Source: an uncultured Phycisphaerales bacterium
Lineage (GTDB): Bacteria; Planctomycetota; Phycisphaerae; Tepidisphaerales; Tepidisphaeraceae
Assembly (NCBI GenBank): GCA_963755915.1
Contig: CAVWLP010000002.1
Span: forward strand, 3,840,001 to 3,904,000
Length of the DNA: 64,000 nt
Direction: 5' to 3'
Shown here: one piece after another, positions 1 through 64,000 of the stretch
Layout of the letters: the number at the start of each line of letters is the position of its first letter
How positions within the stretch are numbered: position 1 is the first letter of the stretch
Program-made: the position numbers and the translations under genes
The notes under the pieces: model-generated
What the model saw: the letters and a program-made list of their open reading frames with translations, nothing else
Databases searched by the model: none
What the model was told of the DNA's origin: nothing

Positions 1-4
1 GATT

Positions 5-769
5 GTGATGGCGATCCTGATGCTTCTTCCGGCCGCCCTGGCGATTCTCGTTCGCGCAACCGCCCGCGACGCGCCCAGCACTGTCCTGGAATTCCTGTTT
101 GTCTTCATGTTCATCCCCCAGGCGCTCCTGCCCTTGGCGGCGCTCATTTATGCCTCGGGGATTATTCATGATGAGCTCGAAGAGCAGACTTTCACATATC
201 TGCTGATCCGCCCGATCCCCAAGTGGGCCATCTACCTCGTAAAACTCCTGGCGACCGCCACTGTCGCGGTAATTCTCACCGCCATTTTCACCGCGCTGGC
301 CTACGCGGCGATTTATCTCGGGGCCGATTCAAATGATCACAACATTCTCCTGCGTTGCGTGACCGCATGCTGCATTCACTCGCTGGCGGTCATCGCCTAT
401 TGCTGTCTTTTCGGCCTGATTAGCCTCTTTACGGCGCGCATCCTGATCGTCGGCATCATTTACATCGCGGTGGTCGAAGGGCTTTTCGCCAACCTGGATT
501 TCGGCATCCGGCTCCTGACCGTGATTTACTACACGCGCCTCATCGCCTATCACGCCATGCCGTTCCTCGTTCCGACCCCCTATGGCACGCAGGATTTCGC
601 CGCCGAAACCTGGCAACTCGACATCGCCAACGATCCGAAACTGCTTCTGCATCCCCAGGTCATCACCTGCCTGATCGTGCTCCTCGCGGGGAGCGCAATA
701 TGCGCGGCGATCGCCGCTTTCCTCTGCTCGCGACGCGAATTCCACATGAAAACGCCCGAGAAGACCTGA
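5..769 (+). CDS. ABC-2 type transporter permease (possibly 5'-truncated by window edge)
   Basis: Multi-TM protein with IHDELEEQTFTYLLIRPIPKWAIYLVK, the typical ABC-2 permease motif; ends RREF. Confidence 0.8.
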   Translation: MMAILMLLPAALAILVRATARDAPSTVLEFLFVFMFIPQALLPLAALIYASGIIHDELEEQTFTYLLIRPIPKWAIYLVKLLATATVAVILTAIFTALAYAAIYLGADSNDHNILLRCVTACCIHSLAVIAYCCLFGLISLFTARILIVGIIYIAVVEGLFANLDFGIRLLTVIYYTRLIAYHAMPFLVPTPYGTQDFAAETWQLDIANDPKLLLHPQVITCLIVLLAGSAICAAIAAFLCSRREFHMKTPEKT

Positions 770-883
770 GAGCGTCTGGCAAAATTGTTCGTGGCGTTCG
801 AGGTTTTCAGCATTGCTTAAATCATGGCTTTGCGCAGAATCTGAATTCAGATGATTAATAAACCCAAAGGGAGGCCTACTGGC

Positions 884-1654
884 ATGAGTGCGAGAACTTT
901 CTGCTGCGGCGTCCTGGCGCTGCTGATCGGAAGCGCCGCGGCGCTGGCCGATGCGCCCCCGGCGACTCAGCCTTCGATCGATCCGCTCGCGGATCAGATC
1001 CTTCATCAGTCGTGCGATTTCCTGGCGCAAACGCCCGCGTTTTCCGTCCACGCCGAGGTCTGGAAAGACATCGTGCTCCCCTCGGGGCACAAGATCCAGG
1101 TCACGCGGTCCATCGATCTCGACCTTCGCCGCCCCGACCGCCTTCACGTCGACGCCCGCGCCCACCGCAAGGGGCGCTCGATCTGGTATGACGGCAAAAC
1201 GCTCACCGTCCTGGATCGCGAGAAGAACCTTTATGGCACGGTCGATGCTCCTGCGACCATCGACGCCACGCTCGACTTTGCCGCGGAAAATTACGGCGTG
1301 ACCATCCCGCTCGAAGACCTGGCCGTTTCCGACCCCTATGGCAGCGCCATCAAGACCGTCACCGACGGCGGATATTTCGGCGATGAGATGGTGCTCGGCA
1401 CGCCCTGCCGCCATATCGGATTCTCCACCGACAAAATCGATTGGCAACTCTGGGTTGCCGATGGTCCCCAGCCCCTCCCGCAGAAACTGGTGATCAGTTA
1501 CAAAACCGAAGACCAGGATCCGCAGTACATCGCGATTTTTTCGAAATGGAATTTAACCGGCCGGGCTTCGGACCTGGCCTTTCAATTCATCCCGCCGCCG
1601 GGCAGCGCCTCCATTCCGCTGGCGCGGCAGGGGGAGGGAGCACAACAGCCATGA
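884..1654 (+). CDS. DUF2092 family periplasmic protein (LolA-like)
   Basis: Signal peptide; RRPDRL, WYDGKTLT, APATID and DWQLWV..GPQPLP.K motifs. Confidence 0.8.
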   Translation: MSARTFCCGVLALLIGSAAALADAPPATQPSIDPLADQILHQSCDFLAQTPAFSVHAEVWKDIVLPSGHKIQVTRSIDLDLRRPDRLHVDARAHRKGRSIWYDGKTLTVLDREKNLYGTVDAPATIDATLDFAAENYGVTIPLEDLAVSDPYGSAIKTVTDGGYFGDEMVLGTPCRHIGFSTDKIDWQLWVADGPQPLPQKLVISYKTEDQDPQYIAIFSKWNLTGRASDLAFQFIPPPGSASIPLARQGEGAQQP

Positions 1655-2360
1655 AATCAAAATTTGTTCACGGCCTGGCTTTTTGCGTCGCAATGAGTTT
1701 GTCATCGGTGGCGGTCAATGCAGACCGGGGCGGCGGGAGCATTCGCGCCGCCGCTCGTCCTGAGCCGCCGCCGCAGGCGCCGAAAGGCCGCCGGCGCGAG
1801 CCCCGGAACATGCTGAGGCGCCGCACCCAGCGCCGCCGGATTACCACGCCCCGCCCCCGCGTCCGGGCCCTGCGCCGCGGCCGGACTGGGACGATCGCGA
1901 TGATGACGGAGGTCACTTCGGTGGATACGGCCGCGGTGTGCCGGTCCACGTCTACCGCGGGCAGCGCTTTCCGGCGCTTCCGCCTGCCTACGTCTCCATC
2001 ACCTTCAACAGTCAGCCCTATTTTTATGGCGACGACGGCGCGTATTACCAGGCCCAGAGCGACGGACAATACCTGGTGGTTCAGCCGCCGGTAGGCGCGG
2101 TCGTTCCGTCGCAACCGCCGGGCGCGGTGGCGATCGCAGTCGGGCCGACAACTTACTATTACTTCGACGGCGTGTTTTACGTCGCGTCGGACAGTTCCTT
2201 TGCCGTGGTAAATCCACCGCCCGGAATCGTCGTTCCTGCGCTGCCGTCGGATGCGACCCAGGTGGTGATCAACGGATCGGTGGCGTTTCAGTTCAACGGC
2301 TTCAACTACACCCCGTCGATTCAGGATGGAGTGACCGTGTATACCGTGACGCCGATGTGA
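1651..2360 (+). CDS. DUF6515-like Pro/Tyr-rich secreted protein (frameshifted)
   Basis: ATG at 1651 overlaps the previous stop and encodes a signal peptide; the C-terminal frame (1938-2360) has YYYFDGVFY and VVxPPxG repeats; indel(s) lie between. Confidence 0.6.
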
Positions 2361-2398
2361 ATGGGGCGGAGCTGGACCGATAATATCAGGGCCGGGTC

Positions 2399-3313
2399 TT
2401 GCTAACCTTCGCGCAATCAGAACGCCCGCGGGTTCTGGTCGATAGCGACGGTGTGTCCGCCCTGGTGGTCATCATCGCGACATCCGGCCGACCTGATCTC
2501 CTGACGCGGACGCTCGAATCGCTGGGCAAATGCACTCTGCCGCCCGGCTTCGCCGAGACGATCGTCGTCGAAAATGGTCCGGCGTCGGGTGCGAAGCAGG
2601 TTGTGGAATCAGGCCCGCCGGTCCTTAATCTGCGCTATCTCTATTTAGCCCATGGCAACAAAAGCGCCGCCCTGAACGCGGCCTTGGAGACGCTTGGGGA
2701 TTGCCTGATTGTTTTTACCGATGACGACGTGCGGGTAAATGCCGCTGTGTTGACGGCCTATGCCGAGGCGGCGGACGTGCGCGGTCCGGGACATTTTTTC
2801 GGCGGGCCCGTCGGGGCGGATTACGATCTTCCCCCGCCGTCGTGGCTTCTAAATTATTTGCCCAAATCGGCCACGGGGTGGGAGGCCTCCCCGGAGAATT
2901 TCTCCGAAGCATCCCACGAATTTCTCGGCTTCAACTGGGCGGCGTTTTCGTGCGATGTGCGCGAGGCCGGTGGATTCAATCCCAGTCGCGGTCCGGGCGC
3001 CCCGTCGGGAAGCACCGGGCAGGAGAGCGATATGCAGCGGCGTCTCGTCAGCCGGGGCATTCGCAGCGTCTATGTGCCGGCGGCGCGCGTCTGGCATTAT
3101 GTGCCGCCTGATCGTTGCTCGCCGCAGTGGGCGATTGAGCGCGCGTATCGACATGGCGTGGAAGAAGGAACGAAGTCGGCGCATTTGAAATCGCGTTTTC
3201 CGGGGCTTTTGCCGCGGCGCGTGGTGCGGCGAAGGCTGGTGGGCGTGGCGAAATCGATTCTGTGGCTTATGTGTCCGCACGCGACGGTGAGGTTCCGGCG
3301 CGCTACCGGTTGA
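2399..3313 (+). CDS. Glycosyltransferase family 2
   Basis: VIIAT..R, IVVENG, KSAALN, FTDDD (DxD) and GGFNP motifs. Confidence 0.85.
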   Translation: MLTFAQSERPRVLVDSDGVSALVVIIATSGRPDLLTRTLESLGKCTLPPGFAETIVVENGPASGAKQVVESGPPVLNLRYLYLAHGNKSAALNAALETLGDCLIVFTDDDVRVNAAVLTAYAEAADVRGPGHFFGGPVGADYDLPPPSWLLNYLPKSATGWEASPENFSEASHEFLGFNWAAFSCDVREAGGFNPSRGPGAPSGSTGQESDMQRRLVSRGIRSVYVPAARVWHYVPPDRCSPQWAIERAYRHGVEEGTKSAHLKSRFPGLLPRRVVRRRLVGVAKSILWLMCPHATVRFRRATG

Positions 3314-3391
3314 GTTTTGATCGCGGACTCGTGCAAGGCTGGCGGCATCAGACCGGGGCGAAACAGGCACGACCGCTGTAAAATCAATTCG

Positions 3392-4635
3392 ATGAGCACA
3401 GATCGCCGCAATTGGGCGGGAAACTATAGTTACGGCGCCGCGTCGTTTGCCATTCCCGAAAATGTGAGGCAAGTGCGCGAGGCGGTTGGCAGTGCCACCA
3501 AGGCGCGGGCGCTGGGGACGCGGCATAGCTTCAATTCGATTGCCGACACAACCGGCGTACAAATCTCGCTGGAAAAGCTCGACAGAATCATCGGCATCGA
3601 TTCGCGCGATGACGGTGACCGCGGAGGCGGGCGCGGTATGGCCGGCTGGGGCAGTTCCTGCACGAGCGCGGGTATGCGCTGCAGAATCTCGCCTCGCTGC
3701 CGCATATTTCCATCGCCGGGGCCTGCGCGACGGGGACGCATGGGTCGGGGGATGGGAATGGAAATCTCGCGACGGCCGTCGTGGGGATGGAGATCGTAAC
3801 CGCGGACGGTAGGATCGTTTCTGTTTCGCGCCAAGATCCAGAGTTCAGCGGAATGGTTGTCCATCTCGGGGCATTGGGGATCGTCACCAAATTGACGCTG
3901 AAGATTGTGCCGACGTTTGAGATTCGGCAGATCGTTTATGAAAACCTTCCGGTGGCTGATCTGGAACGGCATTTTGAAGAGATCTTTTCCAGCGGGCACA
4001 GCGTCAGCCTCTTCACCAACTGGCAGGGGGGCGTGGTCCGGCAGGTGTGGCGGAAATGTCTTTTGGGCGGGGAGATGCCGGAGAAATTCTTTGGGGCAAT
4101 GCTGGTGCCGGTCGATCGCCATCCGATCGCCGGGTTGTCCGCGGAGAATTGCACGGTGCAGGGCGGCGCACCGGGTCCGTGGCACGAGCGGCTGCCGCAT
4201 TTTCGGATGGATTTCACGCCCAGCAGCGGGGAGGAATTGCAGAGCGAATATTTTGTGCCGCGCGAGCGGGGGGTCGAGGCGATTCGCGCCGTGGGGGAGC
4301 TGCGCGATCAGATTACGCCGCACCTGCTAGTTTCGGAGCTGCGGACGATCGCCGCCGACGAGCTTTGGATGAGCCCGTGCTTTGGGCGGGCGAGCCTGGG
4401 GATTCATTTCACCTGGAAACAGGATTGGCCGGCAGTGCGGAAGGTTTTGGCTTTGATCGAGCGGAAGCTCGAGCCGTTTGAGGCGCGGCCGCATTGGGGG
4501 AAATTATTTTTGATGGAGCGGGAGCGGATTGAAAAGCTTTATCCGAAATTCGGGGAGTTTCGGAAGCTGGTGAACAAATTTGATCGGGCGGGGAAATTCA
4601 GGAACGAGTTTTTGGATCAATTTCTGCTGGCGTGA
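3392..4635 (+). CDS. FAD-linked alditol/xylitol oxidase (ALO family), frameshifted near 3600-3640
   Basis: NWAGNY, GTRHSFN, LASLPHISIAGACATGTHGSG (shifted frame), ELQSEYFV and RPHWGK motifs. Confidence 0.85.
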
Positions 4636-4775
4636 AATGATTTTTGGTTTCTTGCCCCTTCAATACAAAATTGGACAGTCCGCAACAAAATGGGGGGAAT
4701 GGGTAATATGGGAAAGGCCAAAAGGGGGCTTTGGTCGTTTTGTGGGCACGTTCGAAGATTAATATCGTCGCGGTT

Positions 4776-7700
4776 TCACTTCGCCCGCTTTCGGTTCATG
4801 CGCAGCAGGTTGGCCAGGACCAGCCCGTCAACCCGCGCCCGCTCGCCGGCGAGAGGATGATTGTCGGCCAGTTTTTGTCCTGCCCCGGTGTCGATCCAGA
4901 CACCGGCCCAGTCCTCATTCCATTTCCCCTCGGGGTCGACGGCCGCATAGGCGGCCAGCACCGAGCGGTCGAGCGTCTCGTGGGCGAGCTTCAGCCAGGT
5001 CGGCCGCTCATTGTAGAGGTTCGTCAGCGTGCGCTTTTTCAGCCGCTCGTCTTTCGCCGCCGCGGCCATGATCGCCGATTGACGGATTAGCGGGCGGGCC
5101 TCGGATGGGACGTCGAGGAAGTTGTCGGCTTCGTCGATTCTCGCGGCAATCGGATCGATCCACTCCGGTGGATTCAGTCACCGCTCCCGCCGCTCGTTCA
5201 ATTCTTTTGCCGCTGCCGCAATACGTTTGTATGCGGGGTGCTTCACGTCTTCCTTGCCGGGGGGCCAGGGGAGGGGGAAGGTTTCAAAGCAGGTTGTGGG
5301 GGTGTAGCGGAATCCCGATTCGGCTTCGCGGAGCTGGGTTCCCGTGCGACGGGCCCACAACTCGTGAATGGATCCATCCAGCGCACCAAAAAAGTAATCA
5401 TCTTGTCGTGCGAATACGACCAATTGGTGGTCGGGCAGAACGTCGTGTTTTAGCCATACGAATAGTCGGTATTTCGTGAGAATCGGGGTTGCAAGATACC
5501 GACTTAGGGGACTCAGCGCCGAACGCATCGCCGGGCGAGGCCTCTCGTGGATCCACCATGCTTTTCTTTTATGGGCATACTGCGGTGCAATTTCCTTTTG
5601 GACGTAGGCAAAGGCGGCATCATAAGAGGCGGCCATTTCAAGATTGGTGTTAGGCGGGAAATCTATGATCCAGTTTAATTTTGACCGCTGGGTGACGTCC
5701 TGACCGTTGGCCCACGGCCTGCACACGTCACTCGTGCAGCGTCCGGAGGAGTTTGGTATTGAAAGAATATTGCGCGCCGTTTGCCAGGTGATCTCGAACG
5801 CCGCGCCTTTTTTGTCGGCCTCATGTTGGATGTCCTCCATCTCGTGAAGCTTGATCGCTTCTCCAATCGCAACTCCAGAACTAAGGTTTGCGTGTATTGT
5901 GGGGACGGATCTGCCATCCAAGACTTTGTCGGTTTGCACGCCTGAATCGAAACCCACGATCGAAACGTGTACTGCTGCACCTTCAAGGGTCCAATCATGA
6001 TCAGACCAAGCCAAAAAGATGTCGCCGATTTCTTTTATCCGTTTTAGCACTTCGCGATTCGCGCCTCCGCGAATGCCCTGAGTTGCGAGCAAGCCGACCC
6101 GAAGCGCTGGTGCGTCGGCCAATTTTCGCCGCGCAATCTCAAACCAGTAGCAGCAAAGATCGCTGAAGCGCGGTAGGTCGTGGGCGGTAAACAATGACGC
6201 CAGGTATGCGTCACCCAATTCGCGCCGGATGAAATTGCCCCCAAGAAACGGTGGATTGCCCACGATGAAATCAGCTTCGGGCCATGAGGCGGCCACGGGA
6301 AGCTTTGTTGGTGCGAGTTCTTTGATGGGCTTTTTGGGCTTCTTCGGCGTTCTCCCCCCACTCTTGCCCTCCCCCGGAGTACCAGGGGAGGGGGCGAAAT
6401 CGAGGATGGCGTCGCGGTTTTCGATGCATTGGAGTGTGTCGAGGATAGGGCGGCGGCGATCGTCGATGTTGTGCTCGTGCAGCCATTGGAGGTAGCCGAT
6501 CCAGATGACGACCTGTGCAAGTTCGGCGGCGTACGGATTGATCTCGATGCCGTGCATCTGTGTAGGGCGCACCTTCGGCACGGAGTCGATGTGGATGTCG
6601 TGGGTCGCGCAAAACCGGACGACTTCGTCTTCCAGGTCGAGAAGCCGCTGGAGTGTCACGTACAGGAAATTGCCTGAGCCGCAGGCGGGATCGAGCACGC
6701 GGATTTTGGCCAGCCGGCGGCGGAATTCCTCGATGGCGAGGATAATTGGGGCGGCCAGAATTCCGCGCTCTTTTCGTTCCGGCTCGGCATCGTGTTTCGC
6801 CAAGTCGGCGCCGATTTTCTTCTTGAGCGCGTCCCACTCGCGGAGCAGCGGCATCATGACAACGGGATCGACGACGAGCAGAATATCCTCTTTTCTGGTG
6901 TAGTGAGCGCCGATCTGGGCGCGCTTCTTGGGGTCGAGAATTCGCTCAAACAAGGTGCCGAAGATGGTGGGCTCTACACCCGCCCACGGCTTTTCGGCCA
7001 CGCGGCGCAGCGTGCGAAGTTCGGCATCGGTCAAAGCCAGTGGCGGCTTTTCATCAAAGAGACCGCCGTTGAACGCGTCGATTTTGTCGCTTCCATACCT
7101 TCCGCCCGCTTTCATCTGCTCGAAAAGCTGTGCCAGCGACGGCTGGAAGTTTTCAGGCTCAAAGAGGCAACTGTCGATCAGCTTCGTGAAGAGCTTGGGC
7201 GGAAGCAGCCCCACGTCTTCCGCAAAGAGACAAAACATGACCTTCATCAGGAAGTGCGCGACGGGATCGCCCGGCGCGGTCCAGAGCGACATGTCATCGT
7301 CGATGTGCCGCTGGATCAGCGCGTTCGCCACATCGGCAAAGACGTTGGCTATTTCCTTGGTGAGCTGCTCCCGGTTGCTCAGTGGGCGAAGGGATTCGGG
7401 ATTGCGGAATATCTGCTGAAAGAATTTGATCTTACCGGGAAACTCCTCGAGGAAGATTTCCCAAACCTGCGTCGGATACCCCGGAAAATGGGATCGGATG
7501 ACGAACTTCTCGATGTCACAGACGATCGACAGCGGCGGATTATCCAGCGCGTCGCGATATTGATAGACCTGCCGGTAGGCTTCCTCCAGATTCTGGCCCC
7601 TGCGTTTATACTCCCAGGCAAAGCACCCACGCTTCCACACATCCACATAACCACGCTCGCCCTTGGAGCCCTTGGAAGCGGGGGCGACTACTTTGACATT

Positions 7701-7853
7701 TTTCTCGTAGCAGTAGTTTTCGCCGGTAGGATCGGCGTCCGTGGGTGTCGGCTCGCCGATAACCGCACAGAGATCGTTAAAGTGATCGTGCGAGAAAGCG
7801 CGCTCGGAAAGTTCAACGCCGGACCATTTGCTTACGAATTGTTCGGCGGTCAT
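4776..7853 (-). CDS. MmeI-like type IIG/IIL restriction-modification enzyme (PD-ExK nuclease + m6A MTase + TRD), interrupted by an in-frame TGA at 5178-5180
   Basis: YEK..VDVWKRGCFAWEYK nuclease motif; FNGGLF, GAHYT, DPACGSGNF and GNPPF motifs; the same frame continues past the TGA as LNPPEW...KKRTLTNLYNERPTWL to 4776. Confidence 0.85.
6364..6398. repeat. Short palindromic REP-like element inside the RM gene (encodes PSPGTPGEG)
   Basis: CCCTCCCCCGGAGTACCAGGGGAGGGG; near-identical intergenic copies at ~43047-43086 and ~61608-61650. Confidence 0.75.
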
Positions 7854-7990
7854 CGGCGCCCGGTCTCCGCGAGGTGCATGGGCAGGAATGTTACCAACCT
7901 GAATTCAATACCGAAAATGCGTTGACGGCTTGGATCATTTATGGGAACCGGAAGAATTGGTACGATTGCCCTGCTAGCTCCATCAATGAA

Positions 7991-8380
7991 ATGAAGCACG
8001 ACGATCAAACCGAAGAGAATTTTGAGCGTCGAATGACGGAAGCGTTGGTTGCAGCCGACGTAGCCTGTGTGTTGACGTTCGCGTTCATGGACAGATTGAG
8101 CGGCCCTGGGAAAACATCGCTTTGTCTATTTTCAATTGCGATACCGATCCTGGTTTGTGCACGACTCGACAGGGCGCGGCTTATTCCCGGAGAACCATAT
8201 CTCGGGAAGGCTCGAACCGTATTGGAGCCCATTGCGTGGGGGCTATCAGGAATCGCTTTCGGCGCGTTAATTACCGGCATCCTTCTTCCAGCAGGCGCAT
8301 GCTTCGCGATCACGTTAATCGCCATAATTTGCAGCCGGTACAAATATTTCCGTATCAAGAAAAAGAAAAAGTCACACTAA
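7991..8380 (+). CDS. Hypothetical membrane protein (about 4 TM, Lys-rich tail)
   Basis: Hydrophobic segments; lower GC than the flanks. Confidence 0.55.
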   Translation: MKHDDQTEENFERRMTEALVAADVACVLTFAFMDRLSGPGKTSLCLFSIAIPILVCARLDRARLIPGEPYLGKARTVLEPIAWGLSGIAFGALITGILLPAGACFAITLIAIICSRYKYFRIKKKKKSH

Positions 8381-8440
8381 CGCACTACCCGCACAGGGTG
8401 AGAATCGCTGGTATGCCAGGACCTCGGTACAATCTGATTC

Positions 8441-9126
8441 ATGCGGCGTCGCGCCCAGCTTGTGAGTCAGATGCTCGAAAACATCGACCGCAAGGCTTTA
8501 GAGGAATACCAACACCTGATTAAGCGCTACGTACAGCACCGTGACGGCGTCTATGCCCTTTACCGGGGCGATAAGCTTTATTATGTCGGGCTTGCGAAAA
8601 ACCTCCGAAATCGGCTTAAAGCGCACCTGAAAAATCACCACCGGGATTCGTGGGACCGATTTTCCGTCTATTTGACGATCGGCTCCAGCTTTGTGAAGGA
8701 GATGGAGTCGCTTCTCATGCGAATCCTTCAGCCGCCGGGCAACAAGCAAAGCGGCAAATTCTCGAATTGCCAGAATCTTGAGCGCACTTTCCGACGGGAC
8801 ATAAGGACGGAACAGCGCGAAACGCTTGACGAAATCTTTGGCCGCATACGCGCAAACGGACAGCTTGAGGAAGGCGCGGGCAAACGGGGGCCGGTATTGG
8901 CTAACTTTATCGATCGAGCGCTTGTATTGGCGCCACCCATAAGGGAAAGAAGCTACAGGCGCGGGTTCGGCGAAACGGCACGATTCGCTTTAAGAAACGG
9001 GTCTTTAACTCGCCATCGCTCGCCGCGAGCACAGCCGTCGGGCATCCGATCAACGGATGGTGGTTTTGGAAATATGAGCGAGCACCAAGAGATTGGGTTC
9101 GGTTGCGTGAACTGCGGAAAAAGTAA
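8441..9126 (+). CDS. GIY-YIG nuclease fused to a RAMA/DUF4357-like domain (frameshift ~8930)
   Basis: GVYALY..LYYVGLAKNLRNRL; the alternate frame gives ATHKGKKLQARVRRNGTIRFKKRVFNSPSLAASTAVGHPINGWWFWKYE...LRELRKK*. Confidence 0.75.
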
Positions 9127-9579
9127 TCGAGGCCCGGGCTAACGGGTCATAAAGGGTCGCCTCCCGAACTGGCCACTTCCATCGCCGCTCATGGAACATG
9201 CTCTGCCGCCAGGCGCTGCGACACGGACCGGGCTTCCCTCCTCGAGCCTGACCGTCAGCGTCCCGGCGCCTCAGCGCGAAACCTCTGGTCTTCATAATTA
9301 TTCAGTTGCAGTCAATTAGGGTACAAAATCGGCAGATGCCGTACCCCAGGTTACCCATCTTACCCAGCTTGTTGCGGACTGTTACCTTTTGTACCCGATG
9401 CCCGGCGACTGCGCGAGAAAGTGGAGCAGTAGAAAGTAGAGCAGTAGACCGGAAAGAAGCGCGCGGCACCGGCGGAGCGCGCGAGCTGCACGCCTCTATC
9501 GCTCGGAACAATCTCACTGCTGCGGCGCCGTCGCCGACCTGGTGTCGCCGCAGACCCTGACGAGTTATGATTCCGCCCG

Positions 9580-11024
9580 ATGCGCCCTGCGGTATCGGCT
9601 TTCGCCTGCGTTATGGCTCTCTTGCTAAGCGCTGCGCGGTGGGCCCGAATTACCAGAAGCCGAACATTGCGGTTCAGGAGGGATGGCAGGCCGCTCCGGC
9701 CAGCCAGCCGAGCGTCATAATGAACGACCCACCGCCGCTGGCGTGGTGGAGCACGATGAAGGATCCGACGCTGGATTGGCTCGTGCACGAAGCGTGGCGC
9801 GGAAACCTCGATGTGCGAATAGCCAAATCGCGGATTCGCCAGGCGCGGGCGCTGCGCTCGGTCGCGGCTTCCTCGCTGTTTCCGGATGCGAATGTGGGTT
9901 CTGCCTATGGGTTCTACCGCAGCGAAGGGCCGCTCTTTCCGCTGGAGACGGGGGACTATACATTTGAATCGGCCGGGTTTGACGCGGCTTGGGAGCTGGA
10001 TGCATTCGGCGGAATTCGCCGCGGCATCGAGGCCGCCCAGGCCGATCTCGAGGCCCAGGTCGAGGCGGCGTGCGGCGTGCTCATGACGACCGTTTCCGAG
10101 GTTGCCCGAAATTACATCGAGCTTCGAACCGCCCAGGAGCGCACGGTCATTGCGCTGCAGAACGTGCAGACGGAAAAACAGACGCTTGCACTTGCCCAGC
10201 GGCTCTACGGCGCCGGGCTGGTTTCGCAGCTCGATGTGATGCAGGCGATGGCGCAGTTGACCACCACCGAGGCGGAGTTGCCGGTGCTGAAGATCCAGGA
10301 GCAGTCCGCGATTCATCAGCTTGGGATTCTGCTGGGCGAATCGCCGACGGATTTGCTGGGAGAACTCTCGCATATGGGCCCGGTTCCTCCGCCGCCCATG
10401 CGCGTGCCGATCGGGCTTCCTTCCGACATTCTTCGCCGCCGGCCGGATGTGGTCCAGGTCGAGAGGCAGCTTGCGTCGGCGACGGCGCAGATCGGCGTCG
10501 CCGAGGCCGAACTCTTTCCGCAGTTCACGCTCACCGGCGATTTTGGCCTCGGCGTGGTTCCGCCGGGCGATTTCTTTAACTGGTCGAATCGTTATATCGG
10601 TGTTGGACCCGCGGTGCGCTGGGAAATATTTGATGGCGGGCGGATTCTGGCAAACGTGGATGCTCACAAAGCCATCCGTCAGGAATTGCTGGATCAATAT
10701 AAGCTGACGATTCTGACCGCCATCGGGGAAGTTGAGGATGCCCTTGTCGCCTTCCAGCGGCAGCAGGATCAGTACGATTTCCTGCGGCAATCAGTCGATT
10801 CAGACCAGGCCTCGCTGAGAATTTCAACGGAGCAGTATTCCGAGGGAACCGTCGGCTTTCTTTCGGTTCTGGATTCGCAGCGATCGCTGCTGGTGTCTCA
10901 GGATGCTCTGGCAGTTACGAAGGGGAATATCGACCTGAGCATGATCGCCCTCTACAAGGCCGTCGGCGGCGGGTGGGAGTCGTTCGATCAAGCCGCCAAA
11001 TCGAACGTCGTCGCGAGAAAATGA
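9580..11024 (+). CDS. Efflux outer membrane factor lipoprotein (NodT/OprM/TolC family)
   Basis: CAVGPNY..P, WELDAFG, GLPSDILRRRPDV and LYKAVGGGW motifs; signal peptide MRPAVSAFACVMALLLS(G)C is offset by a 1-nt deletion near 9630. Confidence 0.9.
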
Positions 11025-11032
11025 ATCGTCTT

Positions 11033-11929
11033 CTATCGGGAGTCCGACGTATCCACGTAGATCGTGCAGGTCTCGCCGGCGGCCAGATGAATCTCGTCCG
11101 GCACCGTGTCGATGTGAATCCGCACCGGGATTCGCTGGGCCAGTCTCACCCACGTGAAAATCGGGCTGACCTGGGGTAGGCCCTGGTAATTGGGCGTGGC
11201 ATCGGTGTCGTTAATGCCTCGGTTCAGGCTCTCGACGTGGCCGACGACATCCGTATCGGGGTATCCCATCATCACCGCGCGTGCCTTGGCGCCGACGCGG
11301 ATGTTGCGAAGCTGGGTCTCCTCGAAATAGCCGGTGATCCAGAACGAATCGGCGTCGATGACGCTCATCTGGCGCTGTCCGGTGAGGGCGTAGTTTCCCA
11401 CCCGCACCGTCAGGTTGGTCACCCACCCATTCACGGGCGATCGCACTTCGCAACGATCCAGATCAACCTGCGCCTTGTAAAGCGCCGCGGCGGCCGACTC
11501 GACATCGGCCTGGCTCACGTTCGCATTGGTGACGTAAAGCTGTTTCTCTTCAGCCGACACATCGCCAAGCGGCAATTTCTGTCGGCGAAGGGAATTTTCC
11601 TGCTGGAGCTCAAGTTGGGCCTTTGCGCCGTCGAGCGCAGCCTGGGCGCGCTTGAGCGCGGCGACGTAATCGCGCGGGTCGATGGTGTAAAGCAGATCGC
11701 CCTTGTGGACGAACTGGTTGTCGATGACCGGCACGCTCATCACCTGCCCGCTGACCTCCGGCGCCGTATCGACAACGTAGACGCTCACGCGCCCATCCCG
11801 CGTCCAGGGAGTGTATTCATAAAACCGGTAAGCCCAGATGCCCGCCGCGACGGCCGCGATGACCACAAGCACGGTAATGAACACGCGAAATCCAGCCGCG
11901 ATTTTTTTCGTTCGAACCGGCTCGGCCAT
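11033..11929 (-). CDS. AaeA/HlyD family membrane fusion protein
   Basis: PWTRDGRV, DNQFVHKGDLL, GYFEETQL and WVRLAQRIPVRI motifs. Confidence 0.9.
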   Translation of the reverse strand: MAEPVRTKKIAAGFRVFITVLVVIAAVAAGIWAYRFYEYTPWTRDGRVSVYVVDTAPEVSGQVMSVPVIDNQFVHKGDLLYTIDPRDYVAALKRAQAALDGAKAQLELQQENSLRRQKLPLGDVSAEEKQLYVTNANVSQADVESAAAALYKAQVDLDRCEVRSPVNGWVTNLTVRVGNYALTGQRQMSVIDADSFWITGYFEETQLRNIRVGAKARAVMMGYPDTDVVGHVESLNRGINDTDATPNYQGLPQVSPIFTWVRLAQRIPVRIHIDTVPDEIHLAAGETCTIYVDTSDSR

Positions 11930-11936
11930 GGGTGCT

Positions 11937-12152
11937 TCATCTCATGCGCATCGTCAAAATTGCCACGCAGTAAAACAGCACGAAACAGGCGACGTCGAAG
12001 AGCGGGCGGTGCCTGACGTAGCGGTTCATGTCGATCAACTGATTCAATATTCGGCGTGCGACGAAGAAGACGGCGGCACAGATGACGAGCATGACCGCCG
12101 CGGGGGCCATGAAAATCCCGAATATGTCGATTTCGCGCAAGGGGAATCCCAT
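11937..12152 (-). CDS. DUF1656 / AaeX family small membrane protein
   Basis: REIDIFGIFM...VRHRPLFD; position between FUSC and MFP genes. Confidence 0.8.
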   Translation of the reverse strand: MGFPLREIDIFGIFMAPAAVMLVICAAVFFVARRILNQLIDMNRYVRHRPLFDVACFVLFYCVAILTMRMR

Positions 12153-12206
12153 ATCAGCGGAAATCTTATACCGGCGGGGGACTGATAATGGAATGCGCGC
12201 GAAAGA

Positions 12207-14002
12207 TCACTGCTCCGCGCCGGCCATTATCTGGCGGCCGCGCATCAGCAGATCGACCCCCTTGGCGCGGATTTCCGGAGGCATCGCTTCCGCCTGGAAC
12301 CGTTGGAAGACGTCGTACATGCCCGTTTCCCATCGCAGGCGGTCGTCGCGGTTCATGGGGCGTTCCTTCAAGTGGGTCCGAATGTGTTTTCGCATCCGCT
12401 GGAGCAATTCTTCCATGCGCGCCCGGCCGGTCTTGGGGGTGCCGATAAGCATGAAAAGAGGCCGTACGAACGCGTAGCCGCAGACAACGGAGGCGGCCGT
12501 GTTCAAGGTTGAATTCAGATCGTACTGCTGGGGATTGGTGGGGTTGAGTAATGTGCTGGTGACGAACATATAGGTGATTGCGGGAACGAGAAACTTTGGC
12601 TTGGCTTGCAACCAGACGGCTGGAAACAAAAACGCATACGTCACGACCGCAAACCAGAGGGGGTGGTTGGACCAGGGCATAATCAGGTACAGCGCAATTA
12701 TTCCGGCCACGGCGCCGATGGAGGCGAAGAGAAGATTCAGGTTATTCAGCGCCAGAGGATTCTCTAGGGAAATATAAATTACCAGTGCGACGGATAGCAC
12801 GGTGAGGAAAAATGAACCCTGGGACCAGGCGGTGGCGTCCCAGATCAGAAAACCCACCAGAAGGCCGATGGCGGCACGATTGAAGTTCGTCCAGGCGCGC
12901 ATGTGCATCCCGACGAAGCGCGGCTCTGGATAGCGCTGGACTTGCACGTAACCAGGCTCCCTCTGGGTGAGAATGGCATCAATGGCTACAAGCTCGTATT
13001 GGATGGCTGAGATGATCTCGTAATAGGGCGCGTCAGCGGGGAGATCTTGCCGGAGACGGGCAAGGGCCTGGGCCTGCTGGCGGAGCTTTTCCAGGGAAAT
13101 CTCGGCGCCGGTCGCGATCAAATTGCGCCGGAGATGATGGCTTCACGGACTCGATCGAGCTGCGGATCGTCTGGCTGACCTTCGCGCCTCAACCGCACCG
13201 CGGCGATGACGTTCGACTGAAGGGAGAGCATGGCCGTGGGGGCGCCGTGGATCCATGAGCTGACCCACCGCAGCGACGGGCGCTCGGCCATGGCGTTGCG
13301 GTTTAGTTCGTCGAAACTAAGAATCAGGCTCGAATAAGGGGCGTCTTCCAAAGCGCCGGCTTCCGAAGTGGTTGGAGCGTGCGAGCCTAACTGGGCGACG
13401 GCCCAATCGAAGAGACCTACGATGATCTTCGAGGCCCGATTGACCAGATCGCCGGGCGCATCGTCGGTGCGGACCGCGGCTTCGGACATCACCAGGGCGA
13501 CGAGACAACCGATGAAGGTTGCGGAGCCGCGATCGATGGCGATGTAGAAGACGTTCTGCGGTGCATCGATCGCGCCCAGGGCGACGAGTGCCGAGGTGAA
13601 TGCGGCAAGAATTGCCGTATAGGCGACGAATCCACGGCGAAGCGTTCCCCAGTAGGCGCAAAATCCGAGCCACAGGGCGCAACTCAGAAAGAACCCGATG
13701 CGATCCTGCGGAAACAGGGCAATGAGGAGGACGCCGACAACGCAGCCGATGACGGTTCCGCCCAGGCGGGCGACGGACTTGCGGAGGGCGTTTCCGCGCA
13801 CGGGGGGGCTGACGATGAGGGTGGTGAGGATGGTCCAGCGCGGGACGTCGAGCTGGATCCACATGACAATGATCAGGCTCAATACACCGGCAAGCGTGGT
13901 GCGGATCGCGTAGCCGAGGTCGCCCGAGGTGGTGAAGAAGTACCAGGGGTTGTGAGGGTGGTAGGGCTCGTGGGCGGGGGATGTGGCGGGGATGGCGCTC
14001 AT
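12207..14002 (-). CDS. FUSC/AaeB family inner-membrane efflux subunit (split ~13120)
   Basis: Two adjacent ORFs with the N- and C-terminal FUSC hydrophobic blocks (KSVARLGGTVIG; PTNPQQYD). Confidence 0.8.
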
Positions 14003-14337
14003 CGGGGCAGAAGCTTACTTTCCCGGCGGGGGATTGAAAACCTGATGACAGGGGGGCGACAGGAGGAGAAGGGGAGATTTTACAAAACTTTACGTTTTTT
14101 TACATTTTTGGCGAAATAGTTAGTGCACGATAACTTATTTTGATTTAAGTCGGTGTGACGGCCGTGGTTGCGCTGGGTTTGATGAATTTTGATTAAACGG
14201 GGGATGTAACATTGGCGGGTTGGCCGGAGATGCTGGCAATGCACAACCCGAAGCAGACAGCCGCCAGATTTCGCCCAGCAATCGCTGGCGATGGTGGAGG
14301 GGATCATCGGGGGGAAGCTCGCGCCGGGGAAATATGG

Positions 14338-15450
14338 CTACTTCAATTCGCATTTATCGAACTGGACGCCAATTCGGCTAGCACTTTTTATTTGCCCGAT
14401 TACTGTTATGTGATCTCCTGGGTGCAGAAGTTCCAGCCTGTCCTTCCACGTATCTCGATTGAAGCCCATCCCCAGCGCTATGGACATACCAAAGGGATTG
14501 CCGCCTTTGTCCATTATCGAAACGTACATCAAATCGCCGAAATCGCGGTCGGAAATATCGTAAACATCTCCGCTGATTTTCATCCATTTCCCGATGTAGG
14601 GTTCGACGAGTCGATCCGCTTCGATATCGGTGTTCTCGCTGAAAATATCGCTAAGAAATTTTGGGTCTTTGTCGATGAGAATCCTTCCATCTGGGAGCGA
14701 TGTAAAAGTTGTCGCGTCGCGAGCATCAGACTCGGATTTCTCCTCCAAGAAAAACACCAACCCAAGTGCAACGACCAGCGCCGCGTAAATTGCGAGTACC
14801 CGTTTTTTGTTAGTGAGGAATTGATAGAAGGGTGTGAGAACAGCAGCCAAAATCAGGGCGCCGGTAAGGAACCGTAGCCAATGTGCAAGAATAGGATGAG
14901 CAACGACCACATCATCGGCCATTACCCACGCAAGCAACGCAAGAGCACCCTCTCCGGAGGTTTTGAAGAGCAGCGAACGGATCGTGTTGTGTTGCGGACT
15001 GGAGATATTGCTTGGGGCGTTTTTATAGTGTTCGTTTTGGGTTGTTGCTTCGCTTTGATTCTGGTTCGGAGCCTCCAATAGTGGTGACCCTGATTCGTCC
15101 AACAGTTCGCAATGTTCCAAATTCACGCCAGACGTATCGACCTTCTCGATTTGGCCAAGGATATTTATGCGATCAGCAGCCTTTAGTATTTCGATTCGAC
15201 CCTTCCATGCGGGGTCGAAATGATAAACGGCATATGAAATCTGTCCTTCGAGATAAATCGTAATGTAGGTTTCATGGATAATTATGTCATCTACTTCTCC
15301 CGACGCCCTAATCCATTTTCCAACGTAAGGCGCGACAAGTTGTTTCGCTTGGAAATGTAAGTTTTTCTTGAAAATTTCGTGGAGGTCTTTGGGTGACACG
15401 TTCGCGATTATTCGATCAGCTTCGGGTTTGGGACCGGAATCATTGCCCAT
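14338..15450 (-). CDS. Membrane protein with two homologous OB-fold (tRNA_anti-like) domains
   Basis: Internal repeat PYVGKWIRASGEVDDI...GQI...CEL / PYIGKWMKISGDVYDI...GQI...CEL flanking 2-3 TM helices. Confidence 0.6.
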   Translation of the reverse strand: MGNDSGPKPEADRIIANVSPKDLHEIFKKNLHFQAKQLVAPYVGKWIRASGEVDDIIIHETYITIYLEGQISYAVYHFDPAWKGRIEILKAADRINILGQIEKVDTSGVNLEHCELLDESGSPLLEAPNQNQSEATTQNEHYKNAPSNISSPQHNTIRSLLFKTSGEGALALLAWVMADDVVVAHPILAHWLRFLTGALILAAVLTPFYQFLTNKKRVLAIYAALVVALGLVFFLEEKSESDARDATTFTSLPDGRILIDKDPKFLSDIFSENTDIEADRLVEPYIGKWMKISGDVYDISDRDFGDLMYVSIMDKGGNPFGMSIALGMGFNRDTWKDRLELLHPGDHITVIGQIKSASRIGVQFDKCELK

Positions 15451-15736
15451 ATGGTCTCACCCCTAGACGATTAGACCCTCGGGGGCGGATGGTGGTACAA
15501 GTGGGCGAAAAACAGACATGGTCTTTTCCTATTCTCCGGCGGCCTAAGCTTGGCGACGTGCCGCCGGAGGCTTCATTTTACCCCAACCGCGTTCAGCATG
15601 CGAAACAGGAAAGGGACGCAATGCCGCGATCATTACCGGGCCTGAAATGGAGCCTTAAATTGCGATTTCTGCTGCAAGGCTTGCTTAATTTTGGCGTTCC
15701 GTTGAGGGTATGCGATGAAAAAACCGGAGCACAACC

Positions 15737-16279
15737 ATGATGGGCGATTTCTGGGATTTCGTTCGAGAGTTTATTCGTACACTCATCTCAAAAGTCACGG
15801 GGGGCATCTTGGCGGCATTTCTAACAACGTGGGCTATTGCGGATTGGACTTTTCATTTCCGTTACGCCCCGCCCGCGGGCGTTTTATGGGCTTCGCTCGC
15901 ATGCTATTTGTTGGCGTCGGCGTTTGGGGTGTGGCAAAAGGAACGCAAAAGGGCACTGGGAGCTGAAGCAAACCTGACCGCGCTAGGCAACGCAAAGAAA
16001 CCGATTGACTCGGAACGAAATGAGCGGATCAAGTGCAAGTTTTTCAGTCTGGATAAATGGAATCAACTGCTGGTGCGAGAAATGATGGTCGTCCGCTCAA
16101 TGACCAACAACGTCGCGATAGACTTTCTAAGAAAAAGCGGACATGACCCAGGTTCGCACTCCCGACCCATTGAAGACCTTAACTCTGTCACAGACTGGTT
16201 TCCGTTCAACAATGGCCAGTACACGGTTTCGCCTGCTGTCTTCGAAGAACTTAAGGCCATCATTTCAGAAACCAAATGA
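15737..16279 (+). CDS. Hypothetical protein, 2 N-terminal TM helices plus soluble C-terminal domain
   Basis: ORF with GGAG RBS; low-GC segment. Confidence 0.55.
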   Translation: MMGDFWDFVREFIRTLISKVTGGILAAFLTTWAIADWTFHFRYAPPAGVLWASLACYLLASAFGVWQKERKRALGAEANLTALGNAKKPIDSERNERIKCKFFSLDKWNQLLVREMMVVRSMTNNVAIDFLRKSGHDPGSHSRPIEDLNSVTDWFPFNNGQYTVSPAVFEELKAIISETK

Positions 16280-16493
16280 ACGGGCTGGCCGGTGAGAAAT
16301 GCAGGACGAAATAAAGAGGGCGCAATTCATTTCCGCAGATCATCAAAATGAATCGCGTTCTCTTTATTTGTCCCCAGCCGCGCCGCCGGCGATGCGCCGC
16401 CTATTTCCTGATTGCCCGATTCGACAACACGCGTTCCGCGTCCGCCGACATTGGCCATGTTTCACCCCTTCTTTTTGCGCCGCTCGAATGGGT

Positions 16494-16682
16494 TCACGGT
16501 ACGCGCTGCTGTGTTTGACCGTTTGGGCGCATTGAGAGGTCCACGGTGACAATGTAGACCGCCATCGCGCCCAGCATGATCAGGACGGCCACCCAAAATT
16601 TCCAGTCGCGGTGAGCGCGCTTCCAATAGGGAATGTGGGGATGGGATTTCTGGTAATGCGTATGCGTGTGCTCTTCTTCCAT
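16494..16682 (-). CDS. Small His-rich single-TM protein
   Basis: PYWKRAHRDWKFWVAVLIML..YIVT.DLS; plausible RBS. Confidence 0.55.
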   Translation of the reverse strand: MEEEHTHTHYQKSHPHIPYWKRAHRDWKFWVAVLIMLGAMAVYIVTVDLSMRPNGQTQQRVP

Positions 16683-16776
16683 CCTTCACCCTTCGATTTC
16701 TTCGGCCGCCCGAGCTTGCGGTTGCGGACCTTGGCCAAGTCCTTCGTATAAGAACTCGAAATTAGCCGAAATGCAA

Positions 16777-16820
16777 AATCGCCCGGAAATCCGGGCGATT
16801 TGCGGGAAACCATGGTTTCC
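16777..16820 (-). terminator. Hairpins downstream of tRNA-Glu (possible terminator)
   Basis: AAATCGCCCGGAAATCCGGGCGATTT and GGAAACCATGGTTTCC inverted repeats. Confidence 0.45.
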
Positions 16821-16824
16821 TGAA

Positions 16825-16897
16825 TACCCCCTAGGGGAGTCGAACCCCTGTCCTCTGGCTGAGAACCAGATATCCTGGGCCACTAGACGAAGGGGGC
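16825..16897 (-). tRNA. tRNA-Glu(CTC), CCA not encoded
   Basis: GCCCCCTTCGTCTAGTGGCCCAGGATATCTGGTTCTCAGCCAGAGGACAGGGGTTCGACTCCCCTAGGGGGTA folds as a cloverleaf with anticodon CTC. Confidence 0.95.
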
Positions 16898-17339
16898 TTC
16901 GAATGGGCTTGCCCAGCGGATGCAATCCTAATGCGGATGCGCGGAAGGTCAAGAAATCGGGTTTGGCCCCGTGGATGCGGGGCGGGGCAATCGCTTGCGC
17001 CTCGTAAAACGCAGAAGGCCGCCACCCATCGTGCCGAAACTAGCTGAAGAGGACAGGGGGCTCCCCGGGAGTACCTGACCGCCCGACACATTTTTTGAGT
17101 TCGAGGAGTAAGCGGCCGGCTCTTTTGAAGACAAATGCAAAAGCAATGCAGGGGAGGCGGGAGACAACCCATAAGGCCCCAAGGTTTTTCTCCCGCCTCC
17201 CCCGCACCCCCACTCCCTCTCCTTTTCCCCTGCTATGTTGGTTGTCAAGTGTGGGCCGCATTCGCCGCCTTTATTCTTTTGTCTTTTTAAGCTGTTGCTC
17301 GGCCTGTCAGTGTCCGCTCTGCATGGGCTGTTGCCATCA

Positions 17340-17485
17340 TTGCGGCAACGCTCTTCCTGCTATCCGTACCTGGCGGTTTGCCAGTACACCATGGTCTAAT
17401 ACGTCCGTTGCAGGCGGTTCACGCTGACCCAATCTAACCGCCGAACGCTCAAGGGCGCTCATAGGGGAAAACGGGCGCGTTACAC
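17340..17485 (-). ncRNA. Putative bridge/seek RNA of the IS110 element
   Basis: Internal loop with TTTTCCCCT and CGGTTAG matching both sides of the target; second loop with ATAGCAG matching the donor junction; boundaries approximate. Confidence 0.7.
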
Positions 17486-17574
17486 CGTGGCTCGTCTCTT
17501 TCACTTTTATTCCAAGCTCTTTATCCGTCGTCCATCCAGGCTCCAGAAGTTCGGGGACAACCTTGGCCGGCTTT

Positions 17575-18714
17575 TTACGCTGCCAGTTTCAAGCCCAGAT
17601 CCTGCGCTTTGACCCGGCCGGTTTTGATCCGCCACAGGTCCACCGCCAGTTGCCGCGCCAAGGCCACCGCGGCTTTCTTGCGCATGGCTCTGGCTCCGGG
17701 GTTCTCGAAGACCTGCTTCCAGCGCTTCAGACGAAAATACTCCGGCTGGAACTTGGGCAGCAGCCACGCCAGTTCCACCAGCACCGTGCGCAGTCGGCGG
17801 TTGCCATGTTTGTCGATCGACAGATTCATCCGGCTCTGGCCTGAGGAGGATTCTCCAGGGCAAAGCCCGGTGTAGCTGGCGATCTGCCGGCGGTTCTGGA
17901 AGCGATTCCAGTCGACGATCTCACGATCCAGCAGCTCATAGCTGAGGTGTCCGATTCCCTTGATCCGGGCCGATTCGCGGGACTTGGCCTCCGCGCAGAG
18001 CTGGCGGGTCAGTTCATCTCGCTTCTGGTCCATCATCTCTACCATCTCCAGGTCGCGGGCAAGCTCCTTGCGGATCGGTTCGATCAGTTCTGAGCCGTAG
18101 AGTTCTTCCAGCTTTTTCAGCAGCGGCTCACACGCCAGCGGCTCCCACCATTTTCCCGGGCGATGGATGCCGAGGCTGTGCAGCAGGCTTCGTCCACGGG
18201 CGATCCAGCGCTGCCGTTCCTTTCGGTAGGTGTTGCGCTCGCGCCCCAGGCGGCGGTGGATCTCCTGGGCCACCGTGGGGACACGCACCAGACGCAGCGC
18301 CGTCGTGTTGCCGGCGAGATGCCGGTCCAGACGCGAGAGCAGTTCGGTGGCGTCGATCTTGTCGTTGACTCTCTTGCGGCCGCGGGACAGACGTTCGGGG
18401 GCACAGACCAGGCACTCTACGCCCAGGGCGGTGGCTTCGCGGTGCAACGCGAAGCCGTAGGGACCGGCTTCGTAGACCATCACCACGCGTTTGGCCAGCG
18501 TCAGCTGCTTTTTGAGAAACTCGATGAAGACGGCCGGCGAGAGTTTTTGGGCCGGTTGAATCCCCTGATGATCGACCATCCGTGCGAAGGTATATTGCTG
18601 GCTGTGGGTATCCACGCCGAGTTTGATCACCTCGTGCGACTGATTGGGCTTCGAGACTCTCTCCCCTCGAACTTGGGAGGCCTTGCGGCTACCTTTAGAA
18701 GAATTGTGTTTCAT
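17575..18714 (-). CDS. IS110 family DEDD recombinase/transposase
   Basis: LGVDTH, VYEAGPYG, KRVNDKIDA (DEDD); IKGIG, RFQNRRQIASYTGLCPGESSSG, GNRRLR and VALARQL motifs. Confidence 0.95.
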   Translation of the reverse strand: MKHNSSKGSRKASQVRGERVSKPNQSHEVIKLGVDTHSQQYTFARMVDHQGIQPAQKLSPAVFIEFLKKQLTLAKRVVMVYEAGPYGFALHREATALGVECLVCAPERLSRGRKRVNDKIDATELLSRLDRHLAGNTTALRLVRVPTVAQEIHRRLGRERNTYRKERQRWIARGRSLLHSLGIHRPGKWWEPLACEPLLKKLEELYGSELIEPIRKELARDLEMVEMMDQKRDELTRQLCAEAKSRESARIKGIGHLSYELLDREIVDWNRFQNRRQIASYTGLCPGESSSGQSRMNLSIDKHGNRRLRTVLVELAWLLPKFQPEYFRLKRWKQVFENPGARAMRKKAAVALARQLAVDLWRIKTGRVKAQDLGLKLAA

Positions 18715-19124
18715 GGTTGTCGGGTTTAGTCGACGGTGGCTAGCCCGACAACCAACATGCCATCTAACCGTCCCCCCCAAAAGGCGAAATACGGAGGCGT
18801 TTCGCCAGTGATTCGCGCACCTCGTACACGTGGGCGTTGGAACATCCGATTGCGTGAATGCGGTCGTGCACGCATTTGATGGGGGAGCGTTGAGGGGAAA
18901 AGGAAGAGGAGTGGGGAGGGGGAAACTTTTGTCCTCGACCCTCAGCTCAGACCGGAGGGGGGCCCTATATCGGTTCCCCCTCGCCCCGCCCGCATTGCAT
19001 TTGCATTTGGAAGACTTTGCCAATTCGTCTCCCAACTCAAAAAAGTGTCGGGCGGTCAGGAGTACCAGGGGAGGGGGAAAAGGGGGACATCCGAATGCCC
19101 TGGGACGCGGATTGTTTCTAAATT

Positions 19125-19361
19125 TTAGAATCTTCCCCAAAGGAAGAAGGCCGCAATCCCGGCCAAAGTAAAATCGACCACGGCACCAAGTACGAATCTT
19201 AAATCCCCGGCATGGATTCCCGCTAAACTCAATGCGATCCCGCTGGTAACCCAGATAATCGCAACCATCCCGATTAGAAATCTGATCGCGGGTGGAAGTT
19301 GTCGCTTTCGTTTGGGCGAAGCCCCACCATAGTCGAGCTGGTGTGGCTTGGGATTATCCAT
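19125..19361 (-). CDS. Small membrane protein
   Basis: MDNPKPHQLDYG followed by 2 TM helices. Confidence 0.5.
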   Translation of the reverse strand: MDNPKPHQLDYGGASPKRKRQLPPAIRFLIGMVAIIWVTSGIALSLAGIHAGDLRFVLGAVVDFTLAGIAAFFLWGRF

Positions 19362-19460
19362 CCCGACGATTCTATCCTCCGAGCGGGAAAAAGCCGCCTG
19401 GGACCCGCAATAGTGGTGATTCAAATTGAGACACTGCCGGATGTTGTGCTGAGACAGTTT

Positions 19461-19967
19461 TCACTTGCGGATCTGATGCACGAGATGCCGCAGTTCCGGG
19501 AGGATCAGCTTTGTCATTGCCAGCTCGACCGCCGCGGTGCTTCCGGGCATGGCGAAGAGCAGTTTTTTTCTGGCGACTCCGCCTACGGCGCGGCTGAGGA
19601 TGGCGCCGCTGCCGATCTGCTGCCAACTTAGCATCCGAAAAAGCTCGCCGAAGCCGGGGAGGGGGGTGTCGAGGATTTTTTCGACGACCGCAATCGTTTG
19701 ATCGCGATGGGTGATGCCGGTGCCGCCGGTGGTCAGTATCGCATCCACCTCGGACAGACCCAGCAGTTCTTCCAGGAGCTGCGCGAGGCGATCCGGGTCA
19801 TCGGGGATTACGTGCCGCTCGTGCACGTGGTGCTGGTCGGAGGCGAGGAGGTCGGCGATCCGCTTGCCGCTGACATCCGTTTCCGGCGTGCGCGTATCGC
19901 TGAGGGTTACGATGGCGCAGCGAACCGAAATCGATTTGGCGGCGGATTGATGCTCCTTATATGACAT
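19461..19967 (-). CDS. moaB: Molybdenum cofactor biosynthesis protein MoaB/MogA family
   Basis: TLSDTRT..D.SG, TTGGTG, PGFGELFRMLS, GAILSRA and PGS motifs. Confidence 0.85.
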   Translation of the reverse strand: MSYKEHQSAAKSISVRCAIVTLSDTRTPETDVSGKRIADLLASDQHHVHERHVIPDDPDRLAQLLEELLGLSEVDAILTTGGTGITHRDQTIAVVEKILDTPLPGFGELFRMLSWQQIGSGAILSRAVGGVARKKLLFAMPGSTAAVELAMTKLILPELRHLVHQIRK

Positions 19968-19990
19968 CTCACATCTTTCAAAAATGCTGG

Positions 19991-20297
19991 TTCACCGCGG
20001 AGATCGCAGAGAGCAATTTGAACCACGGATTACACGGATTTCACAGATAATAAAAAAACCTCTTATCCGTGCGCATCCGTGAAATCCGTGGTTCAATCGG
20101 TATTTTCAGGGCGCTCCTTTTTTTTGCCGCCGGTGTTCTCACTGGCGGGATCAAACTGCCATAACCGCCGGTGAGGACACCGGCGGCACCAGAGGATTTA
20201 TAACCGCCAAGACGCCCAGAGCGCCAAGAATTCAAAGCGAAAGAAATATCTTTTCCGCGTTCTCTGCGATCTCCACGGTGAAATCTCCGCGGTGAAA
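19991..20297. repeat. Cluster of nested short palindromic repeats
   Basis: TCACCGCGGAGATCGCAGAG...CTCTGCGATCTCCACGGTGA; AACCACGGAT...ATCCGTGGTT; GCCGCCGGTGTTCTCACTGGCGG / CCGCCGGTGAGGACACCGGCGGC. Confidence 0.7.
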
Positions 20298-20302
20298 TTT
20301 TC

Positions 20303-20770
20303 TTATGGGCTCGAGCCATGCGGCACGTTGGTTATCTGGGCGTTGCGCTTCACGATATCGATATCGGTGACGCCGGGCCCCAGCGGAATATCCAGCCGGT
20401 CCGGATCGCCTGCGTGTTTGGTCAGCATGACGTCCAAATCCGTGGCGCGATAGACGCGAAGCACGGCCACGTCGTCCGATTCGATCGTTCCCTTCAAAAC
20501 AGTATGTGCCGTGTCCCCGGGTTCGACGACGACGCCGCCGATGTGCTGGGTTTGGGTTGTTCCGATTGCCGCGACTTCGGGGGGAACCCAGCCGTCTTCG
20601 TACTGGCCGTCCGTGACCGGCTTGGCCTTGGTCATCCAGACGGTGACCGGATCTGAGAGCCGGTTGGTGACCGTTACATCAAATGTTTGCTGGCTCTGGC
20701 AGCCGACGGCGGCGAGGGCGAGGATTGAAAAGAAGAGTGTGCGGAGTAGGCAGGGCGGGCCGATCAATGA
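20303..20770 (-). CDS. Hypothetical lipoprotein (start uncertain)
   Basis: Lipobox LAAVGC-QSQ; upstream part of the listed ORF runs through repeat DNA. Confidence 0.6.
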   Translation of the reverse strand, partial: SLIGPPCLLRTLFFSILALAAVGCQSQQTFDVTVTNRLSDPVTVWMTKAKPVTDGQYEDGWVPPEVAAIGTTQTQHIGGVVVEPGDTAHTVLKGTIESDDVAVLRVYRATDLDVMLTKHAGDPDRLDIPLGPGVTDIDIVKRNAQITNVPHGSSP

Positions 20771-20792
20771 AGCAGCCAGCGTATCCTTTTCC

Positions 20793-21200
20793 CTGTCCGC
20801 CCGGCATTGTGTTTGTTTCGGACGCACATCGGCCGTCGCATTAAATGCAAATTCGAAATGCAATGCAGGGGAGGCGGGAGACAACCCATAAGGCCCCAAG
20901 GTTTTTCTCCCGCCTCCCCCGCACCCCCTCCACCCACTTTCCGCTTCTCCTAACCGTCCAAGGGCAAAGACCGATGGGCTCGCGCCTTTGTGCGGATCGC
21001 AAATTCTTCTGCCTCCGGATGGTTGAGGGGAAAAGGAGAGGGAGTGGGGTGGGTGCGGGAGGGGCGAGGGAGAAACTATAGAGGCGCCCTTGCGACTCAT
21101 CTCATGTGGTTCTCCCTCGCCCCTCCTGCATTGCATTTGTCTTTCGTCCTTAAGCGAGCCGCCCTGGGGCCAACGCATTTAAAAAGTGTGGGGCCGCCAG
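20793..21200. mobile_element. Foldback MITE-like element copy 2
   Basis: Shares about 65 nt exactly with copy 1 (GCAATGCAGGGGAGGCGGGAGACAACCCATAAGG...CCCGCACCCCC); degenerate terminal IRs CTGTCCGCCCGGCA / TGTGGGGCCGCCAG. Confidence 0.75.
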
Positions 21201-21257
21201 GATTTTGAAGGGAGGCAAGTAAACCAAAACTCGAAGCGGATTGATCATTGGGGCATG

Positions 21258-22091
21258 TTAACTTCCGCTCGGCCGAAGCACCACGCGGACGACAGACTCG
21301 GCCGCGGCTTTGCACGCCGCGTGGAGGGCCTGCGTGTCCCGATACGGCCCCGCCGGAACGCGCCGGGCTGCCACATCCACCTCAATCGTCGGCGAATTGA
21401 ACGGCCAGGGATAAAGCTGCATGCCTCCCTCCCCATCCGGCGAAATCCGGGCAGAGATCGCATCCAACCCCGGCCGGGGATAGACCATTTCAATCCGCCG
21501 AAAATCGGCTCGTTGAAGCAGAGGTTGAGGCTCACCTGGTCCAAAAGCTCCAGCAGGAAAAAATTGGCTCGCAGCAGGTCCTCCTCCGGCGAACGCCCCG
21601 GCTCCGCCAGCCCGCCCCGTAGCGGCTGATCCGTCCGCATCTGCAACTTGCCTCGAAGCTGCTCTTGAATCTCGATCTGCCGATGCACAAACCGCCGGAT
21701 GCGAAATGTTTTCTGCCGGCTCACTTCATCCTGATGCTCGACTTCGTGCGCTGCCGCCCGATTGGCCAGGGCCATCGTGTGCAGGCTCACCAGCATCCCG
21801 GCATAGGGGTCGCGGGCGATGACCTGATCGACGGATTGCCCCCAGGCGTCCAGGGCGGTCAGAATGTCCGCTTCGAAAACATGCTCCGGATAACCGTGAA
21901 CATTGAGCTGCGGCCTGGAATCCTCCGCCTGCCAGCCGCAATCGTGCTGGGAGATGCCGAGAATCACTGATTCGAAGGGGGACGGGGGCGAAAAGAGCGT
22001 TTCCGACGCGGCGAGCAAGCTCGCCGGCTAAACGGGCATGGTCGTCCTGCCGGATGAGTAAAAGCTGTTTTCCGTCCTGCCGCCGGATCAT
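21258..22091 (-). CDS. DUF3891 family protein (frameshifted)
   Basis: MIRR...LIRQDDHARLAGELA, HDCGW, PYAGMLVSLH, LDQVSLNLC and PWPF motifs spread over three frames. Confidence 0.75.
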
Positions 22092-22175
22092 CTGTGTGAC
22101 AGCATAGCCTAAAGCAATTGAATCGGTGTACCTGTTCTTAGTCGGTTCCCCTGTTTTTTCGATCACCCCTGGAAT

Positions 22176-22647
22176 TTGACCAGCGCGACACTTTTCTAAT
22201 GCGTTGGGCAAAGAGGTGCTCGCTGAAAGGCGAAATTCAAATGCAATGCAGGAGGGGCGAGGGGACACCATATAAGGCCCCAAAAGATAAGGCCCCAAAA
22301 GTTTTCCCCTCGCCCCTCCCGCACCCACCCCACTCCCCTTCCTTTTCCCCTCAACGCTCCCCCAGAAATGCAATGCATCGCAACCACTGCGTAATTGTGT
22401 GGCCGAAGGACCACGTGGACGCACAGCGCCGATTCTTGCAGAAATATGTCGGCATTCCGGATTTGGGATTGGACGGTTAGGGGAAGTCGGAAAGTGGAGG
22501 AGGGGTGCGGGGAGGAGGCGAAAACCGCTTGGGGCGCCCATGCAACTCATCTCGCGGGGTGTTCGCCTCCTCCCCGCATTGAGTTCGCATTTGCCTCTAA
22601 AAAGGTTGCCGCTTTGGGGTCAAAAACAGAGAGTTTCGCGCGTCCAA
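22176..22647. mobile_element. Foldback MITE-like element copy 3 (inverted orientation)
   Basis: Same arms (TGCAATGCAGGAGGGGCGAGGGG...CCCCTCGCCCCTCCCGCACCCACCCCACTCCC...TTTTCCCCTCAACG); intact IS target GGACGGTTAGGGGAA at 22471-22485. Confidence 0.75.
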
Positions 22648-22876
22648 GTGCTCCCGGGGGATGGGGTGTGGGGGCCGATCCGCGAACGAACCATGTGCGC
22701 GTAATGAATTTTTCCCCTGCAAATTACTGGAAAATCTTCTTAGGGCGGGTTACATAGATATTGGATTCAGACCGGAGCGGCCAAGGATGGCGCGATTCAT
22801 TTCCACCTTTTCCGATACATCTGCCGATAAACGGGGTGGTCCGTCTAATCATATTTGGCCAATGACGAAGGGAATC

Positions 22877-23638
22877 ATGCGCACTTTTGGAATCGCCCGG
22901 CAATGCTTCTGTCTGGCACTGTTTTTGGCAATGGGGGCGGGTCTTCTCAGCGGCTGCCAGATGGAGAGTGCCGATGCTGACTTGCCGCCGGTCAATTTAA
23001 ATCCCCCCGCGGTTGCCCAGGCTGCGCCTCTGCCCCCGGTGGTGGCGATGCCGCCGCCGGTCTATTCCGCGCCCGCCCCGGCGGCGGTTCGTGAAATACC
23101 CGCGCCGGCGTACTCTTCGGCCGTCCCGGCAGGCTGGATTCCACCGGTGGCGCCGCGGCACTGGACCTGGATCATCATCCACCACAGCGACAGCGCCTAC
23201 GGCTCGGCCGCCATCATCGACCAATGGCACCGCGCCCGCGGATTTGACGAGCTTGGCTATCACTTCGTCATCGGCAACGGAACAAACAGCGGCGATGGCC
23301 AGATCGAAGTCGGCCCACGCTGGACCAAGCAAAAATGGGGCGCTCACGACAACGCCCTCGATAACCGCTACAACATTTATGGCATCGGCATCTGCCTGGT
23401 CGGCGATTTCAACAAAACCCACCCCACGCCGCGACAGATGCGGTCGCTGGTGAAGCTGGTGGCCTATCTCATGGAAACCTACAACATCCCCGCATCCCGA
23501 GTGCTGGGGCATGGGCAGACGAAGGTCACCGAATGCCCGGGGCGGAATCTGAATGTCGCATCGGTGCGCGAACAGGCCGAGCGGCTTGTCGCGGATGGGA
23601 ATATCGATTTCAATGCGAATTATGCAGACCAGCGGTGA
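22877..23638 (+). CDS. N-acetylmuramoyl-L-alanine amidase (Amidase_2/PGRP-like) lipoprotein
   Basis: LLSGC lipobox, Pro-rich linker; IIIHHS, GYHFVIGNG, GAH, IGICLVG and GH...TECPG motifs. Confidence 0.9.
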   Translation: MRTFGIARQCFCLALFLAMGAGLLSGCQMESADADLPPVNLNPPAVAQAAPLPPVVAMPPPVYSAPAPAAVREIPAPAYSSAVPAGWIPPVAPRHWTWIIIHHSDSAYGSAAIIDQWHRARGFDELGYHFVIGNGTNSGDGQIEVGPRWTKQKWGAHDNALDNRYNIYGIGICLVGDFNKTHPTPRQMRSLVKLVAYLMETYNIPASRVLGHGQTKVTECPGRNLNVASVREQAERLVADGNIDFNANYADQR

Positions 23639-23678
23639 ATCGCTTCTCCGTTGCCTCCTCAGTTGGAACTCCATAGCC

Positions 23679-23751
23679 GTATGGTGGGCGTATTCGCCCA
23701 CCGTTTGGTCTGCCGATCACCGAGAATGGTGGGCGAGTACACCCACCCTAC
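23679..23751. repeat. GTAG-type REP doublet (inverted pair)
   Basis: GTATGGTGGGCGTATTCGCCCACC ... GGTGGGCGAGTACACCCACCCTAC. Confidence 0.7.
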
Positions 23752-23776
23752 GTACTCACTCCTTCATTAATCAGCC

Positions 23777-25162
23777 ATGATCGAAAAAATATTCAAAGCT
23801 TACGACGTTCGCGCCACCTACCCCAATCCCTTGAACGAAGAAGCCGCCTGGAAGGTTGGTAATGCGACGGCCCAGTTCCTCAAGCTCAGCCGTAAAGGAA
23901 CCACCGAACGAGTGAAATTGGAAGACACACTGGTCGTCGGCCGCGACATGCGGCCGCATTCACCCGCGCTGGCCAACGCCCTCATCGACGGCATTCGCAG
24001 CGCCGGATTGAACGTGATCGACGTGGGCATGATCGACACCTCCTTCATCTATTTCGCCATCAACCACCTCGACGCCGTCGGCGGAATCCAGACGACCGCC
24101 TCCCACAACCCCGCCCAATACAACGGCTTCAAAATCAGCGGCCCCAAGGCGCAGCCCATCGGCGCCGCCAGCGGGTTGGACGACATCAAACGCATCGCAG
24201 CGGAACTGAAATCCACCCAATCTTCCCCCACCGGCAAAGTCCAGCAGCAGGACCTCTGGCCGCAGTACCGCAAACACGTGCTGAAATTTCTCGACCTCAA
24301 GCGCCCGCTGAAAGTCGTGATTGACGCCAGCAATGGCATGGCGGGAAAAATGGTCCCGGCGATTTTCGACGGGGTGCCCAACCTCAAAATCAGCCCGCTG
24401 CTTTTTGAAATCACCGGCAGTTTCGTCCATGAGCCCAACCCGCTGGTCGATCAGAACCTGGACATGCTCAAAACTCGCATCGCCGTCGAAAAGCCCGACC
24501 TCGGCGTCTGCTTCGACGGCGACGCCGACCGCTGCATTTTCGTCGACGAAAAACAAAAGACCATCGGCTGCGATATCGTGACGGCCCTCCTCGCCCGCGA
24601 TTTTCTGCAGATGCCCGAGAATAAGGGCTCGACGATTGTGTACGATCTGCGTTCCAGCCACGTCGTTCCGGACGAAGTGAAATCCGCCGGCGGCGTTCCG
24701 CGGCGCGACCGCGTCGGCCACGCCTTCATCAAGAAAACCCTGGCCGAAACCAAGGCGGTCTTCGGCGGCGAGCTCTCCGGGCACTTCTATTTCCGCGACA
24801 ATTTCTTCGCCGACAGCGGCGCCATCGCCTTCGCGCGATTGCTTTCGGTTCTTTCGGCGCAGTCCAAACCTCTTAGCGAATTGGTTGGCCCGCTTCATCG
24901 CTACGCGCAAACCGGCGAGATCAATTTTCAGGTGGAGGACAAGGACGGGAAAATCAAGGAGCTCGCCGAGGCGTACAAGAAGGGGCAGGTGGATTATCTG
25001 GATGGCATCACTGCCGACCTGGGCGATTGGTGGTTCAATGTTCGCAAAAGCAACACTGAGCCGCTGCTCCGCCTCAATCTTGAGGCGAAAACGCCGAAGC
25101 TCATGAACGACAAATTTGCCGAATTAAAAAAGCTCCTCGGCGAGCCGATTCACGGGCACTAA
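23777..25162 (+). CDS. Phosphomannomutase/phosphoglucomutase
   Basis: IFKAYDVR, TASHNP, FDGDADR, GGELSGH and RKSNTEP motifs. Confidence 0.95.
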   Translation: MIEKIFKAYDVRATYPNPLNEEAAWKVGNATAQFLKLSRKGTTERVKLEDTLVVGRDMRPHSPALANALIDGIRSAGLNVIDVGMIDTSFIYFAINHLDAVGGIQTTASHNPAQYNGFKISGPKAQPIGAASGLDDIKRIAAELKSTQSSPTGKVQQQDLWPQYRKHVLKFLDLKRPLKVVIDASNGMAGKMVPAIFDGVPNLKISPLLFEITGSFVHEPNPLVDQNLDMLKTRIAVEKPDLGVCFDGDADRCIFVDEKQKTIGCDIVTALLARDFLQMPENKGSTIVYDLRSSHVVPDEVKSAGGVPRRDRVGHAFIKKTLAETKAVFGGELSGHFYFRDNFFADSGAIAFARLLSVLSAQSKPLSELVGPLHRYAQTGEINFQVEDKDGKIKELAEAYKKGQVDYLDGITADLGDWWFNVRKSNTEPLLRLNLEAKTPKLMNDKFAELKKLLGEPIHGH

Positions 25163-25237
25163 TCGAAAACGATTTCTCACGTAGAGGCGCGGAGGCGCTG
25201 AGCTTGAGACCGGATTTCTCCGCGCCTTGCGCCTCTG

Positions 25238-27210
25238 GTGCGTCAGTGAAACCGGTTTTGTCTTGTGAACTGAAAGGAGTTCACCATGGAATGACCCGTT
25301 AGCCGTGTAGCCGCCCGGGCGTGACGACGGAGCAATCGGTCGCGCGAAGCCCCGGAAGGCGAAGGCGCGAGCCGTAGCGTTAAGCGAACCCAAACCAGCC
25401 TCGTTACGCCAATGGGAGTGGCCAACCCGTCAGAGAGGGCCAAGCCGGCGCGGACGATGAAGCAGCGGGTGCGAGCAATCGTCCGGCTCCTCGGGGTCGA
25501 TGGGGACGGCGCGTGCCGACAGACAAGATCGGGAACTGAGAGACCCCACGCATCGTTGTGCGGCTCGTTGGAAAGACATAACCAAGGGACGGGAAGCGTG
25601 GGGAGTCGGATGGGCTCATAGTAGCTGAGAAGCGGGGTAATGCCCGTGAGCGGAGGCGAAGCCTGCCGCGAGCCAAGGAGCCCTGACGGTATCGAGCGGA
25701 AGTAAGAAGAAGAGAGGCCCGCTTGCAGGGACAACCTGACAGTACGGATGATCCGACAGACTTGCCGGAGCACCTGAGGGTGAACTCCAGGGGTCTGCCG
25801 GGGAAAGTCTTTCTTCTGAGACAGAAGCTATACCTCAAAGCCAAGCGGGAACCGGGGTTTCGGTTTTACACCTTGTACGACCGGATCTGCCGGCGCGATG
25901 TTCTGGAAGCGGCGTGGGACCGGGTGTCCGCCAACGGCGGGGCGCCCGGCTTGGACGGGGTGAGCATCGAGAAGGTGCAAAACTCCGAGCACGGCGTCAG
26001 TGGATTCCTGAGCGAGATCGAAGAATCGCTCAAGACCCGCACCTACCGCCCGCAGCCGGTGAAGCGCGTGTACATTCCCAAAGCCAACGGCAAGCGGCGT
26101 CCATTGGGCATCCCCACGATCCGAGATCGCGTGGTGCAGATGGCGGTGCTGCTGCTCATCGAGCCGATCTTCGAGGCGGATTTCCTGGACTGTTCGTATG
26201 GATTCCGTCCCGGTCGCTCGGCTCACGATGCGCTGGAGGCGATCAAGCAAAACCTCCAGCAGGGCCGAAGGGAAGTGTATGACGCGGATTTGCAGTCGTA
26301 CTTCGACACGATTCCCCATGAGAAACTGATGGCGTGTGTCCAGAAGCGGATCACGGACGGAAGCGTGCTGAAGCTGATCCGGATGTGGCTGAAGGCGGTG
26401 ATCGTCGAAGAAGGCGAGAAGCCCGGCGATCCACCGAAAGTCACCCGGAGCAAACAGGGAACGCCGCAGGGCGGAGTGATCTCGCCGCTGCTGGCCAACC
26501 TATATCTGCACTGGTTTGATAAATTGTTCCACCGATCCGATGGCCCGCATCGCTGGGCGAACGCCCGGCTGATCCGGTACGCCGACGACTTTGTCATCAT
26601 GGCAAGGTATATAGGCCCTCAGATCAAGCAGTTCGTGGAACGCACGCTGCAAGGCCGGTTTGATCTGACGATCAACACCGACAAGACCCGCACGGTGAAG
26701 TTGAAAGAGCCGGGCGAAAGTCTGAACTTTCTCGGGTACAGGTTCCGGTACGACCGGAGCCTGCAAGGCGGGCCGGGGCGTTATCTGAACCTCTGTCCTT
26801 CGAGCAAGTCGATGCAGCGTGAGCGGGACAAATTGCGGGAGATGACCGGACCCGAAGCAGGCTTTGTGCCCATCCCGGCGTTGATCGTACAGATCAACGA
26901 GCACCTGAGAGGATGGGCCAACTACTTCGGCAAAGGCTATCCGCGCAAGGCGTTCCGTCAGATCAACCGATTTGTGCAGGAGCGACTGGAACGACACCTT
27001 AAACGTCGCAGCCAGCGTCCGTTCCGTGTGCGCGGAGCGAGGAGCTGGTACGAACAGTTGCAGCGTCTGGGCCTCATCAGCCTGCGACCTGTTCCGACCG
27101 TGAATGCTTGAGAAGAACAATACCGTGAGAGCCGGATGCGGGAAACCCGCTCGTCCGGTTCGAAGAGGGAGAGCTGAGCGGCAATCGGGTCGTTCAGTTC
27201 TCTACTCTAC
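25238..27210 (+). mobile_element. Group II intron (about 1.97 kb, complete)
   Basis: 5' GTGCG; domain V GAGCCGGATGCGGGAAACCCGCTCGTCCGGTTC (~27129-27161); domain VI ending CTCTAC; removing the intron restores a palindrome. Confidence 0.9.
25723..27111 (+). CDS. ltrA: Group II intron reverse transcriptase/maturase, no endonuclease domain
   Basis: [48 protein letters not shown] and LRGWANYF (X domain) motifs. Confidence 0.95.
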
Positions 27211-27223
27211 CGTGAGATCCTCT

Positions 27224-28754
27224 TCATTCCGCAAAAGTGATGTCGGCAATTCGATGCTTGGCCATTCCGTAGAGATACAAATCCAGAAACGGCTTCTTCC
27301 CATCCCACGAATGCCAGATAACGATGCGCTGCCGGTCGGAGGTAACCGCGGCAATTTTATCCGCCACCGCCGCGACGATGCGCAGGCCCTGATACGGACT
27401 GGAATACTGCGTCAGCACCTCATCATCCGGCCCGACGCACAAAATTCCGCCCGTTTCCGTCGTCAGCAGAAGCCGCACATCCCCCAGCCACGGCAGCGCT
27501 GCTGCCGCCAGCACATTGCCGCTGCGCCGCTGGCTGCACGTGATTTCCCACGTTTCCACCGACCATGAGCATATCTGCCCATCCGCATGCGCCGTCAAAA
27601 TTCGCTGCTCTTGTGGGCAGATTGCTACGATCTCAGAATCGCCGCCATGCGGGATCGGCTGCAATCCACCCTCGTCGGATACCACGACCAACTGTTTCCC
27701 GCTGCTGAGAATCAATCGCTGCGAATCCAGCCGCACCAGGTTGCGCGGCGAAAATCCGGCAATATTCGAACCTGCCGGCCGAATCGCGACCTGCGGATTC
27801 TTCGGCTCATCGAGCCTCCAGCAGACCAATCCCGCCTCCCCATGCGCCGCCCATAGTTTCCCGCCCGAAACGAGCGCACTGTTAAACCCCAGTTGGCTCG
27901 TCGTCTGCGGATCGGCGAATTGCGCCGCATTTGCGACCGCCTCGTGATTCACCCGCAGAATTCCCGATCGGCATCCCAGCAGCAGATTCCGCTCTCCATC
28001 ACCACGAACACTTCGCACCGGGCCCAGGTTCGGAGGCACGTCAATCATCTCCGGCTGCGCCTCTTCCCCGTCGATGCAAATCAGATAATTCCCCGCCACC
28101 GCCCAGAGCTTTGCCTGCGATCTCTTCTGCGCCGAAGCCAGAACTACCGCCCGAAAGACATCGGCCTGATCCGCATCGCTCACCCGCCCCAGCACCTGCC
28201 CGGGCGAAAGCCGCGGGGCGGCGGAGCGAATCGATTCGAACTGCGCGAACAACTCCGCCGAGCGCTTGAGATAATCCATCTGGTCGGCCGCCCGGCGCTC
28301 GGCCGCCTGCCGCTTCATCTGCTCGATCTGCTGGCGGTTCAGCGTCGGACAATCCAGATCAACCTGCGCCGGCTGGATGACTTCAATTCCGCAGCCGAAC
28401 CCCACCCCACCCGCCGACTCCAGCACCGCATCGAGGAGCTTGCACTTCCATCCTCGGCCAGCAGCGCCCTGGCCTCCCAGCCGCCCGAGAATTTCCTCGC
28501 CGCGGCCAGAATCGCCGTGGCAAAATAGTCGATCACATCCCCCGAAGTCACCGCGGATTTCGTCCCCAGCAGCGCCTCCTCCAGCATCCGCAGCTCGTTC
28601 TCCTCAGGCAGCGCCCGCACCGTGGCCATGAAAGCGCCGCGCACGGTGTGACCATCGCTGGTCGTCAGCTCGCTCAATTCCCAGCGCAGCCGCTGCGCCC
28701 GGCGACCTGAATAACGGTTTGCGTCCGCTTGGCGAAAACATCGTCCCTGGCCAT
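27224..28754 (-). CDS. Hypothetical protein with beta-propeller-like C-terminus (frameshifted N-terminus)
   Basis: 400-aa ORF with repeated beta/WD-like motifs; upstream fragments in other frames. Confidence 0.55.
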
Positions 28755-28880
28755 GCCGAAATTCTAAGACAAATCGCCCGCCGATAAAAAGGTGATTGGG
28801 GCAAATAAATCGTGCGGTTTTTTATAATCTCGCGCCCTTTCTTGACGGCCCGGTGATCCGGGCATGAGAATCGCCCCACG

Positions 28881-30242
28881 ATGGCGAAATCGTCGCCTTT
28901 GCCCACCACCCCGCTGATTCTTGCGCTGCTCTGCGGCCTGGCCGCCTACTGCAACAGTTTCCACGGCCCATTCATTTTCGACGACGTCGACGCCATCGCC
29001 AATAACCTCAGCTTTCAGCCGTCGGCGACTCATTCCGGAACATCTTCCCCCACAACCCTCAGCGGGCGCCCGGTTCTCTGGCTCTCGTTTGAAATCGACA
29101 ACGCGCTGGGCGACCTGCACGTCGAAATTTACCACATTACCAATCTCCTGATTCACCTCGCCGCCGGCGCCGTCCTCTACGGAATCGTCGCTCGAACGCT
29201 TTTGCGCCTCGGCGACCAGTTCCACGATTCCGCCCATTGGCTCGCCGCTGCCGTCACCGCGATCTGGCTCGTCCATCCGCTGAACACCGAGGCCGTGACC
29301 TACACAATCCAGCGCGCCGAATCTCTCGCTGGACTGTTTTATCTCCTGGTCATCTACTGCCTGATTAGAAACTGGAGATTCGCCGCCATCGCAGCCTGCG
29401 CGCTGGGAATGGGCACAAAGGAAACCATGGTCACCGCCCCCGTCATGGCCCTCCTCTACGACCGCACGTTCCTTGCCGGCTCCTTCGCGTCCGCGTGGAA
29501 AACCCGGCGAACGATGTATATCGGCCTCGCCGCCACCTGGATCATCGTCATCATCGCCGCTGCGTCGGGATCCAGAAAAATGTCCGTCGGCAACATCAAC
29601 CCAATCGACTACGCAATGACCCAACTCGGCGTGATCTGGCACTACCTGCTCCTGACCTTCTGGCCCCACACCATAGTCCTGGATTATTACGATTGGCCAA
29701 TCACCGTCCGCGCTTCCGATATCACACCCGGCGGAATCATCGTCATTCTGCTCCTAATCCTCACCCTCCTCGCCCTTTGGCTGAAGCCGCGACTCGGTTT
29801 TCTCGGCGCCTGGTTCTTCCTGATCCTCGCCCCGACCTCCAGCGTAATCCCGATCTTCACCGAAGTTGCCGCAGAGCATCGCATGTACCTGCCCCTCATC
29901 TCGCCCATCGTCCTTGCAGTGGTAGGGGGGTGGACGATAATTTCCCGCCGTCCGGCAACCGCCTGGGCCGGTGGGGTGGGGTTCACGATCATTCTCGCCC
30001 TCCTTTCCGCCCGAACCTTCGTGCGCAACGCCCAGTACCAGGACCCGGAAATTCTCTGGCGTGATACCATCGCCGAGCGACCCTTGAATCCCCGCGCCCA
30101 TTTCAATCTCGGCTTCACCCTCATGACCGAAAACCGCCCCTCCGAAGCGGCCGTCGAATTCCAGAAGGCCCTTGCCCTCGAGCCTCATTATTACGCCGCG
30201 ATGCACTGGCTCTTTCTGATCGATTCCAGCCAGACAAAATGA
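28881..30242 (+). CDS. TMTC-like GT-C membrane glycosyltransferase with C-terminal TPR
   Basis: FIFDD, GRP, YHITNLLIH, VHPLNTEAVTY..QRAE, KE, AEHRMYLP and LWRD.....P.NPRAH motifs. Confidence 0.75.
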   Translation: MAKSSPLPTTPLILALLCGLAAYCNSFHGPFIFDDVDAIANNLSFQPSATHSGTSSPTTLSGRPVLWLSFEIDNALGDLHVEIYHITNLLIHLAAGAVLYGIVARTLLRLGDQFHDSAHWLAAAVTAIWLVHPLNTEAVTYTIQRAESLAGLFYLLVIYCLIRNWRFAAIAACALGMGTKETMVTAPVMALLYDRTFLAGSFASAWKTRRTMYIGLAATWIIVIIAAASGSRKMSVGNINPIDYAMTQLGVIWHYLLLTFWPHTIVLDYYDWPITVRASDITPGGIIVILLLILTLLALWLKPRLGFLGAWFFLILAPTSSVIPIFTEVAAEHRMYLPLISPIVLAVVGGWTIISRRPATAWAGGVGFTIILALLSARTFVRNAQYQDPEILWRDTIAERPLNPRAHFNLGFTLMTENRPSEAAVEFQKALALEPHYYAAMHWLFLIDSSQTK

Positions 30243-32014
30243 ATCCTCCCGCTCAAACCAATTCGCGCACCGCTGGATCGCTCCGTTGCTCGTGCTGATT
30301 CTCGGCGCCATCGCATACTGCAACAGCGAAAACGGGCCGTTTATTTTCGATGACATGGTGGCGATCGTGAAGAATCCACAGATTCGCAGCCTGAATCCTT
30401 TCCACACAAGGGCGCCCGGACCTTCGACAACGGCCGGTCGGCCGGTGCTGATCTTCTCATTCGCCGTGAATTACGCGATGGCAGAGTTGCACGTCCAAAT
30501 CTACCATCTGACCAACCTCCTCATTCACTTCCTGTGTGCACTGCTGATGTATGCAATCGTGCGGCGAACGCTGCTGCGAAAGCAAGTGTGGGGCGATCGG
30601 TTTGCCGGCGCCGAAACCTGGTTGGCCGCGGCCGCGGCGGGGCTCTGGGTGGTCCACCCCCTCAACACGCAGGCGGTCACCTACCTCGCCCAGCGGGCGG
30701 AATCCCTCGCCGGGCTGTTTGTTCTTCTCGTCCTCTATGCGGTAATTCGCGCCGCCGAGGGGTCGAAATGGTGGAGCGCCGCCGCGGTAATTTTCTGTGG
30801 ATTGGGGATGCTGACCAAAGAGACCGCCGCGGCAATGCCAATCCTGGCGCTGCTTTACGATCGCGCCTTCCTCGCCGGCTCATTCAAGGAAACCGCCAGA
30901 CTGCGCTGGAAGCTCTACGCCGGCCTCGCGGCGACCTGGCTGCTCATCCTCATTTCGCTTTCCACCGGACTTCGCGGCACGATGGTGGGATTTCATCTCG
31001 GCATTTCCGCCTCCGCCTACGCGCAAACTGAAACCAATGTCGTAGCGCATTATTTGAGACAGGCCTTTTGGCCTTCCGATTTGACGTTGGATTATTATGA
31101 CTGGCCGATCGCCTGGAATTGGCCGGACATTTCCTGGCGCGGGCGGATGGTGATGCTTGCCGTCATCGGGTGGCTTGCCGCGCTGCGATACAGACCCTGG
31201 CTTGGTTTTCTCGGCGGTTGGTTCTTTCTTATCCTCGCCCCCACGTCCAGCTTCCTGCCAATCAAAATGGAGGCGGCGGCGGAGCAGCGTATGTATCTCC
31301 CCCTGATGGCGGTTGTCTGTCTGGTCGTTGTCGGCGGATGGACGCTCGCCCGGCGCACTCGCTACCTGCGCGATCGCGGCGGGGGCGTACTTCTGTGCCG
31401 CCGCCGCGCTGATTTGGCTGACCATTCAGCGAAACGACCAGTACCAATCCGCCGTGGAAATCTGGACCGATACGGTTGCCAAGCGTCCGGCCAATCCCCG
31501 GGCGCGATTCAACCTTGGCGAATCGTACGCCCAGCAAAGCCTGGATTTTCCGCGCGGTTCTGCTGAGGAAATTGCCGCTGTCCGGGAGGCGACGGAGCAG
31601 TTCAAAATGGTCCTCGCGCTGGAGCCCCAGGATAGCGACGCGGTGTACGCGGTCGCGCAGTCCCTGGAACGGGCCGGGGATTTGGCCGGCACCGAGAAGG
31701 TTTACACCGATGCCATCGCCAGATACCCAGCAATCACTGCGAATCTGCTCGTCGAGCGGGGAAACCTGCGAGCCCGCAACCAGGATTGGCCCGGCGCCCG
31801 GCAGGATTTTCTCGATGCGACCAATGCCAGCCCGCGTGACGTGGAGCCGCATTATTTCCTGGGAGTGCTCTATCAGACCCTCGGCGAGCGAGCCGATGCG
31901 TTGAGCGAATTAAGGAAGGCCGCCGAAATCGATGCGAACTACAAAGACGTAACCGCGCGCCTTTCCGCCCTCAATTCTCCCGGCTCTCCGCCGGCGCCTG
32001 CGCCTCCGCATTGA
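30239..32014 (+). CDS. Second TMTC-like GT-C/TPR paralogue (frameshifts near 30270 and 31375)
   Basis: Same motif set; TPRs in ORF 31313-32014. Confidence 0.7.
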
Positions 32015-32573
32015 TATTCGACGCCGCCTTGATCTGCGCGATGATCGTCGCCACCCGCTGCGAATCGTATGTCGCGTGAAACGTCCCCTCCAGAAGCGAC
32101 GGCCCCAGCGGATCGACCAGCATCCCATGGCAGCACTGCTTCTTCATCCAGGCCTTGCGGATTCTCACCTCCGCCCCGTCCGCGACGCCTTTCACTTCCA
32201 CGAGCCCCGGCCCGCTATATTCCACCACCCCCGGCCCCGCCGGATTATTGCAGACAAAACACCACGAAACCGCCGCATTGGCGTTGCTCGGGCGGTCCGC
32301 CTTCACCCCCGCCATCGGCGACCAGAAAATCCGGATATGCACCAACTGCCGCGGCTCCGAATCGCTTACCAGGGCAATGTCCGAATCCCCCGACTCACTG
32401 TAAGCCACATAAGCCTGCGTGAAATTCTGCGTGAACTCATGCTTCTGATCTGAACTGAGCAAATGCAGATTCCCCTCGTCAGACGAGCACCCCACCAGCC
32501 CAATCAGCGCCACAGCCAGCAGAAGGTTTCGCACGATAGCAGTCCGAGAGTCAGCGAAGGATAAAAAAGACAA
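31971..32573 (-). CDS. Hypothetical lipoprotein
   Basis: LVGC lipobox. Confidence 0.55.
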   Translation of the reverse strand: MSFLSFADSRTAIVRNLLLAVALIGLVGCSSDEGNLHLLSSDQKHEFTQNFTQAYVAYSESGDSDIALVSDSEPRQLVHIRIFWSPMAGVKADRPSNANAAVSWCFVCNNPAGPGVVEYSGPGLVEVKGVADGAEVRIRKAWMKKQCCHGMLVDPLGPSLLEGTFHATYDSQRVATIIAQIKAASNINAEAQAPAESREN

Positions 32574-32588
32574 CAGGCTACTCCAGAT

Positions 32589-33467
32589 TCATTCCAGTCC
32601 CAGAAGTCCCAGGGTATCGCGTTCCACGATTCCACGGAGCGCCTCGCGGGGCACCACCGGAAGGTTTGTCCCCTGAGTCAGTTGGTTAATGCTGTAAAGC
32701 GCCTCGATGCATTCGGTGATCTGGGTATACGGAAAATCGCTGCCAAAGAGGAGCTTTTCAATGACTTGCGATTCATACGCCGCCACCAGCGTGTTGTACG
32801 CATGCCACGGCCGCGACAGCAGCCCGCTAACGTCCGCAAATACATGATCGTGCTTGCCCAGCAGGCAAACCGTCTCCTCCAGCCACGGCTGCCCAAGCTG
32901 CGCAAAGACGATCCGAAGCTGCGGAAACGCCCGCGCCACCTCATCGAAAAGGAACGGCCTGGCATATTCCAGCTTGCTCTGCTCCGTGAATTGCCCCACC
33001 GGATGGATCAGGATCGGCATCCCCAGCTTCTCCGCCTCGGCATAAACCCGCATCGCCCGCGAATCGGTCGGATGGAAATCCTGGTTTGCCGGCGAAAGCG
33101 TAATCCCCCGAAGCTGAAGGTGCTCTTTTGCCGCCTTCATTTCATCGATAGCCGACCGCTCGGTCGGGTCAATCCCCGCGAATCCGATCAGCTTCTGCGG
33201 AAACCGATTCACATATTCCGCGACATAGGAATTGGGGATTTCCGCCTGAAGGTATTTGCTCTTGAACCCCAGCACGATGGCCTTATCAACCACCCTGGAT
33301 TGTGCCCAGTGGCTATCCGGGTCCCCAGCCGGCAGGCTGCGCCACGGCGACTTCCCCGAAGGCGTAAACCGCAACGGACGCTTCGACGGGCGCGCCGGGT
33401 CCCCCATGTCGAGCTGCCCAAGCTGCTCGGCCGATTGCCAGATGTGCGTATGACAGTCAACAATCAT
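32589..33467 (-). CDS. Amidohydrolase_2 family metallohydrolase
   Basis: MIVDCHTH, PILIH and LFGSDFP motifs. Confidence 0.9.
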   Translation of the reverse strand: MIVDCHTHIWQSAEQLGQLDMGDPARPSKRPLRFTPSGKSPWRSLPAGDPDSHWAQSRVVDKAIVLGFKSKYLQAEIPNSYVAEYVNRFPQKLIGFAGIDPTERSAIDEMKAAKEHLQLRGITLSPANQDFHPTDSRAMRVYAEAEKLGMPILIHPVGQFTEQSKLEYARPFLFDEVARAFPQLRIVFAQLGQPWLEETVCLLGKHDHVFADVSGLLSRPWHAYNTLVAAYESQVIEKLLFGSDFPYTQITECIEALYSINQLTQGTNLPVVPREALRGIVERDTLGLLGLE

Positions 33468-33756
33468 GCGTGCCTGCGATCATCCCTGTCAGCAGTCCGC
33501 CTAGTCTAAATTGACCTGCATGGGCCGTCAAAGGCGTAAATTATCCTGCCTGATGCAATACGCCGCCGAGAAGCCCAGGCGCATACGTGATTAATCGGAT
33601 ATTGCGGGCCAAAATCTAAAGCAAAAGTGACGTAAGTTATTTGATATCAGGGGCCTATACCCGACCCAGATTCCCATCGTGCAAAAAAAAAGCCCCCGCA
33701 TGGCGATGCGGGGGCCCTCATCTAAGGGATTTGGTAACAACACTTTCTTCAAATGT

Positions 33757-34896
33757 TCAATGTTTCTTCTCGTCAGAGCCGTCGGACCCCTGGGATCCGC
33801 CGGAATGCGCCGATTTCTGCTCGGGCTGCGGGTGTGGCCCCGGCTGGCCATGCGCCGCCGGCGGGGCGGCGTGCACCACGTCCGGCCGGGCGTTGCCATG
33901 TTCCGGCAACTGCCCCTGCCCTCGCAGATTGCGCACTTCCTCGCGATGGGCAGCTTCAACAGGATGCCACTGGCTGCGTGCCACTTCCGCCCGGAAGGCA
34001 AAATGGTCCACGTGCGGAGCGGGTCCCCAGCGGGCATCGCGTCCCCACGGATGGTAATAGGCCGGGGGGACCCAGTAGGGATCGCGCCGCCAGCCGTAGG
34101 GGCCGTGAATCCAACCACCGTGCCAATCGCCGTAAAAGATGTAGTGATTGTCCCAGTCGAACCCGTGGACGAGCCACGCACCCGCCACAAAGCGTACACC
34201 GAAGGTGATTGCATACGGCCCCTGATAGACAAGGACCGGATCGTAGGCGGGGACGTAGATCACATCGGGATCGGTTGGGATGATGTAAATGACCGGGTCG
34301 CCAACAACCACAACGCGCTGCTCGGGAGTATCATGCAGGCTTCCATCGGCGTAGGCCTGGGCCCGGAGATCCTGAATCGACGCCATCACGTCGGGCTGCT
34401 CATTGGCAATGGCCGATCCCAGCGACTGCGTCCAATCCATCTGGCTCGCCATGTAGCTCAGCACCGTCGGATAATGGCAAAGTGCCTGCACGGTCGGATC
34501 CCACGGCTGGGCGGCGATTTCCCCTTCGCTGGGGTCAGGGTAAGTCGCCAGCCACTGAGCAGCCGCTTGAATCTGATCCGGATACGTGGAAGCCGGCAAA
34601 ATATCCGCCAGCAGCGGGTCCGGATAAAGTGCGATCGGCGCCACCAGACGCTGCAGGTCATCGTTGCTTGAAACTGCCACCGGCGCCGGAGGCGGCGCTT
34701 GCTCATAAACCACCGTCGGCGGCGGAGGCGGGGGCGCATAATAAACCGGCGGCGGAGGCGCCACATATATGTCCGGCCGGAACGTCACAAAACCAGGCCC
34801 CGCCCTAACAACGCAGCCGGCAAGCGCTGCAATCGCGACAATGCCAACTGTGTTTCGAAGCCAATTCACAAACTTTACGGTGCTCCCTGAACTCAT
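33757..34896 (-). CDS. DUF3300 domain lipoprotein
   Basis: LVAPIALYPDPLL..IL.ASTYP, WDP.V, WT..LG.A and IYVP.YDP motifs. Confidence 0.85.
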   Translation of the reverse strand: MSSGSTVKFVNWLRNTVGIVAIAALAGCVVRAGPGFVTFRPDIYVAPPPPVYYAPPPPPPTVVYEQAPPPAPVAVSSNDDLQRLVAPIALYPDPLLADILPASTYPDQIQAAAQWLATYPDPSEGEIAAQPWDPTVQALCHYPTVLSYMASQMDWTQSLGSAIANEQPDVMASIQDLRAQAYADGSLHDTPEQRVVVVGDPVIYIIPTDPDVIYVPAYDPVLVYQGPYAITFGVRFVAGAWLVHGFDWDNHYIFYGDWHGGWIHGPYGWRRDPYWVPPAYYHPWGRDARWGPAPHVDHFAFRAEVARSQWHPVEAAHREEVRNLRGQGQLPEHGNARPDVVHAAPPAAHGQPGPHPQPEQKSAHSGGSQGSDGSDEKKH

Positions 34897-35094
34897 GCGA
34901 ACTTCCTTTTCTTTTAGAAATTATTTTTCCCCAAATGGAACTTCTCAGGCGGTCAGATCGACCATTGATAGATACGCGTCATCTTAGGCTCCGTTCCCTT
35001 TATATTCAGCGCACATTATTGGAAGCGTGGCAACAATTCGCAGGTTGACGTTAACTCCATCGCGGGCTACTGTTTGGTTCTGAAGGAGACCACC

Positions 35095-35711
35095 ATGCCA
35101 TTTACGCTTCCACCGCTTCCATTTCCATCAGACGCTCTTGAACCTCATATCGACAAGATGACGATGGAAATCCACCACGGCAAGCACCACGCTGCTTACG
35201 TGAACAACCTGAACAAAGCCCTCGAAGGCGCCCCCAAATTGCCAACAAGTCGCTAGAGGAACTCCTGGCGTCAAACCTCGCCATCGTCCCCGAAAACATA
35301 AAAACCCCCGTCCGCAACAACGCCGGCGGCCACCACAATCACTCCCTCTTCTGGCAGATTTTGAATCCCGCAGGCAAGCCCGGCGCGACCCCCGTCGGCC
35401 AACTCGGCACCGCCATCAGCAACGCCTTCGGCTCCTTCGACGGCTTCAAGGAAAAATTCACCGCCGCCGCCACCGGCCGCTTCGGCTCCGGCTGGGCCTG
35501 GCTCGTCAACAAGGGCGGAAAAATCGAAATCATCTCCACCGCCAACCAGGACAGCCCCGTGATGGAAGGTGCCTTCCCGATCATCGGCCTGGACGTCTGG
35601 GAGCATGCCTACTACCTCAAATACCAAAACCGCCGCCCCGACTACATCACCGCCTGGTGGAACGTCATCAACTGGAAAGTCGCGGATGAACGCTTCGCGA
35701 AGGGGAAATAG
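35095..35711 (+). CDS. sodA: Superoxide dismutase, Mn/Fe (probably Mn); frameshift ~35240
   Basis: [23 protein letters not shown] and DVWEHAYY motifs. Confidence 0.9.
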
Positions 35712-35717
35712 CCAGCT

Positions 35718-38588
35718 TCAATCATTCGCATGCCAGGGTGTACTAAACCCCGCCTGCCCCGAGGGGAGGAAGTTCACGCTGAACCCGTTGATATTATTAA
35801 TCCCGTCGTGATAAACCGCGACCGACAGCGCAAACACATCAAACCTCCGGGTCACCGAAAGATAGGTAATCTCCGCCCGCGTTTGCCCGATATCCACCGC
35901 CTCCTCCAGCGCCAGCGAGTATTTCGTGGATAGATTATACGTCGCGTTAAAACTGATGACCTGCGACTCCAGCGCCTGGATATATGCATCGCCGAAGTAA
36001 TAGCTGAGCCGCGCCCCGCGATTGACGGCTATACCCGCTTCCGCGATCGCCGTCTCATGCGTATCGAGGTTCCACTGCCAGTCTGAGATGAAAGCCGTAT
36101 CGTCCCCAATATGCCAGGTGAGATCCGCATTAATCGCCTGCCGCGCCACCGATGTCTGCGGCTCCGACGGAAAAAACAGCCCGCGGAAGCTCACGGGATT
36201 CAGCAAATCCTGCGGCGGCGCGTGCGGATAAAAATCCCCCTCGATATCAAAATCCAGAAAATCCACGCTCTCCCACCGCCCCGGCCCCCCGCGCATCGTG
36301 TCCCAGTGCTGATGAATCGCCACCTGTGCCGCCGTGATGTCGCTGATGCTGTCGATGTTGGAATCGAAGTCGTACAGCTTCTGCGCGTCCACCGTCGTCC
36401 CCGATGTGAAAACATTGATCTCCGGCTGAATCACGTGCCGAATCCGATGCAGGTTCAGCAAATCTGAATCAATCGAATCATCCACGTCCCAGAACGTCGT
36501 CGTCGCCCGCACTCCCGGCCCGCCATAAAATCGCGTCTGCCCATCTCCGCCCGGACTGTTCGAATATGTCGTCAGCTCCCCCATCAGGTACGGAACCAAT
36601 TTGATCTGCCCCAGCGCAATCGGCCAATCCACTTCATCCCGTGTATCCCCCCGAAAAATCAGATCCCCCGTAAATCCCGTCAGCCCATTCGATGGCAATC
36701 CAGGCGACAACCCCGGATAAAATCCCTGATCCTCGAGCGAAAACTGGTTCCGATCGAACTTCAGCCCCGACCCAGTATTCGCGCTGAAAAACGTCAACTG
36801 ATCGTCCGCGAAACTGTCCCCAATCCGCTGATAAGAAATCTCCGGCAGCCGCGCCACGTCAAACTGATCCGGCTGCCGATCCGCGTTCGTCGTGAAATTC
36901 GTCGTGTCCGTCTGCACCAGAAACGACAGCACTTCCGTATCCCTCTGCCGCTTGGCGTAAAATTCCGCGTCATACGGCAGCGCGTTATCGAACGTGTTCT
37001 GGTAATACTCCTCCAGGTAAGTCGGATCCGAAACATATCCCAGCCGCACCTGCACCTGCCAGTCATCCGGGAAAAACTGCTGGTGCTGCCAGAGGAAAAA
37101 ACCGCGCTCTTCGGTAGGGGGGTCCACATTCAATCGAATCCCGCCAAGCTGATCCTGCCCATGATCGCTGATGAAGAACGACTGAAAATCCCCCTGAAAA
37201 TCCCAGGGCTGATCCGCGTCGGTGATGAACCCGCCCTTATACGTCGCATTCAATCCAATCCCCGGCCCGCGCTCAGAATAAAAATCGATCGGAATATCAA
37301 TACTCAAATCCTTCGGCGGCGTCTGTCCCAGCAACTGAAACAGCCCCCAGTCCGTCGTCACCCCGAACCCATACCGGCTCGAATTCCCCGCCGAAAAGTT
37401 CAACAGCGGCAGCGGATTGGTGTTATACACCCCCGACAACGCCGGCCAGTAAAACATCGGCACGCCGAAAATATGTATCGTGTCATTGTGGGTGACCACA
37501 TCGTAATTCGCCAAATCCTGCGGCTGCTGATGAATGTACGCATACCCAGCCCGAATGCTGAACGTCGGCACCGCAAACTGGCTGGTCGTAAATTCCGCGT
37601 TCCGCGCCGAAAATTCCGCGTGCGATATCTGCTGCATCGTCTGCGCCCGAACGATGAAGGGAATCTGCGTATCCGGGTCCACGCTGTGAAAAACAACGTT
37701 CGTCAGCACCGCCTTCTGCGTCCGAAAATCGTAATAAACCCGATCCGCCACCAGCCGCTGCTCCGGCGCTTTCGCCTTCGCCGGCACATAATCAATCCGC
37801 ACGTCCCCCTCCAAATACGCCGCCGTGATCGCGTTATGGATATCCGTCGGCTGCGTCGTCGGAGCATCCGCCCGCTCATTGGTGAAGACCACCACGTTAT
37901 CAGCCAGCAGCTCCACATAGTCCCCATTGCTCGCCGACTGCGTGATGCTCACCGCCCCGCTGAGCTGCAGCGCCTTGGTCCCATCCGGCGCAATCGTCGA
38001 CTCCGTCAGCTTCGCCGAAAAGTAAACCGGTCCGCCCTTTCCCATCCCCGGCTCCGGAATCCCCGATGCATTCGTCCCCCCGATGGCCGCCGGCAGCGAG
38101 GGCATCGTCGCCGTCAGCGGCGCCGCTTCGTCCATCATCTCGCTGGCACGCCGAATACTCAGCGCCTGCGCATAAATCGCTGACTTGGAAAAATCCTCGC
38201 ACGGCTTCACATCCGCCGTCAACTGAATCTTCCCCCGCACCACGGTATTGATCAGCAGCTTCGGCCCCGTGCGCAGCAGATGGTCTTCCTTCGCCGTCAG
38301 CTTCGCATGCCCCAGCAGAACGATATCGACCTGCTGTTCCCCCAGCACCCCGCGCGGATCTGGGGTCAGCCAGATTACCGCGTTATCCGCCCAGCACTGC
38401 TGTCCATCGAGCACAATCGCGACTTTCCCCCTCACCTCGATGATGCTCACCTGTTGATCCGACCCAATCGAAGCTTCATCCCCGTGAACGATCAGCTTCT
38501 CACTAAACGCAGAAATCTGCCCCCAGACAGGCGCCGCACCGCAGATCAAAACAAGTGAAAAAATCCCCCAGCCCAAGCCGGCACTCAC
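35718..38588 (-). CDS. lptD: LptD/OstA-like LPS assembly outer membrane protein
   Basis: 956 aa; OstA-like N-terminus (ADRVYYDF), VPMFYWP, YVSDPTYLEEYY, RLPEI and RHVIQPE motifs; beta-barrel C-terminus. Confidence 0.7.
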   Translation of the reverse strand: MSAGLGWGIFSLVLICGAAPVWGQISAFSEKLIVHGDEASIGSDQQVSIIEVRGKVAIVLDGQQCWADNAVIWLTPDPRGVLGEQQVDIVLLGHAKLTAKEDHLLRTGPKLLINTVVRGKIQLTADVKPCEDFSKSAIYAQALSIRRASEMMDEAAPLTATMPSLPAAIGGTNASGIPEPGMGKGGPVYFSAKLTESTIAPDGTKALQLSGAVSITQSASNGDYVELLADNVVVFTNERADAPTTQPTDIHNAITAAYLEGDVRIDYVPAKAKAPEQRLVADRVYYDFRTQKAVLTNVVFHSVDPDTQIPFIVRAQTMQQISHAEFSARNAEFTTSQFAVPTFSIRAGYAYIHQQPQDLANYDVVTHNDTIHIFGVPMFYWPALSGVYNTNPLPLLNFSAGNSSRYGFGVTTDWGLFQLLGQTPPKDLSIDIPIDFYSERGPGIGLNATYKGGFITDADQPWDFQGDFQSFFISDHGQDQLGGIRLNVDPPTEERGFFLWQHQQFFPDDWQVQVRLGYVSDPTYLEEYYQNTFDNALPYDAEFYAKRQRDTEVLSFLVQTDTTNFTTNADRQPDQFDVARLPEISYQRIGDSFADDQLTFFSANTGSGLKFDRNQFSLEDQGFYPGLSPGLPSNGLTGFTGDLIFRGDTRDEVDWPIALGQIKLVPYLMGELTTYSNSPGGDGQTRFYGGPGVRATTTFWDVDDSIDSDLLNLHRIRHVIQPEINVFTSGTTVDAQKLYDFDSNIDSISDITAAQVAIHQHWDTMRGGPGRWESVDFLDFDIEGDFYPHAPPQDLLNPVSFRGLFFPSEPQTSVARQAINADLTWHIGDDTAFISDWQWNLDTHETAIAEAGIAVNRGARLSYYFGDAYIQALESQVISFNATYNLSTKYSLALEEAVDIGQTRAEITYLSVTRRFDVFALSVAVYHDGINNINGFSVNFLPSGQAGFSTPWHAND

Positions 38589-38707
38589 CCTGGAGGTGAG
38601 GCGTTGCGAGATCGCGCTGACAGGCTCCTTCCCGATACGGCCACCATCCCAAAAGCGGTCGGCGGCATTATAGAAGTGGGCTCGGGTCCGTCAAAGCAGG
38701 AAGCGTC

Positions 38708-38847
38708 GAAAACCACAAACCAGAAACCAGAAATCCGAAATCAGAATCAAACCAGAATGACCGAATGACGAAGGCCCATTGGGTGCAATTCGTCATTCGG
38801 TCATTCGGATTTGATTCAGATTTCTGGTTTCGGAATTCGGATTTCGA
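38708..38847. repeat. Palindromic heptamer-repeat element
   Basis: AAACCAG/AATCCGA/AATGACCG tandem units mirrored by TTCGTCA/TTTCTGG units. Confidence 0.7.
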
Positions 38848-38850
38848 CTA

Positions 38851-39273
38851 CTACGCTCCCGAAGCCGCCAACTCCGTCTTCCCCGTCGTCTCTCCCGCGC
38901 CCCCCTCGGCCTCTTCCTTCTTCCCCTTGCGCTTCTCCGTAAGCCGCGTCGCCTTGCCCACGCGATCGCGCAGGTAAAACAGTTTTGCCCGACGCGCCTC
39001 GCCGCTGCGCTTCACCGTCACCCGCGAGATGAACGGCGAATGGAGCGGGAATATGCGTTCCACGCCCTCATTATTCACGATTCGCCTCACCGTAAATGTC
39101 TCGTTGATCCCCGACCCCTTCTTCATGATCACCACCCCGGTGAACACCTGCACGCGCTCTTTTTCACCCTCGATGATTCTCGTAGCCACATCCACGGTGT
39201 CTCCCACCGCGAACTGCGGAACTTCCTTCTTCAAATGAGGCTGCTCGACATGCTGAATAAGTTTGTTGGTCAT
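38851..39273 (-). CDS. rplS: 50S ribosomal protein L19
   Basis: GDTV.V...I.EG.KER.Q.F.G, TFTVR, GVER.FP.HSP and RRAKLFYLR motifs. Confidence 0.97.
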   Translation of the reverse strand: MTNKLIQHVEQPHLKKEVPQFAVGDTVDVATRIIEGEKERVQVFTGVVIMKKGSGINETFTVRRIVNNEGVERIFPLHSPFISRVTVKRSGEARRAKLFYLRDRVGKATRLTEKRKGKKEEAEGGAGETTGKTELAASGA

Positions 39274-39318
39274 GACCCTGCTCCGATCGACCGCTGCGAG
39301 GCGGGAAACACATTGTAA

Positions 39319-40035
39319 TCACTTATCGGCTTCCTCGCCTGAATCTTTGGCTAAAAACCGGTGCCAAAGGTCCAAACGTCTCAGCCGCGTCCGCTCTTTT
39401 CTCTGCTCAAGCCGCCACCGGGCGATCTCGGCATGATTGCCACTTAGCAAAATCTCCGGCACCCCCATTCCCCGGAACTCCCGGGGACGGGTGTACTGCG
39501 GATACTCCAGTAATCCATCGGCGAACGACTCATCGGCCGCCCCTTCTTCGGCCCCCAGTGCGCCCGGCAACAGCCGAACCACCGCGTCCACCACTATCAT
39601 CGCGGCCAATTCTCCGCCGCTCAATATGTAATCGCCGATGCTCAATTCCATCGGCTTCAATCCTTCCGATATCCTTTCATCAAACCCTTCATAATGCCCC
39701 GCGATCAGCAGCAATCGATCCTTCGCGGCCAATTCCTCGGCCACCGTTTGATCGAACTTCCTTCCTTGCGGGGTAAGCAGGACTCGAACCGGCGTAGCCG
39801 CGTCCTGTCGCTCAACCGCTTCGACTGCGTCGAACAGGGTCTGGCACATCATGACCATCCCCGGGCCGCCGCCGAATGGTTTGTCATCCACCGATTTGTG
39901 CGCATCTGTCGCAAAATCGCGGATGTTCGTCAGATGATAGCTGACCAATCCTTTCTCAGCGGCTCGTTTGGGAATCGAGGTTCCCAGCACCGCCTCAAAC
40001 ATTTCCGGAAACAGCGTGAGAATGTCAATCCGCAC
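39319..40035 (-). CDS. trmD: tRNA (guanine37-N1)-methyltransferase
   Basis: [40 protein letters not shown] and YPQYTRP motifs. Confidence 0.97.
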
Positions 40036-40071
40036 GACACCACCACGCGAAACCTTGTCGCCAGACCAAAA

Positions 40072-40458
40072 CTATTTAGCTTCCGCCTCTTTCTTCTCTG
40101 CCGCAGGCTTGGCCTCTCCCTCAGCCTTCGGCGCCGCCTTCTTCTCCCCCTCCTTCGCCTCCACAGCCACAGGCTTTGGCTTCCCAGGCCTCGGCAGCCG
40201 AAGCTGCTTATGATCCACGCCGCTCTTCTTCAAGAGGGATGAAACCGTCTCGGAAGGAATCGCCCCGATATCGAGCCAGTGCTTGCACCGATCGAGCTTG
40301 GCCACAAACTGCTTGGCCTGCTCCTTCTCGCGCGGATCATAGAACCCCAGCTCTTCAATCACGCGTCCATTGCGCGGCGACCGCGAGTCGATCGCGCTCA
40401 GCCGAAAAAACGCCCGGTTGCTCCGTCCCATTCGCTTAAGTCTTAGCTTCACTGACAT
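40072..40458 (-). CDS. rpsP: 30S ribosomal protein S16
   Basis: VKLRLKRMG, DSRSPRNGRVIEELGFYDP and GAIPSETV motifs. Confidence 0.97.
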   Translation of the reverse strand: MSVKLRLKRMGRSNRAFFRLSAIDSRSPRNGRVIEELGFYDPREKEQAKQFVAKLDRCKHWLDIGAIPSETVSSLLKKSGVDHKQLRLPRPGKPKPVAVEAKEGEKKAAPKAEGEAKPAAEKKEAEAK

Positions 40459-41058
40459 TTACAATCTCCGATTTCACGTAATTTTATGCGAATTGGTGAG
40501 TATAGCAATTCGCTCGCTCCCCGCAAGTTGCCCGCCGCACGCCCCAAAGCCCAAAAACCACGATTGAACCGCAACCTCGTTTATCAAATCCTTTGCATTC
40601 TCTCACCCCCGCAAAAAAACCGCGCGGATTTTTTCAAAAATAGGTCCAAAACGTTCACCTTTTGGACCTGTATATAGACGAGTACTATTTTTTCCCTGCG
40701 CCTCTTCGAATTCGGCATTTGGCAATCGGCAATCTTCACCGCGCCAACCAATCGCGGGTAAGACCACCAAACCCCCATTTCCTCAAAAAGTGGGGAATTT
40801 TGGGGAATTCTGGGGAATCGATTCTCTGCACATGCAGCCAGAAGGGAGAAAAATAGAGAAAAGAAATTCACGACAAAAAGCCGGTCAAAACCGGGCATTT
40901 TCGGACATCCGCCTCACGGCGATCTCCCCCGATCGAAATCGCCAGACATCGACGCACCCGTTTAGCCGCAACCCCGCAGGGGTGCGCTTTCCAGGACGGG
41001 TGAATTGCGCCGCCCGCTTCATAAGCCGCCGATTATTGCATATCATTCTTACACTAAA

Positions 41059-42532
41059 ATGTTCGACGCCCTAACCGACAAATTCTCCGGTGTATTCCGA
41101 TCCCTCTCAGGCCGCGGCCGCATCAGCGAAGAAAACATCCGCGAGTCCATGAACGACGTCCGCACCGCCCTCCTCGAGGCCGACGTCAATCTCAAGGTCG
41201 TCAACGATTTCACCGAGCACGTCGTCCAGAAAGCCATCGGCCAGGAGGTCATCAAGAGCCTCCAGCCCGGCGAGCTGATGGTCAAAATCTGCTACGACGA
41301 GCTCCTGAACCTCCTTGGCCCGGTCGACACCCGGATTTATTTCGTCCACCCCGGCCCCACCGTCCTGATGATGTGCGGCCTGCAGGGCTCCGGCAAAACC
41401 ACCACCTGCGGCAAGCTCGCTAAATTCCTGCTCTCGCAAGGCCATCATCCGCTGATGGCCGCCGCCGACCTCCAGCGTCCCGCCGCCGTCGAGCAGCTTC
41501 GCGTCATCGGCGAGCAGGTCGGTGTCCCCGTCTATATGGATGACTCAAAAGTCGCGCCCCACGGCCAAGTCGTGCGCGGCGCGGCCGTCGCTGTCTGTCG
41601 CGCCGCCATCAACCAGGCCAAATCCGGCGGCAACGATGTCATCATCCTCGACACCGCCGGCCGCCTCCATATCGACGACGAGCTCATGGGCGAGCTCCGC
41701 GAGATCAACTCCCAGCTCCAGCCCCACCAGATCTATCTCGTCCTCGACTCCATGAGCGGCCAGGACGCCGTCAATCAGCGCCAAAGCCTTCAACGACCAG
41801 CTGGAACTCGACGGCCTCATCCTCACGAAACTCGACAGCGACACCCGCGGCGGCGCGCTCCTCTCCGCCAAGATGGTCACCGGCAAACCCGTCAAATTCC
41901 TCGGCGTCGGTGAAAAGCTCGAAGCCCTCGAAGAATTCCGCCCCGAAGGAATGGCCTCCCGCATCCTCGGCATGGGCGACATCATCGGTCTCGTCACCGA
42001 AGCCCAGAAGCAGTTCGACATGGAGGAAGCCGCCAAGCTCCAGCAGAAAATGGAGAAGGGCACCTTCACCCTCGACGACTTCATGGCCCAGATGAGCCAG
42101 ATCAAAAAGCTCGGCTCCATCGGCAAGGTCATGGGCATGATCCCGGGCATGAGCAACCTCACCAAGTCCGTCAACATGAACGACTCTGACGTCGAGCGCC
42201 AGATGTCGCACATGCGGGCCATCTACGATTCCATGACCCGCGAAGAGCGCCGCAAGCCCGACATCATCGAGCACGCCCGCCGCCGCAGAATCTCCGCCGG
42301 CGCCGGCGTCGCCGTCCCGGAGGTGAACCAGTTCATCAAGCAATTCGAAGGCGCCCGCGACATGATGCGCGCCATTGGGGGTCAGGGCCTCATGGGTAAA
42401 ATGAAGTTCATGCAATCGGTGATGTCGGGTGGATTATCCAATCTGGGAATGCCGGGCGGCCCCATGCTCCGCACCAAAAAATCCGGGTTTATGGAGAAGA
42501 AGGATCGGAACAAGAAGAAAAAGCGGAGGTAG
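41059..42532 (+). CDS. ffh: Signal recognition particle protein Ffh (1-nt frameshift ~41776)
   Basis: ALLEADV, GLQGSGKTT, DTAGR, TKLD..RGG, RILGMGD and RRRRISAGAG motifs. Confidence 0.95.
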
Positions 42533-42580
42533 CCTGATTCCTTCGGGAAGGGTTGGCGCAAATTGGGGCTGCCCGGGAAT

Positions 42581-42841
42581 TCACTCCGGGGGAGACAAAG
42601 GTACCTCTGCGGTTATTTCGCCTTGTTGATGCATCCAAACGATCACTTCAGGATCAACCCAAGCGTCCTTTACGTTCTCAATGGCATCGGCCATTGCTCG
42701 GAGAACGTTCGCAAACGCTCGGTTGTAGGTTTGGGGATTGGCACCGACGTAGCCTTCATATTTCTGTCGAAGAAGAATGATCGCATCGGTGCGCTTTGTG
42801 CGTCGTACGTTTGGTTTTTGTGGCTTGAACATGCGCCGCAA
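42581..42841 (-). CDS. Small hypothetical protein
   Basis: Low-GC ORF only. Confidence 0.3.
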   Translation of the reverse strand: MRRMFKPQKPNVRRTKRTDAIILLRQKYEGYVGANPQTYNRAFANVLRAMADAIENVKDAWVDPEVIVWMHQQGEITAEVPLSPPE

Positions 42842-43046
42842 TTATATTGTTTAATCGCTGGTTCCCACAATGCTCCCAAGCTTGAAGTGACGTGAGAAAG
42901 GAGGCATTGCTGATCAATTGCTTCGCCAGTCAGTTGTCCGCCCGGTTGAGCCCGAAAAACTCAACGGCGGATTTATCGCCCCGGATTCCTATTTCAACCG
43001 CCCCGCCGGCAACCGCTGAAGCCGCTGGTTCTGCGGCGCGTTTTTT

Positions 43047-43086
43047 CCCCCGCCCCCGGTACTCCGGGGGAGGGTTGGGGAGGGGG
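43047..43086. repeat. REP-like palindrome (SPGTPGEG family)
   Basis: CCCCCGCCCCCGGTACTCCGGGGGAGGGTTGGGGAGGGGG. Confidence 0.7.
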
Positions 43087-43210
43087 TTTCTCGTGACTGT
43101 CAAAAAAATCCCGTTTGTCCAACTCACGGCGGCGGCGAGAAATATGCTCCGGTAGTCGGAAGCTCGCTTAGGCGCTCCCGCGCCTTCGATCAACCCCGCC
43201 GCGTCATCCA

Positions 43211-44430
43211 TCAGGCTGAAAATCGCTGCTGGTCCACATCGCTTTGCGGATCATTCCAGCTCGCCGACATCGCATAATGCTTCCCGCTTCGGCTGTGCAG
43301 CAGCCAGGTCATACTCACCACGCCAGGCTCCGATCCGCCCTTGTATCCCACATAGGGAAATCCATCCGCGGAGAAATCGAGCCCCGGATTTACCGCCAGA
43401 ATCCCCAGCACCGTGGAATCGCGATGATCGTCGAACCATTTCATAATCCTGCAAAGATCCGCCGCGCTGGCGAACCATTCCACCGTATCGATGGCATTGG
43501 GCACATCGGTGGCAAACTGTTCGACCGAAGGCGCCGGTCGCGTCGCCGCTTCTTCCAGCACCTTCCGGCGCCCCGCGACATCGCCCGAAAGATATTTCCG
43601 CTGCAAATCCCGATCCGCCTTCAACTGGACAAGCTCCCTCGTGCTGAGAAATGGAATGTTTCGCGAAGGATCCTTCATCCCCACGCGCCCCAGCATTTGC
43701 TCCACCCGCTCGCGGCCCACCAGCGCCAGCACATGGTCCGCCGCCGTATTGTCGCTCTGGGAAATCATCTCCGTCGCCAGCGTTTCAACGGTAACGGGCG
43801 ATCCCGCCGGCCAGTTTCTCATCTCTCCCGATGGCAGAGATTTAAATCGATCTTCGATCCGCACCACCCGATCCCACGGAATCTTTTCATCAGCCAGCGT
43901 CGCCAGCACATAAAGCTTGAACGCTGACCCGATCGCCAGAACCTTGTCCGGATCTTTCGACGCCAATATCTTCCCGTCGTCCAGCCGCTCGACGAGAAAA
44001 TTCGCACCGCCCGGCAATTGCCCGATGGCGGCCGCAACGTCGTCCAGCGACCGCATCCGCGCCGTCGCCGGCGAGAAGAACAAACGAACGACTCGGTCGC
44101 CCGGCGGTTGCTCGATGCCCAGCGAAACCGGAATCACCACGTCCTTGAAAACGAAATTGAAATTTCCGTTCCGATATCCGCGCGTTCGCATCGCGACCGA
44201 AGCACCGGCCCGTATTGCGCCCGCATCGAAGTATAAAGCAGCGCCAACCGCGCTTGCGGCACATCGCTTAAGAACGCAGGAGTGTAAATGTCGCCGGAAA
44301 GTTTGGATGGGTCCGAGATTTGATCTGCGATTCTCTGTGTCGCGGTGGTCAGATCATCCGCGCGAGCCGAGGCGCACATAATCATCACCAGAATTGCAGC
44401 GATTCGTGAAAGCCTGGCGGCTAATTCCAC
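43211..44430 (-). CDS. Class A beta-lactamase-like serine hydrolase (LpqF-like), frameshift ~44200
   Basis: GSAFKLY (SxxK), SDN and YKGGSEPGV motifs; signal peptide in the upstream frame. Confidence 0.8.
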
Positions 44431-46999
44431 GCGATCAGCCCCGGCTCAAACGGCGTCGCCAGATCCGGATTCCCCGGGACCACGCGCACCGCAAACCCTT
44501 GCCGCCCGCTGGTCCGGCATTCGAGCTGCCCGCTGAAAACGTGCCGCGGTCCGCCCACCAGCTTCGAGTGGTTCATTCGCAGCACCGTCGGCGCGCCGAT
44601 CTGCCCCGTCGCCGTGATCGGACCGGCATAAAGCTCGACCGCGATCTCCTTGGGATCGATGTCCGGCAGATCGATCAGCGCCTCGACCTCCATATTTTCA
44701 CCGACGTGATAATGCCCATTGCCGCTGACATGCACCCCAACGATCTTCACGCCGCCCCAGCGCGAACGAAGGATGTCCTTCGCCTTCGCCAGCGAGATCG
44801 AGCGCTCCAGGTTGTTCGCCGCCAGCTTTCGCCCGCGCACATCGCTCGGCACGTAATACCGATCCGCATACTCGCGCACCATCCGGTTCGTATTGAAAAC
44901 CGGCGCCAGCTTCCGCATGCAATTCTTCATCCGGGCGATCCATTCCCGCGGAATATTGTCCACGTTCCGCTTGTAGAACAGTGGGATAATCTGCTTCTCC
45001 AGGATGTCGTAAAGCGCCTGGCTCTCGAGCTGGTCCTGCACGTTTCCGTCCGTGTAGGTTTCACCCCGCCCTATCGCCCAGCCCAGGTCCGGCGCATATC
45101 CCTCAACCCACCACCCGTCGAGGATGGAGCAGTTGAGCACTCCATTGGCCGCCGCCTTCATGCCGCTGGTTCCGCTGGCTTCCATTCCGCGCTTTGGCGT
45201 GTTGAGCCACACGTCCACGCCCTGGACCATCATGCGGGCGATGTTGATGTCGTAATTCTCCAGGAAAAGGATCCGCCGGCGAACCGCCGGATTGCGGGCA
45301 AAATTCACCAGCGCCTTGATCAGCTCCTTCCCCTCATGGTCCGCCGGATGCGCCTTGCCCGCGAAGACGAACTGGATCGGGCGCTTGGCCTCCTCGATCA
45401 TCCGCTGCAATCGCCCCGGATCGCGCAGCAGTAGCGCCCGCGCTTGTAGCTGGCAAACCGCCGCGCAAACCCGATCGTCAGCGCCTCCGGATCCAGAATC
45501 TCATCGGCGGTCGCGATATCGTCAAACGACGCCCCGCGCCGCACCAACTGGTCCTTCAGCATCATCCGCGACCAGCTCACCAGCTTCTCCCGGCAGCGCT
45601 CGTGGCAACGCCACAATTCCTCGTCCGGAATCTGCGTTACGCCTTCCCAAACCGATTGATCTGTCGGATCCGACTGCCATTTACTGCTCAGATAGCGGTC
45701 CAGAACGTAAATGATCTCCGGCGCCAGCCACGAACGCACGTGAATCCCATTGGTCACGCTCTGGATCGGCACCTCATCCGGCGGCACCTGCGGCCAGAGG
45801 TTGTGCCACATCTTCCGGCTTACATCCCCGTGCAGCGCGCTCACCCCGTTCACACTGTCCGCCAGCCGGATCGCCAGCACCGCCATCGAGAATCCCTGCT
45901 TCTTATTGGTCACGTCCTCGCGCCCCAGCGCCAGGAATCCCTCTTCATCCAGCTTCAGCGAGGGATAATAGTTCTTGAAATACTTCGTCATCAGGTCCGG
46001 CGCAAACGTATCGATTCCCGCCGGCACCGGTGTATGCGTGGTGAACACGTTCGTCGCCATCACGAACTGCCTGGCCTGATCGAACGTCATCGGGCTGCGG
46101 TCGAGCAGAACGCGCGTCCGCTCCAGCGCCAGAAACGCGCTGTGCCCCTCGTTCATGTGAAACACGGTCGGCTTGATGTTCAGCGCTTCCAGCGCCCGCA
46201 CGCCGCCGATCCCCAGGACGATTTCCTGCTTGATTCGCATCTCCACGCCGCCGCCATACAGCCGGCTGGTGATGTCCCGATCGGCCGGAGCATTCTCCGG
46301 CAGGTTGGTGTCCAGCAGATAGAGCGGGATGCGCCCCACGTTCGCCTTCCAAACCTTCACGAAGACCGCGTTCTCCGGGAGATCGACTCGCACTTGGATC
46401 GGCGACCCGTCGTCATACTTCATCGCCTCGATTGCCAGGTTGTAGAAATCCAGCTCCGGGTAAGACTCTTGCTGCCAACCATCCGCCGAGAGGTACTGCT
46501 GGAAATAACCGTTACGATATAGCAGCCCCATCGCCACCAGCGGCAAACCAATTTCGCTGGCGCTTTTCAGATGATCGCCCGCCAAAACCCCCAAGCCGCC
46601 CGAATACATCGGCAGCGATTCGTGCAGCCCGAACTCCGCCGAAAAATAGGCCACCAGGAAGGGGTTGGCCTGTTTCGTCTGTTCGGAATAGGTCTTGCCG
46701 AACCACCCCAGTTCCTTCAGGTGAGCCTTGAACGAGCCATACACCCGGTCGAGCTGGGCGAGATATCCATCGTCATTGGCGATCGCCGCCAGGCGTTTCT
46801 GGTCGATGATTCCAAGCAATTTTACCGGATTATGGTTCACATCTGCCCAGAGGTTGCGGTCGAGCCGCCGAAACAGCTCCACCGCGTCCGGATGCCAAAC
46901 CCACCAAAGGTTTTGTGCTAATTCCAGAAGCGGCTGAAGCGCCGGGGGAACGTTGGGAAGCACCTGAAATGTCTTTAAGTTCGGAGTGGCAAAGTCCAT
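44421..46999 (-). CDS. glgP: Alpha-glucan (glycogen) phosphorylase, frameshift ~45435
   Basis: YFSAEFG, YSGGLGVLAGD, HMNEGH, FARRFA.YKR, GKAHPAD and EASGTSGMK motifs. Confidence 0.95.
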
Positions 47000-47130
47000 A
47001 TCTACCTTCCAATAAACTAGAGAGCGGCGGTATATCTTCGGCTATTTCGGACCTTCGGTAAAGTCGCTACAGACGGTTAGTTCGGCAAATTCTCCCGTAA
47101 TTAACACGGCCTTTAGATATTCGGACGCGT

Positions 47131-47622
47131 CTATTTCACAGCGACCTCGAACCGCTTCACATAAAACTGCGAGTCGGCAGCCCGCTGGCCGATAAGGTGC
47201 AAACTCATCGGGTATTTCACCGGACTCTTCCGGAAAAAATCCCAGATCCTTTCCGAATGCTTCATCTGCCGCTCGAGGTTTTCCTCGACCTGGTCCTTTA
47301 ACTCCGGCGGGATCATTCGCTGCCGGTCGTAATCCCATTGCGCATCCACCCGCACCAGCAAATGAGCCTCTTCCCAGTCAATCGGATATCCATGAATGTA
47401 CCCCTCCCCCGTTCGCGGCGTGTAGAACCAGAAACACAAAAACCGGTCCTTCCAAACCGTCGAAGTCGCATCATCAACCCCCGTGATCAGTGCCGCGTGA
47501 GAGGTCCGGATCGCCTGCCCATTCAGCGGCTTGGCGACCCATACTTTCTTCTGGCTACAGTCGTACAACCCCACGAGCGGATATTTCCCGCTGAAGTGAT
47601 CGGTGCAGAGCTTGGAACTCAC
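47131..47622 (-). CDS. Hypothetical protein
   Basis: 163-aa ORF with genome-like codon usage. Confidence 0.6.
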   Translation of the reverse strand: MSSKLCTDHFSGKYPLVGLYDCSQKKVWVAKPLNGQAIRTSHAALITGVDDATSTVWKDRFLCFWFYTPRTGEGYIHGYPIDWEEAHLLVRVDAQWDYDRQRMIPPELKDQVEENLERQMKHSERIWDFFRKSPVKYPMSLHLIGQRAADSQFYVKRFEVAVK

Positions 47623-47757
47623 GCGCCACCGTGATCCGCAGTATCGCGCTTACCGTACCCCAACATCCGTCATACCTTCATTGGCCTGCGGTTGGTTCAG
47701 ATGAAGGATATGCGCCCCCCTCAAAAACGCAACCAAGGCAACCGGCGCGGTGAGCCC

Positions 47758-47886
47758 TTATTGCCCCAGCAACTTGGCGATGATGTAAATCACTACCGCT
47801 CCCCCCAATCCTCCGCCGCATAGTAGGTATATCAATGAAAACCCAATCGCCCCCATCGGCATGATAACAGTCGCCAGCTCCGTCAT
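47758..47886 (-). CDS. Small hydrophobic protein (42 aa)
   Basis: GAGG RBS; SLIYLLCGGGLGGAVVIYIIAKLLG. Confidence 0.55.
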   Translation of the reverse strand: MTELATVIMPMGAIGFSLIYLLCGGGLGGAVVIYIIAKLLGQ

Positions 47887-47985
47887 TTGAACCTCGCTTT
47901 CATAGCGAGGTGTACAACAACGCCCATGCCGCCCCCGTTTTCGCGTGTAGTGGGCCAGCTTGCTCGACGCGCACGTCAAATTGTC

Positions 47986-49890
47986 CTACGGCACCACGAA
48001 AATAACCGGCGAAGCCAGGATCATCGGCCGGCTCTGAAGCAGCGAAAGCTCGGTCAGTTCCGTGCTCAGCGCCCGCTGCACCGGCTTGCCCATAAGGCTC
48101 AGCAGTCCCTGCGCCTCCGGCGAAAGCTGCAAAGGCAGCGGCATGCGCGAGGACGAGTCGTCATCGTCATCAGAGCCGTTGTTGTTCAGCAGATCGGCCA
48201 GAGTCTTGGGAGCCGGGAAAACCCGCACGTCATATTCGCCTATCGCCAGGTTCTCCTGCTTGGCCGCATAGGCGATTGCGTCCTGGATTCCGCCAATTTC
48301 GTCCACCATCCCCAGTTCCTTCGCTCGATCCGCGACGAAAATCCGCCCCCGCGCCACGGCGTCGATATCCTTGATCTTCCCCTTGCGCGTCGTCATCACC
48401 CGCTGGGTAAACTGGTCATACGTCTCGCGCATCCAGTGGGTTACCTGCTCGCGCTGCTGGTCGGTCCATTCGATCTCGGAGCTGAAAAGGTCGGCGTTTT
48501 TGCCCCGCGTAAACGCCTCTGCATTCAGGCCGAGCTTCCCGAAAAGGTCGCTGTAAACAAATTTGCCGCCGACGACGCCGATCGACCCGACGATCGCGGT
48601 CGGGTCGGCGAAAATGTAGTCCCCGCTGCACGCCAGATAATATCCCCCGCTGGCTGCCATTGAGCCGACGGAAATAAACACCGGCTTGGTCTTGGCGACC
48701 CGCCGCACCGACTGCCACATTGCTTCGCTGGCCAGCGCGCTGCCGCCGGGCGAGTCGATGCGGATCACCACGGCCTTGATCTTCGAATCCTTCTCCGCTG
48801 CCCGCAGCGCCTCGCGAATCGTATCCGACCCGACGTTCTCAGATTGCTGCAGCAGCCCCGAAGTGCTTGGCCCATCGACGATCACGCCCTCGGCATAGAT
48901 CAATCCAATCCCCGGCTTGGTCGATTCCACCGGCTTGCGCGTGAGCAGCGAGAAAAACGCAAACGGGCTGGATAGATCTACGTCGTCGTGCTTCTCGCTG
49001 CCGTAATCGAGCGCGAGGTCAAACTTTTTCCCGAGGCTGTCCGCCATCAAGTCGCGCATCCCGCCGATATCGACCAGATGGTCCACCATCCCCGCGGCCT
49101 TAGCCTCGTCCCCGGTTATCAGCGAATCATCCACCAGCGCCCGCACCTTATCGGGGTCAAGCCCGCGGCTCTTGCTGATCGTCGCGACAATCTGCGTGTA
49201 AAGCGCATCCGCCAGCTTATTGAGCTGCCCTTTCAGTTCGTCGCTGGCCTCGGTGCGCGTGTATTCCTCATCTGCCCCTTTGTATTCCCCGATCTGCACG
49301 AAATCGGCCTTCACCCCGAGCTTGTCCAGCAGCCCCTTGGCGAACATCGTCTCAAACCCGACGCCGGGGATCATGATGTCGCCCCCTTCGAGCATGCAGA
49401 TGTCGGTGGCGCTGCTGGCCGCGATGTACGAATCGGTATCGAACGAATCTGAATAAACAAACGTTCGCTTGTTTTCCTTTTTCAGAAGTGAAAGCTCATC
49501 GCGCACTTCCATCGCCTGCGAAAGGTTCAGCGCACCCTCCTGGAGACGGATCAGGACGGCGCTCACATCGCTGTCCTTGCGCGCCTTTTCCATCCGGTCG
49601 ATCAGCGAGCGCAGCGTCAACCCCCCCTGGTCCTGCGCGAACAGGCTGAAGTCGGCCGGTTTTTCCACCACCCCTTCCGAAAGATCGAAAAACGCGATCT
49701 TCGGCAGCGACTGGCTCTGAGTGTCATTCCCCTCCGCCGCCTTGATCCTGGCCATCAGTTCGGCCGGCGTGGGAAACTTGTCGTCCGGCTGCGTTGCCGG
49801 TGTTGAATCCGGCATGGTGGACGGCGTCTGGGCCGCCCCCGCGCAAACGCACAGTGTCACCGATACGAGCAACCCCAACCAGCGATTCAT
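47986..49890 (-). CDS. sppA: Signal peptide peptidase SppA (67K type)
   Basis: Tandem S49 domains; GEYKGA, IDSPGGSA, AASGGYY, GSIGV and GRIF motifs. Confidence 0.92.
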   Translation of the reverse strand: MNRWLGLLVSVTLCVCAGAAQTPSTMPDSTPATQPDDKFPTPAELMARIKAAEGNDTQSQSLPKIAFFDLSEGVVEKPADFSLFAQDQGGLTLRSLIDRMEKARKDSDVSAVLIRLQEGALNLSQAMEVRDELSLLKKENKRTFVYSDSFDTDSYIAASSATDICMLEGGDIMIPGVGFETMFAKGLLDKLGVKADFVQIGEYKGADEEYTRTEASDELKGQLNKLADALYTQIVATISKSRGLDPDKVRALVDDSLITGDEAKAAGMVDHLVDIGGMRDLMADSLGKKFDLALDYGSEKHDDVDLSSPFAFFSLLTRKPVESTKPGIGLIYAEGVIVDGPSTSGLLQQSENVGSDTIREALRAAEKDSKIKAVVIRIDSPGGSALASEAMWQSVRRVAKTKPVFISVGSMAASGGYYLACSGDYIFADPTAIVGSIGVVGGKFVYSDLFGKLGLNAEAFTRGKNADLFSSEIEWTDQQREQVTHWMRETYDQFTQRVMTTRKGKIKDIDAVARGRIFVADRAKELGMVDEIGGIQDAIAYAAKQENLAIGEYDVRVFPAPKTLADLLNNNGSDDDDDSSSRMPLPLQLSPEAQGLLSLMGKPVQRALSTELTELSLLQSRPMILASPVIFVVP

Positions 49891-50017
49891 AGATGACTCC
49901 TTGATGCGAGCTACGGTCGGGAAATTATACCATTGGGAAGTAGAAAATTCTTGTATGGGAACTGGCAATTGGCTTTCTCCATTCGCGTTCGGGCCACCAG
50001 GCGCGCATAATCCCCTC

Positions 50018-50416
50018 GTGCTTGAATGGCTTAAGAATTTTCTTCAGCCCGCTCCCCAGCGCGACGCCCTGGGCCAGCGCGGTGAAAACGTCGCCGCCCG
50101 GTTTCTTCGCAACCAGGGGTACAAAATCATCGAGCGCAATTTCCGCTGCGAGGTCGGCGAAGTCGACATCATCGCCCGCGACGGCAAAACCCTCGTCTTC
50201 ATCGAGGTCAAAACCCGCGCTTATGACGATCCTACCCCCGAAGACCAGATCAACCAGGACAAGCGGCACCAGTTAACCAAAGCCGCGAAGTATTATCTCT
50301 CTCGTTACGGCTCGCCCCAGCCGCCGGCGAGGTTTGATGTCGTCGCCATCGTTTGGCCCACGGGCCGGGACCCGCAAATCCGGCACACGCCGGATGCCTT
50401 CGAAGCGACCTTCTGA
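50018..50416 (+). CDS. YraN family (UPF0102) nuclease-like protein
   Basis: LG.RGE..AA.FL...GY.I..RN, GEVDII, VFIEVKTR and RFDVVAI motifs. Confidence 0.9.
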   Translation: MLEWLKNFLQPAPQRDALGQRGENVAARFLRNQGYKIIERNFRCEVGEVDIIARDGKTLVFIEVKTRAYDDPTPEDQINQDKRHQLTKAAKYYLSRYGSPQPPARFDVVAIVWPTGRDPQIRHTPDAFEATF

Positions 50417-50423
50417 TTTCGAA

Positions 50424-51191
50424 ATGATCGACACCCATTGTCATCTGACCGACCCGCGCCTGCTGGATCAGATTGCCGCCGTTCTCGGTCGCGCGCAATC
50501 CGCGGGGATTCTGGAAATGGTCACCATCGGGACCGATCCCCCCGACTGGGATGCCGCTATTGCCCTGACGAAAAAATATCCCAACGTCCGCTGCGCCGTC
50601 GGCGTTCATCCCAACAATTGCCACGAGGTCCCATTCGAGCGGATCGCCGATCTTCGCAGCTATGCCCATGATGCTCGCGTCGTCGCCATCGGCGAGATCG
50701 GCATCGACCACCACCACAAAGACGCCTCTCCCGAACTTCAGACTAAATATTTTGAAGCCCAGCTCCACGTTGCCCAGGAATTGGATTTCCCCGTCGTGAT
50801 CCACTCCCGCGAATCCGTCGACGACTGCCTGGCCGTCCTGAAGAATTTCCCCAAGGTCCGCGCCGTCTTCCATTGTTTCACCGGCACCGCGGCCGAAGCC
50901 GCCCGAATCTGGGACGCCGGGCATCTCACCGGCTTAACCGGCGTGGTCACCTTCCGAAATGGCCGCTCACTCCTGGAAATCGCCGCGCAAGCGCCGGCCG
51001 ATCGGATCCTGGTTGAAACGGACGCCCCTTACCTGACCCCCGAGCCCATGCGCAAGCAAAAGATCAACGAACCCGCGATGGTCATTCACACTGCAACCGC
51101 CATCGCCCAAGCGCGGCGAACGTCACTCGAGGAATTCGACGCCCTCACCACAAAAAACGCTCACAACTTTTATCGCTGGCAATCCCCGTAA
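50424..51191 (+). CDS. tatD: TatD family DNase
   Basis: IDTHCHL, GVHP, AIGEIGID, IHSRE, HCFTG and ETDAPYLTP motifs. Confidence 0.93.
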   Translation: MIDTHCHLTDPRLLDQIAAVLGRAQSAGILEMVTIGTDPPDWDAAIALTKKYPNVRCAVGVHPNNCHEVPFERIADLRSYAHDARVVAIGEIGIDHHHKDASPELQTKYFEAQLHVAQELDFPVVIHSRESVDDCLAVLKNFPKVRAVFHCFTGTAAEAARIWDAGHLTGLTGVVTFRNGRSLLEIAAQAPADRILVETDAPYLTPEPMRKQKINEPAMVIHTATAIAQARRTSLEEFDALTTKNAHNFYRWQSP

Positions 51192-51211
51192 ATCCGGTTC
51201 CGCACTCCCGC

Positions 51212-51670
51212 TCATCCCTCGAAGCTGATCTTCGCCTCCATCCGACTATCCGGGCTGGGAAAATCGAGCTTCGTTGCCGCCTCGGCAGCTTTCTTCTTTC
51301 CAAGCTGGTCCATTAGCAGCGCCCACGTCCGCCGCTGATATTTCAAGACGTTGGTCGCCTCGTCCAGCGACTGCATCTTGTGGTGTAGATTTGCATCCAC
51401 CAACCGGCGATAGGCAAAGGCGTACAGCCCCTTTAGTTTCGCGCACAATTCAGGCATCACGTCGGGCCGCAGGCTGCAAATAAGCTGATTCACAATCGCC
51501 TGCGCGCTGGAGAGCGCCTGGTGGCTTTGCTCAAAATTCTTTTTCTCCAGTGCCACCTTCCCCTGCTCGCAGAAACGCAGGGCGCCGTCGAAGAGCATCA
51601 TCTGCAACTGTTCAGGCGTCGCCGTCCGAACCTTGGTTTCCAGATATTTCTGCGCCGCCTGCTGGTTCAT
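51212..51670 (-). CDS. fliS: Flagellar export chaperone FliS
   Basis: TATPEQLQMMLFDGALRF; adjacent to fliD. Confidence 0.9.
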   Translation of the reverse strand: MNQQAAQKYLETKVRTATPEQLQMMLFDGALRFCEQGKVALEKKNFEQSHQALSSAQAIVNQLICSLRPDVMPELCAKLKGLYAFAYRRLVDANLHHKMQSLDEATNVLKYQRRTWALLMDQLGKKKAAEAATKLDFPSPDSRMEAKISFEG

Positions 51671-51693
51671 ATCTTGATTTTGAGCGTCGGCTA

Positions 51694-54453
51694 TTAGCTG
51701 GATGAGCTGCTCGAACTGGATCCCTCGGTGCTCGTATCCGCCGTGGTTGTCTTCACGCCGCTCAGTGAGCTGAGAAGGCTTCCCTGACTTTGAAGAGTGG
51801 CCAGGGTTTCTTCCATCTGGTTAAACTCGGCTTCAAGCTGCTGCTTTTTCTCGGCCAGGATCGCATTGAGCTGGTTGATCTGGTCGTTGTATCCCGAAAT
51901 CTGCGTGTTCAGCGTATTCACCTGAAGCGTAATCGCGCCGTTAACGGGATCGACCAGCGAATCCATCGCGTTGGAGATCACTGCCCCGAGGCCGACGCTC
52001 GTCGTGCTGAATAGGTTTTGCACGGCGTTCGGATCAGTCGCAAACGCCTGCGCAAACGTGTTGGAATCAAAATTCAACTGCGTCCCATTCGAGGTATCCC
52101 CCGATGCGTTCACGGTGATGCCGATGTCAGCCAGATCCTTGAATTGCCCAACCCCCTGCACGACCGAATTGATCATCGTGTAAATCGAATTCTGCACCTG
52201 ATCGGTCGTCGCATCCCCGAGCAGGATGCCGCCGGTGTTGTTCGCCGCGTTGTAAGCCGTATCCGCGGTAATCGTCCCCACCAGCGAATTGAAATCCTGT
52301 ACGAAATTCTGAAGCTGCGCCGAGACGTTGCTTGGATCGGGCGTGATGCCCAGACTCACCGGCGACGTGCTTGCACTCAGCAGGCTGATCGTCACTCCGT
52401 TGATCACGTTCGAAAGCTGGTTCGAGTTCGATGTAATCAGCAGCGGCTGCGCGCCGTCCGATCCGCCATAATACACGGCGGCGTTCTGGGCGTTGACCAG
52501 ATTGCGAACCCCAAGGCTGGTCGTCCCGCTGTCGATAACCACCTGCCCCGCCGATCCCGAATTCACAGCCGTGAGCGAGAGCCGATACGGATCGGTGCTC
52601 GACCCATCGTTCACGATGCTCGCGATGACCCCGAACCCAAGCTGGTTGATCTTGTTCTGAAGCGTCGTCAGTGTGTCGGTGCTGGTGACCGTAATCGTCT
52701 TCTGCAGCGCCCCGTCGAGCGTTGTGCCCGTGGCCGTTCCCGCGATATTAAGATCTGCCGCCGTCGTTCCGCCGTTTAAGTCGCTGACGGCCAATGTTCC
52801 CGCTCCCCCGGCCGTATCCGTCAGCAGAATTCCGTTTCCGGTCTTGTCAATCGAGGCCGTCACCCCGATGTTCTTCGCGTTGATCGCGTTGATGACGTCC
52901 CCGATGGTGTTAAACGATCCCTGCGAGAGGTCGACCACGGCCGTCTGGCCCTTCGAATTCTGAATCTGAAACTGACCCAGCGCCACTCCTGCTCCACCGT
53001 TGAACTGCGTCAAAGGCGTATTCAGCGAAACGTACTGCGCCTGCAAATTCTTCCCCACCGCCACGGGCGAAGCCGCGCCAAACGTCCCCGCGATTCCCAG
53101 CGCCGCCGCCGTCGTCGAATTCACGTCCGAGATCACCAGGCTTCCCGAACCTCCGCTGTTGTCGGTGATCTGAATCCCCGTTCCGGCCTGGTTCATCGAC
53201 GCCGTAACGTCAATCCCCGCGTTGTTGATATCGGTAAGAATATCGCTGACGGAAGTTGCTCCCGCCAGGTTCACGTCTGCGTGTCCACCGTTGCCATTGG
53301 TGATCGAAATCGTCCCCAGCGGCAGGCCCGATCCGCCGTTCAGCGAGCTGATAAGCACCGAATCCAATCCCGCGATCAGCGGCGCTCCCTGGATCGTATT
53401 GCCGGTGACTCCATTCGGCAGCCCCAGGTCCTTCGCCGCCTCTGACCCGTTGTCCGCCACGATCGACATCGTCCCGCCGCCGCCGCTGGTGTCGGTAAGC
53501 GTGATCCCGTTTCCGGCCGTGTTAATCGCCGCGTGAAGCTTCGATCCCCCGGCCGTATTGATGTCGTTGATCACGTCCCCGATCGTGCTGGCCCCGTTGA
53601 GCTGCACATTGATCTGCGACCCATCGCTGGTGGTTACCGTGAAATCGTTCTGTCCCGCCGTCGTGGTCGCCACTCCATTGCCGTCGTTGAGCTGCCCCAG
53701 CGGCGTCGCATCGGTAATGAAATTGATGTTCGTCCCCGTCAAAACCCCGTTGGTCGCGGTTCCCGCAATCCCCAGCGCCTGCGCCGTCGTCCCGCCACTG
53801 AGATCGGTGATTGACATCGTCCCGGTCCCGCCGCTGGTGTCGGTGATCACCAGCCCGCTGTCCGTCACCTGTGCGTGTACGCTCACTCCCACGGCGTTGT
53901 TGATCTGGTTGACGACATCATCCAGTGTCACATCTCCCGAGGTATTGATTACCGAAGTATTCCCGCTCGCATCGGTGATTCGGAACTGCCCCTGCGGCAC
54001 CCCCGCGCCTCCGTTAAGCTGCGAAAGCTGCGTCTGCGACGACGCCAGGCCGCCTCCCTCCTCCAGCGTGATCGTCCCCGCTCCCACCGGGGCCGTAGTC
54101 GTATTCGCAAACCCGTTGCTGATGCTCTGCTGCGTGGTGACGAGCTGCGCCACCTGAAGCTGATAATTTCCCACCGCTGCGCCGGGCGCGGCTGTTGCCG
54201 TCAAGACGTTCGGATCGCTGCTGGTCGTCACGGCATTCTGAAAGGTCTGCGGCAGCGACAGATTCTGCCCGATCTGCTGCATTGCGGTCAGTTGCGTCTC
54301 GATCGAGTTATACGCCGCCTCCTGCTGCTGCGCGGAATTGATCTGCGTCTGAAGCAGCGTGACCGGGGCGGCATCGATCGAGATCAGCCCGTCGATGATC
54401 GCGCCGGTATTGATCCCGCTGATCAGACCGATATTTGACGTGATTTGCGCCAT
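51694..54453 (-). CDS. fliD: Flagellar filament cap protein FliD (long, with internal Flagellin_IN-like repeats)
   Basis: GLISGINT...I..L N-terminus, G.LLGD, LADIGI, coiled C-terminus; LNGG.G and TTA..LGIAG repeats. Confidence 0.9.
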   Translation of the reverse strand: MAQITSNIGLISGINTGAIIDGLISIDAAPVTLLQTQINSAQQQEAAYNSIETQLTAMQQIGQNLSLPQTFQNAVTTSSDPNVLTATAAPGAAVGNYQLQVAQLVTTQQSISNGFANTTTAPVGAGTITLEEGGGLASSQTQLSQLNGGAGVPQGQFRITDASGNTSVINTSGDVTLDDVVNQINNAVGVSVHAQVTDSGLVITDTSGGTGTMSITDLSGGTTAQALGIAGTATNGVLTGTNINFITDATPLGQLNDGNGVATTTAGQNDFTVTTSDGSQINVQLNGASTIGDVINDINTAGGSKLHAAINTAGNGITLTDTSGGGGTMSIVADNGSEAAKDLGLPNGVTGNTIQGAPLIAGLDSVLISSLNGGSGLPLGTISITNGNGGHADVNLAGATSVSDILTDINNAGIDVTASMNQAGTGIQITDNSGGSGSLVISDVNSTTAAALGIAGTFGAASPVAVGKNLQAQYVSLNTPLTQFNGGAGVALGQFQIQNSKGQTAVVDLSQGSFNTIGDVINAINAKNIGVTASIDKTGNGILLTDTAGGAGTLAVSDLNGGTTAADLNIAGTATGTTLDGALQKTITVTSTDTLTTLQNKINQLGFGVIASIVNDGSSTDPYRLSLTAVNSGSAGQVVIDSGTTSLGVRNLVNAQNAAVYYGGSDGAQPLLITSNSNQLSNVINGVTISLLSASTSPVSLGITPDPSNVSAQLQNFVQDFNSLVGTITADTAYNAANNTGGILLGDATTDQVQNSIYTMINSVVQGVGQFKDLADIGITVNASGDTSNGTQLNFDSNTFAQAFATDPNAVQNLFSTTSVGLGAVISNAMDSLVDPVNGAITLQVNTLNTQISGYNDQINQLNAILAEKKQQLEAEFNQMEETLATLQSQGSLLSSLSGVKTTTADTSTEGSSSSSSSS

Positions 54454-54713
54454 GAATTCCTAATCGTCCAGAACGCTTCCGCGATAGAGCATCGACCAAT
54501 CGCGGTTGGCAAAATCGTTGAGCGCCTCATCGATGCGCACCTCCATCTCCTCCGCGAGCAGATGGCCGATAGCCCATCGATCCAGAAACAGTAAACAGGC
54601 GCGTCGTACTTCGCGCAACCGGCTCGCCGTCTCCACCCACGACCTTTGCTGCCTCTGTGAGCAACCCATGACCTATTTATCGGAACTTGGGCGACGAGAA
54701 CATGAACCGGAGA

Positions 54714-54802
54714 GATTGCTCATTTCCTATTGCCTATTTCCTATTGAAGTTCGCGTACCCACCTTGTTTTTCAATAGGCAATTGGAAATAGGCAATTGGA
54801 AA
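54714..54802. repeat. Palindromic heptamer-repeat element
   Basis: ATTTCCTATTGCCTATTTCCTATTGAA ... TTCAATAGGCAATTGGAAATAGGCAATTGGAAAT. Confidence 0.7.
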
Positions 54803-54833
54803 TGTACTACGCCCGCCATTACCCTACCCGCCC

Positions 54834-55622
54834 ATGCGTTCCCGTCCCCCCGACGCTCTCCGCCCCATCACCATCCAGCGCGGCTTCACGCAAACCCCGG
54901 CTGGCTCAGTCCTTTGGCAGCAGGGAAACACCATCGTCCTCTGCACCGCCTCCGTCACCGCCGACCTCCCTCCATGGTTCAACGACCAGCGCCCCGGCGG
55001 GTGGATCACGGCCGAATACGTCATGCTCCCCGCCTCCACCCCGCAGCGAAAGCCCTGGCCGAAGATCGGCCACACGGATTCCCGTGGCACCGAAATCCAG
55101 CGCCTCATCGGCCGCTCGCTACGCGCCGCCATCGACTTGACCAAAATCGGCCCCCACACCCTCTCCGTCGATTGCCAAGTGCTCCAAGCCGACGGCGGCA
55201 CCCGCACCGCCTGCATCTCCGCCGCCTATATTGCCCTGCACGACGCCATCGCAAAGCTGCCCGATCAAATGCCCATGCCCAGGGTAATCTCCAAAACTAC
55301 TAACGATCCCTCCACCGGCAAACCCCTCCCGCGATACGACACAAGTCTCTACGTCCCTCGCCAGGCATTGGTCGACCAGCTCGCCGCCATCAGCGTCGGG
55401 CTTGTCGACGGCGAGGTCCTCCTCGATCTCGATTACAACGACGATTCCCGCGCCGAGGTCGACATGAACATCGCCTGCACCGCGAGCGGTAAATTCGTCG
55501 AAGTCCAGGCCAGCGCCGAAAACGGCCAGGGTTTCGACCGCAACCAAATGAACGATTTGCTGGAAATGGCCACCCTGGGCTGCAAAAAAATAATGGACCA
55601 CCAGCGCAGCGCGCTGAAGTGA
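54834..55622 (+). CDS. rph: Ribonuclease PH
   Basis: GWITAEY.MLP.ST, EIQRLIGRSLRA, QADGGTRTA, DLDY.DD..AEVDMN and EVQ..AE motifs. Confidence 0.95.
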   Translation: MRSRPPDALRPITIQRGFTQTPAGSVLWQQGNTIVLCTASVTADLPPWFNDQRPGGWITAEYVMLPASTPQRKPWPKIGHTDSRGTEIQRLIGRSLRAAIDLTKIGPHTLSVDCQVLQADGGTRTACISAAYIALHDAIAKLPDQMPMPRVISKTTNDPSTGKPLPRYDTSLYVPRQALVDQLAAISVGLVDGEVLLDLDYNDDSRAEVDMNIACTASGKFVEVQASAENGQGFDRNQMNDLLEMATLGCKKIMDHQRSALK

Positions 55623-55632
55623 CGGAACTCCC

Positions 55633-58527
55633 TCACGTCCCGTACTTATCCGTCTTCCACGGATCCACCCCGTTGGCGCGCATCACCGGATCCGCCCATA
55701 TCCGCTCGCGCGGATAGTTGAAATATCCGGTGAGCCGTTTGAGATACGAAATTGCCCGCGCCGTTTGTCCGCGATCGATCAAGTATCGTCCCATCAGCCC
55801 CAGAATCGCCTGCTGGTCTGAGTCGGGCCGCCCTTTCATCAGCTTCTCAACCGCATTCGCATCCGGTCCGTCGGGCGAATTCGATTCCATTGCCGTCCGA
55901 AACAAATCCATGAAATCGCAAAGCGGCGCCTCGGTCCGCGGAAGCACTGAAATCTGATCCAGCGCGGCATTCCGGGCCGTCGTATCGTGCAGCTCATCCT
56001 CAATGCACGCGACATACATTGCCGACACCGGACCCGGAACCTGCCTCATGCGCTGCCTGTACGTCGCCAGGGCGTCCGTCAATTGATCCTGACTAAGCCG
56101 AATGTCCCCCATGATCATCAGCTCGTCGAGATCCAGATTCCCACGGCCCGCATAATAATCCATGAGCCCCCGCCGCGCCGAAGCGAGATCGCCATGCCCG
56201 GTCCGGCTGCACCAGCAGAACCAGTTCAGCGGCGTCTCCGAATAGTGGCTCATCTCCTCGGTGAACATCTGCTCGGCCGTCGAAAAATCGCCGATGCCCG
56301 AGTGCGCCTGCGCCGCCGTGAACATGCCCGGCGCCGAGGCCGTCTGCGCCGCCGCGTCCGCGTAGGGAAGTGCGCTGCGAAAGTCGTGGTTGTCCATGTA
56401 ATACCCGGCGATTTCCTCCTGAACCTGCGAAGCTTGAAGCCCGTAATCCACCCCGTGATTCAGGTAGTCGTTCAATGTCGCCAGCCACTTGTCGTTTTTC
56501 TTCTGATCCTTAAAAACGTTGGCCAGATCTTCATATCCGTCCCGGTCGGGCGAGACCGCGATATATTTGCGGAAACAGCGCTCCGCGTCGGCCCAGCGGC
56601 GCTGATGGTAATACGCCAGTCCCAGCGCCATTGAGACCGAGGGATAATCTCCGTGCTGCGCCTCATATTGCGCTGCCTTTGCCGCGTTGAATCCTTGCGT
56701 GATATCAAACGCCTGCAGCGTCGGCGACCGGGGACTCACCTTCCGCAGATGGGCCAGCTCATCAGTAATCCAGGGATAGGCTGCCGACTCCCGGGCCCAG
56801 TAAATCAGCCCCTCGATATCCGTCGCATCGTAATCCGAGTTCCTTATGATTTGCTGCCAGAACGCAGCAGAACTGGGCGCGCCCTTGCCCTGGTAACCGC
56901 TTTCCACGGTATAGATCGGAAGCTGCCTGCGCGTGCACGTCGCCAGCACGAATTTCGGTTCCATGAGCGCGAGCCCCACGCCCTTCGGGTTGGGTGCGTT
57001 GAAGTACGCCATGCCTAACGCGTCGATGAAATATTTAAACGGATGGTCCATGATCAACGCGCGCGCCTGCGAAACATAATCGCACGCGTCCACGCCCCAT
57101 TGCTGCGAAATCAGATTTGCCTGCCGGAAAACGTGCACGAACGTCGTCTCCTGCACCAGTCTCCCCAGCGCCGCCCATGACGGCTCGGCATTGTCGGTCT
57201 GCGGCGAGCCCCTCCGAATCAGCTCCTGGCAAATGATCTCCCGCGCGTCGCCTTTTGGATTGCCCCCGGGCTTTCTAAACCCCTCGATCTGGTCGGTCAT
57301 ATCCTGCGGAAACGCCGGCATCGCCTCCAGCCGCTGCACGAGCAGCGGGCTGAATACTTGCGCCCCTTCATAGCTCAATTGGTTCAGCATCCCCGGCCCG
57401 GTTTGATCGCACATCGCGTCGATCAGCCGCTGGCAGGATGGATTTACCGTAAACGCCGCCTGGGCGAAGTTCATAATCGCCCCCTGGCTTCCGCTGTTCT
57501 CCACCGTAAGAAATGCCATGAACGTTCCCAGGTGCGAAAGCGCCGGGTCCCCCGTCGCCAGGTCGACGAGCCTCCCCGTCTTGTAATCGCACAGCGGCTC
57601 CAGCAACGCCACCCATTTCGGCGGCGTTTCAGCCGGCAACTGTTTCGCCGCTTCCAAATCCTTCGATGCATCCCCCATCATCCCCGCCATCGCCCGCGCA
57701 TAGGCCCGGTCCCACAGCGCCGCGCCGAGTTCGGCTGCTCGACCACCAGCCGCTGCGCATACAGCAGAGACCGCGCTGTGTAGACCGCATATTCCAGGCT
57801 CCAGTGATATCGCGTCAGTTGCCCCAGGTTGGCGTACGCCAGAATCAGCGCTTCCATACGCGCCGGCGATTCGCCGTCGCTCTTGATCGCCGCATGCGTT
57901 TCCCGCAGGAGCCCAAACTGCGACAGCTCCTCCATATCATCCAGCCGTTGCGCCGCATCCGCCGGCGCCGGCGCGTCCGCTTTCACTGCGATCGGATTTC
58001 CCGTCCACCCCGCGCCTTGGAGGCGCTGATACGAATTCCTTTCGCGACATCGCCTCCGCCACCTCAGTCAGCGCATCCAGGTCGGCCGGCCAGGTCTTTT
58101 CGTCATAGACAAGATGCATCCGCACGTACGCCGGCTCCTGGACATCGTGCAAAATCACCTCCGGGTCCTTGAAATCCATCTCCAGCGCATCCCCCGGCGG
58201 GGGATTATCAGGCCACTCGCGCAGCGACGCATCCCGGGTCTGAAGCCCCATCTGATCGCGCGCCGCGATCAGCAACCCCTGCCGAAACAATTCCTTCGCC
58301 AGGTTCCCGCGGAATCGGAACGGAATGTCCACCTGGTTTGCCGCCAGAAAGAGGGTCGATCCCCGCGGCCGCGCCGGACCGGTCAGGTCCTTGGGCCCTG
58401 GCGCGGGCGTCACCATCTCAGCAACAATCATAACCCGATATGTATAAACCGCTCCCCCAACACACAGCAGAAACAAGAGCAGCAAAATCGCCAACCGCCA
58501 CTTCGACCGTCGATTCTTCGATTCCAT
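55633..58527 (-). CDS. Large membrane-anchored TPR-like protein (two frameshifts)
   Basis: Three consecutive minus-strand ORFs; N-terminal TM helix; helical TPR-like repeats. Confidence 0.6.
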
Positions 58528-58560
58528 CGCCTGCCTCCGACATGCCCCAGCCGCTGGCGA

Positions 58561-59100
58561 TCATACCACAAAGCCCAAAAACTCCACCCGCATCGACCCA
58601 TAGTCTCTCACATCCACTGCCCGCAGATTCTCGAACGCTAGTTCATCTCCCCCCTCATGCCGAAACACAACCAGCCCGCCGGTGGAAATTGGAATTCTTC
58701 GCATCAGCTCCGCAAGCTCCCGCGCTTTCTCAGTCACGAATCGGTAGGGGGGATCCAGAAAAACGAGATCCGCCTTCTCCCCCTCAAATCTCGCGCCAAA
58801 TACATCTCCCCTCGCCACCTTCGCCCGATTTCCCACCCTCAGGGCCGCGATATTCTTCTCCAGAAGCCCGATCGCGGATCGGTCCGATTCAAAAAACGTC
58901 GCCCGCATGCACCCCCGGCTCAGCGCCTCCAGCCCCAGGCTCCCCGTCCCCGCAAACAAATCGTAAACAATAGCCTCCTGCAGATACGGCATCAGCACAT
59001 CAAACACCGATTGCTTCGCCCGATCGGTAATCGGCCGGGTTGCCTCCGAAGCCGGTGGCAGGATCTTCCTCCCGCGAAACTCCCCCGCGATGATACGCAT
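58561..59100 (-). CDS. rsmD: 16S rRNA m2G966 methyltransferase
   Basis: MRIIAG..RGR, TRP.TDR, DLFAGTGSLGLEALSRG and DPPY motifs. Confidence 0.95.
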   Translation of the reverse strand: MRIIAGEFRGRKILPPASEATRPITDRAKQSVFDVLMPYLQEAIVYDLFAGTGSLGLEALSRGCMRATFFESDRSAIGLLEKNIAALRVGNRAKVARGDVFGARFEGEKADLVFLDPPYRFVTEKARELAELMRRIPISTGGLVVFRHEGGDELAFENLRAVDVRDYGSMRVEFLGFVV

Positions 59101-59149
59101 CACACAAATGTATCCAACTTTTCCCCTCTTCCGCTAGAATCTGCACCCA

Positions 59150-59647
59150 ATGGCCGACCGCTCCGTCCATTACGAAGCCGCCTTCGAAGCCTTCCTTCGC
59201 GACCGCGGTATCCCCTACGTCGCCGTCGACGAAGCCAAAAAAGCCCTCTTCGCCAACGCCCGCCTCAAATCCTTCGACTTCGTCGTCTACAGCAAAAGAG
59301 GCCCAAATCTCCTTGTCGACGTCAAAGGCCGCTCCTGCCGAAACCGGTCCGATCGCGCCGGCTTCGAAACCTGGGCCACCGAGCAGGACGTCAGAGACCT
59401 CATGGAATGGGAGCAAGTGTTCGGCGACGGCTTCAAAGCCGTATTCATCTTCGTCTACTGGATCGAGCCACCCCTCAGCGCCGACGCCGGCATGTACCAG
59501 CATCATGACAAATGGTACCTGATGATGGGCATTGACCTCGCCGAATACCGCTCCCACATGCGCCGGCGTTCTCCCAAGTGGGAAACGGTCTCCCTTCCCG
59601 CCCAGGAATTTCGCTCGCTTGCCCGCCCGCTGGAAAACTGGTTATGA
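59150..59647 (+). CDS. HYExAFE family protein
   Basis: HYEAAFE, YVAVDE, KSFDF and VDVKGR motifs. Confidence 0.85.
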   Translation: MADRSVHYEAAFEAFLRDRGIPYVAVDEAKKALFANARLKSFDFVVYSKRGPNLLVDVKGRSCRNRSDRAGFETWATEQDVRDLMEWEQVFGDGFKAVFIFVYWIEPPLSADAGMYQHHDKWYLMMGIDLAEYRSHMRRRSPKWETVSLPAQEFRSLARPLENWL

Positions 59648-59898
59648 TTAGGCTCATGCGCAGGAAGTTACTGGCCTTGGTCGTCATGTTTACCATGGTG
59701 GGAGTCGCTCCCCTCTCGGCTCGCGCCGACGATGAGAATTCCACCCCCAAAGACTACGACGGCCGCCTCGACAATTTCGGCAAGAGTGTGACCCTCGACA
59801 ACGGCGGCGCCTCGTTAACCTACTTCGTCTGGGCAGGCCTTGGCGTCCTCGCCTGCATCGGCTTTTTCAAGGACGCCAAGCGGTCTCACCTGGATTGA
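59644..59898 (+). CDS. Small secreted/membrane protein
   Basis: Signal peptide; C-terminal TM followed by FKDAKRSHLD. Confidence 0.6.
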   Translation: MIRLMRRKLLALVVMFTMVGVAPLSARADDENSTPKDYDGRLDNFGKSVTLDNGGASLTYFVWAGLGVLACIGFFKDAKRSHLD

Positions 59899-59989
59899 CG
59901 CCATTAGTTCGTGCTCCCATGTTTATCTCCGGCACCGAATATTCAGCAGCTCAATAAATTCTTCCCCCAACGAGAGGAGGCATCTTCCA

Positions 59990-60283
59990 ATGAAGTCCAC
60001 CATCTTCTGGGCCCTTTTGGGCCTCAACGCCGTCCTGTTGTTCATGTTCGCCGGCCAATTCAATCGCGTCCCCCGCGCTGACGCCCAGTTCCGCCGGCCG
60101 GCGGATTATTTGCTCATCCCCGGCGCCATCAGCACCGGCTCAACGTCCCTCGTCTACATCATCGACGCCACCAACGGCAAACTCGGCGCGATGGCTTATG
60201 ACGACTCCAGCCACACCCTGCAGACGATGCCGTCGATTGACCTGAACCGCATCTACGCCATCGCCCAGGAACAGCAGCACTAA
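59990..60283 (+). CDS. Small exported hypothetical protein
   Basis: GGAG RBS; signal peptide. Confidence 0.6.
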   Translation: MKSTIFWALLGLNAVLLFMFAGQFNRVPRADAQFRRPADYLLIPGAISTGSTSLVYIIDATNGKLGAMAYDDSSHTLQTMPSIDLNRIYAIAQEQQH

Positions 60284-60325
60284 AACGACGATTGTCAATC
60301 TCTTAAACGAATCCCGAGGCTCACC

Positions 60326-60595
60326 ATGGACAAAAAACTCACCGCAATCTGTATCATGACCATCTCGGCCGTCGCCCTGATGATCGCCAATTTCCTCACG
60401 CCCCCGCCCGCCCACGCCGAGGCCCAGGCCATGAACCGCGACTACCAGGCGGTCACCGCCATGATCCCAAGCGGCGGCGAAGGGCTCTACATCGTCGACA
60501 ACCGCACCGGCCTGATCGCCATTTTCACCTACGACCCCAACTCCCGCTCCGTCGTCCCCCGCGCCGCCCGCCCGGTCACCGACGCCTTTAAATGA
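60326..60595 (+). CDS. Small exported hypothetical protein (paralogue of the previous gene)
   Basis: Signal peptide; DY...LYIVD..TG.I....YD shared with the previous gene. Confidence 0.6.
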
Positions 60596-61593
60596 ATACG
60601 ACAACTTCCATCCGCACCGACTGGACGCTTGACGAAATCCGCGAGTTGGCCAACCTCGGCCTGCTCGATCTCGTCTTCCGCGCCGCCGCCCTCCATCGCC
60701 AGTTTCATGACCCCGGCGAAGTCCAGATTTGCAAGCTGATCTCCGTCAAAACCGGCGCCTGCCCTGAAGACTGTGCCTATTGCTCCCAGTCTTCCCGCTA
60801 CGAAACCGAGATCAAGCCCACCGCCCTGATGCCGCGCGAGGAAGTCCTGGAGATCGCCCGCCGCGCCCAGGCCGCCGGCGCCAGCCGCGTTTGCCTCGGC
60901 GCCGCCTGGCGCGAGGTCAAGGACAACCAGCAGTTCGAGCGCATCCTGGAAATGGTCCGCGACGTCACCGCCATGGGCCTGGAAGTCTGCTGCACGCTGG
61001 GAATGCTCAGCGAACCCCAGGCCCGCCGCCTCGAAGAAGCCGGCCTGTACGCCTACAACCACAACATCGACACCTCCGAGCATTTCTACGAAACGATCAT
61101 CACCACCCGAAAATTCGCCGACCGCATCAACACCATCCGCCAGGTCCGCAAAACCAACGTCACCGTCTGTTGCGGCGGAATCATCGGCATGGGCGAATCC
61201 CTCGAAGATCGCCTCTCCATGCTGCAAACCCTGGCCACGATGAACCCCCACCCCGAATCCGTACCGATCAACATCCTCGCCAAAGTCCCCGGCACTCCCC
61301 TTGGCGACCGCCCCGACCTCCCCATCTGGGAAACCGTCCGCATGATCGCCCTGGCCCGGCTCCTCATGCCCGCCAGCGTCGTGCGCCTTTCCGCCGGCCG
61401 CGCCAGACTTTCCGTCTCCGATCAGGCCCTGTGCTTCCTTGCGGGTGCAAACTCGATTTTCTCCAGCGACAACGGCCAGATGCTGACGACGGCAGTGCCT
61501 TCCCCGAAATACGATGCCGATGCAAAGCTGATGGAAATCTTCGGCCTGCAGCCCCGCGAGTCGGCCCTCCGCAGCCCAACCCCAACCGCCTAG
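60592..61593 (+). CDS. bioB: Biotin synthase
   Basis: [11 protein letters not shown] radical SAM motif; [29 protein letters not shown] and AGANSIF motifs. Confidence 0.97.
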
Positions 61594-61607
61594 CGCCCCG
61601 CGAATTT

Positions 61608-61650
61608 TCCCCGCCCCCGGTCACCCGGGGGAGGGTCGGGGAGGGGGCCG
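61608..61650. repeat. REP-like palindrome (SPGTPGEG family)
   Basis: CCCCGCCCCCGGTCACCCGGGGGAGGGTCGGGGAGGGGG. Confidence 0.65.
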
Positions 61651-61665
61651 GAGCAGACAAGCCGT

Positions 61666-62187
61666 TTGATCTACTACAAACGCCCAGTAAAATGCGTACA
61701 CGCGGCCTGCAGCTCCGGCATTATCTCCTCCTCCGCGCGCTCCCTCACCGACGGCTTCCGCTACGGCGTCGGCTGGGCCGATTGCAAAGACGGTGTCGTC
61801 TCCGGCCTCACCTCCGGCCGCATCGAAATCAAATACACCCTCCTCGGCGACGCCAACCTCGACGGCACCGTCAACGGCTCCGACTTCAGCATCCTCGCCG
61901 CCAATTTCGGCAAGGGCCTCACCAACTGGGACCAGGGTAATTTCCTCTACGGCTCCTCCGTCAACGGCTCCGATTTCTCCGCCCTCGCCGCCAACTTCGG
62001 CCAGGGCGACAGCGGCGCGGATGTCGCTGTCTCCCCAGCCGACATCGCCGCGCTGGATGCGTTTGCTATCTCCAACGGCTTGCCGCTGCCGGTGATCGAC
62101 GCGGTGCCGGAGCCGGCGTGCGCAATGACGATGGTCATGGCGATTTCAGGAATCCTTTGTAGGCGGCGACGACCATCGCTCCGTTAG
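61666..62187 (+). pseudogene. C-terminal remnant of a dockerin-like PEP-CTERM protein
   Basis: YTLLGDANLDGTVNGSDF, WDQGNF.Y, VPEP + TM + RRRR; no signal peptide or good start. Confidence 0.65.
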
Positions 62188-62463
62188 CCTGCAAAAAGCA
62201 AAGTCAGTTTTTTGCTTGAGTTCCGTGGTTCGTCCTGTAGGATGCTGCGCCAGAAGCGACTTTTCTCTGTTTCATCCGAAGGACGATCGGCTTTTCTTAA
62301 GGGGTCGGTGTGTCCCTTGGATTCTGCTCCGTATCTCCGGGCCCTTGCGGCCGAAGTGTACCCTGAAGGGTTGCAATCGGCCGCGTTTCTCATCGTTGTT
62401 CAATTGATTTGAGTCTGTCCGTGTCCCATGGGACCCCGACTGCTCATTTTAAAAAGGGGAGTT

Positions 62464-64000
62464 ATGAGGTTTCCTGAATTTCGCGGCGTCCATTCGTCAC
62501 GGTCCCGGACATCCCGCAAGTACGACGGCAAGTTAAGGAACGGTCAGTGGGCGCTGGCTTCGATTGTGGGGGCGATTGCCGCCTCCGCACACGCACAGGC
62601 CGTAAGTTGGGATGTCGATGCCAGCGGCTTATGGACCACCGCCGCCGACTGGTCCTCCAGTCCCTCGCTCCCCGGCCCCACCGATAATGTCACCATCGAC
62701 CAGCCCGGATCCGTCACCGTCACGCTCTCCTCGGGCAGTTGGGCGATTGACTCCCTCGTCGAGGATGACACCCTGACCTTCTCCGCCGGAACCCTTGCCG
62801 TCGCCACCTCACTCCAAGTCAACGGCGTCGTCAACTTCAGCGGCGGAACGCTCGAAAATGCCACTCTCTCCACCGGTGCCGCTGGCACAGTCAACATTGC
62901 TTCCTCCATTTTCGATGATGTAGCCCTCGCCTCAAGCTTGGCCCCGAATGGCAATATGTTCATTGAGAACGGCCTGACCCTCGCCGACAGCTCCAAGTTG
63001 AGCATCGAGAACGGGAACAATTTATATATCTATAATGGCAGCCAGAGCATCACCGAGACCGACGGTGGGTCGGGCATCGTGGAGTTCGACGGCACGGGCG
63101 CCGGCAATATCGGCCCTTATCTTGGCTCACCGACACTGACCATCGGCTCAAGCATTACCGTGCAAACCGGCACGGGTTCGGGCAGCATCAGCACCGCCGG
63201 CCTCATTAACCAGGGGATTATCTCCTCCCAGACCAGCGGAAAGACCCTCGCCATTAGCAGCGCGACCCTCACCAATTCGGGCACCCTTGAGGCCACCAAC
63301 GGCGGTGTGTTAAATATTTCGGGGGCAGCCTTCACCAATTCCGGAAGCCTTCTGGCCAGCGATGGCGCGCTGGTTGACTTTACAACCGCCACCGTCAGCC
63401 TCTCGCAACTTGGCAGTTTCAGCGCCGACCCCGCCGGCGCCACCAGCGCCGGCACCATTGAAATCGCCGGCACCCTCAATAACACTGGATTGACTCTCGC
63501 TCTCACTGGCGGAGCCGACTCCCTGCTGATCCCCGGCACCATCCAGGGTGGAACCATTTCCACCCTCACTGGGCTGACATTCACCGGCACCACCATCTTC
63601 GACGGCGTGACTCTTGGCACGAGCCTGGCGATGAATGCAAATTTGTTCATCGAGGATGGCCTCACCCTGGCCAACAGTTCCAAGTTGAGCATCGAGAACG
63701 GGGAGAGTTTGTATATCTATAACGGCAGCCAGAGCATCACCGAGACAGACGGCGGGTCCGGCATCGTGGAGTTCGACGGCACGGGCGCCGGCAATATCGG
63801 TCCTTACATTGGCTCACCGACCCTGACGATCGGCTCAAGCATCACCGTGCAAACCGGCACCGGCTCCGGCAGCATCAGCACCGCGGGCCTGATCAACCAG
63901 GGAATCATCTCCTCCCAGACCAATGGAAAGACCCTCACCATCAGCAGCGCGACCTTCACCAATTTCGGCGCCCTCCAGGCCACCAATGGGAGTGTGCTTG
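62464..64000 (+). CDS. Large secreted beta-helix/adhesin-like protein, runs off the window
   Basis: RBS AAGGGGAG; signal ending AAHAQ; W...ADWS...LPGPTDNVTI; Gly/Thr/Asn-rich; 687-bp internal repeat. Confidence 0.8.
   Translation, partial: MRFPEFRGVHSSRSRTSRKYDGKLRNGQWALASIVGAIAASAHAQAVSWDVDASGLWTTAADWSSSPSLPGPTDNVTIDQPGSVTVTLSSGSWAIDSLVEDDTLTFSAGTLAVATSLQVNGVVNFSGGTLENATLSTGAAGTVNIASSIFDDVALASSLAPNGNMFIENGLTLADSSKLSIENGNNLYIYNGSQSITETDGGSGIVEFDGTGAGNIGPYLGSPTLTIGSSITVQTGTGSGSISTAGLINQGIISSQTSGKTLAISSATLTNSGTLEATNGGVLNISGAAFTNSGSLLASDGALVDFTTATVSLSQLGSFSADPAGATSAGTIEIAGTLNNTGLTLALTGGADSLLIPGTIQGGTISTLTGLTFTGTTIFDGVTLGTSLAMNANLFIEDGLTLANSSKLSIENGESLYIYNGSQSITETDGGSGIVEFDGTGAGNIGPYIGSPTLTIGSSITVQTGTGSGSISTAGLINQGIISSQTNGKTLTISSATFTNFGALQATNGSVL

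Follow-up and report, generated by a model that had tools for sequence, protein, structure and literature searches.

An intact IS1111-type insertion sequence whose predicted RNA guides match its insertion site in a composite repeat family

This locus raises the question of whether an insertion sequence (IS) in the window (the whole 64,000-nucleotide stretch of DNA that was analyzed) is an intact recombinase directed to its target by an RNA of its own. An earlier note had read it in this way from the letters alone, and its sequence statements all proved correct. In our assessment, the element is very probably an intact IS110-family insertion sequence of the IS1111 type, with a DEDD/Ser transposase that would be guided by an RNA from the element's own 3′ non-coding region (NCR). 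The features on which this reading draws are collected in Table 1.

Table 1. Features of the insertion sequence, its predicted RNA, and its target in the window
Feature	Coordinates	Strand	Basis or remark
Left target half with core, TTTTCCC-CT	17223..17231	+	Flank; empty and occupied sites
Right target half, AACCGTCC	18766..18773	+	Flank; empty and occupied sites
Host-repeat left arm, target at inner end	17061..17231		Inverted-repeat analysis
Host-repeat inverted right arm	18893-19073		
Complete insertion sequence	17232..18765	-	1534 bp, counting one CT/AG core copy; six 100% identical copies, empty sites
Left subterminal inverted repeat, ATGTTGGTTGTC (transposase orientation)	18747..18758		12/12 complementary to right repeat
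7-bp left extension AGATGGC, outward of left subterminal repeat	18759-18765		
Right subterminal inverted repeat, GACAACCAACAT	17235..17246		Perfect 12-bp complement of left repeat
3-bp right extension AGC, outward of right subterminal repeat	17232-17234		
Outward-facing TTGACA near right end	17243-17248		
Transposase gene, 379 aa	17575..18714	-	Pfam, NCBIfam, fold, invariant columns
Predicted bridge/seek RNA region, ~195 nt	17302..17496	-	Covariance model, RNAalifold, compensatory changes
Predicted basal stem of target loop, ACGCGCCCG (17472-17480) pairing with UUGGGU..GCGU (17421-17431)	17421..17480	-	
Predicted 5′ target guide, UUUUCCCCU(A)	17462..17471	-	11-nt 5′ side of target loop
Predicted hairpin capping target loop, GAGCGC CCUUGA GCGUUC	17443..17460	-	Between the two target guides
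Predicted 3′ target guide, CGGUUAG (left flank + core AG), then AU	17432..17440	-	Alignment, guide/flank comparison
Predicted 5′ donor guide, CCAU, complementary to ATGG of left end	17391..17394	-	Core not covered in window copy
Predicted hairpin capping donor loop, GUGUACUGGC...GCCAGGUAC	17366..17389	-	Helix 8: compensatory changes in 8/10 pairs
Predicted 3′ donor guide, AUAGCAG = right end ATAGC + core AG	17357..17363	-	7/7 match

In transposase orientation, the IS reads AGATGGC-ATGTTGGTTGTC ... GACAACCAACAT-AGC, with NCRs of 343 nt downstream (3′) and 51 nt upstream (5′) of the transposase gene. The left boundary is ...CCTTTTCCC-CT|GCTATGTTGG, with the core CT at 17230-17231, and the right boundary is ...CATGCCAT-CT|AACCGTCC, with a second core CT at 18764-18765. 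The boundaries and terminal extensions are fixed by the 12 empty sites. Removal of the IS and one CT leaves the target TTTTCCC-CT-AACCGTCC. The earlier note had held that copies at sites unrelated to TTCCCCTAACCG would count against guidance; we found that all six copies in the genome share one site, TTCCCCT|AACCGTCC, in one repeat family. The genome has 12 uninterrupted TTCCCCTAACCGTCC sites, every one of them in the same repeat family as the occupied sites. Exact target sites (n = 18) are filled in six cases, and near-miss sites are all empty. Only two of the six occupied sites carry TTTTCCCCT, while the remaining four have C(T/A)..CTTCCCCT, and therefore only 7 of the 9 guide nucleotides (TTCCCCT) match every copy.

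The earlier note had called the target a MITE family, a label that we found unsupported: the host repeat is a composite inverted-repeat family without evidence of mobility, with a unit of roughly 480 bp, arms of ~170 nt, and only ~34 arm copies. Tobes and Pareja reportedly described, in 2006, IS elements that target REP sequences. The host repeat appears to share no sequence relationship with the repeats of enterobacteria or Pseudomonas. An Rfam 15 scan of 16500-19500 (E ≤ 1) returned a tRNA at 16825-16897 and sub-threshold miRNA-like matches on the host-repeat hairpin.

The transposase matches the NCBIfam profile NF033542 ("IS110 family RNA-guided transposase") with 163.8 bits against a cutoff of 140, residues 33-363 aligning to positions 3-337 of the 343 in the profile, and it matches Pfam PF02371 (E = 8e−16). 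The family model spans a RuvC-like DEDD domain, a coiled coil, and a Tnp domain. The N-terminal domain PF01548 was not detected even at E ≤ 10; the N-terminal extension is kept in homologues, with A12 and R16 invariant. Across 38 aligned homologues, the putative DEDD residues D35, E82, D118, and D121 are invariant, as is G292, and S291 is conserved in 90% or more. We regard D35/E82/D118/D121 and S291 as candidate catalytic residues; IS621 residues D11, E60, D102, D105, and S241 are described with similar spacing (PMC11208158). The motif GLCPGESSSG (residues 283-292) fits the IS1111 C-terminal motif GL-P----S(t)G. Because phmmer of the transposase against PDB sequences gave no match, a profile search was used for IS621; it aligned the transposase SG to the ESG of IS621 and found similarity in the C-terminal domain only (E = 1.2e−4). 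An AlphaFold model of the transposase (pLDDT 80.4) has the IS621 and ISCro4 recombinases as its best fold matches (E = 4e−8, IS621 first), with TM values of only 0.27-0.31 because the domains are placed differently. We know of no solved structure from the IS1111 branch. By published description, the IS1111 group has subterminal inverted repeats (sTIRs) of 11-13 bp, with a left extension of 7 (or 6) bp and a right extension of 3 bp (PMC11187229), an sTIR range of 7-17 bp being given elsewhere (PMC11208160); the 330-350 aa of its transposases is a descriptive range rather than a strict criterion (PMC11187229). The IS1111-type identity proposed in the earlier note is thus borne out by the family profile, the 12-bp sTIR, the 7/3-bp extensions, the long downstream NCR, and the GL-P----SG motif.

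Homologues are numerous (>2,300 proteins at E ≤ 1e−30) and occur in records named Planctomycetota, Verrucomicrobiota, and Acidobacteriota. A scan of genome contigs for close relatives with the single protein gave only two loci, and a class-level genome search found transposase relatives, most of them at 30% identity, in 10 of 401 genomes (a count that includes G000); a metagenome scan with an alignment yielded the useful relatives. In the 40% identity group, a de novo inverted-repeat search returned mostly noise, and ends were located by the motifs ATG(G/A)CATG and CATAG(C/G).

Comparison of these homologues supports a conserved structured RNA, predicted to be expressed, in the 3′ NCR. The covariance model R1, an approach that the earlier note had suggested, occurs in 40 places at E ≤ 0.001, all directly 3′ of the transposase stop and on the same strand, with a single match in the window (153.5 bits). 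In its alignment 93.2% of cells pair, versus 74.6% for shuffles and no more than 42.6% on sliding, and 37 of 47 RNA pairs show compensatory changes; the alignment (A3) was fitted to the model, which biases these values toward the structure. Helices 3 and 4, the basal stem of the target loop, show such changes (e.g., GUCCG/UUGGAC), and in the window copy the RNA would be closed by a long-range stem (17482-17487 with 17308-17313). The minimum free energy of the single sequence is no better than that of shuffles (376 nt, z = −0.01; 196 nt, z = −0.98), so that the structure is drawn from comparative data only. The Rfam scan placed no RNA family over the NCR at E ≤ 1. In one metatranscriptome run, a 226-nt contig covers 17374-17597; as a contig it shows neither the strand, the ends, nor the level of an RNA, and DNA is possible in the library. 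An RNA of similar shape may already be among the published predicted IS1111 bridge RNAs.

Within this RNA, both target guides fall in an internal loop (RNAalifold), and they match opposite target strands over 9 (10) nt and 7 nt with the core in both, where the earlier note had placed them. The 5′ guide, AGGGGAAAA at 17463-17471 on the minus strand (RNA, UUUUCCCCU), is complementary to the transposase-sense strand of the core and right flank (AGGGGAAAA). The 3′ guide is CTAACCG at 17434-17440 (RNA, CGGUUAG). The AU that comes next is the dinucleotide with which the left end begins, and it is invariant within group 1 (37 of 39 aligned rows read AGAU).

If these segments were guides, they should change with the insertion site, as the earlier note had also supposed. 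Eleven relatives (63-73% amino acid identity) have near-identical ends and insertion sites in seven classes, and both loop segments vary with the site. The sTIR is invariant in group 1; the exceptions at the ends of relatives are ATCGC in L022 and sTIR mismatches in L025 (two) and L035 (one). Measured through the core, the longest cognate match has a mean of 6.7 nt for the 5′ guide and 5.3 nt for the 3′ guide, against non-cognate means of 3.8 and 2.6 nt (maxima, 7 and 4). Over the 12 related elements, cognate guide/flank matches surpass all non-cognate pairings, and none of the 265 derangements of six class representatives attains the observed sum of 88. Some cognate matches are short: the 5′ guides of L027 and L031 each have 5 contiguous nucleotides (8/10 overall in the former, 11 with a 1-nt bulge in the latter), and the 3′ guides of L035 and L022 match only 3 nt and that of L030 matches 4 nt. 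A mismatch lies opposite the core A in L029 and L008. The core also moves by 0-2 nt within the 11-nt 5′ loop among relatives, a shift that a rigid scaffold would not predict. These comparisons support target guides that sit in a covariation-supported internal loop and covary with insertion sites.

The donor loop, where AUAGCAG and CCAU flank the hairpin at 17366-17389, gives weaker indications. What the earlier note said of AUAGCAG stands: all seven bases match the right end and core. The partner CCAU covers just 4 nt without the core, and GCAG lies in a predicted stem, paired with CCUGC, that also shows compensatory changes. In distant relatives the RNA follows the element ends. At the last base of the right end, 31 of 31 loci agree with the aligned base of the RNA (C/C in 18, G/G in 13), and left-end position 4 is concordant with its RNA base in 33 of 33 (G:C in 12, A:U in 13, G:U in 8, A:C in none). 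The C/G and G/A switches at the ends coincide with clade boundaries and so amount to few independent events. The guides of the second loop therefore seem to track element ends, less securely than the target guides track their sites. An alternative is that the first loop alone works and chooses the target as a short seekRNA (~85-100 nt), while the protein reads the ends via the sTIR and the second stem-loop is a scaffold whose likeness to the ends is incidental or inherited. RNAs of 82-96 nt with only two target matches are described as co-purifying with IS1111 transposases and sufficing for movement (PMC11187229), and the short 5′ donor match, the covarying stem that can hold GCAG, and the invariance of the sTIR in group 1 fit this alternative. 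We nevertheless consider it unlikely, given the complete match of AUAGCAG, the absence of any discordant locus at either end, and the report that 93% of IS1111 elements have a predicted two-loop bridge RNA in their right end (PMC11208160).

Is the element still mobile? Across 1549 bp the six copies show no difference (100% identity) and keep the 379-codon frame open, which upholds the earlier note's description of it as intact, and near-identical variants are present on contigs of several soil metagenome runs. In another such run (X5), a ~99% identical variant has the same immediate target bases (17225-17231, 18766-18773), one of its two left loose ends shows the repeat-like flank, and the four guide segments are free of its differences. 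IS1111 elements are described as having a circular intermediate whose abutted ends create a promoter; in the window, the outward TTGACA is set a fixed distance from the right end, and the TTGAC before CATAG is retained in the listed right ends of all three groups. A sigma-70-like promoter scan of the linear element found no sites, and its two terminator-like sites are no more than shuffles predict. That the IS is a fixed relic, as the lack of assembly matches to the circle junction GCCATCTGCTAT might hint, is quite improbable, since an assembly would rarely contain such a junction anyway and the copy identity, the open frame, the filling of 6 of 18 exact sites, and the metagenomic variants all speak against it. 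The IS is an intact, recently active member of the IS110/IS1111 kind. Scarcely credible is the idea that the guide matches are accidental or act at the DNA level (as a degenerate target copy or protein-binding sites) without an RNA guide: the RNA is not directly evidenced and its folding energy is no better than that of shuffles, but the compensatory pairs, the two guides of opposite senses with a hairpin between them, the guide/flank covariation over seven target classes, and the same architecture shown experimentally in relatives (PMC11187229, PMC11208160) argue otherwise.

By analogy with IS621, ISEc11, and their relatives, we predict expression of the RNA, its binding by the transposase, RNP and circle formation, the chemistry, and reprogrammability. 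The IS would excise as a circle in which the right end, core AG, and left end abut. The RNA would fold so as to open two internal loops. UUUUCCCCU, on the 5′ side of the target loop, would pair with one strand of the core and right flank, and CGGUUAG, on its 3′ side, with the other strand of the left flank and core; the donor loop would bind the left end through CCAU and the right end and core through AUAGCAG. Strand exchange by a transposase tetramer at the CT/AG dinucleotide would then insert the IS, in a single orientation, at TTCCCCT|AACCGTCC within the repeat family.

We suggest, tentatively and with more doubt than belief, that the element belongs to a lineage of IS1111-like bridge recombinases that is distinct and abundant in soil, and whose RNA would depart mechanistically from those of IS621 and ISEc11 in four respects. 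A long-range stem would close the ~195-nt RNA; the 11-nt 5′ target strand would tolerate a 0-2-nt core shift; the AU after the 3′ target guide, invariant in group 1, would act as a "handshake"; and the 3′ donor guide would stay sequestered in a stem before donor binding. In the verrucomicrobial "group 3," the target is only incompletely reconciled with its guides; in this branch the core dinucleotides specified by the two target guides may differ (AG, GG), which would leave unlike cores at the two junctions.

The locus offers a clean natural case of RNA-guided recombination, with the full target set of one genome known and 11 close relatives whose near-identical ends are combined with guides reprogrammed to seven different sites. 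Together, the target set and relatives form a natural data set on mismatch tolerance and guide length for the IS1111 branch. The divergent recombinase/RNA pair adds a candidate for programmable insertion from phyla rarely sampled for such tools. The understanding of how IS110/IS1111 elements work stays unchanged.

The element is a divergent new member of the known bridge/seek-RNA IS1111 kind, whose mechanism is already known. With the IS1111 elements for which seekRNAs are described (ISEc11, ISPa11, ISKpn4, and ISPst6; PMC11187229), it shares, by their published description, a 12-bp perfect sTIR, 7/3-bp extensions, a long NCR downstream of tnp, the GL-P----SG motif, a top-strand match lying 5′ of a bottom-strand match with overlap at the crossover, and insertion in one orientation into a repeated sequence. 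It differs from them in its transposase length (379 aa versus 330-350 aa; PMC11187229), in the undetected PF01548, in sharing ≤37% identity with every IS110-family gene among 72,556 plasmid records, and in its hosts, which are soil Planctomycetota-like bacteria by the names of the relatives' records. The best structural match of the transposase model is IS621, of the IS110 group (PMC11208160, PMC11208158; PDB 8wt6, 8wt9); protein similarity to it is visible only by profile or fold. As described there, IS621 likewise has two internal loops, each with two guides on opposite strands around a 2-nt core (CT on one strand), guides that include the core, and DEDD and Ser-Gly active-site residues, and its handshake guides resemble the AU that follows the 3′ target guide in the window and matches partner DNA. 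Unlike IS621 in that description, the window element would encode its RNA in the right-end (3′) NCR instead of the 5′ NCR, with the guide order reversed, long subterminal repeats, and a 5′ donor guide without the core. ISPpu9, ISPpu10, and IS621 are reported to target REP sequences (PMC12288879), and the window element shares with them a natural target in a multi-copy intergenic palindromic repeat family; its host repeat is longer than REP sequences as described there and composite, with inverted arms in far from numerous copies (only ~34).

The earlier note had read two segments of the 3′ non-coding region of this IS1111-type element (IS110 family, core CT/AG) as guides to its insertion site, and both match the target as described there. 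On the transposase strand, the region reads ...ACGCGCCCG-UUUUCCCCUAU-GAGCGCCCUUGAGCGUUC-GG-CGGUUAG-AU-UGGGU.... The first segment, UUUUCCCCU, is the complement of the core and right flank in transposase orientation (AG-GGGAAAA). The second, CGGUUAG, is identical to the left flank and core (CGGTT-AG) and would therefore pair with the other strand.

Coordinates of the element and neighboring features (window positions; a slash marks the element boundary)
Feature	Position	Strand	Detail
IS element	17232-18765		1534 bp
Left boundary		plus	...CCTTTTCCC-CT/GCTATG...
Right boundary		plus	...GCCAT-CT/AACCGTCC...
Transposase frame	18714 to 17575	minus	379 codons
RNA (single match of covariance model R1)	17302-17496	minus	153.5 bits
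5′ target guide	17471-17463	minus	UUUUCCCCU
3′ target guide	17440-17434	minus	CGGUUAG
TTGACA	17243-17248	minus	perfect −35 hexamer
Host repeat arms	17061-17231 and 18893-19073
tRNA gene	16825-16897	minus	Rfam RF00005, 54.1 bits

Six copies of the IS, 100% identical over 1549 bp, are present in the genome (3 contigs, 6.63 Mb). All six sit between ...TTCCCCT and AACCGTCC..., and none lies at an unrelated site. The joined empty site, TTCCCCTAACCGTCC, occurs uninterrupted 12 further times at the same position of the same repeat family, so that 6 of the 18 exact sites are filled, with fixed boundaries and one CT per junction. Two of the occupied sites read TTTTCCCCT and four read CTTCCCCT. No copy occupies any of the genome's near-miss sites with one base changed or a 1-nt insertion (e.g., TTCCCCTAAACGTCC, TTCTCCTAACCGTCC, and TTCCCCTCAACCGTCC) or the inverted arm's sequence TTCCCCTCAACGCTCC; the IS target is found in one arm only. 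The repeat that hosts the IS is composite and spans ~480 bp: two inverted arms of ~170 nt, each with its own GC-rich hairpin (GCAGGGGAGGCGGGAGA...TCTCCCGCCTCCCCCGC), enclose a center of ~110 to 130 nt; there are ~34 arm copies genome-wide (blastn). The target had been described as a local MITE family: the copies do share one repeat family, but no sign of the repeat's mobility was seen, and "MITE" is therefore a label only. The tRNA gene and the outer end of the IS-bearing arm are ~165 bp apart.

Do guide and target change together among relatives? Eleven distinct elements from genome and metagenome contigs, with transposases 63 to 73% identical, form group 1 with the window element. Their ends are near-identical (AG/ATGGC-ATGTTGGTTGTC ... 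GACAACCAACAT-AGC/AG), the exceptions being ATCGC in L022, two mismatches in the subterminal inverted repeat (sTIR) of L025, and one in that of L035. These 12 elements occupy seven kinds of insertion site. Their 3′ regions align over ~195 nt, and the two short variable blocks are exactly the two target-guide segments. Each segment was scored by its longest exact match running through the core. For the window element, L022, L025, L028, L031, L032, L035, L027, L102, L029, L008, and L030, in that order, cognate scores are 10, 6, 9, 5, 5, 10, 11, 5, 10, 0, 0, and 9 for the 5′ segment and 7, 3, 5, 7, 7, 8, 3, 6, 5, 4, 5, and 4 for the 3′ segment. Different-class pairs average 3.8 (maximum, 7) and 2.6 (maximum, 4), respectively. 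With one representative for each of six classes (the L022 class was excluded because its right flank ends at the contig end), the observed cognate sum of 88 was reached by 0 of 265 derangements, which bears out the covariation of guide and target.

The low cognate scores are due to flanks cut to 2 nt (L022 and L028), a single additional G in the flank (L031, which matches over 11 nt if a bulge is allowed), two mismatches inside the match (L027), failure to pair with the core A despite 9 matched bases beyond it (L029 and L008), or a left flank unfit for its guide (L035, with L022 and L030 weak likewise). The loop's 5′ side has a constant length of 11 nt, within which the core complement shifts by 0 to 2 nt among relatives. 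In L035, the 5′ guide matches the right flank over 12 nt, and the 3′ guide, GUGAAAAG, mismatches the left flank (GGGATA-AG) and would fit that of L031 and L032; a rearrangement or deletion next to the element could account for this mismatch. Across all targets of groups 1 and 2, the right flank after the AG core nearly always begins with G, GG, or GGG, and CCC correspondingly precedes CU in the 5′ guides, which suggests that programmability at those positions is not entirely free.

In the consensus fold of 12 sequences (RNAalifold), both target guides lie in one internal loop, which a hairpin caps and the stem ACGCGCCCG/UUGGGU..GCGU closes at its base. The prediction further includes another loop with a hairpin cap, a small third hairpin, and a long-range stem that encloses the entire RNA. 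Searched over 86 sources, the covariance model R1 has 40 matches (E ≤ 0.001). Each lies shortly downstream of the transposase stop on the gene's strand, and they include elements whose transposases are only 39 to 47% identical. In the 40-row alignment, which was fitted to R1 and consists of kin sequences, 93.2% of cells are paired. Shuffles give 74.6%, with 0 of 500 reaching the observed value, and sliding the partners gives no more than 42.6%. Changes on both sides occur in 37 of 47 pairs. In the stem at the base of the target loop, compensatory switches are plain by eye (GCCCG/UUGGGU, GUCCG/UUGGAC, and GCGCG/UUGCGC); the folding energy of the single sequence is undistinguished. As judged from sequence, the element's RNA is one of bridge/seek RNA architecture. 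Some 3′ non-coding regions (L022, L027, L030, and L029) run to 500 to 700 nt, the conserved RNA being preceded or followed by additional sequence and its third hairpin enlarged; in L022, the RNA begins ~350 nt past the stop codon.

The second loop, ...GACCAUGG-(hairpin)-GGAUAGCAGG..., had been proposed to bind the circle junction, expected to read ...CAT-AGC-AG-ATGGC-ATG... in transposase orientation. AUAGCAG equals the right end plus core (7/7), and CCAU is a short complement of left-end ATGG that does not cover the core. Because group 1 ends are near-invariant, distant relatives were used for comparison (L010, whose genome is unpublished, excluded). The right end terminates in C or G (CATAGC or CATAGG), and in 31 of 31 loci the RNA has that base at the aligned position (C/C, 18; G/G, 13). 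Left-end position 4 (ATGGC or ATGAC) and its RNA base form G:C in 12, A:U in 13, and G:U in 8 of 33 loci, with no A:C. These observations fit a putative donor-binding loop operating on the same principle as the target loop. As a reservation, the end switches follow clade boundaries and hence represent few events. In addition, a stem is predicted between CCUGC and GCAGG of the 3′ segment, and its two sides vary together (GCUUC/GGAGU in the distant group); this segment may stay hidden until donor binding, or it may be a guide only in part.

In a distant branch from records named Verrucomicrobiota, the right junction is GG in 13 of the 13 right ends found, and left junctions are AG in 19 of 20. 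The 5′ target loop there has CC opposite the core and fits the right flank GGTTAGAT, and the 3′ target guide and donor guide have AG. This systematic difference between the junction cores might stem from unlike cores in target and donor or from a one-strand pathway.

The outward-facing TTGACA of the right end keeps a fixed distance to CATAG in the right ends listed from all three groups, and the surrounding inverted repeat changes. In the circle, it would stand 17 nt from left-end CATGTT, a weak −10. Junction promoters form in such circles, according to PMC11187229, and a promoter scan found no promoter-like site in the linear element; TTGACA fits a promoter completed in the circle only. The element occurs, whole or in part, in 20 of the 23 listed sequencing runs (15 studies). 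By their records, almost all of these are metagenomes of soil or rhizosphere, and four of the runs may have given rise to this assembly. A 1548-nt contig from DNA run X5 carries 18 substitutions and one single-base deletion, none within the four guide segments; its target bases are the same as 17225-17231 and 18766-18773, and one of its two left loose ends has a repeat-like flank. A 226-nt contig from metatranscriptome X14 spans 17374-17597, covering the target loop and gene end, and is at most a hint of transcription.

The transposase matches only PF02371 in Pfam (E = 8e−16), with N-terminal PF01548 undetected even at E ≤ 10, and NCBIfam NF033542 ("IS110 family RNA-guided transposase") over residues 33 to 363 (163.8 bits; cutoff, 140). 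Across 38 aligned homologues, D35, E82, D118, and D121 are invariant, and GLCPGESSSG holds S291 (90% or more) and invariant G292. A homologue profile found the IS621 transposase in the PDB (E = 1.2e−4), aligning Ser-Gly to its ESG. The AlphaFold model (mean pLDDT, 80.4) best matches the IS621 and ISCro4 recombinases (E = 4e−8), with low TM scores (0.27 to 0.31), as expected from differently posed domains. Among 72,556 plasmid records, no IS110-family gene exceeds 37% identity; more than 2,300 of 8,000 scored metagenomic candidates are homologues at E ≤ 1e−30.

The 12-bp perfect inverted repeats (ATGTTGGTTGTC) are offset by 7 bp (AGATGGC) at the transposase-proximal end and 3 bp (AGC) at the distal end, and 51 nt upstream and 343 nt downstream of the frame are non-coding. 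In sTIR length, 7/3-bp extensions, downstream non-coding region, GL-P----SG motif, and guide order, the element is of IS1111 type; its 379 aa exceed the descriptive range of 330 to 350 aa. This kind of element and its mechanism, including an IS1111 RNA encoded in the right end, were published in 2024 (PMC11208160 and PMC11187229), so we regard it as a new, rather divergent IS1111 member, for which target-guide evidence from nature is unusually complete. RNAs of this shape may already be within the supplements of those papers. We infer RNA production, RNP formation, circle formation, and reprogrammability. In group 1, AU always stands between the 3′ target guide and the stem (AGAU in 37 of 39 aligned rows). 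Because AU is also the start of the left end, the RNA matches the post-insertion left junction CGGTT-AG-AT over 9 nt, a likeness, which we infer, to the handshake guides of IS621 (PMC11208158). In IS1111 elements, as PMC11187229 reports, the top-strand match lies 5′ of the bottom-strand match, and the window element has the same guide order.

Follow-up and report, generated by a model that had tools for sequence, protein, structure and literature searches.

IS4321 and IS5075, two elements of the IS1111 family, target Tn21-family transposons at their terminal inverted repeats. IS1397 and ISKpn1 enter the loop of REP palindromic units with a short duplication, and the elements of the IS4 family typically contain ends beginning with CT and duplications of about 9–12 bp. 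The IS110/IS1111-family elements ISPa11, ISPpu9/ISPpu10, and IS621 were described, in the portions of two reports that deal with them, as inserting at one position in REPs (PMC12288879, PMC1525189). The latter also mentions the insertion of IS1397 and ISKpn1 (IS3 family) in REPs, and its Table 2 places 10 of 10 copies of ISRm22, an IS4-family element of Sinorhizobium meliloti, inside REPs (PMC1525189). For the IS1111 group, the pertinent part of a further report gives subterminal inverted repeats of 11–13 bp, asymmetric extensions of 7 bp on the left and 3 bp on the right, and transposases of 330–350 aa (PMC11187229). Elements of the IS4 and IS110 families that target REPs are already known, as are IS1111 elements targeting other transposons, and the locus described here reveals no new mechanism.

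In our study, positions 17061–19077 of the window (the whole stretch of DNA that was analysed, 64,000 nucleotides) were found to contain an IS1111-type insertion sequence (IS) inside a MITE, which itself lay in the loop of a REP. All the features claimed for this region by an earlier sequence-only reading were present at the positions it gave. The nest very probably consists of three unrelated mobile or repeated elements that were stacked by two successive, site-selective insertions.

The IS resembled ISPa11, ISPpu9/ISPpu10, and IS621 in the family of its transposase, in its strict specificity for site and orientation, and in the predicted RNA-guided choice of a short repeat, as far as those elements are covered in the portions concerned (PMC12288879, PMC1525189); the AG core dinucleotide was shared with ISPpu9, as given in one of them (PMC12288879). 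Unlike in those elements, the predicted guide of the window IS was set to a site of the MITE, and the REP was reached only indirectly, via the MITE. The IS shared with IS4321 and IS5075 the IS1111 type, a specific target inside another transposable element, and subterminal repeats extended by 7 nt and 3 nt (as outlined for the family in part of PMC11187229), whereas its target was an internal arm of a non-coding MITE in place of the inverted-repeat tip of a large transposon, and the host was an environmental bacterium and not an enterobacterial plasmid. The predicted seekRNA was like those of ISEc11 and ISKpn4, as presented in the relevant part of Siddiquee et al. (2024, PMC11187229), in its origin from the non-coding region downstream of the transposase gene, its module of about 82 nt, its overlapping matches, and the 5′ position of the top-strand complement. 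It differed from them in being predicted from sequence, and the transposase had 379 aa against the 330–350 aa given in that part (PMC11187229). As in IS1397 and ISKpn1, insertion of the MITE was in the REP hairpin loop with a short duplication, but the transposase family was another one and a MITE took the place of an autonomous IS. The REP-specific insertion of ISRm22 fits the IS4-like partner that we infer for the MITE; unlike ISRm22, the REP resident was a non-autonomous MITE, and its putative partner came from metagenome contigs only and scored below the curated IS4 cut-off.

Structure of the REP and the MITE

The REP and MITE features of the window, to which no strand was assigned, were as follows.

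6368–6395: intact REP, of the type of the site split at 17061–19077
17061–17074: left REP half (CTCCCCGG; 11 of 12 matches to the REP half consensus) and first GAGTAC (17069–17074)
17075–17231: left arm of the MITE, with a 27-nt TIR (17075–17101) and an internal hairpin (17147–17206), ending at the IS target with CCCCT
18766–19059: central part and right arm of the MITE, starting with AACCGTCC (the IS target's right half) and containing a 26-nt TIR (19034–19059)
19060–19077: second GAGTAC (19060–19065) and right REP half (CAGGGGAGGGGG; 12 of 12 matches to the REP half consensus)
20793–21200: second MITE copy, uninterrupted, with degenerate TIRs and no recognisable REP halves (6 and 7 of 12)
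22176–22647: third MITE copy, uninterrupted, with an unoccupied IS target at about 22461–22473 and decayed REP halves (6 and 10 of 12)
43047–43086: intact REP, oppositely oriented and of a different subtype

Removal of the IS (17232–18765) left, as had been claimed, a foldback element with TIRs of 27 and 26 nt, one indel apart, composed of 17075–17231 and 18766–19059 and 451 bp long. GAGTAC was present on both sides of it and was followed outwards by the halves of a split REP. The intact palindromes at 6368–6395 and 43047–43086 were also found as read, and the third, degenerate copy was flanked by the half-REPs CACCCCTGGAAT (22164–22175) and GTGCTCCCGGGGGA (22648–22661).

Besides the TIRs, inverted repeats 42 nt (79%) and 24 nt (88%) long linked the two arms of the MITE, which was therefore classed as a foldback element; an uninterrupted copy folded far better than its shuffles (z = −4.8). 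It was small, possessed TIRs and a flanking duplication, and was present in many copies, as a MITE is, and its 451 bp were too short for a transposase of its own. Matches (HSPs) to the left arm, grouped from the match table, were found at 28 loci of the genome. Uninterrupted copies were also present in a sister genome (G001). Across 60 further genera of this family, the TIR pattern gave at most one match each at two mismatches, near the level of the reversed-pattern control.

The REP family contained at least 176 copies in the genome, counted with a 22-mer at up to three mismatches; 28 of these matches were exact, and one, two, and three mismatches were present in 13, 47, and 88 of them, respectively. 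The centres of 73 of the 176 lay inside stop-to-stop frames of at least 300 codons, against about 70% of bases; this depletion comes from a crude test in a genome of 59% G+C without gene calls. With regard to a RAYT link, the genome contained two PF01797 matches, and no REP was found by a looser pattern around them, in C3:1123000–1127800 and C3:575000–578200.

Insertion of the MITE in REP loops

In the genome, 14 of the 29 MITE termini adjoined a REP half, defined by at least 10 of 12 matches to the half consensus, versus 20 of 20,000 random positions (0.1%); in the sister genome the count was 3 of 9. The remaining 15 termini, mostly with degenerate TIRs, fell below the threshold of 10 of 12, so that the targeting of REPs by the MITE is incomplete, or else its traces have been lost through decay. 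Random flanks with no duplication in other MITE copies had been named beforehand as a result that would count against the earlier reading. About half of the termini were without a recognisable REP half; each of the five best-preserved copies lay in a REP loop with a direct duplication (GAGTAC, GTACTC, CCCGGAGTAC/G, CCTGGTACTC, and CCCGGAGTAC, respectively). The length of the duplication was uneven, being 6 bp in two and 10 bp in three of these copies. The ambiguity between a 6-bp and a 4-bp duplication, which the earlier reading had noted, was real for the window copy alone, and 10-bp duplications containing GAGTAC were found in other copies. When the five sites were restored, they had 23, 12, 2, 1, and 0 intact look-alikes in the genome at up to four substitutions in 36 nt.

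Two elements, one in the sister genome (L035) and one from a metagenome (L085), had flanking loops in the same and not the opposite outward orientation, an arrangement other than a simple target duplication. Elements with the MITE TIR tip were found in unrelated soil metagenome contigs, where 24 of 41 distinct flanks contained C-rich REP-like arms versus 4.5% of control windows, the motif having been chosen post hoc.

The sister genome yielded no clean orthologous empty site: the spacer between tRNA-Glu and the next gene contained a REP-like palindrome without MITE or IS that could not be aligned with the window, and for the MITE at C2:678768–679248 a counterpart was found for the left flank only. 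The public runs gave no contig that spanned the locus with its REP or its MITE empty; those matching 17014–17058 and continuing into an intact REP were considered as an empty site and rejected as paralogues.

IS1111-type element and its target site

The features of the IS are listed below; those given without a strand are inverted repeats.

17232–18765, minus strand: the 1534-bp IS1111-type element (IS110 family), with 6 identical copies, subterminal repeats, and 7/3 extensions
17235–17246: subterminal inverted repeat of the IS, partner of 18747–18758 (12 nt, 100% complementary)
17410–17491, minus strand: predicted seekRNA/bridge-RNA target-binding module in the 343-nt non-coding region, with a local fold of two stems around a 10 × 10-nt internal loop
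17434–17440, minus strand: predicted guide on the 3′ side of the loop, identical to the target top strand and pairing with the bottom strand (CGGUUAG), a 7-nt exact match across the core
17462–17471, minus strand: predicted guide on the 5′ side of the loop, complementary to the target top strand (UUUUCCCCUA), a 10-nt exact match across the core dinucleotide
17575–18714, minus strand: transposase gene, 379 aa and stop (NF033542, PF02371)
18747–18758: subterminal inverted repeat at the left end in the IS's own orientation, pairing with 17235–17246

The extensions outside the 12-nt subterminal repeats were the 7-nt AGATGGC on the left and the 3-nt AGC on the right, in the orientation of the IS. 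The non-coding DNA comprised 343 nt downstream of the transposase gene (17232–17574) versus 51 nt upstream. An IS110-family transposase, 12-nt subterminal repeats, 7/3 extensions, a long downstream non-coding region, and a single target and orientation are traits of the IS1111 group, and all of them were present. The transposase matched the NCBIfam model NF033542 ("IS110 family RNA-guided transposase") with 163.8 bits (cut-off 140) over residues 33–363 and model positions 3–337 of 343, and Pfam PF02371 with an E value of 8e-16; the N-terminal IS110 domain of Pfam (PF01548) gave no match even at E values up to 10. A search of solved structures by sequence gave no relative, the single row (TniQ, E 0.95) being noise. 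Counted from the first ATG, the protein of 379 aa was outside the 330–350 aa typical of IS1111, a figure that is typical and not a definition; the approximately 30 aa before the start of the model at residue 33 are either an N-terminal extension or a sign that translation really begins at another position. Of a promoter at the circle junction, only a TTGACA hexamer in the IS's right end was found, lying 17 nt from CATGTT across the junction, and the promoter scan of the linear locus gave 0 sigma-70-like sites.

All 6 copies of the IS in the genome were found at the same CCCCT-AACCGTCC site, in one orientation and each inside a foldback MITE copy. No difference was found in any of the 15 pairwise comparisons of the 6 copies, and the MITE copies that hosted them differed from one another in sequence. 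A further 12 CCCCT-AACCGTCC sites (13 nt) were unoccupied, all in the same MITE arm context. A contig of an independent soil metagenome run contained an IS with 98.8% identity (18 differences over 17225–18773), bordered at each end by MITE-like sequence. The targeting hierarchy proposed at the outset was supported, as the insertion of IS into MITE (6/6 IS copies) and that of MITE into REP (14/29 termini) each recurred independently, to an extent well outside what chance would give.

Predicted guide RNA and its variation in relatives

In the non-coding region of the IS, segments on opposite sides of the 10 × 10 internal loop matched the two strands of the target across the core dinucleotide. 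Of 5000 shuffles, 1 attained the two guide matches jointly, and in a second shuffle test 0 of 3000 did so. The complement of the top strand lay 5′ of the bottom-strand match, an in silico order that agrees with the one published for IS1111 seekRNAs. The IS is predicted to use seekRNA-type guiding to the MITE site. The 343-nt region as a whole did not outfold its shuffles (z = −1.29), and no curated Rfam family matched it, the neighbouring tRNA alone being above its gathering score. Sub-threshold Rfam "microRNA" matches at 17122–17232 were set aside as a reflection of the G+C-rich MITE hairpin. Contigs from an RNA library covered 17374–17597, for which DNA carry-over is possible. The heptamers ATAGCAG and GATGGCA of the non-coding region matched the circle junction and are candidate donor-side guides, such 7-mers being too weak for a claim.

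Two relatives of the IS (L057 and L058), 64–65% identical to it, were found to keep the same 12-mer subterminal repeat and the identical extensions AGATGGC and AGC. Their guide scaffold was conserved and the loop letters differed, as did the flanks, which were quite unlike those of the window IS; the relatives are predicted to aim at an 18-nt hairpin arm and not at the MITE site. In L057, whose predicted hairpin-arm target is AGGGGTCGGG, the 5′-side loop complemented its own right flank over 10 nt including the core, a match reached by 6 of 3000 shuffles. In L058 the corresponding complementarity extended over 9 nt, and the strict core-spanning test failed, with one mismatch at a core base and 2786 of 3000 shuffles reaching it. 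The bottom-strand matches were of 5 nt only in both. The predicted guide complements the target in the window IS, and the two co-vary in L057 and partly in L058.

Putative autonomous partner of the MITE

The exact 19-nt tip of the TIR was found in 42 soil metagenome stretches, 6 of which contained two inverted copies. Elements of 1184–1225 bp (L077, L093, and their relatives) carried this tip at both ends and encoded a DDE protein, so autonomous elements with the TIR tip of the MITE exist. The DDE proteins scored 115.8 and 106.1 bits against the IS4 model NF033591, under the NCBIfam cut-off of 152, and with PF01609 (cut-off 23) the scores were 33.3 bits for L093 and 17.1 for L077. These IS4-like elements of about 1.2 kb are likely to be the autonomous partner of the MITE. 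A candidate for the autonomous transposase with MITE ends, for which a search had been proposed, was found in soil metagenome contigs, and tblastn gave no IS4-like partner transposase in this genome, which is 81% complete by marker genes. None of its other IS families had MITE-like ends. An IS3-family element of 1.27 kb with (C)TGACC tips was considered as a partner and rejected, its ends being otherwise different and its duplications 3 bp long. The 1216-bp IS4-like elements L093 and L095 lay in non-REP flanks with no visible duplication, and a 201-bp element in L099 was flanked by a perfect 10-bp duplication.

Proposed order of insertions and implications

The order of events would have been REP, then MITE, then IS. 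At first, a REP downstream of the tRNA-Glu gene would have formed an imperfect palindrome of a C-arm, a GGAGTACC loop, and a G-arm. The 451-bp non-coding foldback MITE would then have entered the loop, where a DDE transposase supplied in trans may have cut in a staggered fashion, duplicating GAGTAC here and 10 bp elsewhere. The enzyme that mobilised the MITE was most likely of the IS4-like family whose elements bear the same TIR tip. Lastly, the 1534-bp IS1111-type element would have entered one arm of the MITE between CCCCT and AACCGTCC, probably by way of a circular intermediate and with no true duplication. Its site would have been picked by an RNA that the IS makes and uses, derived from its own downstream non-coding region, one side of the internal loop pairing with the top strand (TAGGGGAAAA) and the other with the bottom strand of GACGGTTAG, and the two predicted matches would share the core AG. 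The benefit of landing in such "safe" sites is an evolutionary reading, in which each element may have gained a harmless place.

The locus may represent a three-link hyperparasitism, in which the IS1111 guide RNA was naturally retargeted to a site existing only in the MITE, and the MITE family depends on REP loops as its niche; we give this proposal an even chance. If it is true, the habitat of the IS in this genome is made up of the MITE site, in its 18 copies, and in the end of the REP population, the copy number of MITE or REP should limit that of the IS, and the guide loops of this IS clade should follow the repeat content of each host. It would also be a natural model for the way in which RNA-guided recombinases find safe harbours. 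As the nest shows, IS110/IS1111 elements can specialise on another mobile element which, in turn, has specialised on a palindrome of the genome. The IS and its relatives provide a natural worked case of the programming of IS110/IS1111 recombinases, with the scaffold kept and the loop letters varying with the target at 64–65% identity. The defined guide/target pair and the 12 unoccupied natural sites are usable for testing guide rules. The nest also gives a simple picture of transposition tolerance in an IS-rich genome (166 repeated intervals of at least 600 bp).

Alternative explanations

The REP halves might belong to the MITE as its outermost stretch, in the manner of an extended TIR carried along with it, with no REP being targeted. 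A palindrome split at its loop necessarily resembles a TIR extension, the inverted repeat here running over 35 nt (17061–17095 and 19039–19073), and the window copy and the copy at C3:1156652–1158474 had near-identical TIRs and REP halves. Beyond the REP core of about 17 nt, however, the flanks of these two copies differed, and at least 176 REPs were intact without any MITE. Since the split REPs, which are asymmetric, differed in subtype and lay in both orientations relative to the MITE, their halves are not its cargo; the sequence-only reading had named such joint travel as the outcome that would count against it. The subtypes varied among copies and matched from left to right within a copy: at C2:678768–679248, for instance, the right half was of the CGGGGGCGGGG type and the left one was the upstream arm corresponding to it. 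The register of the MITE-REP junction varied as well (6 versus 10 bp). We regard this explanation as very unlikely. Survivorship, by which the MITE inserts anywhere and copies in harmless places persist, would agree with the half of the termini that lacked a REP half, with the non-REP flanks of the autonomous-looking L093 and L095, and with the degeneration of old copies. Nevertheless, REPs make up about 0.1% of the genome, far below all intergenic DNA, yet 14 of 29 termini adjoined one; all five clean copies were at the loop with GAGTAC within the duplication, a single-nucleotide register that selection for harmlessness does not predict, and the REP bias recurred in unrelated metagenome contigs. 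Survivorship as the cause of the association is thus improbable, if somewhat less so than carriage of the REP halves.

The 1985-bp unit (17075–19059) could also be read as one composite transposon, with the "MITE" TIRs as its ends and the IS110-family gene as cargo. Four of the 6 IS copies lay between recognisable TIR pairs about 1.8–2.0 kb apart, and the window and C3 copies shared 99% identity over a stretch that began at the REP half and ended 40 bp past the IS. Such a transposon is hardly credible, as the IS copies were identical whereas the MITE sequences around them were 70–98% alike and of different lengths, 12 uninterrupted MITE-type sites ran from CCCCT straight into AACCGTCC, and uninterrupted copies existed in the sister genome. 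The IS also had complete IS1111 ends of its own, and its relatives lay in quite different flanks. An assembly artefact produced by joined repeats would be conceivable in a genome so rich in repeated intervals (166, as given above) and rated 8% contaminated. This is extremely unlikely too and stacking by successive insertions is preferred: the six loci had the same junctions with different outer flanks, and the same IS-MITE junctions were present in independently assembled contigs of other runs (X2 records 11–13 and X5 record 18).

Structure of the nested insertion

In the window (G000:C2:3840001-3904000, on contig C2 of the genome under study, G000), the sequence-only reading had claimed a three-level nest, in which a REP is split by a MITE and the MITE by an IS. 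Reading of the sequence at 16800-19400 confirmed this anatomy letter for letter. The order across the nest was CTCCCCGG GAGTAC / CTGACCGCCCGACACATTTTTTGAGTT...MITE with the IS inside...AACTCAAAAAAGTGTCGGGCGGTCAG / GAGTAC CAGGGGAGGGGG. A repeat finder detected the perfect 12-nt subterminal repeat of the IS (17235-17246 / 18747-18758), repeats of 42 nt and of 24 nt between the two arms of the MITE, and a 35-nt repeat extending from the REP halves into the terminal inverted repeats (TIRs).

Features of the nest and its surroundings (window positions)
16825-16897, minus strand: tRNA-Glu(CTC) gene, directly upstream of the nest
17575-18714, minus strand: transposase ORF of the IS, 379 aa, matching NF033542 and PF02371
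20793-21200: another MITE copy
22176-22647: another MITE copy

The nested insertion is real and is neatly explained. IS4321 and IS5075 are IS1111-type elements that insert in other transposons. The targeting of REPs has been documented for the IS3, IS110, IS4, IS256 and IS5 families, with ISRm22 (IS4) and ISPa11, ISPpu9 and ISPpu10 (IS110) as examples, and the words MITE, nested and safe were absent from the available part of the same text (PMC1525189). Full-text searches of the literature found no description of an IS110-family element that targets a MITE, nor of such a nest. The nest combines already known kinds of behaviour; new here are one guide/target pair and a candidate partner for the MITE.

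Insertion of the MITE into REPs

The MITE was 451 bp long without the IS, and its HSPs, by our own grouping of the HSP table, fell into 28 loci at 68-98% identity. We scored 29 MITE termini in G000, degenerate ones included, and counted a REP half where at least 10 of 12 positions matched and the match ended 0-6 nt from the TIR. A REP half was found at 14 of the 29 termini, against 20 of 20,000 random positions, and the other 15 termini had none at this threshold; in the sister genome (G001), 3 of 9 termini bore one. All five MITE copies with the best TIRs carried direct duplications, and their restored insertion sites resembled intact REPs elsewhere. Two of these duplications were of 6 bp (GAGTAC in the window, GTACTC at C3:1156652-1158474) and three were of 10 bp, each containing the same hexamer.

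The REP halves might instead have travelled with the element, which the sequence-only reading had named as the finding that would count against insertion. Such cargo was excluded, because the flanking halves belonged to different REP subtypes and the MITE occurred in either orientation with respect to the REP it split. The flanks of one G001 MITE copy and of one metagenome element look exchanged, for instance via recombination between copies.

Identity and targeting of the IS

Along its entire length, the transposase matched the NCBIfam model NF033542 for IS110 family RNA-guided transposases with 163.8 bits (cut-off 140), and it also matched PF02371; no PF01548 match was reported in the domain search, and no solved structure matched it by sequence. 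In its own orientation, the IS had the ends AGATGGC-(12-nt repeat)...(12-nt repeat)-AGC, with 51 nt ahead of the ATG and 343 nt past the stop. According to the available part of PMC11187229, subterminal repeats of 11-13 bp, 7- and 3-bp extensions and a downstream non-coding region distinguish IS1111-type elements from IS110 proper.

Read in the sense of the transposase, the non-coding region contained UUUUCCCCUA (17471-17462), the complement of the target's top strand (TAGGGGAAAA), and CGGUUAG (17440-17434), which is identical to the top strand and therefore pairs with the bottom strand of GACGGTTAG. The core AG lay in both guide segments, which overlapped in the target; both matches were reached by 1 of 5000 shuffles of the non-coding region and, in a second test, by 0 of 3000. 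The predicted local RNA fold had two stems around a 10x10-nt internal loop, each side of which contained one of the guides, in a module of about 82 nt; the entire non-coding region was not unusually stable (z = -1.29). ISEc11, ISPa11 and ISKpn4 likewise have the complement of the top strand first and overlapping matches (PMC11187229), an arrangement that for the present IS is a prediction. An AG core in REPs is used by ISPpu9 (PMC12288879, available part).

Six IS copies of 1534 bp were present in the genome, with 0 differences across 15 pairwise comparisons. All were in the same orientation between ...CCCCT and AACCGTCC..., and the surrounding MITE sequences differed. Twelve additional copies of the 13-nt target were empty, all in the same MITE arm context. 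Among the matches listed in the genomes of 40 relatives, none was to the IS body; no conclusion rests on a single 56-nt match in one genome flagged as unpublished. In public runs of other studies, both IS-MITE junctions were reproduced (run X2), and one record (X5, record 18) carried the IS over 17225-18773 with 18 differences and MITE-like letters past both ends. Metatranscriptome contigs (X14) covered parts of the IS, including 17374-17597, which does not by itself prove transcription.

Some IS-bearing MITE copies shared identical or 99% identical stretches directly outside the IS and diverged further out, a pattern suggestive of gene conversion or of recombination that started from the identical IS copies:
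window 17199-17231 and G000:C2:1387620-1387652
window 17061-18805 and C3:1156741-1158488

Relatives of the IS

Scanning of one-genome-per-species contigs gave two IS relatives with 64-65% protein identity in two MAG records of the class Phycisphaerae (L057 and L058). Both had the 12-nt repeats and the same 7- and 3-nt extensions as the window IS, and their scaffold aligned with its scaffold, with different loop letters. In L057, the 5' loop side was complementary to 10 nt of the element's own right flank, across the core, and the match of the 3' side was limited to CAAAG; both matches were reached by 6 of 3000 shuffles. In L058, the 5' side was complementary to 9 nt of flank, and the strict core-spanning test failed (2786 of 3000 shuffles) because one core base was mismatched. 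A common scaffold with different loop letters indicates that the address changes within this IS clade and the scaffold is retained. The same 18-nt sequence adjoined both relatives (L057:3543-3560; L058:3057-3179), and in L058 a perfect inverted copy of it lay at a distance of 87 nt. In G000 this sequence formed two 36-bp perfect, terminator-like palindromes (C2:128177-128212 and C3:573716-573751), and the IS was absent from both.

Modules and candidate partner of the MITE

An uninterrupted MITE copy, folded as single-stranded DNA, gave z = -4.8. The TIR tip was present in G000 and G001 (13 matches, at most 3 mismatches) and was near control level elsewhere in the genus and family, but the inner hairpin module (AATGCAATGCAGGGGAGGCGGGAG...CTCCCGCCTCCCC; 17113-17231) matched G001-G012 and G020, covering many members of the genus as well as one other genus. 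The MITE therefore looks modular, as if put together from repeat modules of greater age. The IS with the highest copy number in the genome (about 32 copies of about 2.9 kb) was also found in a MITE: one copy lay at G000:C2:2519486-2522424, inside the inner hairpin loop of the MITE at C2:2519142-2522517, with an apparent ATGGG duplication; thus MITEs collect other IS too.

Candidates for an autonomous element with the same ends, for which the sequence-only reading had suggested looking, were found in metagenome contigs but not in G000. IS elements abound in this genome (166 repeated intervals of at least 600 bp at 95% identity or more; families of about 32, 25, 18, 13, 9, 9 and 8 copies), and no element with MITE ends was present in this inventory. 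The exact 19-nt TIR tip occurred in 42 metagenome stretches, six of them with two inverted copies. Tip-bounded elements of 1184-1225 bp were L063, L077, L085, L093 and L095. L093 and L077 encoded ORFs of 373 aa and 431 aa (48% mutual identity); both proteins matched the IS4 model NF033591 under its cut-off, and PF01609 was matched over the cut-off by L093 and under it by L077. A tblastn search with them found nothing in the G000 assembly (81% complete). A 201-bp element (L099) had a perfect 10-bp duplication. A C-rich REP-arm motif lay within 30 nt in 24 of 41 distinct flanks of tip contigs against 4.5% of control windows, a description rather than a test, since the motif was picked after the flanks had been seen; the flanks of L093 and L095 (both 1216 bp) were non-REP.

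The REP family and its second resident

The 22-mer REP core had 176 matches at up to 3 mismatches, 28 of them exact, and at least 3 subtypes whose arms differed together. By a crude test, REP centres were under-represented in long open frames, which contained 73 of the 176 centres and about 70% of all bases. The right-arm subtypes CAGGGGAGGG, CGGGGGCGGG and CGGGCGAGGG varied in step with a C-rich segment that lies about 15 nt upstream of the core; the REP unit thus exceeds the 22-nt palindrome in length and may include a second pairing. Two Y1-transposase genes were found, neither with an adjoining REP: a Y1 (HUH) transposase-like gene of 247 aa (G000:C3:1125058-1125801, L055:1432-2175; PF01797, 57 bits), within about 2 kb of which no REP of this family lay, and a weaker match at C3:576500-576694.

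A 1.4-kb IS481-family element (NF033577, 260 bits, cut-off 224) was found outside the window at G000:C2:740520-741913 (L059), with about four other copies. It was located within the REP left arm (CCCC / IS / CCGGAGTACC), and a 29-bp remnant joining both of its ends was found inside REPs, including the REP in the tRNA-Glu spacer of G001. This element is a second, independent REP-resident element.
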